A stretch of DNA of 59,640 nucleotides, the filler included, from Basidiobolus ranarum (taxonomy: Eukaryota): NCBI GenBank assembly GCA_040143965.1. It is 12 parts of 12 records of this genome, joined end to end, with 100 filler letters (N's around TTAATTAATTAA, not from the genome) between each part and the next. Parts side by side here need not be neighbours in the genome. Positions count along the whole stretch, not along the records: positions 1 to 4,892 come from JASJQH010008668.1; 11 more parts are not named here. One strand, written 5' to 3'. The translations under genes and the position numbers were made by a program. Positions 1 to 59,640 of the stretch are shown here, piece by piece. Every line of letters starts with the position of its first letter. The stretch's first letter is position 1. The notes under the pieces were generated by a model. That model made no database searches and was not told where the DNA came from. It saw only the letters and a list, made by a program, of their open reading frames with translations.

Positions 1-1588
1 TAACTAAAGTTAACTATGATGTTGAATAAAGATTAATTATCCAACAGATACACATATTTCTGAGTTATTGAACACAAACTAAGGCCTACAGCCTCTATAA
101 TCCTAAAATTTTCAAGTTAGTCAAGGCCAGGGATGTTTTGTTTGGTGAAGATGAAAATATTTCACCCAAAATTACCCCAGATGATGACAAAAAGCAATTT
201 ACAACTGGTTCAATTATTCCAATTGATTCAAACTAAAACAATGAAGAAACTAACATACCTGTAGACCCTTCAACCAAAGTTTTGCTTACTGAAGTGCCCA
301 ATACAATGCCAGAGATTGCAATAACTATATCCCAAACCAGGAGATCAAATTAGATTAGAAATGGCCCTGATTACTATATCAGTGAGTTCCATACTTAGGC
401 CTTTGCCTGCCAAGCCCAAACACATGACCCACAGACTGTAAAAGAGGCCCTGAATGGCCCTACACAAAATGTTGGAGATCAGCAATGGCTGATGAGTATA
501 AGGCTTTGATTGATAATGAAACTTGGATTTAACCAACTTACCTGATGATAGAAAATCAATTCACTGTCAATGAGTATTTAAAGTTAATCACAACACTGAT
601 TTCAATATAGAAAAGTACAAAGCTAGACTTGAAGCAAAAGGCTATTCCCAAGCACCAGGAATAGATTATACAGAGACTTTTGCTCTGGTAGCAAAGCTCA
701 ATTCTGTTAGATAGTTTTTAGCAATTTTGGCTCAATATCAGTATTATGTATCAAATGGATGTTAAAGCTGCTTTTTTAAATGGCATACTTGCTGAGGAGT
801 TCTATAGGGATCAGCCAGCTGGATGTGTGGACCCAGAAAATTCTAAAAATCACAAATGTCTCAAATCAGACATTTTTGTATTCATATGAAAGTCAGAAAT
901 TTCCTTATCATTCCATGGTTGGCAGTTTGATGTACATCATGATTTGAATACAGCCAGATGTTGCAAATTCTGTGCAAGTTATGTGCCAATATCTTCAAAG
1001 TCATGGATTTGATCAAATCATAGCCAATGAGTGGATTTTCAGTTATTTGAAAGGTACTGTGGATTGGTGCTTAAAATACACATATTCTGGATCAGACTCT
1101 GAGCTGATGGGATATTCAGATGCAAATTGGGGGAGAGGTATTGAAGACAGAAGATCTACAACAGGATAAAAATTTCTTTGCTCTAACGGAGCTATTTCTT
1201 GGAAATCAAAGAAACAACCTACCTTAGCACTTTCAACAGCAGAAGCAGATCACATGGCTGCCTGTGAGGCAAGAAAACAAGCAATATAGCTAAGAAAACT
1301 CTTGGTAGATTTAGGTTATTCTGAAAATTAACAAACTGCAATATTTCAAGATATTCAAAGTTGTATCAAATTAGGTAACAATCCCATATTTCATAACAGA
1401 AGCAACCTTATAGATAGTAGACATCACTTTGCAAGAGAGACTATAGAGAACAAGTTTCATGACTTAACTTATTGTTCTACTGAAGACATGATTGCTGATA
1501 TATTAACCAAACTACTAGCTAGACAGAAATTTGAGAAATTTGGACCCTTATTAGAATTAGTTTATATGACTATTTGATGGATGGAGAG
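1..1588 (+). mobile_element. Degenerate Ty1/Copia pol 3' part (integrase C-terminus, RT, RNase H) ending at a polypurine tract
   Basis: Broken-frame motifs KYKARL.AKGYSQ.PGIDY.ETFA, QMDVKAAFLNG, GYSDANWG..EDRRSTTG, LSTAEA, IDSRHHF.RE and MIADILTK. Purine tract GATGGAGAG lies directly before TGTTG at 1589. Many stops and frameshifts. Confidence 0.93.
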
Positions 1589-1779
1589 TGTTGACATTAG
1601 CATTGCCTAAACACCTATATAGTCATATACAGCTTGGTCCTTTGTAATCATTTAGTTCTCCAAGATATTATTCATAATTATCAATTGGAATTTACATGGA
1701 ATATATTTAAAAACTTAGAAATTCTCAGATATATATATTTTTCAAACTTGAGCTAGAAACCTTAAACTTTGCACACATG

Positions 1780-2061
1780 TGTTGAAAGTCTGGTGACTTG
1801 TGGTACAAGCAGTAATTCCCAAAGAGGAAAATATGGAGTATGGTGACTGCATCTGAACACAAAGTCTAAGGCCAATCAGTTGCTTGTATAGCTGAAATGC
1901 CAAAGTACCATACATTGACAGACTAGGTTAAGGTTCCCTAGCAATATAGACATAGCATACAAGGACTGTTAGCTCCGTGGTTAGAGCACCTTGCTGGAGT
2001 GAAGGAGGCCCCAAGTTCAAATCCTGGCCAGACCAATATTTCTCCCTAAATAATTTCAACA
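1780..2061 (+). mobile_element. Solo LTR-like element (282 bp) containing a tRNA-like sequence (family T)
   Basis: Terminal inverted repeats TGTTGAAA...TTTCAACA; flanks ACATG/ACATA (5-bp target-site duplication, 1 mismatch). Homologous copies at 10456-10649 (-) and 54569-54676 (+). Confidence 0.85.
1963..2035 (+). ncRNA. tRNA-like 73-nt cloverleaf inside family T LTR (pseudo-tRNA; GGA at the anticodon position in this copy)
   Basis: GGACTGT TA GCTC CGTGGTTA GAGC A CCTTG CTGGAGT GAAGG AGGCC CCAAG TTCAAAT CCTGG CCAGACC A: D-stem GCTC/GAGC, T-loop TTCAAAT, imperfect acceptor and anticodon stems. Confidence 0.75.
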
Positions 2062-2159
2062 ACATATTCCTGGGACCTCTCTTAGCACATTCTACACATT
2101 TGTGTATATATACTTGAGTTCTCTTTCTCAAATTATAATCTGAAGCCCCAACTACATTC

Positions 2160-4420
2160 AAGTACTATAGAGCACTGGTGAAAAAATATTCAATACAAAA
2201 CAGGGCGGCATTAAGGAGTGATAATGGTGCCTAGTATTGCCCCAGAGACTTTGCCAGTATTGTTATCAACATAGAATTGAGGAAGAAACTACTGTACCTT
2301 GCACTCCACAGCAAGTTGGAGTTGCAGAGCATGCTAATAGGACCATTTTGGAGATTAAAAGATCAATGTTACATGATCAAAACTTGTATAACCAATATTG
2401 GGCTGAATCCATCTCCACTGAAGTCTATATCAAAGACAGATACCCAACAAAATTGCTACAAATTTCTACTCCACTTGAAGCCCTATATGGATCAAAGCCA
2501 AGTGTGGATCATCTCAGGATCTTTGGTTGCACAGCATATTGCCTAATTCCAGTTCAAAAATAATCTTAATTGGACCCAAAAGCAGACAATGCATATTTCT
2601 TGGTTACTATGATGGATCTAATGCCTACATACAGTTTGATATCAAAATCAGAAGTTCATCAAGTGCAGAGATATAACTTTTGATCTGAAAGCATATTTTT
2701 CATCTCAGATCACATTTCCTGATCCAGAAAACACAATCAGCACAATTCAGGAAGTGTCTGCCAAAACTCCAGCTGTATCTGAGCCTAATTCAATCAAAAT
2801 TTCAGCCCCTATTTCATAAGAGGATGATTTAGGACCTAGAAAATCTTTGAAAAGGAGTTATGAGCCAGGGAACTAGTGGAATACTTCCAACAATGATGCC
2901 TATGGTTAAGCAGACTTTTGCAGCAAGCCACAGACTCTAGATCAAGCTCTGGAGTATCCAGCATTAAGATTATGGGAACAAACAATGTCCGATGGGCTTT
3001 CTTCATTTCAGGAAAATAATGTGGGTTTCAGTCTCTTTTATCAGGAAGAGAGCAAACAGGTTGCAAATGGATATACATGGTCAAAAACTAAGCTGATGAA
3101 ACCATAGAAAAGTATAAAGGAAGAGTAGTTGCAATAGGTGATTTCCAGACTCCATGTGTTGTTTAAATAAACTTTTGCTCCAGTAGCTAAGTTTGGCCCC
3201 ATTGGATCAAATATGGCACAGGCAGTCATCCAAAACCTTGATTTACATCAAATGGCTGTGAAGACAGCCTTTATCAATGGAAATCTAAAAGAAGAGATCT
3301 AGATAGAACAACCGGATGAACTTGTTGCCCCAGAGCATGCTGAAATGGTCTGTAAACTTCAACAATTGCTATATGGCCTCAAGAAAGAACCTAGGGCATG
3401 GTACAGCCAGGTAGATATTGATTTGGAGTCACCAGAATTCCAAAAATGCAGAGCAGATTACAATATATACAGCAAAGCAACTGGAAATAGGATCTTTATC
3501 TTTGTACTATATGTAGCTGATTTGATCATAACCAAAAATGATCTGGAAGGACTTAATCAGACCAAAAACAGCTTATCAAACCAATTTCAGATGACTCATA
3601 TGGGTGAGTTTAGTTATTTCCTTGGAATCCCAATGAACAGAGAAAAACTCAATTGGAAAAACATGTTGAATTAGTCAAGATATATTCTGGAAAACCTGAA
3701 CTGCTTCAGTATGAGAAATAGCAAGCCTGTATCAACATCAATAGATCCCAATGTAAAATTAATCAAACTGATCAGTCCATGTTGGGTGGTTTAATGTACA
3801 TGGTAGTTGATACTTGTCCAGACACTGCTGTGGCAGTGGTAAGTGTTAGCCAATATCTTGAAAATCCAGGATCCAAGTGCAAAACTCTAGTAAACAAATA
3901 TTCAGATATTTGAGAGGAATTGTAGATTTGGTTCTGAAATACTTTGGCACTCTTGATGCACAACATTATGAAGGCTATAGTGATGCAGACAAACTGGGGA
4001 AGAAACCCTGATGCTGGAAGCAACAACTGGATACACTTTTCTCTATGGTAATGGAACCACAACTTGTAATATTACTAAGAAACCAAACATAGTATTTTCC
4101 ACTAGAGAAGCAGAGTATATTGCTGCCTCTACTACTACACCAAAAGCTATGTGTTTATGGAAGGTATTTTCTTTATTACAATACATGCACAATTATGCTA
4201 TTAATATACTTGCAGATCATCAAAGTTGTTTTTCAAAAGCTAAAAACCCTACATTTCTTGCTAGAACAAAACTTGTAGATATTAGGCAGCATTTTGTTAG
4301 AGAAACATTAGTCAATCATAAAATTGAACTTGTCTATTGCCCCACTGAAGAAATGCTTGCCAATATCTTAACTAAACCTTTAATAAAGTGCTTAGTGGAT
4401 GGATCTATGCCTTAAGATAA
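2160..4420 (+). mobile_element. Degenerate Ty1/Copia pol (integrase, RT, RNase H)
   Basis: ORF fragments TVPCTPQQVGVAEHANRT, HLRIFGCTAY, CKLQQLLYGLKKEPRAW, LYVADLII, STREAEYIAA and VDIRQHFVRE...MLANILTKPL, in INT-RT-RH order. Confidence 0.93.
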
Positions 4421-4892
4421 TTTGATACTGAAAATGAGAAGTTAATCAAGTGCAGATATGTGATTTTTGACAAAAAATCAAAATTTTCATCTCAGATCAC
4501 AGTCCTTGAACCAGAAAACACAAGCAGCACTATTCAGGATTTGTCTAACTAGATTCAAGCTGTATCTGAGCCCAATTCAACCAAAATTCCAGCCCCAATT
4601 ACATAAGAAGATAATCCAAGACCTAGCAGATCTTGCAGAGGAAGGACTATGCCAGGAAACTGGTGGAACACTTGCAATGATGATGACTATGCTTATGCTG
4701 CATTCTATGGCTAGCCACAGACTCTAGATCAAGCTCTGGCATATACAGAATCAAGATTATGGGAAAAAGCAATGTCTCACAAGTTTTGTTCACTATGGGA
4801 CAATTAAACATGAGTTTTAGGACCTTTGTAATTGCAAAGAAAGCCAATTGGTTGCAAATGGAGCTGCAAAGTAAAGACTAAGCTGAGGGACC
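4421..4892 (+). mobile_element. Second Copia fragment (integrase C-terminus, spacer, RT start), paralogous to ~2640-3100
   Basis: Visible nucleotide similarity to 2640-3100 (CATCTCAGATCAC, CCAGAAAACACAA, GCCACAGACTCTAGATCAAGCTCTGG); RT-start motif KPIGCKW. Confidence 0.8.
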
Positions 4893-4992
4893 NNNNNNNN
4901 NNNNNNNNNNNNNNNNNNNNNNNNNNNNNNNNNNNNTTAATTAATTAANNNNNNNNNNNNNNNNNNNNNNNNNNNNNNNNNNNNNNNNNNNN
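4893..4992. other. Artificial contig spacer (N run with TTAATTAATTAA, stops in all frames); first of 11
   Basis: Identical 100-bp spacers at 4893-4992, 9882-9981, 14870-14969, 19857-19956, 24839-24938, 29820-29919, 34798-34897, 39772-39871, 44744-44843, 49712-49811 and 54677-54776. Segment lengths fall monotonically from 4892 to 4864. Confidence 0.98.
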
Positions 4993-5508
4993 TTACAAGA
5001 TATTTCTGGGAATGGATGGCAATTTTGATTTATTATAAGCTGTTCCTAAGCAATTTCACTACACCAAGTTTACCTTCTGAAAATTTCAATGCCATTCAAA
5101 AAGTGTTCAAAATCAAAATTGGCTTCCAAGCAAAAGCCTGCTGGCACAAAAGGAAAAAAACCAGCAAGAACAGAGGACTTCATTGATTTGCAGTCTAGCA
5201 ATCCACTATCCACTTAGGAAGGCATTAACATGCTGGAAACTAACTCAAGTAATGATGAAGCATTGATCAATTTAACAGAGATGTTCCTCTCCAGCAATAG
5301 TACAAGTGCAGAGATTGTAATCTCCCAATTATATAGTAAATCAATAGTTGAGCAAAGTCCAACAGAAACACTGTCAAGACCACCAACTTCCAAAATGGCT
5401 ACTTTGCCTACTATTGAACAACCTTCCATTGAAAATTTGGATAGAATTATTACAACAAGGGAATCACATACAGAACACCATGTTTATTTTTATGTGATCA
5501 TAAGTAAG

Positions 5509-6038
5509 TGTCATGATTCTGATCTTGCCATACTGATCCACTACAAATAGAACTTCTCTATTATTAGATTATGACATCATATCTGCTGTGCCATCCCTTC
5601 TTGGCAATCTGGTGTCAGCTCATCCAGATTACCTTATATGGAAATCATGTTCTTTGGAACATTCCATGAAACCTAACCAACCATGTACTCCCACACATAG
5701 TGTATTTCCACCAACACCTTCCATGGAAGGTCATCTGATCATCCTTACATCATCCCTCTTTGTATTGGTCCTTGTAGTCCCCAACACCCCAACTCTCAAA
5801 CTTGCCACAGTATATTCCCTATTCAGTATATTATGTTTCACCTTGCAATATCTATATAAGCCCCATGTATTCCTTGATCAGACCTCAGTCTGATCAATGC
5901 CAGTTATCAATAAAGATTCTTGCCAAAGTATCTTCCTTGTCCAGTCTTGTCTTGTCTTGTGGTCTACACCCAAGTACTCTCCTGTCTTCTAGCCTCTTGT
6001 TGGTGTTTCCAGTCCTTGTCCAGGTCCTTATTGTGACA
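5509..6038 (-). repeat. Solo LTR (family B, 530 bp, TGTCA..TGACA, probably Ty3/Gypsy type)
   Basis: TGTCA...TGACA ends with flanks GTAAG/GTAAC. The empty site is visible in the paralog at ~54050-54075 (GATCACAAGTAAAAACTAC). Strand inferred from TATA and AATAAA order. Confidence 0.88.
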
Positions 6039-6697
6039 GTAACAACTACAAAGTTGCTATTCAGGCCATGACAAGCACTAATGCCACAATATTGCAATTA
6101 ATTCAGTGTGTGGAAGCAACTAGTCAACAATTATGGAGTCACTCAACAATGATACAAGACCTTCACAATGCTGTACTTGAGTTACAGCAACATGCTGCAC
6201 CCTCTGTCCATTCTCATATGCAATTTCAATTGATCCCACACCATACATATGAATGTCTCAGTGACAATTTAGCAGAGCAGGATATGTGTTTGACCATTCA
6301 GCCTACACAACAACCAAAAATTGCTTGGGCACATGAAAGTAGAAATCTCATATAAACCAGCCAACCAAAAGACTCTGAATATCAGAGCTGATATCACCTG
6401 CTTCAATCATGAGTGGTTAACATTTTGGAAACTGTGTGGAATCTTGCCCAAAATCACCTTGATTTGAGCCAATCTTGAAAAACCAAAAACTGGGTGTTAC
6501 TCTCAAGGTTTTTGGCTTATTTCATGTGGCTTATTCTGGGTTTTTTGCAAGCAAATGGCAATTGGGCTAGTATATGCCTATTCATGAGATATCTCAAAAA
6601 TGTACACAATTATCAACTTGGAAAAGAAAGAAAAGCACCTAAAGAAGTACTCAAGGAGCAGGTAGTTAATAAACCCAAGGGAAAGCAAAGGAGCCAG

Positions 6698-7232
6698 TAT
6701 CACAATAAAGAACTGGACAACAACTGGAAAGAACATCAAGAGGCTAGAAGGCAGGAGAGTACTTGGGTGTAGACTGCAAGACCAGACAATACAAGACTGG
6801 ACAGGGAAGATACTTTGGCAAGAACCTTCATTCATAACTGGCATTGATCAGACTGGGGTCTGACCAAGGAATACATGGAGCTTATATAAATATTGGACAG
6901 TTAAACAGCATATGCTGAATAGGGAATATACTGTGGCAAGTTCAAGTGTTGGGATGTTGAGGAATACAAGGACCAATACAAAGAGGGATGATGTAAGGAT
7001 GATTGGATGACCTTCCATGGAAGGTGTTGGTGGAAATACACTATGTGTGGGATGACATGAATGGTTAGGTTTTATGGAATGTCGCAAAGAACATGACTTC
7101 CATAAAAGGTAACCTGGATGAAGTATCACACAACTACCAAGAAAAGATGGCACAGCAGATATGATGTCATAATCTAATAGTAGAAGAGTTCTGTTTGCAG
7201 TTGATGGGTATGCCAATATCAGTTTCATGACA
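6698..7232 (+). repeat. Solo LTR family B (opposite orientation to 5509-6038)
   Basis: Reverse-complement match to 5509-6038 over its length. The host repeat is uninterrupted at 10200-10235. Confidence 0.88.
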
Positions 7233-8139
7233 GCTCTACTGTCCCACTTACCAAATTCTTTGCACCATCAACAATTTCCATAGTCAGATACACTGGCAAA
7301 AAAGCTTAATTTCACCATGGAACCAGATACACCAGTTGGAGAAGTGCTAAATTTGGAAGTTTATCCAATACCTGGCACCTCTAAAAAGCCAAAACACCAG
7401 CAAATTGAACTCATGGCACTCCAACCGCAACTGTTACTTTTTAAAAGGTTGAAATTAGTCCCAAACTTAAAGGCAAGCAAAAAGCCACACAAACACCACA
7501 AAGCATCCTCAGTAGGGTCACACTACAAGGACACATAAAAATAGTACAAGTGCTTGAGGTGTATTTTCAAAAGTATGAAGGGAAAAGTGCAGTGAAAGTA
7601 TGTGAAAAGTGGCTTCAGAAGAAAAACATTCAACTTGACATTCAGTCTGGTGTTGACCATGCATATATTTGGGAAGAACTTAATAAAGAATGGCAAAATA
7701 TAACAGGGTATCTGCCAGATAGCTGGAAGAATGTTGATTCAGCAATGTTAATACAATGGTGGGCTTTGATGGAGATATTGATACAAACTTGTGCTGGATA
7801 TGAGCTAAACCTTGGGTATGAAGAACCCTATAACAATATTCAGGAGAATATTTCAAAGAAACTAGGTATTTCAAAGATGACAAATTAGTGTTCATATAGC
7901 AAATGTGTAAAATATGAGTTACATTTTTTGGACATGTTTTGATCCATAGTTCTCTGAGATTGTAGCTAATCATGTGCAACTATTTTGCAAGAACTCAAAA
8001 TTTCACTGCAGAAACTGAAAAAAATGATTAAAATCAAATCTAACTTGACAATTTCATGACAATAAGTAAACAGTCAATCCAAAATGGATTAATTTTGTGA
8101 TGGTTTTCCTACTATAATATTCCTCAAATTTCTGTTAGG

Positions 8140-9527
8140 AAGAATGGAACTGAATTTAGCAGTGAAGCCATGACTAGCTTTTGTAAAGAAAAGGGAATTT
8201 GGCAGTAATTTACTATTTCATATAGTGCAGAACAAAATGCAGTTGCAGAAAAGATGAATAGGACTTTAGTAGAGAAAGAATGTACAATGCTCATTGATTC
8301 AGATCTGCCTAAGACCTATTGGGTGAAGCTATTATAACAGCTACATATCTCCAAAAGAGATGTCCAACACAGAGCAAACATGACTCTAAATATCCTATTG
8401 AAATATTGACTGGAAGCAAACCTAATCTGAATCATCTCATAACATTTGGATCATTAGTATATGATATTCCTAAACCTCAGCATAGGAAATTAGACAAAAA
8501 GGAAATTAAATGTGTCCTATTAGGATATCAGAACAAAGGCTATTATCTTCTAATTACTGGCACAAATCAAATGATTTACTCCAGAGGTACTATATTCATT
8601 GAAGAAAATCTCAAAACTTGTAATCCAGGGAATTTGATTTAGCTGAAAATCAAGTTCTCAATAACTCAAATTCTGAGTTAACAAGTTCTGAAATCAATCT
8701 TGAGCTAATGAGCACTGAAACCAACTTGGGAAATGATACATTGGAAATATATACTGGAATTAGGCCAAATTTGGAATCTGAAACTATCTATCAACATTAT
8801 CCAAATTTTGAAAATATCACATTGGAGACAAGGTCTAAAATATCAGCCACCAATAAATATATGGCAAAGCTCAAATCATTACCAATCTTTGTGATGAATA
8901 TTCCTAGCAGAAAACCAACAAGCAACAATCCTGTCTCAAACTTAACTAGGAGTACTGAAACCATAGAGAACAAACTAATATAGAATATACCTGAATCAAG
9001 CTGCTATACAAGTAGTGACACATTAGGCAACACTGGAAATGCACCAATTTATACCAGAAAACCTGATAGCTGCTCTGTTGTTACTGATAATTTTGAACAA
9101 GCTTCTGGAAATCAGCATTTTATCTCTGCCAATGGAAAATATAGTAAGCCAAAACAGGATACTTTCCAGTCAATCAGGGATCAGGAAATAGGGCTTAGAA
9201 ACAAGGCAATAATTTTTTGACCAATTTTGTACCTTGGAAATATCTAACTCTCAATTTGGCTGATATTGGATGCAATCAATTATAGGAAGTATGCAAGCAA
9301 TCATAACAAGTATTCAATCAATCACAAAACTCAGGCAATCAGGTTCCAGATATCCTACCAATTGGAATTCAGAAACATCCTGTTAGCAAGACATCTGAGC
9401 ATTCTACCAAGGACTTTGGATGTCTCAAATCAGAGCATGAAATCACCAGATCATTTCAGAAAAAGGGTGGAATATATCTTAACATATAGCATTTCTGAAC
9501 CTAAAAATTTGACACAAGCTCTGAAAT
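8140..9527 (+). mobile_element. Degenerate Copia integrase core/C-terminus and INT-RT spacer
   Basis: NGTEFSS, EQNAVAEKMNRTLVEK, WGEAI.TATYL, KPNLNHL.TFGS, RKLDKK..KCVLLGY and EPKNLTQAL. Confidence 0.85.
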
Positions 9528-9881
9528 TATCATGATTCTGATCTTGGCATACTGATCCACTGCTAATAGAACTCTTTTATTATTAGTTTATGACATCATA
9601 TCTGCTGTGCCATCCCTTCTTGGCAATCTGGTGTTAGTTCATCCAGATTACCTTATATGGAAGTCATGTTCTTTGGAATATTCCATGAAACCTAACCCAT
9701 CATGTCCTCCGACACATAGTGTATTTCCACCAACACCTTCCATGGAAGGTCACCTGATCAACCTAACATTATGCCTCTTTGTATTGGTCCTTGTAGTCCC
9801 TAACACCCCAACTCTCAAACTTGCCACACTATATTCCCTATTCAGTATATTATGCTTCACCTTGCAATTTCTATATAAGCC
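9528..9881 (-). repeat. LTR family B, partial at contig end
   Basis: Near-identical to 5509-5862. Confidence 0.9.
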
Positions 9882-9981
9882 NNNNNNNNNNNNNNNNNNN
9901 NNNNNNNNNNNNNNNNNNNNNNNNNTTAATTAATTAANNNNNNNNNNNNNNNNNNNNNNNNNNNNNNNNNNNNNNNNNNNN

Positions 9982-10455
9982 TGAGCCAATAATGGAAAAC
10001 CAAAAACCAGGCATTATTCTGAAGGTTGTTGACTTATTTCATGTGATTTATCCTGGGTTATTGCTAGCAAATGATAATTGGGCTAGTATGGGCCTATTCA
10101 AGAAACATCTCAAACATGTACACAATTATCAACTTAGAAAAGAAAGAAAAGCAGCTCAAGAAGTACTGAGGGAGTAGGAAGTTAGTACACTCAAGGGAAA
10201 AGCAAAGGAGCCAGTGAGCTTAGGCTCTACTGTCCCACTTATCAAATTCTTCACACCATCACAAAGATTGGCATTTCCAGAGTCAGATATACTGGCAAAA
10301 AGGCTTAATTTCACCATGGAACTGGGCACACCAGCTGGAAGAGTGCTAAATTTGAAAGTTTTTTCAACACGTGGCACCTCTCAACAAGGCAAAACACCAG
10401 CAAATAAAACTCATGGCTCTCCAACCTCAACTGGTACTTTTCAAAGTGTTGAAAT
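9982..10455 (+). repeat. Family X internal fragment
   Basis: Collinear with 6465-6697 plus 7233-7455, without the LTR insertion. Confidence 0.8.
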
Positions 10456-10649
10456 TGTTGAAATCATTTAGGGAGAAACATTAGTCTGGCCAGGATTTGA
10501 ACCTGGGACCTCCTTCACTCTAGCAAGGTGCTCTAACCACTGAGCTACCAGTCCTTGTATGCTATGCCTAAATTGCTAGGGAACCTTAACCTAGTATGTC
10601 AATGTATGGTACTTTGGCATTTCAGCTATACAAGCAACTGATTGGACTT
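10456..10649 (-). mobile_element. Family T (tRNA-containing) LTR, 3' two thirds
   Basis: Reverse complement matches ~1868-2061, including the terminal TTTCAACA. Confidence 0.88.
10482..10554 (-). ncRNA. tRNA-like 73-nt cloverleaf inside family T LTR (AGA at the anticodon position in this copy)
   Basis: GGACTGG TA GCTC AGTGGTTA GAGC A CCTTG CTAGAGT GAAGG AGGTC CCAGG TTCAAAT CCTGG CCAGACT A: perfect D and T stems, A box TAGCTCAGTGG, B box GGTTCAAATCC. Confidence 0.8.
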
Positions 10650-10849
10650 GATCCATAGTTCTCTGTTATTGTACCCAATCATGCGCAACTATTATGTGAG
10701 ATCTTAATATTTCACTCCTGAAACTGAAATAATTGATTAAAATCAAATCAAACTTGACAATTTTATGATAGTAAGTAAACAGTCAATCCCAAATGGATTA
10801 AAATTGTGATGGTTTTACAACAATAACAAACCTCAAATTTCTGCTAGGG
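10650..10849 (+). repeat. Family X terminal segment ending TAGGG
   Basis: Matches ~7940-8139 and ~29530-29732. Confidence 0.8.
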
Positions 10850-11860
10850 GCTGTGCCATACAACCAAGGCCACAGTAGCCAGTCAAAAGAGATGAAGCTT
10901 CTGCCATTGTTGAAGAGGCAAGAACTGCCAAATGCAAACCTCAAGATATATGACTTGCTCCAAGACATACTGGAATGTAACCATGGCAATAGCCAATTGA
11001 AAGAGAACAAGCTTCCACTGTGGTTGAAGAAGCAACAAACACCAAACCCATCACAAGGTAGATGACTTGCTTCAAACATACTGCCATGCCAAAGAGATCA
11101 TGGTGGCCAGTCAAAAGAGATGAAGCTTCAACCATAGTTGAAGAGGCAAGAACTGCAAACTTGAACCTCAAGGTATACAACTTGCTCCAACACATACTGC
11201 CATGCAATTGCAGCCATGGCCAGTCAAAAGAGATGAAGCTTTTACTGTGCTTGAAGAATCAACAACTGTCAGCACATCATCTTAGAGTGAGACATTCTGA
11301 GTAAACATGTAGCACTGCATGCCAGCAGCAATGGCTTGTTGACCCATCAAGTGAAGGCTCCACATCTGAAGAAGAGACTGTAGAAGCAAACTAACCACAA
11401 TCCAGACCAGACAAGCCAATGCTTACCACAAGGCATCAACCTCAAGCAAAAACTCATGCTGGCCAAGGTAGACAATCTTTAACAGGATCAAACCTACCAA
11501 CCCAATGCAGAGATTCAAGTAAAGTTGCTTCTGTGGAAATATCAAGGTGACAAACACAAATAACAGAAGCAAATCAGCATGTACTGCTTCAAAGCTGCGC
11601 AACTGCTGAACACTCTTGTTAATGCTTGCATTAACCTATCATTACTGTTTAGCACATCTTGCAAAATTGATATGGATTGCAGTTGAATATAGCTCAAATT
11701 GCTTTAATTGGATCCTGATTGCTTATGTCTTTATGAAACACTGATAGTGTGAAATTGTGCTATATCAAAAAAATCCATGATAGCTTATTAATTTAAGTAA
11801 TTTCACTACAGTTAAATGAAAATGTCTGTCAATAAACAGCATATGTCACTGTATTGACCT
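10850..11860 (+). repeat. Unclassified interspersed repeat family Y with ~114-bp tandem units
   Basis: Unit anchor CCAGTCAAAAGAGATGAAGCTT (or variant) at 10879, 10993, 11107 and 11220. Collinear with 40030-40910. Confidence 0.8.
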
Positions 11861-13045
11861 AATTACCAATCACTGTATGTGTAGTGATGAGCAATTTAGA
11901 CTGTAACTTACCAAATCAAATGAAGAACCAAGCTATTCACATGTTTTTAGGCAAATCATTTGTCTGTCACTCATACAATATCCTGATCTTTAGTTGGGCC
12001 TAATGGCTCCTGCATTATGAGACACCAGTAGCTTTGGCACACCAGTGGCAAATCGCAGACCTTGACAATGGTTTTATCTGCAGTATGATAGTATTAATCA
12101 GAATAACTTAATTGATCATTTTAAGATTAGCAAATTATTCATTCAATCACGTAAGCTTGTCATTAGGTGAGAGTGTGCACTGATTGATCCATATAAGCCA
12201 ACAAGGCAGCACAAGCTATTTATTGACATATGTGTTAGATTTTTCTGTAGTTAAATTGCTAATATTAAGAGGCTATCAGTGATTTTTTGATATATGACTA
12301 TTGCATGCTCTCAGTGTATCATAAAGACATAAGTAATAATGATCTAACTGAAGCATTCTAAGCTATGTTTAAATGCAATCCATTTTGCTTACACAGGATG
12401 TGTGAAACAGGAAAGATAGGATAGTGTACATGCTGATTCACTTTTGTTATTTTGTTAACTCCTTAATATTTCCACAGAAGGAACTTTGATTGAACCTCTG
12501 CACTGTGTTAGCTGGTATGATGCTGCTGAAGTTCTGCTACCTTGGCCAGCATGAGTTGTGGCTGGTGGTCAATGGACTGTGGTATGTGTGAGCCTGTCCA
12601 GTCTGGTTTGTGGTTTGTTTGGATATACAATATCTTCAGCAGATGTGGAGCCTTGACTTAATGGGCCAACCAGCCATTGGTGCTGGTGTGCAGTACTATG
12701 AATTGACCTCAAATGTTGCACTTAAGGTTCATGCTTGACAGTTATTCATTCTTCAAACATGGTTGAAGCTTCATCTCTTTCGATGGACATGGCAGTGATT
12801 GTATGGCAGTATGTGTTGGGGTAAGTTATCTACCTAGAGGCTTGAGCTTGGCGGTTTGTGCCTCTGCAACCATGATAGAAGCTTCTTCTCTTTCAACTAG
12901 CTGAAGCCAAGGTTGCATGGTAGTATCTGTTGAAGCAAGTCATCTACCTTGTGATTCATATTTGGAGGTTATTGATTCTTTCACCACAACTGGAGCATCA
13001 TTTCTTTTGACCGGCCTTTGCCATGATTGCATTCCAGTCCGTACA
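11861..13045 (-). repeat. Family Y, inverted copy abutting the + copy
   Basis: Reverse complement is collinear with ~40050-41250 and with 10850-11860. Confidence 0.75.
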
Positions 13046-13053
13046 GACAAGCC

Positions 13054-13256
13054 TGTTAAGCATGGGTGAGAATTTGAGTTGTTTTAGAGACGTTTTCAGA
13101 AAGAAATGAAAAATGGTAAAAGTGATGTAATTGAAATTTGTATATAAATTGAACGATAAACCCATGTTTTCTTAGTGGCAGAATTGAGTGCCAAATAATC
13201 TGAATGTGACTAAACTAATCACCAAACAATGAGTTGGCATTTTCCTAATTTCAACA
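13054..13256 (-). repeat. Copia 3' LTR family C (partial)
   Basis: On the minus strand it follows the RNase H end and begins TGTTGAAATTAGG. Homologous to 18076-18276 and ~44160-44368. Confidence 0.75.
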
Positions 13257-14869
13257 TTTCAACTCAACTAACTATTAGAAATTTCTCCTAAACCTAACTG
13301 GTACCTTAATAATTCAAATTGTGTTTCAGCTAAATGTTCAGTTCAGATATCAGCAATCATTTCTTCAGTAGGGCAGTAGACAAGTTCAATTGTATCATTC
13401 TCTATTGCTTCTCTCACAAAATGATGCCTAACATCTATATGTTTTGTTCTAGCATGGAATGTAGGTTTCTAGCTAATGAAATACAACTTAGGTTATCTTC
13501 AAAGAGAGTAATAGCCCATTTTTGCATATATCCTATGTCTGGAAATTGTTACTATAAGCAAGTCATCCTCATAAAGTGCCAAGATAAGGATCCCATTTAT
13601 GGTTGTTTTGATATAGATACTATGATCTGCTGTGCATTTTTTGAATTACAGTGATTTTAAATAGATATTTATCTGATCATACCATACCCTATGTGCTTGT
13701 GTGAGTCCATATAGCAGTTCACAGGTTGAAGACTATATCAGGGTGTTTTGGGTCAACAAATTCATTTGGTTGCTCCATCTAGATCTTTTTTTCTGCATAT
13801 CCATTCACAGAGGCTGTTTTGACATCCATTTAATGTAAATCAAGGTTATGGATGGCTTAGAGTGCCAGGATTGATCTAAAGGAACTAAGCTCAGCTACTG
13901 GAGCAAGCGTTTCATTTAAATCAACTCCTGGAGTCTGAGATTAATCTTTTGTGACTAATCTTTCTTAGTACCTTTCTCTGGTTCCAACAGCTTGTTTTTT
14001 GCCTTTGCAGACCCATTTGCAACCTACTGGCTTTCATCCTGAATATAGGGGACTATAAGCCCATGTTCTATTGTCCTCAAGTGAAGAAATCTCATCTGAA
14101 ATAGCTTTTTCCCATTATTTCAACTCTGGACACTTCAGAGCTTGATCCAGAGTATGTGGCTTGTCACCAAATGCTGCAAAAGCAAAGATATCATTATTAG
14201 AAGTGTTCCACCAGTTCCCTTGCTAATTCCTCCTTATACATGATTTTCTAGGCCCTGAATCATCCACTGATGTAATTGAGGCTCTAGTTATTGTTGAATT
14301 GGGCTCAGATATGGCTGGAATTCCATTGTACCCTTCTTGAATAGTGCTGATTGTGTTCTCTGGAACACAAACTGTGATTTGAGGTGAAAAACTTGCTTTT
14401 CATCAAAATCACCTCTTTACTTATGAATAACTTCAGATGTTTGGTATCAAACAGTCTGTAGGCCTTGAATCCATCACAGTAACCAAGAAATATTCATTTT
14501 TTGCTTTTGTGTTCCAAGTTAGAGCACTTTTGGGCTGGAATTAGGCAATATGCTGTGTAACCAAAGATCCTGAGATGATCCACACTTGGCTTGGATCCAT
14601 AAAGGGATTCAAATGGTGTAGAGTTTTGTTGCAATCTTGTTGGGCATTTGTTTTTGATGTGGACAGTAGCGGAGACAAATTCAGCCAAATATTAGTATTC
14701 TAACTTTTGATACTGCAACATTGATTTTGCCATCTTCACAGTGGTCCTATTAGCATGTTCTGCAACTTAATTATACTGTGGAGCATACAGTACAATACTT
14801 TGTTGCTTAATTCCATGTTCACAACAAAAACTGGCAAAATCTTTAAATAACTATTCTGCTCCTTAGTAC
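13257..14869 (-). mobile_element. Degenerate Copia pol (INT, RT, RH) with internal deletions
   Basis: Minus-strand motifs VAEHANRT.V.MAK, HLRIFGYTAY, PVGCKWV, QTPGVD.NET.APVA and HIDVRHHFVRE...MIADI. Confidence 0.9.
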
Positions 14870-14969
14870 NNNNNNNNNNNNNNNNNNNNNNNNNNNNNNN
14901 NNNNNNNNNNNNNTTAATTAATTAANNNNNNNNNNNNNNNNNNNNNNNNNNNNNNNNNNNNNNNNNNNN

Positions 14970-15215
14970 ATATAATCCAAGAGGTTTATGAGTAAATACG
15001 AGTTATTCAACCCAAGAAACTATTCAATTATGGCATAAGGGATTTGGCCATATTGGATATGATTATTTGGGCAAAATTATCAAAATTGCCTAATTTCTGG
15101 AATTCAAATTAACCCCCAACCAAAATAGAAATTTGTGCAGGTTTTATATATAGAAAGCAAGCCAGGCAACCATTCAAGAGTTCTGGTTTAACCAAATCTG
15201 TCAAAAAAATTGGAT
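14970..15215 (+). mobile_element. Copia GAG-pre-integrase (HHCC zinc-binding) fragment
   Basis: QLWHKGFGHIG...EICAGF..RKQARQPF. Confidence 0.7.
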
Positions 15216-15219
15216 CTAA

Positions 15220-17760
15220 TCAAGTTCTCTGTTGTTGCTGGTTGCTTTCCTTTCCTACCTGTAGGCTTTTGCTTGAGAGCAAATTTTTGATTAGATTTTG
15301 AATACTTTTTTAATGGCTTTGAAATATTCCAATGGTAGATTTGATGTGCAGAAATTGCTTACACACAACTTATAACAAACCAAACATACCATTCATTCCT
15401 GATTATATCTTTTAAATCCTCTAATGACTCATCTATGCCACTCTCTCAGAATCAGTGATGATATTGATGCAAAATATCAAAAATACCACACCTATGTAGT
15501 GGGTGTTCTTTTTCTACAATATGCTTCTAAAGCTGCCACACAAATGTTGAAAGATGACCTGGCATTATGGTGACAAATTCATGTGCTATGAAATCCAGAG
15601 ACTTCATAGAGAATGGAAGCACAAAAATATACTCACAAGCACAGTCACTTTACAAAGCCACCAGCTACACCAAGCCTGGTAAGTAGCAACTGTAATAAGT
15701 GCAAAAAATTGGCTTTTGACTTGCTCACTGAGTCTCTTGGCTGTGCTTTACCACAAAGTATAGGTAACACTGCTGAAAATCAAGATACCACACAGGTACC
15801 ACATTTATATGTCCAGATTGATGTGGGCGGAAGTGCAACTTTGGGTGAGCTACTAAGTCCAGACAACTTTCAGGACATGCTGCTTGATGTTGACCTTGGT
15901 TATTCCATTACTGATGGTAATAAATCAGAAGATGAAGTAGAAGATAATGATTTATTATGGACTCTTTGTTATTGGCAAACAATAGTCCACTCATAACACT
16001 AATAGTAAAGGAGTCTGCTTCAATTTTTGAGGAGTGGTGAGCTCAATCTAATTATAGCAACCAGGTGTTTCCTGGTATTCATATACTGGTACCACAGTTG
16101 ATTGGCAATTGTTGCTTGTTACTGACCTTTTACAAGTGGAAAACACCTATTTACTGTATGACATATAATCCTTCAGCAATTAAACAATCTTCATATCCAA
16201 ATTGTTGTTTGGCTTTCACTTGTGATCTGAAAACCCAAAATCATGTACTGCTTATACAAAATTGTCAATCGCTGAATCAGGTAAATAACATTCATATTTG
16301 GCATATATAGCCTTGATTCCTTGTCTTAAAGTTTTAATGAAATCACTCATAATATGAGTGTCAGAGCTGACATCACATGCTCTGATGATGAGTAGTTTAA
16401 CATTTTGGAAACTGTATGGAACCTTGCCTAAAATCACCTGGATTTGGGTCAATCATGGAAAAACCAAAAACCAGGCATTACTCTGAAGGTTCTTGACTTA
16501 TTTCATTAGATCATTGATCCAATACCAAAGTACTCACGGTAAGGCAACAATGCCACTTACTCAGCTATATTGTGGAAAATTCAATTTAAATGAGCCATTC
16601 AAGATATTATCAAACTTTGAATAAATTGGCAAAATGCATGAAAACATCAAGATACAATTATATTTTACAAGCACTCCTGTCAATATCAACTCATATAGGC
16701 ATTTACTTAAATGCAATGGCTGGAAGTATTGGGTTTGTGAGCATTTAAGTGCAATCATGAAAAGACTTCTCCCTTATAAGTATTGGCAATATTGGTAATA
16801 GTTTGTGGATATGGTTAATATATTCTCACAGCATCAACTCACATTGGCATATCTCAGGCAGAGACAGCAACTTGGAAAAATTTTGTAACTGGATATGAGC
16901 ATCTTTGTTACAGGTTTAAAGGAGCTAGCCTGAATCTATTCCTGTATTCAATGCAATCCTTGCTTCATCTTTTACAATTGTCAGAAATTATAGGCCCTTT
17001 CTATACATTGTGGGGGTTCCCAATGGGGCCTACATACAGTGAAATGATGCTCCATTTGAACTTGTCAATATTGCCATATGCTAATCCAATTAACCATGTA
17101 TCAGCAAAATCAGTCATGGATGAAATGCAAAGGGTTAAGGAGACTCCTGCTTATGTTACCCTTTCAATATAAGGCTCTTTACAATGTGTCCCATGGGTTT
17201 TTGCATTGTTTGAGCACAATAACAGTAAAAAAACCCTAACCATAGATACAGATAGTATTTCTTGGAAAGCTACAAGATGCATCCAATGAGATTTACACAT
17301 TGGTTGCAAACTCAGAAGGTATTGTATCTAGGTTAAGGATTATGTAATACCCTATATATCAGAAGTTCAACAAGAAGATAATACTTTTGTTACAGGCTCT
17401 TTGTTAGGGGCAAGCATTAGTCTGCTCATAGCAGTTGCAGTAAAGGAAGCAGCATTGATTATTAAGGAGTGAAGAGGTCAATCCAATTATAGCTACCAAG
17501 TGCTTACTGGTTTTCTTACACCTTTACAATCATTTGATTTGCAGCTGTTGCTTGCCACAGACCTGGCACAAGTGGAAAACACTTATCAACCATATGACCT
17601 ATGATCCTTCAGTAAGTATCCTACCTTTGGTTTAAACTACTATTTGGCTTTCACCAGTGATCTGAAAAACAAGAAGTCATGCCCTAACAGAAGTTGGAGG
17701 ATTGCTATCATAGGAATGCTATCACCATTATCATTGGACTTGTTCCATTGTGCCAGGATT
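15220..17760 (+). mobile_element. Rearranged CACTA/EnSpm-like (family X) remnant
   Basis: 15220-15860 is the reverse complement of ~53140-53730. 16360-16510 matches 6385-6525. 16000-16250 is repeated at 17440-17690. Contains a transposase fragment. Confidence 0.65.
16540..17130 (+). pseudogene. Transposase_21 (Tnp2/EnSpm-like) C-terminal fragment, second copy
   Basis: Reads HLLKCNGWKYW...KRLLPYKYWQYW...SMQSLLHL....IIGP.YTLWGFPM, homologous to ORF 51968-52408 and the sequence downstream of it. Confidence 0.75.
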
Positions 17761-17920
17761 TATCAGACCTTGGATCAATATATTTGAGTAAATGTGATTG
17801 AAATTGATCATGCCAGAGGGTGATGGATAGTGCCAAATTGTGCCACATAAATTTTAGGATACTTTATCCAATATGATTTATACAGCACAATTTGGCACTA
17901 TCACAGAGAACAAGTCTATT

Positions 17921-18276
17921 TGTTGTGATAAATTGTTTAGGGGATTTAGCAGTGATTTGGACAAAATTTGGGTTTGTGAAGTAGACACTATAGTTTTATT
18001 GAATTGAATATGTACTGTTGATAGTTTAGTATGAAATAGAACTATTTGACATGCAGAGATCTTAACAAACATGCCTGTTAAGCATGGGAACTAATTTGTG
18101 GGGACTTGGAGAAGTTTTTAGCAATTAGTGAGAATTGGTTAAAGTGATCTATTTCATATTCCTATCACTTAGAGCAATAAACAAATATTTTTGAATAGCA
18201 GAATTGAGTGCAAAATACTCAGCAAAAGAATAAACTAACTACTAAATAATGAGTTGCTATTTACCTAAATTCAACA
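17921..18276 (-). repeat. Copia 3' LTR family C (~356 bp)
   Basis: Minus strand: purine tract GGTAAGTGGGAA, then TGTTGAATTT...ATCACAACA. An RNase H C-terminus lies upstream (18290-18520). Homologous to 44013-44368. Confidence 0.75.
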
Positions 18277-19856
18277 TTCCCACTTACCTAATGATTTAGT
18301 TTTACTCTTAAAGCCAACTTATGTCTTTGTAATCTGAATTGTCCTTTAGCCAAAGGTTTGGTTAAGAAGTCTGCAATTTTTTTTTCAGTTGGGCAATATC
18401 CCGGCTCAATTATATCACTCTATATTGCTTCTCTAACAAAGTCATACCCAATATCCATATGTGCTGTTCTGGCATGAAATGTAGAGTTTTTAGCCAAATG
18501 AAAACAACTTTGAATATCTTAAAATACAGTATGAGCACCTTTTTCCATGTATCCCAAGTCGTCAGATAACTGCACAGAATGCTCATTGCTAGATCAATAT
18601 GAACCAATCAAAAGTTAGATTAGCAATATTGCGCTGATTATGTCCCCACTGCAGACTATATCTCAAACCAATTCCCACAATATTGCTACAAAATTCTACT
18701 CTTTTTGAAGCCCTATATGGATCTAATCAAGTGTGGATCATGTTGGGATCTTTGGTTTCAAAGCTTATTTTCTAGTTCAAGCTCAATAATGCTCTCAATT
18801 GGAACCTAAAAGCAGAAAATGCATATTTTTTGATTACTGTGATGAATATAAGGTGTACAGAGTGTTTAAAACCAAAAATCAGAATTTAATTAAGAGCACA
18901 GATGAATTTTTGATACAGAAGAAATTTTCACTTCAAATCACAATTCTTAATCCAGAATCCAGAATCAGCACTATTCCGGAAGTGTCTAACAGAGCTCTAG
19001 GTGTATCTAAGCCCAATACTACTGAAGTGCATGTCCCAATTACATCAGAGGACAATTCAGGACCTGGTAGATAATCCCAATGGAGGGATAAGCCAGGGAA
19101 CTGGAGGAGCACTTCAAATGCTGATGGTTATTCTTATGTAGCTCTGTGTGACAAGCCACAGACTCTAGAACAAGCTCTGAAAGCATACTTTTGCATGTAT
19201 CCTAAGTCTGTAAATAACTCCCTCAACCACATAGCTTCTTGTGTAATAGCAGATGCAGCCATGTACTCTGCTACTGTAGTGGAAAGTGCTACAGTTGGTT
19301 GCTTCTTACTATTCCAAGCTAGGGCTCCATTATCCTAGTGTGAAGTGCTCCCAGTTGTAGATCTTCTATCATCAAGATTTCTTCCCCAGCCAGCATGACT
19401 GTAGCCTTCAAATTTTGTGCATCAGGTGAGCCAGAGGGTGCCAGAACCAGCTCAACAGTTCCTCTCAAATACCTGAATATTTGTTTTACTGCAGTTTTGT
19501 ACTCAGATCCTGGATTTTTGAGATATTGCCTGGCAGTTCCCACTGCCACAGCAATGTCTGGATGTGTTCCAACCATTGTATACATTAATGTACCCACCAT
19601 GGACTGGCAAGGGAACTCTTGGCTTTGATTTTAGTCATTTGAGCCAAATTGGATGAACTTTAATTAATTTCACATTGAGATCTGTTGGTACTAATACAAG
19701 CTTGCTATTCCTAGTGTTGAAGCATTTTAGGATGTCCAGGATGTATCTAGACTGATTCAGCATGATTTTCTGATTGGGTTCATCTCTCTTGATTTGGATT
19801 CCAAGAAAATAACTTAACTCTCAAATATAAGTCATGTGAAATTGGTTCAATAAGCT
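18277..19856. mobile_element. Mosaic of Copia pol fragments: RH end (-, ~18290-18520), integrase (+, ~18600-19185), RT/RH (-, ~19186-19856)
   Basis: LEPKSRKCIFFDY on +; VGTLMYTMVGTHPDIAVAVG and KKQPTVALSTT.AEYMAA on -. Confidence 0.85.
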
Positions 19857-19956
19857 NNNNNNNNNNNNNNNNNNNNNNNNNNNNNNNNNNNNNNNNNNNN
19901 TTAATTAATTAANNNNNNNNNNNNNNNNNNNNNNNNNNNNNNNNNNNNNNNNNNNN

Positions 19957-20065
19957 CCTTGTCCAGTCTTGTCTTGTCTTGTCTTGTGGTCTACACCCAA
20001 GTACTCTCCTGCCTTCTAGCCTCTTGTTGTTGTTCCCAGTCCTTGTCCAGTTCCTTATTGTGACA
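19957..20065 (-). repeat. LTR family B end at contig start
   Basis: Matches 5935-6038, ending CCTTATTGTGACA. Confidence 0.9.
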
Positions 20066-23000
20066 ATCATTTGCTATCTTTACTTGGAGTTTACTTGTAA
20101 TATTTTTACCAACGGGAAGTTCTCAGATTATATGGCTTTCTCTGACTTGTTTAAAAGAACTCAAGCTTTGTACTCTACATGTTACTTTATCTACTTCTTG
20201 ACATAGGTCAACTTGTATTTAATAAATTGATGGTTGAAAACTGCCAATTCTTCTAGTCCCCCACATCACTATCAACTGCTTCCAAAATACTTCAACAACT
20301 CACTCTCACTCTCTCTCTCAACTCTAACATCACAAATCTTTGCCATTTACAAGACTTGCATTTGTCCAGATCTGTTCTGATAAGATGTAGATACTACTAA
20401 AATTAGCATAGGCTAAGCATCAATATAGTCATATACAGCTTAGTGTATAGTTATTCCATATTTAACTTAATATAGTATTCATATCCAGGCACTTTGATCA
20501 GCACAACCATAGTGAAATATACATAAAAATGTTCACTAACATCCTTCTTGTTGGAAATCAAATACTTCATTTGAAAATACTTTTGCATTCACTGCACACA
20601 TATATCCTCACTTCCTTCATTCGACATCCTATTTGCAGATATTACAAGGATTAAAATTTATAGTAGAGGCATCGGCTTGTTAGTTGCATAGCCTCTGAAA
20701 CAGAATACAACACTACTTTTTTTGCAGAATTTTAAAGAATTGCACGTACAAGGTTACTGAAAAGCATGGTAGTCACTTTTGACATCACAGACATGATTAT
20801 ATGGATCTATATTTAAAATTGCATAGAAATATGGGAGATATGAATTGACCAACATTTGCGTCCCAAAGATGTTCTAATTTTAAAGCAAACCACATCAACC
20901 ATTCCAACAAGTGCAAAAAAAGAGCACGCTTAAGCAGGGTTCTGAAAACGAATAGAAAGAGCATCCAGGAAATATGTCACTACAATTAGAGAGCGGAATT
21001 CATTATTGCCAAAAGAAGTGACAAGACCTGAGTGATATAAATGAATCTAGGTGCCACGGTAACACAGAAGTATGCTGATGAAGTATCAATCATCTACCGA
21101 AAGGCAACTATAATCCCTAATCGTACGAGATATAAAATTCGGGAGTAAAATTAAAACTAGTAAACTGTTTGAATAACTCCGGTTGCCAGGATAGTGAGAA
21201 ACAGATCGACTTCACTCCTCTACTCGGTTATTATGCTCTAAACTCAGATGTAACAAGGATTTTTTGTCTTGTAAAAATTTCAGGTAGCTCTATTCAATAT
21301 TATATATGTGAATACTCTACACTTATTTGAGAAAGTTAGATAACAAAAATAAGCGAGCAGTGTTGTATATATCGCTTACTTGAAAAAGAATCTGCCAGCA
21401 GAAGTTTGGATCTAAAATCAACGTTTGCGATAGGTTAAAATTATATATGAATGGAATGACTATTATCGTAACTACTATTAATAAAGCTAGCGATTATGAT
21501 AAGGCTGACGTTTCAATTCCGAAATTTATGTCCAGCGGTATCTCTCGCAAACGTTTTTTGTCCCTAAAAACTATGCTAAAGGAGATTCTTTTCTCTTTGA
21601 GACGTGACAACTTGATCTCTGAGGATGAGTTATAAGCTCGGTGTTGATATTACTGATGGACAGTGGTCTTATCAATCCCCAAAATCTTTAAGCCATATAA
21701 ATCTTGCACTTGTATATTGTCCATTAGTTGTGTTGTCACCCGTTTTGCTGGCAACTGATATCTTAAGATGTACTGGATATCAAATATTCACTAGAAAGAT
21801 ATGACCTTTACCTGCTATCGCAAAATTCAATACTCTTGAACTTGATGGTCCATCTCTGTATCAAGTTTTCTCAAGAGTTGATCCCCACTCGTTCCATACA
21901 CTTGACTATGATAACTTCCTCACTGAGATGGACGAGACTGCAAGGAAGTATCAAGATGAAGTATTCGGATCCATATTTGATATGGAAGTTATTTACAATA
22001 TCTGCAGACTCAATGGCCTAGAATAGAATCATCAACACCGAATTTTTTTAAATCACCTCTTCTTATTTGAAAGAGAATGACTTATACACTATACAAAAAT
22101 TCATAAGCACCTAAAAATACAGTATAAACTATATTGTGTAACAGCCAGAAAGTACAGTAACACTAAATTCTCGTGAGCGAGAGATTTTCTGTAAAAATGA
22201 ACAATACTCCACCCGCAATCAGCACTATCGAATTCTTAAAGTAAGATCAACACCTAATGCATCAACTAGCAAGAGTAGTGATTAACCCTTTTTGAGAAAT
22301 CGCAAAACCTGAATTACGCAGAGGAAAGCCAATAAAGTTAATGGGACTGGAGCTAGATATAGCAACTTCTTGATTCCCCCAACTGAGCAGCACACCCATA
22401 CCATGCTAGGTGACTACTAATGGAGTTTGTAGATTTGTAATCATTCGTTGATTGTTGATTGTCAGTTTTTTAGACTGCATCCAATTGTTTTCCAGCAGTA
22501 CGTCGCCTCCTCTTGTCCATCTAGCCCCATTCAGGCGGCATATTCCCGGTCTGTGCCATCTGGAATTTTTAACTACGCGCCTGAATAGTCATGGGCAATC
22601 CGTTGTCGAATAACCTCCAACCAGGATGTCACAATTCTTTTTACTAAACTGGTTTGTATTCAGGATATTCCTTACATATCAGCTCACTTGTTAGCGATAG
22701 ATTAAATTTGCTTATGAAATTTCTTTACAGCGCCATCCTGGATTCCGCCAGAAATATTCCCGCAGAAATGATACTAGCCAACTTTAGCAGTGTTTCCCTA
22801 AATCCTCCATCTACAACAATAGAACCACTGATTTCAATTTGGCCGATATTTATCCTTCAACCCGTTATGTAAGGCATCTTGCTGCATTAATGTGGGAAAC
22901 AAATGGACTGAGAAGAGACCTCTCGGACTCAAATTCCCATTCGATGAATTAATGCAATAACTCAGGGGTGTAAGTTCTACCACTTAACCGTATCAGCCCA

Positions 23001-24487
23001 GGTATTTGAGACCATTCAATTTTACAAATAAGATCCGAAAAACCAATTGAAAAGCTTATTCCAAAAGTATCCATTTGAGATGTTAAACTGCATAGCTTAA
23101 ATGGATTCGATTATGGTGAAGTAAATAACCCTAGAAAGTGAATCCAATCAAGTCAATTCCAACCATTACTCACTGTATGCATGCCATTGGATTACTAAGA
23201 AGAAATGTATGAAATGTGGCTGAAATCGCATTTAAATCAAGTGAAGTATTCTTTACGGTAAGGAATGGTGCCACTTTTAATGAGTCAACTCACCCAGTTA
23301 CTTGAAGTTGGAATGATATCTTCGTGGAGAGGCTTATTCTTCTACGAATCATGAAGAGTATGCCTAAAATTGGTTTCGTATGGGTATTGTAGAGAAGTGG
23401 AAACGTGGATTGGGCATGGGATTGTAACAGTAGAGCAGCTTACTTCTATATATTGGAACCTTCCATTTGGCCATCAGTGCTGGCTATAATGTGAGAGACA
23501 TTAACAGCCATTGTTGAGACTCTCAACAACCAATAAAATCTTCACAGCTCATATTTCTACTTTCTCGTAAGTAGCCATTTCAAGACCTAATCAAACATTT
23601 AAACGATGGACCATGCTAACAAGCCAATGTTCAAGTTAGACTGTTTAGAATCTCTATTGATCGACTTGACAAATTCACTGCTAGATACTGGATGGGTTTC
23701 AGGCGAATTTCTTTACTAAATCAGGAGTGGCCTTACCTGCCTTAAGAGTGCACTGTATCATAACAAGTGATACGACAATTATTAATCTGGTTTATGTGAA
23801 CCAGTGGCAGCAGTGGATTGAATTACTCGTGATTATCTTCATAGTATCGGATTGGGCTGCATTACGCCATCCACTTTAAACTAGCTCGGGGATATCTGAG
23901 TACCATGAGGGAACTTCACTCAATCTAAAAGGTGTTTAAACAATGTGCCAGACCATAGGATGGAACCCCAATGAAACCAGTCTGATAAACGCTGAACAAA
24001 TAAGTAACGATAGTAGTTTAATTACATTTTTTAATGGGAAATCTTTGGTAACTACCAAAAGTATAATAGGTGTTGACTCTGAAGACATTCAGTCAACAAG
24101 TGTCAGACGAAGTTAAAGTGGAATATTTCTCCAGTGGTGAGGGGGTTTTTTGCGTTAGAGATAATTAATATGTGCAAAGATAAAACAAAAGTGCCATTCA
24201 CAAAGTATATACGAAAAGCGTAGGGTAATAATGGGATAGGTCACTTTCCGTCCGTGAAAAGTATATGGAACATAGAGCATCACCCTCCGATGGTTTGTCA
24301 AGCATTTCACTAGGAAAAAATAGTAGATGTCGGTTGGGAATATTTACTGGCGCTTTCTATGGCAAGCCATCCAAAGAAATGTTGCTCTGCAAAGTGGAAA
24401 GTATTTAAAAGTGATTGGAATCTAACGGTGCCCCCAGGGAGTAGAGATTGAGTATAAACCCCGCCACATTAGAGAATCTGCGCAGTT

Positions 24488-24667
24488 TTAGAATAAGATA
24501 TCCTCAAAAGTCCAATCGAAATCACGACGCAACAACTCCGACCATTGTTCACCGGAAAATCCTGTAGCATACATAGGAACTGGGGCGGTCTCCGAGATGG
24601 TGGTCAAGCAAAGCAACATGAAGACAAAGAGAACAAACAAAAGGAAGTTGAAGCGTGGATACATCAT
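24488..24667 (-). CDS. Short ORF (59 aa) with a signal-peptide-like N-terminus; small secreted protein or 5' end of a pseudogene
   Basis: Hand translation MMYPRFNFLLFVLFVFMLLCLTTISETAPVPMYATGFSGEQWSELLRRDFDWTFEDILF*. TATATAA lies ~125 bp upstream (~24791-24797, minus strand). Below the ORF-track length cutoff. Confidence 0.4.
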   Translation of the reverse strand: MMYPRFNFLLFVLFVFMLLCLTTISETAPVPMYATGFSGEQWSELLRRDFDWTFEDILF

Positions 24668-24938
24668 AGTTTTAGAGATAATTGATAAGAATATTTTAAA
24701 ATTTGTAGCCTATTTTGACTAATTACAGAAGTATTGAATATACAAAGGAACAACAACAAGTGCAAGGATTCTTTCAAAACGACAATGGACTTATATAGTG
24801 ATGAAAGGTGTCACACAACCTGTACAAGAGCAATCAGCNNNNNNNNNNNNNNNNNNNNNNNNNNNNNNNNNNNNNNNNNNNNTTAATTAATTAANNNNNN
24901 NNNNNNNNNNNNNNNNNNNNNNNNNNNNNNNNNNNNNN

Positions 24939-25940
24939 TCCAAACAGCCCATATTTTCCCAATACCCACTCCAATAGCATCCAATGTGCAGTCATCTCCC
25001 ATGAAAACCTTTCTAATTGGGATTTCTTCATATTCCATAAACCAATGTTTTTCATTTGTGAGATGTTAGGAAGCTCCAGAATCAGTATATAACATCTGCA
25101 AATCCTTGTTGGTAGCCATAGATAGAGCAGATACAAACAGGTAATCTTCTGTTGTAATCACATTTCCAGATTCAGTACATTTTCTTCTTTTGCCATTCTG
25201 TTAAAGTAATCTTTGCTGAAATGACCAGTTCTTTTAGAGCAATCACAGAATCTGTCACTTTTCTCCTTAAAGTGCTTTTGACCATTAAAGGAAGGTTTCC
25301 CATAGCCTATTAAAGCATTTTCTTCATTTTTTTTGGTTGGATCCTGATTTGCATGACCCTTCATCCAGTAGTTGGCCAAATATATAATTTAAGGACAAAT
25401 TTTAGTTCTTGACTCTAGTGCCTTTATTAGCCTCTGAAACCTGTATGGCAGGCTATTCAGGACTGTAACTATGATATCTTGATTGCTGGTAGGTACTGCA
25501 ACTCATTCCATTTCATCCACTAAGATAGTGACTCTGTTAACTAGTGATTTAGTGTCTTCTCCTGGCTTCATCTTCAAGTTAAAGAATTGTCTTCTTAGAA
25601 ACATCTTGTTGGCAGCAGAACTTGCTTGGTAGGTATCTTTCAAGGCTTTCCATACCTTCTTGGCCGTTTTAGCACTTGAATATTGAATCAGCAATTAGTC
25701 TTTGTCATCAAGACAAATTGTGTTAAATGCCCTTTGTTCTTTTTTAACCTGGTGTGAAACTTTGGTTTCAGATAGTTTTGCATTGTATTCTTCTCCTACA
25801 ACAGTGTCCCAAAGTCCTTTTTTGTGCTGCAGCATTTTCATTTTAATTTTCCAAACTTGATAATTGGTTCCATCTGTTTTTCAGAAGAGGGAAAAGTTCT
25901 ACAAATTTGAGAAGTAGACATTACAGAGAGTGCAAGCTTG
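24939..25940 (-). mobile_element. Degenerate Copia gag (UBN2-like region, zinc knuckle) and protease
   Basis: AKKVWKALKDTYQASSAANKMFLRRQFFNLKM; knuckle relic CDCSKRTGHFSKD; protease relic Y.DSGAS.H. Lies directly downstream of the LTR and PBS. Confidence 0.9.
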
Positions 25941-25952
25941 GGGCTCATAACC
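25941..25952 (-). promoter_or_regulatory. Primer-binding site GGTTATGAGCCC (copia/Ty5-type half-tRNA-iMet PBS)
   Basis: Immediately follows the LTR 3' end (...TTTAACA|GGTTATGAGCCCC on the minus strand). Confidence 0.85.
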
Positions 25953-26300
25953 TGTTAAAGTATCTGGGAGCCTGTTGGAAGTGGTTAAGAGAATTAAAGG
26001 AATTGGTGGTTTTCACTTATTTATTTATTGAGTAGCAAGTTGACATTCATATTTTTGTCAAGATGTAAACAAAAAGACATGTAGAATATGTTAAGGAAAG
26101 TCCCAGGAACCTGGGTACAAAGCTTGGGGCCTCTAGCACAAGTTTGAAAGCTCTATATATCTGAGAATTTCTAAGTTGGTAAGAATATTCAAAGTGAATT
26201 CCAATTGAGAATAATTGATATTATCTTAGTACGTTATAAGATAACTAAGTACAAAGCTATATATGACTATATAGGTGTTTAGGCAATGTTAATTTCAACA
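25953..26300 (-). repeat. Copia 5' LTR family A (348 bp)
   Basis: TGTTGAAA...TTTAACA followed by PBS and gag. Homologous to 1589-2125 and 54777-54921. Confidence 0.9.
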
Positions 26301-26309
26301 ACAACATCC

Positions 26310-26960
26310 TTTTAATTCAAGCAATTTCATCATATATATATATAAAAAGTCTCAATAAAACGCTTGTGTAGCCATCTTGCATGGATTTGGATCAATCAAT
26401 TTACATTCTCATCCAATTAGAAGCTTACATGTTTGAATGAAAATATGCTAATCTGGAAATGGTGCATCAGGCAATCCTCATCAAGTCTACTCTACTGCAG
26501 ATTGATCATTCACAGAGTGCTATGGCTTGGGACCAGTATGCTGAAACTAAAGCTCTTTCATAATGCACAAACCATGGTGCTCAAATGAAGATTGGGATAT
26601 TGTATGAGTGAGAGATCAATGAATGGCCTATAAACATGCAACTGTCACAGTTATGCCTTTAATTTAGTAAGTCACAATATAAATTGTTGGTTGTTATACA
26701 TTCAAAAATTGATGAGTTACAAATCAGGGTATGAACTTTCTTTATCAGTTACTCAAAATTTTAATTTGGCAATACTAAATTGGGCAATTTGGTACAAACT
26801 GGCCCAAAATTTCCAAACAAATCAATGTTTCTGATTGTTGTGGCATGGCACAATATTGCTCCTTATAGTGTCTGATTGTATATCGTAGGACCAGGTGATG
26901 GTAACTGAAAGATTGTGTGTTAACAGGCTAGATAAAGCAGCACAATCTGACCTGGTTCAA
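26310..26960 (+). repeat. Family Y fragment
   Basis: Collinear with ~40840-41500 (CTCATCCAATTAGAAGCTTACATG, TTCATAATGCA, TTAATTTGGCAATACT). Confidence 0.7.
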
Positions 26961-28110
26961 TGGAACAAATCTTTTATCAAAAGAAAAGAAGCTCTCTCTT
27001 TGTGTGGGTATCTTGAAGCTCTTGGGAAAGCAGAAATTGGAATCAAGATCATGAAAGTACATACTGATAATGATCAAGTATATACTTCAGCACTATTTAT
27101 TTACTTTTGCTAAGTTCATGACAGAGCTAACAGGACTATGATAGAAATGGCAAGATCCACAATATAGGCACACAATTTGCCTTGTAATTTTTGGATGGAA
27201 TCTGTTGCTACAGCTCTATATTTGAAGAATAGCAGTGATGCCAGAGAAGCTTGATTCAAAGTTAAAGTTAATGTCAAACATTTGCCAATCAATGAGAAAC
27301 ATTCAATATCCTGAAGAGAATTGTTGACCATTATGTCTGTTTCAGGCCAGAAAAGGTAAACCCATTTTATTGGCCTTATATTTGGTAGGCTTTATGATAG
27401 CACCAATGACTTTAAGACTTTGGTGAAAACCAAATCAAGCTCATCAGCCAAATTCAAAATAACTGATCTTGGCAAACTGAAGCACCATCTGGGAGTCCCA
27501 ATTAAGGTTGATGGGCTAACAATACAACAACTTTGAGCTAGTCTAAGTATATCCTAGATATATTTAAAAAGTTGAAAATGGAAGATTGTAATCAAGCATC
27601 TACCCTAATGGAGACAAATTGTGATTTGAAAAATATAGTTCAGAACAGATGCTCTTTGATACAAATGAAAGCCAGAAACTTCTTATCAATGAATGGTTAG
27701 TAAATTGATGTATGTCATGTTTGGAATATGGCCAGATATTGCATATTTGCTGGGTGTTATGTGGCAATATATTCAAAATTATGGATTTGATCAAATCATA
27801 TTAATGAAGTAAATTTATTATATTATAAAGCTACTGTTGATCTGTGCTTACTATACACATATTCTGGATGAAACTTGATGTGACAGAATATTCTGATGCA
27901 AATGGGAGAATTGGTTCTGAAGACAGGACTCTATATGATGATACTTGGTTCTTTGCTGTTATAGGCTATTTGGCTGAATTCAAAGAAGCACCCTACTGTA
28001 GGACTTTCAATAACAGAAGCTGATTACATAGCTTCATGTGAAGAAATAACAGAAGCAATGTGGCTAAGAACACTCTTAATAGGTTTAGGCTGATCTCAAA
28101 ATTCACTATG
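26961..28110 (+). mobile_element. Degenerate, internally deleted Copia INT/RT/RH
   Basis: HTDNDQVYTS, DRANRTMIEMARS, FKITDLGKL...LGV, EYSDAN and KKHPTVGLS.TEADYIA. Confidence 0.85.
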
Positions 28111-29467
28111 GTTTAGGGCTGATCAAATATATTGCTCACAATTCATGGTGGATCTGATTTCATATAGTAGAGTATCTCAAATAAATATGACACAATCAAT
28201 ACTTGGGAACCTCACAGATGGGATTGCGACCTCAAAACCTTCTAGATTTATGATCCAAGTGATCAGTATGCAGATATGTTTGTGTTAGGCTTTTAAATGA
28301 GGAATCAACAAGATTAAATATTCAGCAAAATAAAGCTGAATGGGTATTTTTTGGGGCTGAAAACATCCAGCAGGCTTGAATAATTGAGCCTTTAGTAGCC
28401 AGTCAATGTGCAGCAAGTATTGCTAAAGACCAGCCCTTGGAATCACAGATTAGAGAAAAATGATTTTAGATCCTTGGCTAAAATCCAAACAAATAAATCT
28501 AGTGATAGCCTATATTGAACATATATATGTGTTTGCCCTGTGAGTAATAGCTATTGAAGACTCAAAAATTAGGTGTTGTTTTGGGACCTTCTGAATATAT
28601 ATCAAACAAGAGAGATTGATTTTCCAGTGTTAAGCCAATCAATACAAAGAAAACACACTTCAGGGATGACTTTTTAGTAGATGCCACTGGTAATGATAAT
28701 GTAGTGCTAAATTCAGACCAAATTTTGACTATGCCTGCATCAAAGTTGGAACATATATACTTGTTATCAAATATGGCTAAGTCACTCTATCAGTGAGCAA
28801 GTAATTAAACCAGGACTAAATTCTATACTAAGCTAAGCTTAATGCACCATCATAGGTCAGAATAGTGCTATATTTGCAACTGAGCTCAAATACAGCTTGT
28901 TTCAGGATCAGTAGTAGATAATGTAAGTAAAATGTAACTGTATCAAAATTGCATGTGTCAACTTCATAGATAGCCTTTTTCAAACTCTGTAATTATTAAA
29001 TCCACTCAGGTTTATGCCTCATTCATTCTGATATATGTGACTTATGAAAAACAACCACTTAATTATTTGCAATGCTGTCAAGTTTATATAATGTTGGCTG
29101 AAAAAACCTATTAAATTTATCATGAGATATTTTGCCAGATATCTGTGAGAGCACTCTGGCATCTTGACTTTTGTAGTCCTCTGGTGGCAGAAGAACAAAA
29201 TTACATGTATCTGAATTCTTTTCAGTTGTTTGTTTTAAATACCTCCAAAACATCATGGACCCATATATAGATCATGTGATTATGTTCTCTAAGTGTTTTA
29301 TTATTGCTATGTATGCCAAATGTAAGGAAAACTTATCATAGAGTAGAATGCAAACCTCTTTTGAGCTGCAGCACCCAGTTGTAGGCTCAATACAACCAGT
29401 TATGATGCAATCTACAGAAACACACTAAAAGGTCCATTGCTTAGATTAGCTCTAATCCATCTACATT

Positions 29468-29732
29468 GGTGACAAACTAGCATTCAAGTGGTAATTATGT
29501 AAAATTTGAGCTACGTTTTTTGCACATGTGTTGATCCATAGTTCTCTGAGATTTTAGCCAATCATGTGCAACTTTTTTGCAAGATCTGGAAAATTCACTC
29601 CTGAAACTGAAAAAATTGATTAAAATCAAATCTAACTTGATGATTTTATGATGCTAAGTAAATGGTCAATCCCAAATGGATTAAAATTGTGATGGTTTTC
29701 CTACAATAACAATCCTCAAATTTCTATTAGGG
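29468..29732 (+). repeat. Family X terminal segment ending TAGGG
   Basis: Matches ~7876-8139. The flank 29733-29819 matches 51517-51603. Confidence 0.8.
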
Positions 29733-29919
29733 CCACAAGTAGATGTGTTATTGCTTGAATAGATTACCCCATGGCTAAAAAAATAATACTGTGTGTCTCC
29801 ATCTATCTCACCAAGAAGTNNNNNNNNNNNNNNNNNNNNNNNNNNNNNNNNNNNNNNNNNNNNTTAATTAATTAANNNNNNNNNNNNNNNNNNNNNNNNN
29901 NNNNNNNNNNNNNNNNNNN

Positions 29920-30876
29920 GAGCTGCTAAGAATATGGGATAATAACTACGCCAAGTACCTTTCAATTCATGACTCTAAACCTTCTGAGCCACCGGTAGCA
30001 AATGGAAGTGGATACGCAGACTTAAAGACGTTTCCATTTCCACGTCGCTCGTATGAAGCGCAAAACAGCAAACCAGTCGGATTAGTACTACCAATGGGTT
30101 CAATCACTTCCTCGTATTTACTTTCTGTAGTACCATGTGATATCCTCCATGCCCACATCGATTTGGATAATGAAGTGCTAGCTAGGGAGTACTTCTCCAC
30201 TATACTTCTGTGTGAAATCTTCTCACGTGCGGAAGGTCCATTATACACGCTGATTCGTGGTAACGGATATGCGTATGATGCCTCACTTTGCGTTTATTCC
30301 TGGGCTGGACAAATGGTATTTGAGATCAGAGATGCCGCTGACCCTGTCAAAGCTGTTCAGAGCTTCTGGGAACTATTGAAGAGAATGAGAGAGGACCCAC
30401 TAGAGTGGGAGAAGTTGGTGGGTGATTTCGAACTCGACACAGCTCGTGCCGGCATCGCCTATCGAAGCTGCATGGAAAGTGCTACGGCTGCGGGAGTAAT
30501 TGGTGCAGCATTGGGATGTTGCCTAAAGGTATGTTTATACAATTTAATGACCGTAACTCAATCATGGGTCTAATTTCACTCTGATTTCACATCTTTGTGA
30601 TGATAGGGATTCGGCTCACTCGAGACACAGGAAAAATACTTTAAAAAATATTTGTATTTGGTGGATAAAGAGGATCTAAGAAATTCTTTTGACAAGTATG
30701 TGACCAGATTCCTGGAACTCTCGGGTAATTCCATCACACTAGCCCTGACTCCATCTGACAACACTAAGTTAGTGTGTGAACAACTCTCTGAGGCTAACCC
30801 TGTGAGGATCAAGTTTGCCAGAGCCGCGATAGATGACTTTATGATTAATGATGTGGATCCCACTGAGGCTATTTAG
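29920..30876 (+). CDS. C-terminal part of an M16 (insulinase/pitrilysin-like) zinc metallopeptidase; exons <29920-30528 and 30607-30876
   Basis: Frame open from the contig start; M16C-like motif GPLYTLIRGNGYAY. Intron GTATGT...GATAG (30529-30606) joins ORFs 30094-30573 and 30652-30876 in frame. Confidence 0.75.
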
Positions 30877-31241
30877 TAAGCCTACTCCGCATGACTGCCA
30901 TATATAAGAGGAAAGAGATCATGTTCTATATCTTCATGTGTATGTCTTTATTTCTCATCCAATCTTTAGTCGTGTAAGGAATTTACTATGAGTAGTGCAA
31001 CATCTTCATACCAATTAAATTCCATCGAATTTTACGATGAACCTCCAATTTCTTTTCATAAGCGTTCGATGTTTTCAGGGGAACGAGTCAAAATCGGCTC
31101 AAGAGAAGTATGGTTCAGATGTCATGGTTTCATCATATAAACATGTGTTTATACATGTAGAATCCATGTCTCAAGTAGATAGGCTTCTTCTAATTCATGT
31201 GAGGTCTAGGTTGTCGTCGGACGACTAAACAAAAGATATTA

Positions 31242-32277
31242 TTACACACGAAACAACATTTTCATTTTGAGTAGTCGATTTACCAGTGAGTCGTCCGGTT
31301 CATCCAATCTAAAGGGGTAATATATCCAGCCCTTAGTTAGTTTAGGAATCAAAGGGAAAGAGAGAAATCAAGTACATACGGTTCACCTAACGACATTCTT
31401 AATTCCTTGACTCGTTGCTTAAGCTCTTGCTTTTGAGATAGTAATTGCTTTATGTATTCTACAGCTTGAGGAAATTCAAATGAATAAATCTCCATTTTTA
31501 GAACCTAGAGTAGACACAAACGTTACATTTTTGTAATATTGCTGATTCGCTTCGATGGCATTGCGAAAGTGTAGGAACAATGTCGACTAATTGTTCAAAT
31601 CCTATACGTATGTTTTGTCTCCTTTTTTGCTCCGATGCGATATGATTGGCCTTCTTCTCTTCCTCCGTAAGAAGCTCCTGGGTTACCTTTTTCCCTCTTC
31701 CAAGAGTTTTTACATCTTCTGTATTTGAAGATTCACCTGTAGGATCTGAGTTGTTCGTGGTACTCTTTCGTTTTTTAGTTCGACTCTTACTGGCTTCATT
31801 TACGTTGGAATTAGTCACTTTCATTTTTGGTTTGGAGGTAAATTTCTCTGGGAAAGAAGAATATTTGCACGAAAAAGTAGTTAGAAACCAGTGAAAGTAA
31901 AGAAGCAAGTACTGGTCCATATGAATACCTATTTCGACTTCTTCTTTTATAGAAGTGGGTTTTTTAGTAAGAGGCTGTTTAGTTCCAAGTTCTTCACCGT
32001 TATATTCGAATTGCTTTAAAAAGTCGTCGAAAGTTTTTTGGTCTTGTTTATCGAATAGAGGAGTATGTTGTTGACTAAATTCTGGAAAAGTAGTGACTGG
32101 TTTATTACTATCTAAAGTGTGGTTTGGTTATATGTGAACCAAGTTTAAGTCAATAAAAAATAAGTAAATAGGCATTAGTTTTAGCTAAAAATGACGTTTT
32201 GGTTTGGAGTTTTTTTTAAAAAAAAAAACTAAACTAGTATGAAAAATTAACTAACCTTTAGTGGATATACTATCCAT
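31242..32277 (-). CDS. bHLH(-zipper) transcription factor, fungal Ino4/Mlx-like, about 5 exons
   Basis: KKANHIASEQKRRQNIRIGFEQLVDIVPTL...SESAILQK|SVEYIKQLLSQKQELKQRVKEL. GT-AG introns traced from ATG at 32277 (MDSISTK|DSNKPVTTFPEF...). Terminal exons are less certain. Confidence 0.85.
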
Positions 32278-33837
32278 GTTCTCTCGTGTGATCACCGTAT
32301 TCTTGGAATCATCCCCACGTTGCATGCGTCTAACAAAATCGAGTTTTCAAAAAAAAACCTCAATATAATAATGAAGGTACAAGATATTATGAAAGAGAAA
32401 CTCTGTGCAAACTCTGATACTTTTATCAATATATCAAAAACCCAAAACTAAACTGTAAATAATCGATACTAAGAGACTAGCAAGGGACTGCTTTGTTTAA
32501 GAAAGGTGATTTGTGGCTGGATGGAGATGAGAGAGAGAGTATTTGTATCGAATCACATCTAAACTACAATTATCAATTTTTACTGTCCATCATTCCTATT
32601 CACGTGAATGGATGGGATATCTAAGCAATAATACTCATGTAACATACTAGCTTTGATATCATAGGCGATAACAACGATGTCTGTGTGTGATCACAGGTAT
32701 CGAGATGGAGTTGAATCCAATGTAAATAAATTGATTTTACTTCCAGCCGTTTTGTTGAAGAAACCAAGTTCTAGTCCTAATCCATCCACTTTTCACATGT
32801 AAATCACTCTTTTCATTGATAGAGAGTAGAATCTACATGGCTTTACTAACATATAGATCGCAACCGGCATCACATATATGTTGGGGGAGGATTTCTCTTA
32901 AATCCACATAGATGTGGAGGATTCACTCGAATTCGTCATTTCCAATATTTGCCGCTCGGGTGAATAGAATCTTGATGAGATGTAAGCAGATATACCTCGT
33001 TAATTTAATGAATGTAGAGGAAGGAAAACCGAAGTCATATATTTAATAAGAAGCAATACTGAGTTTTTAGTAACAAGACAAAATATAGTAAGATTTGATG
33101 CATAGTAAACATGAGATAGTCGATTAGTATTCATACATAAGATATTCATAACTTTCACATTCTTTTCCCTATATCAAGGATGATAAGAATCTGAAATCAT
33201 GAGAAAATGAGACGATTGATCAGCCCATTCAAAGTGAGCTGAAGAGCTTATATTCCTGGAGACTAAATCGGAATTATTAAAGTGAACGAATACATATACT
33301 AATAGCTCAAATATGAGGCAATCCAAAAGTTTGTTCTCGGCGAAAAGCGCATTCGTCCAAATGCAAGTACGGAGATAGTGGCAACTAGTTCATTGGAGAT
33401 AGCTTTGTAATTGATGTTTAGTGTTCGCTAGACTGTTCCGATTATAGTTGAGTTCCTCGAATGATGAGTCCGGTCATCTGTCAGAATGAGAATATCTATA
33501 AAATGTGGTAGATCTGTCGACAAGATGTCTCTCATAAAGACAGTCGAGAAAGCAATGTATATATATACAAGACATTATACTTGGGTGATAGAAATCGTAA
33601 AATGATAGAAAGTGAGAGAGGCTGCGATATTCTGAGGAAAAGAATAAAGGAATTGAATTATTTTGGGAGGGACGGCAAAAAATAAAGTGTAAAGTGAGGT
33701 GAATATCTAACAAGTACCAATAAGCAAGTAAGCAAAAACTAAATGAGATACAAAGGGTCTTAATAAGTAGAAGAGTAATTTTAGGGATAGAAATACTAAT
33801 TATAAAAACAAAATAAGAATGCAAGAATAAGAGGGTT

Positions 33838-34734
33838 TTAAGCGGGCATATGGCAATAAGTGAATGGGAAGGTATACTTACAAGTTGAGAAATTAGAGAA
33901 GTGATGTGATTGATGTATATTAGCAATGAACGGGTGCCAATAAGACCAGTAAAAACTCTCGGCATGATTATAATCATATGAAGATGAGCTCTCAGTGTTT
34001 ATCGCTGACCTTAACAACGTTTCCTGATAAGCTAGATGATCGCTCAAAGACTTCGACCATCCTTTCAACTCTCTGTGAGTTATGTTGAGATTAAATGAGA
34101 GAATAGTTAAGAATTCTTTCTCCATTATGTTGATTTCTTGAAGAGGGATTCCAGTCACTTCGGACCAAGTACGATTCGTAAAGGCATTATCGTCTAGATA
34201 TTTGTTTGCCAGCATAAGCGATACGGCAAACAATCTCCCTTCAGAGCTATCAGCCCCTTTCGTACAAGGGCTAGAGTTCTTGAATCTCTGAATGTATAAC
34301 AAGGCGAGAAGCACTACTGGTACTGAGACTTGAGAGGAAGATAGTACCTGGTAGCAAAACCCATGAAATGCAGGATCTGCGGGTTTCTCCAGCCGACCAG
34401 AATTAAAATGCCATATTGAGCATGCCATATCCGCGCAAAAATGAGCTAATCGACTGATATCAATGTTCATAGTTTGTTTTGATAAAACCGGAGATGGGTT
34501 ATGACTAAAAGGGCTTGGTTCGGGTACAAACGACTGCTTAGAAACCGAGTATCGACGAGAGGGAGGAAGAGAGAAAGAAGAATGATGAGAAAGATTTTGA
34601 TCGACGTAGGAGTAATAAGGCCAAGAAGGGAATAAAGGTGAAATGGCAAAGATGGAAGAATGATGGCTAAAGGCAGAAGTGAACATGAGCTGAGATGCCT
34701 TCATGGTTAAATTGAAGCCACGGCTGAGACCCAT
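33838..34734 (-). CDS. Pho80/PCL/Clg1-like cyclin
   Basis: 298-aa ORF with cyclin box VLLALLYIQRFK...RLFAVSLMLANKYLDDNAFTNRTWSEVTGIPLQEINIMEKEFL. True start uncertain (near contig end). Confidence 0.88.
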   Translation of the reverse strand: MGLSRGFNLTMKASQLMFTSAFSHHSSIFAISPLFPSWPYYSYVDQNLSHHSSFSLPPSRRYSVSKQSFVPEPSPFSHNPSPVLSKQTMNIDISRLAHFCADMACSIWHFNSGRLEKPADPAFHGFCYQVLSSSQVSVPVVLLALLYIQRFKNSSPCTKGADSSEGRLFAVSLMLANKYLDDNAFTNRTWSEVTGIPLQEINIMEKEFLTILSFNLNITHRELKGWSKSLSDHLAYQETLLRSAINTESSSSYDYNHAESFYWSYWHPFIANIHQSHHFSNFSTCKYTFPFTYCHMPA

Positions 34735-34897
34735 TGGCCACCCAACCTATGCTATATATATGCTCATTGAAATCCCAAAAACGAGAAGAAAAGGGATNNN
34801 NNNNNNNNNNNNNNNNNNNNNNNNNNNNNNNNNNNNNNNNNTTAATTAATTAANNNNNNNNNNNNNNNNNNNNNNNNNNNNNNNNNNNNNNNNNNNN

Positions 34898-35287
34898 TTT
34901 CTGTGTAGTCCTTAGAGGTGAAGGTGGTGACGATAACGTGGTATTGGAAGGGGACTGGACGCTTTGAACAGATAGTACTGGAGGCGAAGTTGTTGGAGTT
35001 GTATTTTCTATTGGAGAGTGTGGATGGGACGTCGTGAAAAATAAGGTACTTTCAGCGTCAAGAGTTTCCAGCTTGGGGTTTAAAAAAATACTTTCGTCGT
35101 CACTTTGTGGTAATAAGTAATCGATTATGAAATTGTCAGTGTCTCTGGGTGAACTGACAGCGGAATTAACAGTGGAAAAGAAAGGAGAATCAGTATTCTC
35201 AGATGATACTCTACGGAACAAGGATTCTGATTTGACACTGATCCTGTCCCGTTCAACTATATGCATAAGATCGGGATTCGAAGTCAT
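34898..35287 (-). CDS. N-terminus of an unknown Ser/Thr/Pro-rich protein, truncated by the contig end
   Basis: 130 open codons from ATG running into the spacer; CpG retained; low-complexity S/T/P composition. Confidence 0.55.
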
Positions 35288-37407
35288 TTAGGGAAAAGCA
35301 AAGGAAATGTCGAGCTGTAATATATTAGGTGCTCCTTCGTCAACGAGCTTCAGTTATCGTCTCACCACAAAATACTGCGTGTGGAGGCTTAAGAATGCCA
35401 ATGACTATAGTTGTAAGCCGGATGTATTATCTATTTGTGGAGAGGAGTAAGCGCTCTGTAGCAGCCCAACTTGGGAATCTCTTTATTCTGTACCTCTATA
35501 GGTAGCTGTCCAGAATAATAGTTTCTATATATCAAGTTTTGATACAAGAAACTCGCGTAATAAGCCAATTAGGCAGGCTTATGTATGGGTAAAGTATATA
35601 GATATCCACGTAATTTGAAAACAATTGAGATAGGCGATATATTGAAGTGAAATAGGTTGTGGATTTTGCTTGGTTTTAACGATAAACAAAACGTTGCGGT
35701 AAGTTTCAAAGTGATATTCAAGTACTTGGAGAGCGGACTGATAGCTAGTCAAATATAGGTTTTGCAACAGTATTTTTCAAATAGAGGACCCGAGTAAATA
35801 GACTTGTAAATGTGGAAAAGTCAAATTTTGATTTAGTAAAATGCTGTACCTCGGGAGCTGATTGGAAAACGAATGACACTACGTAGTAAATCTAGTCCGG
35901 GAATCAGTTGGGAGTGCTTGGAATGTGATTAAATGTTAGCAGCTAAAATTATACCTATAATTACTTTACTCTGCAATATAAGGCGCTCAAATCCATATGA
36001 GACGAAGAATCATAATTGTGGTTCGGTCTGGCCGGTTGGTTCTTAGAGTTTAGGTAGTGATAGGCTATTGATACCATTTCATAACGTGATCAGTATTTGG
36101 TAGTATGAGGTTGTTAATCTCGATTCTGATCAAAAATAGTACCTCTGCTTTTGTTCCAAGTAACCAGTGTCGTTCAATGGATGGTCAGTGAGTACCACCA
36201 GAAATACGTCTTAAGTCAAGCCTAGAAGACGCTTGCTGAAAGAAGATTATATTTCCTACTCAAATATATTCTTATATCATTGCTTATATATTAAAATGCT
36301 ACTGTAGATTTTACTTCAGGCGATGGCACTCATTTTTTCACAGAATAATACCGGTACGTACTACAAAGGTATCAATCAACCAGGTATTATAGCTAATATC
36401 ACTGCGTAAGTCGGTTACAAATCATTGATTTGTCTTCTTTGGCAAGCCTTATGTTTAAGCATACAGAAAGCTGAATATCCAGATTCACCCGATAATAACT
36501 ATAACTATCCAGTCAAGGTTGCTTGCTTCGGTATTATATGTAGGCTACTTATAAAAATGCATTTTCAGACACCTGAAAATAATTGCATAATAGAATCGGA
36601 AAGATGTTAATACACGTTCTAGAGCGCTTTAGTGAATTTGTGAGAATAAAGCAACAACTTGAAGCAGAGATTTATTGTATGCCTTTAGATAAACACGAGA
36701 TTCACTAGAAATGACCGGAGTTTTGCAAATATATGATACATTGTCTAGTTTAGCAATATTTGGTGAATTGTATTATGTGAGGCTTAGTGCAAATATTCCC
36801 ACGCAAAACAACAAATGAGCAACTTACGATTGAGGCTCAAGTTAACCCATCAAACGCTGATTCGTAAAGAATACACCCAATATCAGGGTGAATTTGAAAG
36901 TATGTGTTAGGAATTCTGGTGATATTCTTACTACCCAACGCCTATGCAACTTATTAGAGGTAGTTTTGAGATCCATATAATGTATACCGCGTTCACTGCA
37001 TGTTACAAATATTACTTGATATAGGTTGGGAAGCTACTCTGGATAAACCAATTGGATAGTCAGTCTATTTCAGAATATTCTACACAAAAACCAAGTTACT
37101 GACTAAATAGATAGCTCGATTCTACTTCGAATACATGCAATGTCCACCATGCTAAGCAATTCTGACGTAATGAATTTTGACTGCAAAATTTTGAGAACTT
37201 TGAATGTTTGTCAGGAAAAGCAGTATGTAATGTATGCCAAAATTCGCAATTTAATATATGCCAGTACTTTGCTCAATCTCATCCCATTCTAAGATATATT
37301 TGGATCGATCTTTTGGTATTTCCGTATGGCAATGATAAAGAACTGAATGGCTATATATGGTCGCTTCCCAATCTGATACAAGTGACCAAAGTACGAGATG
37401 AGAAAAG

Positions 37408-37417
37408 TATATAAATA
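37408..37417 (+). promoter_or_regulatory. TATA box candidate
   Basis: TATATAAATA ~125 bp upstream of ATG 37539, followed by a pyrimidine-rich leader. Confidence 0.45.
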
Positions 37418-37538
37418 GGAAGGGCTTTTGCCCATGACACCGTCATTTTTATTTTTGGCCACCATTTCTCGTCTTTTACTCAGACATTATTAATACCCTT
37501 AATCAATTGCATCTGCCTTACCCATTGGCCCTTTAATT

Positions 37539-38378
37539 ATGGATTCCTCGATTCGCCCTACGAGTGCTCTAGTAAAGCAAGCTACTAGTACTGTAGTTCA
37601 TAAAAACAACGACCCCAAATATAACTATCGCGGGCTACTATGGACTGATTTTTCATCAGCTTTGGTGTCTTCAATTTTTGTTTCACCTTTAGTTGCCATC
37701 ATTGACAAGTCGGTAGTATCTAATGCTAGTGGCCGTCAAAGTCTTGGCGAAGGTCTTCGAGCCGGCCTTAAAGATCTGTTCACTGCACCACACAAATTCA
37801 TCAAACAGCCAACGTTCATGATCATGTTTGCTGTATATTCAGGAACCTATGCCGTTGCTAACTGGACCGAAACCATTTGCAACCATCACGATACACCATG
37901 GCAATTTCCGAAATTCGTCACTTCCTCGATTGCTAACATTGGTTTGAGCTTACTAAGAGATAAACTGCTGGCCCAATGGTTTGGTTCCAGTGCTAAACCT
38001 AGGCCACTACCTTCTCTTTCCTATGGATGCTTTATTGCCCGTGATTGCTTAACAATCGCTGCTTCTTTCAACCTTCCCCCTGCAATGGCTCCTTGGATTC
38101 AGGGACGCGTGGGCTGGTCTAGAGGTAATTGTGAAATAGCTGCTCAGCTCATTACCCCGGTTGGAGTTCAGTTTCTTTCTACACCACTCCATTTGGCTGG
38201 CCTAGATCTATATAATAGACCAGGAGTCAGTACAGCTCATCGGATCGCGTTCTTAAAGAAAGAGACTGGACCTTCTACTGTCATTCGCATGATTCGTATC
38301 CTCCCAGCATTCTCACTTGGAGGAGTGGCCAACAAGTGGATGAGAATGAAAGGAAAGGAGTATTTTAGAGAGAACTGA
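37539..38378 (+). CDS. Conserved fungal membrane protein, mitochondrial-carrier-like (resembles the S. pombe C365.16 family)
   Basis: Intact 279-aa ORF with hydrophobic helices and Px(D/H) motifs (SPLVAIIDKS, RDCLTIAASFNLP, STPLHLAGLDLYNRP, RILPAFSLGGVAN). Family recognised from memory. Confidence 0.75.
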   Translation: MDSSIRPTSALVKQATSTVVHKNNDPKYNYRGLLWTDFSSALVSSIFVSPLVAIIDKSVVSNASGRQSLGEGLRAGLKDLFTAPHKFIKQPTFMIMFAVYSGTYAVANWTETICNHHDTPWQFPKFVTSSIANIGLSLLRDKLLAQWFGSSAKPRPLPSLSYGCFIARDCLTIAASFNLPPAMAPWIQGRVGWSRGNCEIAAQLITPVGVQFLSTPLHLAGLDLYNRPGVSTAHRIAFLKKETGPSTVIRMIRILPAFSLGGVANKWMRMKGKEYFREN

Positions 38379-39676
38379 TTACACACATCTACTATAGCAA
38401 CTATTCTCTCTTGAATTAGCCACATTCGAACCATCATTCTCATTAATACACCCGCTCAACAAGTATATTTTTTTCTGACTAATTAACACATTGAATATAC
38501 GCAAACAAACAAGATACCATTAACGGAACCCCATTAAATATATATGTATGTGCTTATTCACTATACCTCACTCATTGAATATGTTCAATAAATGGCTAGA
38601 GCCTCGTCAAGGCCAAGAACATTACCCAAAGATAATGTCAAGATAATCAGTGGAGGTGCACTATCGGGTGATAGGCAATGAGGACGTTAGATACTAAAAA
38701 TCCCTATCAATAATGATTACCTATCTGATACTAGATTCCAACTTACTCCATATGGTATCGATCAATTCCCTCAGCTCGGTCTAGTCAAGCTTCGTTCTCA
38801 AAACAAATATGACCTAGTATGATGATCGATATCACAGATGTTATACCTGAGAAACCAGGTCTAGTGCAGAATTCCGGAGCCATATTATTCAGCCTTAAGA
38901 GCACTGGTCTCAACACCACTTACCGCTCTAGCAGTCACACATATTAAATACAGTGTAATTAGTATCTGACGTACTTCCTTCAGCGTTGGACTGACTTAAA
39001 AGACAGACGCTTCGCCAAGTCAATTTGAGTATGAGTGAGAAAAGGATGTATTTTAGGTTGTTCGCGCCCTCATTTTTTGGATTGAAGAGCGAAGAAATGC
39101 TATAGCTTTGAGCTGATATACTGACACACTTACCACTGGAACATTTATCGGAAGATCGAGTGGCTAATGCAAGGAGAAGCTCCGCCCCAAATCTGTCAGA
39201 ATGGTGAATGTGGCACATACAAGTTTTTACATCAAGATGCTTTGAGTTCTGAATTTTTCATTGCCAGATCATCATCAGGCCATTTTGTGTGGACGATGAA
39301 TAACAAATCAGGCCTTCGAGCGGAGGGCACATTAAAATACCCGCTGCACGTTGGTGCAATCATAATGTTAATGCAGATTGTGCTTATGAAGAGGAGTTCA
39401 CCTATCACTTCCAGTCCAGCTTCTTTATTTGGATCTACGTAACGAGTATCTTGAGCTACAATGTACGACATCTCGTGAGCAGCCAAGCATTTAATGATTG
39501 GCTTTAATAGCGTTAAGTGTGGCTGCATATATGTAGATGAGATAATCATTGGTTTTACTAGCATTCACATAAAGTTTGTGCCCTGAGGTGCCACTGACCT
39601 GTATTTGACTATTCGACCCGCTCAACATTATTTTGGTTGGAGATTTATCTCCATCCTTAATAATCAAGCTGAAAGA

Positions 39677-39771
39677 CCATGGCCATTAGCGGCATCGTTT
39701 GCCTTATTAGTAACAACATTAGCAGCAGTATTAAAGTTTCATGGTTGGATTATGGGTGGAACTCTTTTAAC
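39677..39771 (+). pseudogene. cox3: cox3 N-terminal fragment, probable NUMT
   Basis: PWPLAASFALLVTTLAAVLKFHGWIMGGTLL resembles Cox3 helix I (SPWP...F..L..T..AV..FHG...GG.LL). TTA/GCA/GTA-rich codons; the usual upstream HPFHLV is absent. Confidence 0.7.
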
Positions 39772-40029
39772 NNNNNNNNNNNNNNNNNNNNNNNNNNNNN
39801 NNNNNNNNNNNNNNNTTAATTAATTAANNNNNNNNNNNNNNNNNNNNNNNNNNNNNNNNNNNNNNNNNNNNTGTATGAATACTGTTAAGATACCGTTAAG
39901 AAACCACTGTCACACCATCAAAGTCCCTGGCAGAATGCAAGCCAACAATATGGTGATGGTTCTCTGATGGTTTTGCTATTTTGGAGGGTAGATCCAATTC
40001 AGATCAAATTGATTTTATATTTGTTAGAG

Positions 40030-41500
40030 GCTAGTGAAGCTCTTACCTAGCTGAAAGAAGCAACAGCAGTTGTACACCACCCTGAAGGTAGACAATTTAT
40101 TAAAGCACATTTTGCCATACCACAGAGGGCATGGCTGCCAGTCAAAAACTATGAAGCTTCCACCATGGTTGAAGAGGCTAGAATGGCCATAAACAAACCT
40201 CAAGGTAGATTACTTGCTCCAACATGTACTGACAGGCAACCACAGCCATGAACAGTCAAAAGAGATGAAACTTCTACCATGGTTGAAGAATCAATACAGT
40301 TAAGCACAGGCCTCAAGTAAGGGTGATGCATAGAACTGGGCACCAGCTGCAATGTCTGGTTGACCCATTAAGTCAAGGCTGCACTTCTGAAGAAGAGACT
40401 GTAGTTATAAACAAACTGCAAACTAAACCAGACATGCCAAGGCAAACCACAGTAAATTAATCTTAGGCCACATCTCATACTGGCCAAAATAGAAGTACTT
40501 CAGCATGATCAAACCACATCATTCTCATACCACAACTCAAGCTGGCCAAGATAGAGGAATTTCAGCCAGATCAAACAGACCAATCCTGTGCAGAGGTTCA
40601 ATCACAGTTCCTTCTGTGGAAATATCTAGGAGACAACAAGAATAACAGAAGCAAATCAGCATGTACCACTTTAAGCCTGGGCAATAGCTGAACACTCTTG
40701 TTAATACTTACATTATTCTATCTTAACTGTTCAATGAATCATGTGCAATTAATATGGATTGAAGTTAATTATTGCACATATTGCTTTAGTCAGACAACAA
40801 TTGCTTATGTATCACAGAAATCAATGATAGCCTATTAATATAAGCAATTTGTGTACAATTAATGGAAAAAGGTCAGTCAATAAGAAGCTTATGCTGCTGT
40901 ATCAACTTGATATGGCTCAATCCATTCACATCCTCATCTAATTAGAAGCTTACATGATTGAATGAACAATTTGCGGATCTAAAAATGATGAATCAAACAA
41001 TTTTGACCAATACTATCATACCACAGATCAATCCATCATTGAGTGCTGTGATATGTTACCAGTGTGCCAAAACTACTGGTGTTTCATAATGCAGGAGCTG
41101 TTGGGCCAAATTGAAGATCAAAGTTTTGTCTGAGTGAGAGACAAATGATTGGCCTCAATACATGTAAATGGTTTTGTTATATGTTTGATTGGGTAAGTTA
41201 TAGTATAAATTGCTTATTGTTACCAATTCAATAACTGGTAAGTTACAAACTTGGAGTTGAACTTGCCTTCTTGGTTACGCAAAATCTTAATTTGGCAGTA
41301 CTGAAGCAGGTAACTTTCTAGATGCTGACACAGTATCTCCACAAAAATGTTTGTGTCCACTGGTAGTGAGATGGTGCCATATTGCTCCTTCTAGTGTCCA
41401 ATTGGGTGTTATAAGACCTAGCCATGGTAACTGATACAATGTGCCAGATAGTGTGGTATCAGGCTGGATCAAGTGGCATGATCTGCCCTGGTCTGATGGA
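40030..41500 (+). repeat. Family Y, longest copy
   Basis: Tandem units at ~40030-40320, then a body shared with 11270-11860, 11861-12720 (reverse complement) and 26310-26960. Confidence 0.75.
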
Positions 41501-43800
41501 ACAAGTCTAATATAAATCAAAGTTGTGGACAGCTGAGAATGCCAGGGTTGCTCCAATGGAGCTCAACATAGCAACTTGGGCAAATGTTCCATTAAAATCA
41601 AATCCTAGAAGCTGGGAATACCCATTTGCAACAAATCTTGCTTTGCACATTTCAATGGTTGCAACAGCACAATTTTTATTTGAAGGCCCATATGCAAACT
41701 ATTGGCTTTCTCCCTCATGGTTAAGGACTTAAAACCCATGTTGTATTGTCCTGAGATAAAGAAAACTCATCAAATATTGCTTTTTCCCTTGTTAATGTTT
41801 CTCTTCACTCCCAAACTTGATCTAAAGTCTCATGCTTGTCACAGAGTGGTACATGGGCATTGACATCATCTTTGGGAGTGTCCTACTAGGTCCCTGGCTT
41901 ATCTCTCCCTCTGGATAATCTTCCAGTTCCTGGATCATCATCTAAAGGAATTGAGGCACCAATTTTGGTTGCATCAGGTTTAGATAAAACTAATATTTGG
42001 CCAGATGCTTCAATAATGGCTCTCATTATGGTTTCTGGATCAAGAACTTACACCTGGGGTGAAAAATCAGCTTTTTAATGAAAATATCCCTCTCTGCACT
42101 ATATTAACTTGTAATATTTGCTATCAAATAGTCTGTTAGTCTTGCATATAGCATAGTAACCATGACTTCAGCATTTGCTGCTTTGAGGTTCCAAATTAGA
42201 GTGTGATTGAGCTAGAATTTGGCAATATTAAGTGTAACCAAAGATCCTCAGATGATGCTCACATGGCTTTGAGCTCTGTAGAGCTTTTAATTAGATGAAA
42301 ATTTGTTGGGCATCTGTTTTTGATACACAATGCAGAGGAGAGAGATTCCACTCAGTATTGGTAATCCAAGTATCAATCAAGTAATGAAGTTCTTGCTATC
42401 TCCACTAATGTTCCATTAGAACATTCTGTAACTCCATTTTGCTCTGGAGTTTACTGTTCAGTAGTTTGTTGCTTACTTGCATTAGTATAACAAAAACTGG
42501 CCTAGTCTGTAGAGCAGTATTCTCCCTCATCATTGATCCTTGGTACCCTTATTTTTGTGCAGATTCTCTTCTTACCATTTTTTGTAGTGCTTGAAAATAG
42601 TTAGGGCTCAAGAGCTTTATATGAGAAACAGTGCCAAAGTATATCCTGTTTTGTCATCAATAAAAATCATAAAGTTGGTTTTGTCACCCTGTGATGTTCT
42701 TCATTACCCACATAGGTCAGAATGAGTCAAGGGAAGATTCTGGTTTGATACAATCTCTCCAGTGCTTGAAAACAAGTATTCCACATATGGAACCTTCACA
42801 CATATCCAATTTGGCAATATTTTCAATTTCAAAGCCTGATGCAAGCTGATATTGGAATATTTGGGTCAGTCTTTGTGGCTTAATGTGGCTTAATCATTTA
42901 TGCCACTATTGACTGGCTTTGTTTCAACAATTCTGGCCAAGTTTGTATGTCAAAATGCAAATTGTTCATTTCAAACTTGTTTAAGTTTTGAGTTTTGATC
43001 TCTGTAGCTATTTTGGTATTATTCTATTCTAAAATAGTGCATCCAGTACTGCTGAACACAAAAGCAAGTACTTCACCAGTTGCTTTGCTTGTTGAGAGTG
43101 GATTCTTTGCTATATTTGGTACATAGATATCTCTTCTAAATTTGCAGATTGTCTAGCTGTATTTCAGTCTAAATTCAAACCACTGTGCCTATACCAACTG
43201 TATCTAACTCATAGTTATAGCCTAAGTAGATTTTCATTGTTTGGATGGGTTTCAAACTGGACAACTAATCTTTATTGTTTGCCATATGCTGAGAAGCTCC
43301 TGAATCAATGTATCACATTTCTGAGTTCTTTTTAGTGTTTACTGATAGAGTAGACATTAATAGATGATCCCTATCAGTGCTCACTTAAATCAAGTTTCTC
43401 AAATTTTACCTTTTTGACAAAAATTCCATTTTTGCACTCTCTGATTAAATGGCCTGGTTATGTGCAATAACTGCAAATGATTGCTTTCCTATTGGGGACA
43501 CCATTATTAAGCCTGTTGGAAATTTAATAGCCACAAAAAGTGCCTGATCTGCTTTGTTTTGCAGCAAATTTGATCTCCTTCATTCCCCACTTAAAATCTC
43601 AGCACCAACATCTTACATTGTTAATGGCTTTGATCTGGATTCCATGGCAATTATAAGGCTCTCAAATTTCTATGGCAGGCTCTTAGGTAACATCATGGCT
43701 ATGTCATCTCCATTTGGAGATGCTTTAATGGAAGAGAGCTGATCCCCCATAGCTTGAATCCATTTTATATGATTGACCATAGAGTTACTAGAAGTTGTCA
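41501..43800 (-). mobile_element. Degenerate Copia gag-PR-INT-RT (start)
   Basis: Minus-strand relics: KSLP.KFESLIIAME, knuckle CSYC..PGH..REC, IDSGASQHM, THSDLCG, TPEQNGV.E, HLRIFGY and RFVANGYSQ.LGFDFN.TFA.VA. Confidence 0.9.
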
Positions 43801-44012
43801 GAACTGTGAATACTTTGCATCAGAGACATAGCATATTAGCCAGACTTTTAATCCTATAGAGTCCCTCAAGCATTTTCCAGGCATTTTGGACAATTTTGGC
43901 TGAGAGTTAGTGCTACATTTGAGAGTCTCTGACATATAAACAGAGTGTAGAGGGTGTTTTCTCTGCTTCTTGTGAAAGGCAAAGTTAGCTTCTGGTGGTC
44001 CCTTTGGCTCTA

Positions 44013-44538
44013 TGTCTTTGATTAAAGTTTTTAGGGGATTTGGAGATGTTTTAGACAAGATTAAGATTTCTGAATTAGAGACTTAAGTTTTGTAAAAATT
44101 GAATATGTCATGTTTCTAGTTTACTATGAAGTAGGACTTTTGGATGTACTCAGATCATATAGCATGCTTGTAAAGCTTAGTTGAGAATTTCAGGTGATTT
44201 GGAAAGGTTTTGAGAAAATAGTGAGTATTGGTAAAAGTGATCTAATCAATATTCCTACCAGTAAGAGCAATAAACACACATTTTTGAATTGGAGAATTGA
44301 GTGCTAAATAATTAGAATATAGGTAAACTAACTACAAAATGTGCGCTGCTAGATACATGTATTCCACATTCCACTTGACTAATTATTTTTTATTTCTCTT
44401 AAACCTAACTTATATCTTGATAATTCCAATTGTGCTATAGCTAAAGGTTTGGCTAAAATGTCAGTAATCAATTATTTAGTAATGCAATAGACAAGTTCAA
44501 TTATATTAATTTCAATTGCTTCTCTAACAACAAGATGC
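44013..44538 (-). mobile_element. Copia RNase H end, PPT and 3' LTR family C (LTR ~44013-44368)
   Basis: VREAIE...IELVYC.T...ITDILAKPL, then a purine tract and TGTGGAA. Homologous to 17921-18276. Confidence 0.75.
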
Positions 44539-44743
44539 TGTCATGATTCTGATCTCGGCATACTGATCCACTGCATATGGAACTCTTCTATTATTAGATT
44601 ATGACATCATATCTACTATGCCACCCCTTCCGGGCAATCTGGTGTCAGTTCATCCAGATTACCTTATATGGAAGTCATGTTCTTTGGAACATTCCATGAA
44701 ACCTGACCAATCATGTCATCCCACACATAGTGTATTTCCGCCA
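44539..44743 (-). repeat. LTR family B, partial at contig end
   Basis: TGTCATGATTCTGATCTCGGCATACTGATCC matches 5509 onward. Confidence 0.9.
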
Positions 44744-46328
44744 NNNNNNNNNNNNNNNNNNNNNNNNNNNNNNNNNNNNNNNNNNNNTTAATTAATTAAN
44801 NNNNNNNNNNNNNNNNNNNNNNNNNNNNNNNNNNNNNNNNNNNATGTTCATCACCAAGCCGCCAATATTGTTTTGCCATTCTATCTGAAAAGGATGTATT
44901 TGCAGAATTTTATGATGAAAATCGGATTCTTAGCATGCTCTATGGTGTTTTTCTTGATTTTAATATTTACTTTAGTAACTGTATATTGAACTTAAAATTA
45001 CTAATCTATACCATGGAGATATTGGGCCATAGATTAACTTTGTGATTCCACAATACAGGTGCTCCTTTTTGTGTGATCTGACAACAGCCACTAATTGATT
45101 GCATCATCTAGGTACTGACAAGTCACAGTTATGACTTTCATCTTACTAACAAGAATCTGTGTTAGTATTGAAAAGGAGTAAACACTTCTTCATTACCCTA
45201 GTCCTTATTCACCAAGTAAAATTGGATACATATGTGGTCACATTGGTGAGAGTGTTAATGCAGGGACAAAGTGTCAGTAGCTTCAATAGACTCATACAAC
45301 AATATTCAAAATCAATTTTAACACAGATTAAAGCCACATATGATCTTCATGGCAACTACTAGGCACAAACATTGAAATACAAAACTGACAATTTTAAAAT
45401 AAAAAACTAGATACTTGGAACCTAATATACAGTCATTTACATGAAGAAAATAGGTACCCCTTATCTGCCACAAAATGTATCTGTCACTTACTAAAGAAAT
45501 ATGCTGAATAATATATCATTTTCGAATATTAATCCAGTAGTTTATAACAGGGTATGGGCTGAATACTACCGCATGTTTAGTTAGACACGTATCAGGTATA
45601 TAAGCCTCAGCTGTTTTGAAATATATGTGTATAATCATTAAATATATTGACACAGATGATGACCTATTTCCAATATATTGTCTCGGATGGCCATCTATTT
45701 AAGGGTATAAAACATGAAGATGCTTGGAGCAATTTTGTTCGATTATCTAATTTTTTAAGAATGTTACACGGTTAAAGAGTATGGTTCTTTAAGATGTATA
45801 CAGATAGATAAATTTGAGAGTTATCTTGCAGATTCGAGGTAGTAATATAATAATATTCTTCCCCTTACTTTCTTTTTCGTAACATATTTTATTGCATTGC
45901 GATTACAGGTATTTATATGTGCTTGTGAATATATGTATTCTGACTTGTTACTAATTCCTAATTTCTAGTTATCTTAGTGGACAGTGCTTGAGTCTTGGTT
46001 ATATGCGGAGATTATGCTTTATTCATGCTTTCCATTTACTTTGTAACAAAAAACATGTTACCTCCACGGAGTTATCAGGCGAATCGGTAGAATTTGGCGT
46101 ATAACTTAGAAACAAGGTATAATTCAAGGGAAGTAACGTTTATTTCAGTCAGGGAATTCATGGAAGTAACTGGAGAATGGAGATATCGCTCTGTCGTTAT
46201 GTCGATATACACAATGTTTCTTAAATACCTAAAGTGGCTTATTGCAATAGCTATCTTTGGTTATTGATTATTTAGTTTATGGTTAATAATACCAAAATGT
46301 GACGAATAATTTCGTAACAAATACACAA

Positions 46329-46401
46329 GGCCCTGTAGCTCAGTGGATAGAGCGTCCGCCTCCTAAGCGGAAAGTCCCGGGTTCGACCCCCGGTTGGGTT
46401 G
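46329..46401 (+). tRNA. tRNA-Arg (anticodon CCT)
   Basis: GGCCCTG TA GCTC AGTGGATA GAGC G TCCGC CT CCT AA GCGGA AAGTC CCGGG TTCGACC CCCGG TTGGGTT G: perfect D, anticodon and T stems, CpGs intact, T-runs downstream. Confidence 0.9.
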
Positions 46402-48990
46402 ACTTTTATTATATTTTTCCTGGTATAGCCACATAATACATTAATCGAAGATTTATTAATATATCCAGAAATATATACATCATTTCTTAATGATGTAATC
46501 TAGGTTCGCAAGCTTACATTATAAGGAAAAAAATATATTTACAACACCATTTAATAAGGAGTAATACCAAGTATGACAATTGCCTATCACAAATCTAAGC
46601 TTATGAAAATGGAAAATTTATAGTAAAGTTCACCTAGGGTAGCTGTTTATGTATTCAGTTACTGTTTGAAGTATTTGTGCGGATGATTTATTGACTGTTA
46701 TTGTTTCAGCTCTACTCGATTTTCCAAATACTTTACTCGAAATAGTCTTTACCTTGATAATACACAATTAGCTCTATATATCATCGGTATGTAAAGAATA
46801 TGTATTTGGAGGTTTAAATGTTTAACACAAGCTCTAGTTATCCGCAGCCACATTTGCTTTATTAATATGTTTATAGTTTGATATATATAGGATATTTATA
46901 ATTCTGAGAACATAAATTTCTCTCTTGAGAATGCTAATGGCAATATATTGCTTGGTGGGGATGTACTCCTAGTATACAAATCACAGTCTACTTATGGTCA
47001 ATTAAGCATACTACTATTTGATGACTTTCGTATACAGGATATATTTGAATATAAAATTTTGTAAAAATCACTTTACATTCAATCAGTTCATCATTATATA
47101 ATCTTCAAGCTGAACGTTGTAATAGATATAACAACAAAGCTTATATATTATATCTCATCGCCAGGCCCATACAACAATGTTGTAATGAAAGATTAGGCAC
47201 CAAACACTCGACTCCAGTAGTTTCCATTGGTAACATAGCCAAGCCCAGAAGAGTCGAATTGGGAATTGAGAATGTTTCATTGATTCCCAACTCTAACACC
47301 GGAGATTCCATAAATAGTGGGGAAGAGGTTAAAACATCTGAGAAAACACAAGGCCTAGTAGAAATACCCCTATCATACTAGGCTTTTTCATGTCTCAGGA
47401 GCTAAAATTGATTTTGAATTCTTCATAAGAATTTCCGACGGGCATATCTCTGTGAAAGTAAACACAAGCTAATGCCACATAATATGTGTCATCTTGATGC
47501 CAAAAGTAGTCGTTCTTCCATAGACAAGCAAGCTGTTCGGAATTCCGGATAAATTCATCGTGTAAATTTGTCATGTTTAGGACTTGTCCACTAGTAGCTA
47601 TGAACTTACTATCTTGAAGTGAATGACCTAGGGCTTTTGGCAGCATATTCACTGTACGAAGTTAATATTCCGGGGATGTCATGTTCTCTTGTCTTACATA
47701 GTTAATATTCATTGTTGAAGAGCTTCTCCAGGGTGATAGCTGTAATCCCAGCTGTGGGTGTATTTTCCACTACAGCAGGGAGGGTTTTTTTTATAGAACA
47801 GTAAGTTATATCGGCAAGGAGTGTGTTACAATTTCGAAATTCGTGGTGCGGTGACAGTTCAATCGTCAGGTGACTCTTTAGTAATACTAAACTTATGATG
47901 GTTTCTGAATATCATTCCATTCATCAAACCTTACTCTATTGTACTCATTTCTTGAGGAATCAGGAAAATGACACATCATATTTCCTTCTCTTCTTCATGT
48001 ATATAAAAATAGGTACCAGATTTGAATGTGCTACAATGAAAACCACGTATATGAAAGAAACGTTGGTGTAATGGCTGTTCCTCTATCTTTATTAATAACT
48101 TGTATTGTCATCAGAAGTAACCTATCTGAACATAAGCGTATCTGTCAACATCGACCTTTCTCTTATTCATAAGTTGTAGTGAAACTTCTTTCACTAAAGA
48201 GCCTAATCAGTATGTTGGTATTTCAGCATTCAAGAATCATCTTGTGGATCTACTCCACTCTCTCCATCTAGCTCATACTTATTGTCTAAACTTATCCTAG
48301 TTACTAATATATTTATTGCCAAATAAAAACATTTCTCTTATCACTCTTTACTATAACATCTGAAACATTTGCTTAATTGACTTCAACACTTTCAAATAAA
48401 AGCTTCGTAAATTACGAAAACTAAGGGTGTCCAGTTAATTACCAGTAAGCTCAGTAGTTAATATTATAATTAAATCACAATGCTACTAGCTTGAGCTCGA
48501 ATAGAGTAATCACGAATATTCTACCACATCTGTGTATTCATTACAATTACCCATTTTGGATCTATAGATAGCATGGTTCAAATCTATCATACTATTAGCG
48601 CGGTACTTACATTGCTTGATAAGCTCGTTATAGTCTTTAATACTTATATTACCTTTGTATATTTCATCGGAAAAAGTAGCAAAATTAACATGTTAAGAGA
48701 GAAGAAGGGTTATTCAATATCATGAACTACTGCTTATAGTTAAGTATCGATACAAAGTGGTAATATCTATACGACTCAAATTCTGACACCACGCCTTGAA
48801 GTTTCTACATGTGATGAATTCTAGGATACTAGTACCTCAAATAATGAACAAGAATGCGATGATGAACTAGTTGAGTGCAAAACCAAATTGCTCCTCCATA
48901 CAAAGTAAGAGTGTTGGATGTCGAATATATCACATAGTTACGACTGGTTAATTGCTAGCCCAATCAAGACATGATATTTTTGTATCTTGA

Positions 48991-49160
48991 GCTGATAGCT
49001 GATAGCTGATAGAAATCATTAGCTAGTAATTCGATAATTCATTAGCTAGTAATTCGATAATTCATTAGCTAGTAATTCGACAATTCCGGTATGGGGTTAG
49101 CTTCAAATCATCGACAATTCCGGTCTAGCTTCAATTCATTGACAATTCAGGTTTAGCTCC
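48991..49160 (+). repeat. Subtelomeric minisatellites (7-bp GCTGATA x3; 23-bp TCATTAGCTAGTAATTCGATAAT x3; ~28-bp GACAATTCCGGT..AGCTTCAA.TCAT x3)
   Basis: Tandem units read directly, ~450 bp from the telomere tract. Confidence 0.8.
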
Positions 49161-49581
49161 AAAACCTTCTTTTTATTCGATTTAGGAATTCTCAAGATAT
49201 CGAGCGTGGATCTGATATAAGTTAAAAATAAGATACAAAAGCTAAGGAAACCAACTACGGCCGAACTAGAAATAAAGATGTGAAACCATTATAACCCATC
49301 TTCTGCAGAATACACTGATAGTACACTGTATGACAAACTCTAATGATATCGTTGATTCACCGGTTGATTCACAGGGATTATACTGTATGACAAACTCTAA
49401 TCCCCCTCTATGTAATAGCTTAATTATGTAATTCATAATCACAACCTGAGCCAATTTCACTTAAAAATTTGTGTAACAATTTTCCTTATGACCACGCCAG
49501 TAGAGCTCCTAGTTTTCTTGATTAATGTTTCCAGTATGATACTCATTGAGAATTTCTAAAACTGTGTACAACAACATTTGA

Positions 49582-49647
49582 TCAGGGTTAGGGTTAGGGT
49601 TAGGGTTAGGGTTAGGGTTAGGGTTAGGGTAAGGGTTAGGGTTAGGG
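49582..49647 (+). repeat. Telomeric (TTAGGG)n tract, about 11 units, at contig end
   Basis: TCAGGG(TTAGGG)7 TAAGGG (TTAGGG)2, G-rich strand pointing to the contig end, then decaying into poly-G. Confidence 0.9.
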
Positions 49648-51879
49648 GTGGGGGGAGGGTTGGGGGGAGGGGTAGGGGTGGGGAGCGGGGGTGTGGGGGG
49701 GGGGGGGGGGGNNNNNNNNNNNNNNNNNNNNNNNNNNNNNNNNNNNNNNNNNNNNTTAATTAATTAANNNNNNNNNNNNNNNNNNNNNNNNNNNNNNNNN
49801 NNNNNNNNNNNTTTGTAGCTTAACTACTGCAGGTATACTTTGGGAAAGAACCTCATCTTTGAATATTTATTATCTTTGTAGATTTGCTAACTTGGCATCT
49901 TTTGGCATTCAAATTAGTGCCTCAGGAGCCATGCTGTGTGGTACTATGTCTACTTTGCTGAGTGCTACCATTGATGGCATGTTGTTTTGTTAGATTTTCC
50001 AATCATCAAAACTTGCTTAGCACAAAACTCACAATCTTGTAAAACAGCCTACTTATTAATCCTCACCCCCATTTTATTGAGAAATACCAATTCAAAGCCA
50101 TCACAAAATGGGGTTATGCACTCAACAAGAGATAGCAAAAGAAGGCAGCCTAGAAGTTGTGAAGATAATGACCAATGAAGTTCTGTACAATCTTGCAGCC
50201 TTACTAATCTGAGTGTAACTGGCCTTGCTAATCATGTCTGTGGCCATGTTTCCATACTTTGTTACAGTGCCCTCAACAAAGCAGGACTGAAGGTAGTTCA
50301 AAATTAGTACATACTGGTCATGACTTTCCAGCAAATATTCAAACAGATCAAACATCTCACTTGGTAGTGCTTACTGCTGTTGTCATGGTAACAGAGCCGA
50401 CAAGTTGAAATGAGATACACCTAAGTTAAATTTCTCAATCAATTATTTGATTTATGGCACCATCCTATATAGTGGGAACTAACCTGAGCAAATCCAATAC
50501 AGTAGGCCTTAAGTAAGAATGGAAATTGCTGAGATCTACAGTGTCACTTAGCCCAACCCTACACAATGTGCCCTACCCAACAATGCATATAGCAACTAAT
50601 TATAGCTCAACATATGCCATATGACATAGATAAATTATATGTTGTATTAAATACTTTGTAGTTGGACTAGTTACATGTGTAAATAACCATCTATCTACAT
50701 GGAATTAGGTGTGTATACATTTCCCTGAACATGGGATCAGCAAGTGTATGCAACTGCACCACTAAGGAACTATAACACTTACAGGCTGTGGCATGATGTC
50801 AATCTTTCAGAGAAAGTATGTAAATGTCTGCAAGCTGGTACCATGAGTAAATATATGAAAGCAATTGGTCAGTAAGTGATTATCACCATTCTGAGTTCAC
50901 TTAGGTATTGCAAAGACAGTTATCCTGACAAAAACAAAATCAATTTGATCCGGATCAGATCCACCTTTCTAAATTGCAAAACTGTCAGAGAACTGTCACA
51001 TTATCAGTGGCTTGCATTTTGCCAGGGATTTTGATGGTGTGACAGCAGTTTCTTGATGGCATTTTGATGGAATTCATATATGTTAAAATATTGATCCTCA
51101 TATTAGGCATGCATTATCAATTTCCAGCAATTTTTGCAAAAATATTATCTTTGAATGGCAAATTACTGGGTTTATTGCTATAGGAATTCAAATTAATATG
51201 CATGTCTTTATTTAGATATTTTTGGCTCTGTATTCCAGCCATAATGAGAATCAAAAAATACAAGAATCTTGTTGTGTTTTGTCTCTACATATACACATAC
51301 TTGACTGATCAGACATAACTCAACAACATTAATATGCTTTACCAGCAAACTAATAGTGGAAAAAGTGCAAACATCTGAAATTTTGAATAGCATGGACACT
51401 TGGCAAATAGCTAACTCTTGTTACCAATCACAAGGAGAATAACTCTTGGATTTTGGCAATTTTTGGTAAAGAAATCAGCCAATATATCCCCAACTTGCAG
51501 TCAACAAATGGCCTGCTGCAAGTAGATGTGTCATTTTCCTGAATAGATTGCCCCATGGCTAAAACAATAATACTGCGTAACTTGATCTATCTCACCAATA
51601 AGTCTGTCTTGCAGCATTCCTACAAATAATGTCAGATTATTACACAAAAAAATTAGTCCAAATTATAGAGGTACTTAATCTGTGTCCATGGATTGGGCTT
51701 TGTTGCTGTGATTGTGCTCAAACAATGCAAAAACCAATGAGCACATTGAAAACAGCCCTTTGTTAGAAGGTTAATATACTCTGAAGTCTCCTTAACCCAT
51801 CACATTATATCAATCACTGATTTTGCTGATATATTGTTAATCAGATTAGAATACAGTAATACTGACAATTTCACATGCA

Positions 51880-53150
51880 GCATCATTTCACCACAGGTGC
51901 ACTCCATTAGGAACTCCCAGAATGTATGGCAAGGGCCTATAATCTCTAAGCATTGTGAAAGATGCAGTTAGGAATGTATTGAATACCAGCATAGATTCAG
52001 TTTATCTTCTTTAAACCTGTAATAAAGTTTTTGATATCCAATTACAAAATCCTTGCACAGTTGCTGTATCTGCCTGTGATCTGCCAATGTGAGTTGATGC
52101 CATAAGAATATAGTAACAATATCAGCAAACAACTCCCAATGTTGCCAATACTTATCAGGCAGAAATCTTTTCAAGATTCCACTTGAATATATACAAATCC
52201 AATACTTCCAGTCATTGCATTTGAATAAATGCCTTGATGAGTGGATATTGATGGGAGTCCTGGTAAAATATGATGGTATCTTGACATTTTCAAGTATTTT
52301 CCCAATCAATTTAAACATTGATCCTATCTTCAATGGCCCATTTATATTGAATTTTCCACTATATAGCTGAGTAAGTTGTATTGGAATGTTGTTGAACAGT
52401 AAGTGCATAGTGCCTAATGGGAGGCTTTGGCTTCAGCTGATCCCCTTTAGCAATATAATTCCAGGCTTATGCTAATACCAAGTTTGATGTTGGACTGACT
52501 ATTTGGTGAATCAATATCAGTGATCATGTTGAAATCTGACAGGGCTCTTGACAGTAAAATCATGGAGTTTAGTTTTCTATTTGGATAGTAGTAATGTGTA
52601 TGCCTGGTAGAGTAGACTCCATTGATTTGACAAAATCTACAGCAAGATAGTGCGTTGTGCCTGCAAAAACCTCCAAGATTACTAATGGCAGGAGTATCAC
52701 CAATATATACAATGATATTAGCTTTAATAAAATATTCATCCATCTAAACCCCATTAGGTAGCCATTCAAGTTCCACAATCAAAGGCTCCAAGAAGCTATC
52801 TATAAGCACTGGTGATTTAGGTCCAGATATGATGGATAGTATCCAAATATTATGACTCTTATACTATTAAGAAGGAGAAAGATTTAAGTTAATTGAAATT
52901 AATGGCCAGCAAGCCTTTCCAACAGTATATTTGTTTAGCAAGAAACCATCCAGAGACAATGCAAATGAATGAGCATACATGTTCTCAAAGAAATCTTGAC
53001 TTTTGATATTCTGGTAGTGATATCCATCAAGTATTGTGGTAATACCTTCAGTTTTATGGTGAGTACTTTGGTATTGGATTAATGAACTATATTTGGGTGA
53101 TTTCATCAAATCGTTAACACAGAGAATCAAAGGTATGTACTTACTGGCTT
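51880..53150 (-). pseudogene. CACTA/EnSpm-type Transposase_21 (Tnp2-like) pseudogene
   Basis: Consecutive broken ORFs: ALSLDGF...CWPL..INLNL.P, YIGDTPAISNLGGF..HNA...CRFC, MHLLFNNI, FKCNDWKYW and IHS.LHL...IIGP....WEFLME. Confidence 0.85.
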
Positions 53151-54568
53151 GACCAAAGTTGCACTTCTATATACATCATTCCAGTCATATGACTGTGGTA
53201 ACTCCACAGTATCTTGACTTTTGGCAGTGTTACCAAAACTTGGAGGCAAAGTACAGTCAGTGGACTTAGTGGGCAAAACAAAAGTCAAATTTGTGCACTT
53301 ATTACTGTTAATATTTACCTGGCTTTGTGCAGCCGGTAGCTTTGTACAGTGACATGCTTGTGATTATTTTTTCTATGAAGCCTCCAGCTTTCATAGCACA
53401 AGAATTTGTGACAATAAGAGCAGGGCTTCTTTAAACATTTGTGTTGGGGCATTAGAAGAATATTGTTGAAGCAGGAACACCTCCTACATAAGGGTGGTAT
53501 CTTAGGTATAGCCCATCAATATCATCAGCTGATTCTGAGATGGTGTCACAGATGAGTAATCAGCAGATATACAAGATATTTCTGGTAATGGATGGCAATT
53601 TTGGTGTATTTTAAGCTGTTTCTAAAAAATTTCAATGCCATTCAAAAAGTGTCCAAAATTTAAATCTAAATTGGCTTCCAAGCTAAAGCCTGCAGGCACA
53701 AAAGGAAAAAAACCAGCAAGAACATAAGACTTAATTAATGAGGAGTCTAGCAATCCACTATCCTCTCTCCACTTTGGAAGGCATTATCATGCTGTAAACT
53801 AACTCAAGTAATGATGAAGCATTAATCAATTAACCAGATCTGTTTCTTTCCAGCAATAGTTCAAGTGAAGAGATTGTAATCCCCCAATTACATAGTAAAT
53901 AAATAGTTGAGAAAGTTCAATGAAAACACCATCAAGACCATCAACTTCCAAAATGGCTACTTTACCCACTATTGACAAACCTCTGCAGAATATTTGGATA
54001 GGATTAATACAATAAGGAAGTTGTAGGCAGAACACCATAATGATTTGTATGTGATCACAAGTAAAAACTACAAGGTTGCTATACAGGCCATTACAAGTAA
54101 TAATGCTGCAATATTGCAATTAATGCAGCATTTGGAAGCAACTAGTCAACAGTTAGAGCATCACTCAACAATGAGACAAGACCTTCAGAATTCTGTACTT
54201 GAACTACAGCAACATGCTGCTCCCTCCATCCATTCTCATACAGGATTGCAATCAATCCCACATCATACATACAAATGTCACCATAACAATCTAGCAGAGC
54301 AAAATATGTGTTGGCCCATAAAGCCTACACAATGACCTGAAATTCCTAGGGCACATAAAAGTAGAAATCTCACAGGAAAACTGGCAAACCAAAAACTCTG
54401 AATGTCAGATTTGCCTTCACTGCTCTGATGATGAGTGGTTTAACATTTTCAAAACTGTGCAGAGTCTTGGCAAAAATCACCTGGATTTGAGCCAATTGTG
54501 AAAAAACCAAAAACCAGGCATAACTCTGCTGGTTCTTGACTTATTTCATGTTTCTTTTCCTGGGTTTT
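53151..54568 (+). repeat. Family X arm adjoining the transposase 5' end, with a coiled-coil-like ORF relic
   Basis: Collinear with 4993-6545. ORF relic AILQLMQHLEATSQQLEHHSTMRQDLQNSVLELQQ is also at 6068-6355. Confidence 0.75.
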
Positions 54569-54676
54569 TGTTGAAAGTCTGGTGACTTGTGGTACAAGCA
54601 GTAATTCCTAAAAGAGGAAAATATGGAGTATGGTGACTGCATCTGAACACAAAGTCTAAGGCCAATCAGTTGCTTG
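54569..54676 (+). mobile_element. Family T LTR, 5' part, cut by the contig end before the tRNA-like region
   Basis: Near-identical to 1780-1886 (TGTTGAAAGTCTGGTGACTTGTGGTACAAGC...GGCCAATCAGTTGCTTG). Confidence 0.9.
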
Positions 54677-54776
54677 NNNNNNNNNNNNNNNNNNNNNNNN
54701 NNNNNNNNNNNNNNNNNNNNTTAATTAATTAANNNNNNNNNNNNNNNNNNNNNNNNNNNNNNNNNNNNNNNNNNNN

Positions 54777-54921
54777 TATTTCAACACTTAACACATTCCA
54801 CACGTTAGTTTGTTTACATCTTGACAAAACTATAAATGTCAACTGAATACTCAATAAGTGAAAACCACCAATTTCTCTAATTCTCCAAACCACTTCCAAC
54901 AGGCTCCCAAATACTTTAACA
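54777..54921 (+). repeat. LTR family A 3' end
   Basis: ...CCACTTCCAACAGGCTCCCAAATACTTTAACA matches the reverse complement of 25953-26095. No PBS follows. Confidence 0.85.
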
Positions 54922-55489
54922 GCAATGCAGAAACCATGGCAAAATGGGCATAGTATACAAATATAGGGATACACCAACTATGGAAAGGGTTTTCACTAAT
55001 ACTTAACACCAACGGTATTTAATTGAAATAATTCATTGACCCAAACAAATAACTAAGGAAATGGACTAGCCGCACATTCAACTAAAAGAGGTAGAACTTC
55101 ACCATGCATAGATGATAATATAATATGGCTAGTGAGTGAATCAGTAAGGTGATCCTATTTCGAGAATCTAATGAATCTTGTCAGGCTTAATAAGCGTGGA
55201 TTGGTCATACAGGAAAATTACTTGTCCTACTGGAGTTCATATTTGGACAACCATTTCGAATATCAATCTTCCCATATCTTAATTCCAAATACTATCTGCA
55301 GCCTAGTCCACACCCACTCTCCTATGGCCTCTCTAATTAACGCTTTGTTCAATTAATTTGTGCTCTGCTATGGAACTCAACCAACTCTAGGTTGCATTGG
55401 AGACAGGAGAGGTGTGTGAAGCAACGGGGATGATAAATCCCATGTAGTCCAAGTATTTATTTTATGAATGTACAAAATGAGCATCTATT

Positions 55490-56440
55490 TCAATTGGAAG
55501 GCCCCCAAGCAATCACTCTTCGTTTGTCACTGAATATCTCGAAATCATCGTATTGAAATATAGGTTGATGTGATAGAAACCCGTAGTCAGCACAACAAGG
55601 CATAGAAAGACAATACTTCTCTTTCACCTTCAAGCGATCCCAAAAGTCTTGTAAGGGTGCATGGGTGTGTACACCTAATACAATGTGATAATCGTAATCT
55701 CCCTCCAATTCCTCACTGGGTATCTCAAACTCTTGTGAATAAGCTTGTACACATATCAGTCGCTTGCTGATGTCTAGGCCTAATTGTTGGGGCTTTACCG
55801 GCTTCATCCGGGGATCAATCGAATAGATCTTCCATATATCTGGCGTTTTAAGACAAAATACACCGGCGGTAAATGGGATTTTTCCATCTCCTGGCACCCA
55901 AAGACATACTTTCTTCAGCCAAAAATTCACCTTCAGTTGTGATTGAAGTTTTTGTAAAGCGATGAATATCCCAATAGTTTCAGTGATCTCTTTCGCGGAG
56001 ATCTTGGTTTTATGAAGTACCAATTTCATAAGTGGTTGATAGCGTGTCTTTAAAAGTTTATCATGAAATATCAGCAGAAATTTGGTTATGTGTATACCAG
56101 TTGGATAAATGAAAGGTAACTGTTCGTAGAATGCTTGTTTGTCTATAGAACCCTCATGGTTGGATTTCCTCTTGTTCTTCCCTTTCAAACCATTTTCTAC
56201 TTCTGAGAAAAGAGCTATGGAGCTCTCTTCGGGCTTTGACTCCTCCATTATTTTCGGGTCTTCGGTGATCTTGCAATGACATCCAACTAATCTCTCTTCC
56301 AACTCTTTCTTGGCCACACGTTCTTGTGCAAGTTCGGTTTTTAGGTTGATAACGTTTCGTTGGGTTTGTCTTAATAAGATTTCCAAGGTTTCAACTCTTC
56401 TTTCCAACTGAGTTACTTCATCGTTAGCAGTATTGGACAT
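55490..56440 (-). CDS. Intronless 316-aa protein: N-terminal coiled coil plus putative SAM-methyltransferase-like domain
   Basis: Intact ORF with heptad-rich residues ~5-50 and motifs LWVPGDG, IYSIDP, IVLGVHTHAPL and SMPCC. The function is inferred. Confidence 0.7.
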   Translation of the reverse strand: MSNTANDEVTQLERRVETLEILLRQTQRNVINLKTELAQERVAKKELEERLVGCHCKITEDPKIMEESKPEESSIALFSEVENGLKGKNKRKSNHEGSIDKQAFYEQLPFIYPTGIHITKFLLIFHDKLLKTRYQPLMKLVLHKTKISAKEITETIGIFIALQKLQSQLKVNFWLKKVCLWVPGDGKIPFTAGVFCLKTPDIWKIYSIDPRMKPVKPQQLGLDISKRLICVQAYSQEFEIPSEELEGDYDYHIVLGVHTHAPLQDFWDRLKVKEKYCLSMPCCADYGFLSHQPIFQYDDFEIFSDKRRVIAWGPSN

Positions 56441-57224
56441 AATTAGTTTCTATTCAACCAAGGAGTGAGGATATAGGTAGGTGGACGAAGTTAGGTCAAG
56501 GAAAATAATACAACTATTGAATATTTCTTTTTCTTATTCGTTTTGAAAAGAATAAATAACCCAGTGAGGATGTATGGTATCACTTGGAGCGAGTTTATAA
56601 AGTTCAATACCTAGAAATTACCCTAACTAGATTCAATTTGGACTCAAGAACTATCATTTGAGTGAAAATGGCTCAATGAAATCGACTACTTTTTTTTTTC
56701 TTCCTCTCGTAATTTGGATTTCATATCATATTGATGTTAACATATCCATTCGAAAATTTCCAACCGATGCTTTATTGATTTTTCAGTCCTGTTGCAACAA
56801 GTAAACCAGTTTAAAGTATCACGTGAGCTAATATGAAGGGTTATGGAGGGAAGGGCAGAGTGAGGGGTGAAAAGGGAATAGAAGAGAAGTCAATATATCA
56901 ACTTAATTCAAGGGATAAATGAAATAAAAATTATGTGTACAAGATCTGACAAAGAAAACATAACCGTAGAGAGGACAAGAGGTAAAACAATACAAAATGA
57001 TGCAAGGTACATTGAGATAGAAGACTTCGCTTAGAAAGAAGACATAATGACAAACGTGATTAAAGTGGAGGAGGGTATATAAACACAAATGGGAGGTTGG
57101 AGAAAGAGGTGGTACAATCTACCTCATGGAGTTGCATTCAGGTAGTCTGTCTAGAGTGGTAATCGAGTGGATTATCATTTATACTATATATCGGCAACTG
57201 AGGGTTTTGGAAGCTAACAAGTCC

Positions 57225-59640
<2,416 letters not shown>

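Follow-up and report, generated by a model that had tools for sequence, protein, structure and literature searches.

What kind of element is the 282-bp unit at positions 1780-2061 of this stretch of Basidiobolus ranarum DNA, which has the ends of an LTR and carries a tRNA-like sequence in its interior? The window, i.e. the whole stretch of 59.6 kb that was analysed, is composed of 12 unrelated contigs of 4864-4892 bp with a GC content of 31-40%. They are arranged by descending length and connected by spacers of the form N...TTAATTAATTAA...N, the first of which occupies positions 4893-4992. As the contigs are joined pieces, distances between features of different contigs are meaningless.

Structure and insertion site of the 282-bp unit

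The complete copy of the element (copy 1) and its insertion site comprise the following features.

1780-2061 (+): copy 1, complete LTR-like unit (solo LTR) of 282 bp with the ends TGTTGAAA...TTTCAACA
1775-1779 (+): left copy of the target-site duplication, ACATG; a single 5-mer in the empty paralog
2062-2066 (+): right copy of the target-site duplication, ACATA, matching the left copy at 4 of 5 positions; comparison with the empty paralog
26110-26114 (-): empty site CCAGG in a paralogous Copia LTR; alignment with the filled site
1589-2107 (+): host of the insertion, a Copia 3' LTR (1589-1779 and 2067 to approximately 2107) interrupted by copy 1

The termini of copy 1, as read from the sequence, form an 8-bp terminal inverted repeat of the TG..CA type, and by eye the exact inverted repeat stops after these 8 bp. 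The unit is short and without coding capacity, and reading of its sequence revealed neither an A-rich nor a simple-repeat tail.

In blastn, the left flank (1589-1779) aligns to positions 26300-26112 on the minus strand and the right flank resumes at 26109. This paralogous Copia LTR (26300-26080, minus strand), which is approximately 80% identical, runs uninterrupted across the site of copy 1. It contains one 5-mer, CCAGG, versus ACATG, the 282 bp and ACATA in the filled site. Because the empty paralogous site has a single 5-mer, copy 1 is regarded as a discrete insertion with a 5-bp duplication; this duplication could be checked on the one complete copy (1/1), copies 2 and 3 described below being incomplete.

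An earlier note on this DNA had described a 282-bp unit with these ends, a 5-bp duplication ACATG/ACATA, nesting of the unit inside another Copia LTR and the absence of a SINE-like tail. All four observations were borne out: the unit by the sequence itself, the duplication by the empty paralogous site, the nesting by the identification of the host as a Copia 3' LTR, and the missing tail by the lack of any A-rich or simple-repeat stretch at the end.

Further copies in the window

A blastn search of the 59.6-kb window (word size 7, E values up to 1) detected exactly two copies beside copy 1. A short match at the start of another contig is listed with them.

10456-10649 (-): copy 2, element positions 89-282, 93.8% identity, 3' terminus intact; blastn
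54569-54676 (+): copy 3, element positions 1-107, 98.1% identity, 5' terminus intact, ending at the contig end; blastn
54777-54786 (+): possible end of a fourth copy, contig start TATTTCAACA, 9 of 10 nt identical to the 3' end of the element

Copies of the element are present in 3 of the 12 contigs, at unrelated sites and each with the termini still left to it, so that the 5' terminus is confirmed in two copies and the 3' terminus likewise in two. The flanks of copies 2 and 3 belong to another repeat, which is approximately 80-87% identical between contigs. Two empty versions, near 6545 and near 10063, correspond to the 5' junction of copy 3 and both run on without the element, and an empty version near 7456 corresponds to the 3' junction of copy 2. 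Since the flanks differ and empty paralogous junctions exist, copies 2 and 3 are considered independent insertions. In copy 2, the first 88 bp are missing along with approximately 470 bp of the flanking repeat, and a microhomology of a few bp is found at the joint. As this 5' loss is a deletion that includes flanking DNA, it is not a 5' truncation of the SINE type.

The repeat around copies 2 and 3 was found at 6038-8139, 9982-10849, 16355-16506, 29531-29732 and 54060-54569. It is either a non-coding family or a set of diverged duplicated segments, distributed over five contigs and with large indels between its versions.

After TATTTCAACA, the last contig continues as a third paralog of the host Copia LTR, approximately 15 bp downstream of the site of copy 1. 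With 10 nt only, this match is suggestive at most of the end of a fourth copy; that Copia LTR family may have been hit twice within one short stretch, and the match also agrees with contig breaks inside the element.

No paired LTR, PBS or PPT of this element was detected by blastn in the 59.6-kb window, where the element occurs as three partial or solo copies. A search for direct repeats (minimum length 80 nt, at most 2.5 kb apart) yielded two families in the window, and neither of them is this element. No PBS motif was found next to the element's own ends, the sole GGTTATGAGCC in the window belonging to a Copia LTR. Exact scans of metagenome, viral and prokaryote-genome contigs with a 28-mer from the 5' end and a 30-mer from the tRNA-like part of the element gave 0 loci each.

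The tRNA-like unit

The interior of the element contains a tRNA-like sequence with motifs resembling the two boxes of an internal Pol III promoter. The consensus of the A and B boxes applied in the motif scan is general knowledge, and the gathering score of the Rfam tRNA model RF00005 is 29 bits.

1963-2035 (+): tRNA-like cloverleaf of copy 1, 73 nt, element positions 184-256; ARAGORN 'Ser(gga)', Rfam RF00005 40.2 bits
10482-10554 (-): corresponding cloverleaf of copy 2, better preserved than that of copy 1; ARAGORN 'Ser(aga)', Rfam RF00005 56.3 bits
1970-1980 (+): A-box-like motif TAGCTCCGTGG; copy 2 has TAGCTCAGTGG; motif scan
2014-2024 (+): B-box-like motif AGTTCAAATCC; copy 2 has GGTTCAAATCC; motif scan

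The unit lies in sense orientation and begins 183 bp inside the element, approximately two thirds along the LTR; 26 bp separate the end of the cloverleaf (2035) from the right end of copy 1. In copy 1, the A box is mutated and the T stem is broken. Serine tRNAs possess a long variable arm, which both of the 73-nt units lack. The label 'Ser' given by ARAGORN is ill-fitting because of this length and the short variable loop. The tRNA-like unit of the element is not a working tRNA.

In both copies that reach this region (2/2), the unit has the same offset from the 3' end of the element. Copies 1 and 2 also have in common approximately 95 bp of non-tRNA sequence upstream of the unit and the 26 bp downstream of it, and this sharing indicates that the tRNA-like unit is mobilised inside a larger unit and not as the head of a SINE. 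Between the two copies there are 12 differences in 194 positions, 6 in the 73 of the tRNA-like part and as many in the 121 outside it; from these counts, nothing shows conservation or selection after insertion.

The earlier note agrees with these results in several respects. It had placed a 73-nt cloverleaf with A and B boxes at 1963-2035, as ARAGORN and Rfam (40.2 bits) confirmed, and it had claimed that the tRNA part travels within the element, which holds given the same offset in the two copies reaching it. Its statement that two other contigs carry copies with exact ends and different flanks is also correct, one terminus being kept per copy, and blastn and ARAGORN both reproduce its distinction between copy 2, which contains the tRNA, and copy 3, which ends before it.

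ARAGORN and Rfam detected three tRNA matches in the window, namely the units of copies 1 and 2 and a tRNA-Arg(CCT); no 5S-like or other Rfam family reached its gathering score anywhere in the window. A T4 run on the sense strand is absent from all three copies of the element, which contain TTT at most. The tRNA-Arg(CCT) gene (46329-46401) is ordinary-looking with 58.2 bits in Rfam and, unlike the units of the element, has T runs directly downstream.

Resident Copia elements

Two features of a resident Copia element are located in the contig that also provides the empty site.

25953-26299 (-): resident Copia 5' LTR, 347 bp, starting with TGTTGAAATT and ending with TTTAACA
25942-25952 (-): primer-binding site GGTTATGAGCC, immediately after the resident Copia 5' LTR

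A primer-binding site that corresponds to the anticodon loop of the initiator tRNA-Met implies half-tRNA priming, as in Ty5 and Drosophila copia. The first 8 nt of the element, TGTTGAAA, are identical to the 5' terminus of this resident LTR (25953-26299, minus strand). The element and the resident Copia LTRs furthermore resemble each other in ending with ...ACA and in their mutual nesting. Beyond the termini, however, no similarity was found between them (blastn, word size 7), and the resident Copia LTRs lack a tRNA-like unit such as the element has, the three tRNA matches in the window being those named above.

A Copia reverse transcriptase is encoded in the window, as the Pfam domain RVT_2 was detected at 3303-3674. 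With this domain, the LTR with the matching 8 nt and GGTTATGAGCC, a plausible Copia partner is present in the same genome, which is a statement about presence only. When the Copia reverse transcriptase fragment was used as a protein query in order to find longer proteins, no match was obtained.

The host LTR of copy 1 starts with TGTTGACATT at 1589; a purine-rich tract occupies positions 1576-1588, and the pol reading frame ends near 1577. On its 3' side the host LTR is cut short, and from approximately 2108 the sequence aligns to and translates as the integrase region of another Copia element. The motif TGTTATCAACA at 2261-2271 was considered as the end of the host LTR and rejected, because the region from approximately 2108 is integrase coding sequence of that other Copia. 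The contig as a whole (1-4892) consists of nested and decayed Copia pieces: a pol 3' end with the truncated LTR (to approximately 2107), an integrase-reverse transcriptase stretch (approximately 2108-3674) and a second integrase segment (4398-4886), which is 75% identical to 2611-3096.

Other features of the window

A reading frame for a PHO85-type cyclin (33838-34746, minus strand) is 100% identical to a protein of Basidiobolus ranarum, and paralogs of it in the same species show 88% and 70% identity, in agreement with a genome rich in diverged duplicates. Among the nearest cyclin clusters of a protein atlas, Basidiomycota was the commonest phylum, an indication overruled by the direct matches to Basidiobolus proteins. 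A reading frame at 55490-56449, on the contig with the third paralog of the host Copia LTR, has a protein of B. meristosporus as its best named relative (79% identity). The segment 10873-11268 holds internal tandem-like repeats (10875-11038 versus 11103-11265, approximately 80% identical) and also matches 12215-13038 and 40107-40830. A direct repeat of 97 nt (16095-16191 and 17531-17627), 76% identical and with a spacing of 1436 bp, could represent a small LTR pair or a chance similarity.

Comparison with known elements

In SINEs, the tRNA part forms the 5' head, a body and a tail come after it, and the length of the target duplications varies. SINE2 elements are similar to the element described here insofar as they are short, non-coding and dispersed and possess A and B boxes in a tRNA-derived unit. 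They differ from it in that their head is at the 5' end and a tail is present, whereas the unit of this element begins 183 bp inside and the element has a 5-bp duplication and no tail.

Small-RNA genes inside LTRs are known from the Cassandra TRIMs of plants, which are non-autonomous LTR retrotransposons, and the element would be similar to these in that its LTR includes a small-RNA gene whose Pol III promoter is internal (PMC10886601). The LTR of Cassandra is derived from 5S rRNA, whereas this element has a tRNA-derived sequence and the window contains no 5S match at the gathering score; moreover, Cassandra is known from plants (PMC10886601), while the host of this element is a fungus.

TRIMs with a tRNA-derived sequence in their LTRs have been described as 'Helenus' by Kojima (2024, Biology 13:119; PMC10886601), who united them with Cassandra (5S) and Ajax (5S) as TRIMp3. 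The reported families amount to 113 in the Pucciniales (rust fungi), with a few more in Agaricomycetes. The hosts are mostly fungi and animals, with Selaginella moellendorffii as the single plant species (PMC10886601); the statement in the earlier note that tRNA-bearing groups are from plants does not match this list. Fungal Helenus elements produce 5-bp duplications, many of their families are known only as solo LTRs, and mobilisation by Copia was proposed (PMC10886601). Their tRNA-like units are mostly non-functional and inflate tRNA predictions, often as Ser-AGA or Thr-AGT and with isotype disagreement, and their transcription by Pol III was stated to be unvalidated (PMC10886601).

According to the available part of that publication and its supplement, Helenus consensus LTRs open with TGTTG or a similar sequence and close with ...ACA, and their tRNA-like unit is located towards the 3' end. 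In the same part, the PBS regions of Helenus resemble those of Copia and are mostly of the initiator-tRNA anticodon-loop type, and a PBS of the GGTTATGAGCC type, which represents the anticodon loop of the initiator tRNA-Met, opens many fungal Helenus internal regions (PMC10886601). Fungal LTR lengths given there range from 111 to 284 bp, and 282 bp is therefore within the Helenus range as far as this part extends.

The element agrees with Helenus, again in relation to the available consensus sequences, in that the 3' third of the LTR contains, in sense orientation, a tRNA-like unit with both boxes (A and B), and in the ends TGTTG...ACA. Further common traits are the 5-bp target duplication, the survival as solo LTR, the isotype mismatch of tRNA predictions such as Ser-AGA, and a Copia element with a PBS of the GGTTATGAGCC type in the same genome. 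The two differ in several points. In Helenus, two LTRs enclose a short non-coding internal region with PBS and PPT, altogether under approximately 1.3 kb, whereas this element is known from solo and partial LTRs alone. In the Pucciniales consensus LTRs that were available, a T4 run follows soon after the tRNA-like unit (judged by eye), while this element has no T4. Finally, the fungal hosts of Helenus are Basidiomycota, and Basidiobolus belongs to the Basidiobolomycota (NCBI taxonomy).

At the level of sequence, the comparison consisted of exact-motif look-ups in the supplement and of inspection by eye. The first 18 nt of the element, which would sit at the start of a FASTA line, gave 0 matches in the Helenus supplement, and a 14-mer of the T-arm/acceptor region, which line wrapping could hide, likewise gave 0. 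Two Helenus families of Cronartium contain a 17-mer of the T arm, a part that is conserved among tRNAs anyway. Except for this 17-nt motif, the Helenus consensus sequences have no match to the element in exact-motif look-ups. By eye, the acceptor and T-arm parts resemble the Helenus-4 families in the available part of the supplement.

Alternative explanations

The unit could be the LTR of an autonomous Copia family that is transcribed by Pol II and in which the tRNA-derived segment is a passenger, for example an old SINE or tRNA insertion. This agrees with the Copia type of the termini and of the 5-bp duplication, with a length of 282 bp that is ordinary for Copia LTRs, with the abundance of Copia fragments in the window and with the fact that no internal region of the element was seen there; in addition, 'not a few' LTRs in Repbase hold tRNA-like pieces, and only the short ones were classed as TRIMs (PMC10886601). 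However, Copia coding sequence does not lie next to any of the copies (0/3) as an internal region of the element: the duplicated target borders copy 1 on both sides, and the sequence at the preserved junctions of copies 2 and 3 runs on in the empty paralogs. The position of the unit about two thirds along the LTR and its sense orientation also correspond to the Helenus consensus, as far as the latter is available, and membership in an autonomous Copia family is consequently rated as unlikely. A MITE that has 8-bp terminal inverted repeats, duplicates 5 bp of its target and took up a tRNA-like sequence would explain a short, non-coding unit whose ends are an exact inverted repeat. Such an origin is quite improbable, as the inverted repeat ends after 8 bp (by eye), the resident Copia LTR has a 5' terminus that matches the TG..CA ends, and no transposase family was linked to the ends, while 5 bp is the Copia value reported for fungal Helenus (PMC10886601).

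The two remaining explanations give the cloverleaf itself the leading role. A tRNA-derived SINE (SINE2), or a composite of one, mobilised by a LINE would account for a tRNA-like unit with A and B boxes in several dispersed copies, but 183 bp of the element precede the unit and 26 bp follow it, and the upstream part, although common to the copies, would lie outside any Pol III transcript. As the tail is missing, a fixed 5-bp duplication is found at TG..CA ends and the 5' loss of copy 2 is due to a deletion that includes flanking DNA rather than to truncation during retroposition, this explanation is close to refuted and has hardly any probability left. Spreading of a working tRNA gene by the element is just as far-fetched. 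It is true that the unit of copy 2 (56.3 bits) scores near the tRNA-Arg at 46329-46401 (58.2 bits) and that a few fungal Helenus families might encode tRNA-His or tRNA-Thr (PMC10886601). The anticodons AGA and GGA would read serine codons, but they stand in 73-nt units without a long variable arm and differ between the copies (GGA versus AGA in copies 1 and 2), the stems of copy 1 are broken, and no T-run terminator follows.

An LTR-type element with a tRNA-like Pol III unit is the best reading of the sequence and fits all of the evidence. The unit at 1780-2061 is probably, judged by these structural features, the solo LTR of a Helenus-type element, i.e. a short non-autonomous element with a tRNA-derived unit and Pol III boxes in its LTRs.

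Proposed mode of amplification

By analogy with Helenus and Cassandra, a full element would have one such LTR at either end and between them a short region with PBS and PPT. An internal Pol III promoter might then be provided by the tRNA-like unit in the upstream (5') LTR, with transcription starting near LTR position 184. From there the transcript would cover the final 26 bp of this LTR, cross the short region from PBS to PPT and extend into the 3' LTR, and readthrough by Pol III might be helped by the absence of a T run. The earlier note had further suggested that such transcription possibly evades methylation silencing of Pol II LTR promoters, and nothing bearing on this idea was encountered. 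In this model, proteins of the resident Copia would reverse-transcribe the RNA and integrate the product. Insertion by a Copia-type integrase would give rise to the TG..CA ends and the 5-bp duplication, and recombination between the two LTRs could leave a single LTR such as copy 1.

Host lineage and significance

The class to which the element is assigned is already published as Helenus, and the element opens no new class. The proposal of the earlier note, a candidate fungal element with a tRNA in its LTR, is upheld in its structural part by the TG..CA ends, the 5-bp duplication and the constant offset in 2/2 copies; its suggestion of a new kind of element is not, since Helenus had been described before (PMC10886601). 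The note had also counted a prior annotation of the family as evidence against its proposal. Such an annotation exists for the kind of element (Helenus), whereas motif look-ups in the supplement did not reveal one for this sequence.

Basidiobolus is placed in the phylum Basidiobolomycota (NCBI taxonomy), far from the Basidiomycota hosts of PMC10886601, and the word 'Basidiobolus' is absent from the text of that paper. A full-text literature search, Repbase apart, found no paper linking Helenus or TRIMp3 with Basidiobolus, and a full-text search that combined terms for TRIMs or tRNA-like elements with early-diverging fungal taxa gave none among the matches listed. The Helenus screen of 2024 took Repbase LTRs as its starting point and went beyond them only for relatives of genomes that had proved positive (PMC10886601), so that Basidiobolus was probably never examined in it. 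Basidiobolus may thus be a new host for Helenus-type elements, and the element described here, as its sequence suggests, is a probable new Helenus-type family in a fungal lineage from which no Helenus has been reported.

The chances are about even that Basidiobolus possesses its own recently active, high-copy lineage of TRIMs with tRNA promoters (Helenus/TRIMp3). This is suggested by the presence of copies in 3 of 12 random contigs of 4.9 kb, by the 98% identity of one pair of copies and by contig ends that fall within the element. Short-read contigs seem to be interrupted by this family. If such a lineage exists, it would inflate tRNA gene counts and fragment short-read assemblies in Basidiobolus. 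Programs for tRNA prediction will call the units tRNA-Ser, and tRNA counts for Basidiobolus need masking, as was shown for rust fungi (PMC10886601). The host range of Helenus-type elements would be extended to an early-diverging fungal lineage, which bears on the question of their repeated origin. A high-copy lineage of its own in Basidiobolus would mean that Pol III-driven LTR retroelements arose repeatedly in fungi by the same route or, alternatively, that they are of much greater age, or pass between lineages much more readily, than the survey of 2024 showed.
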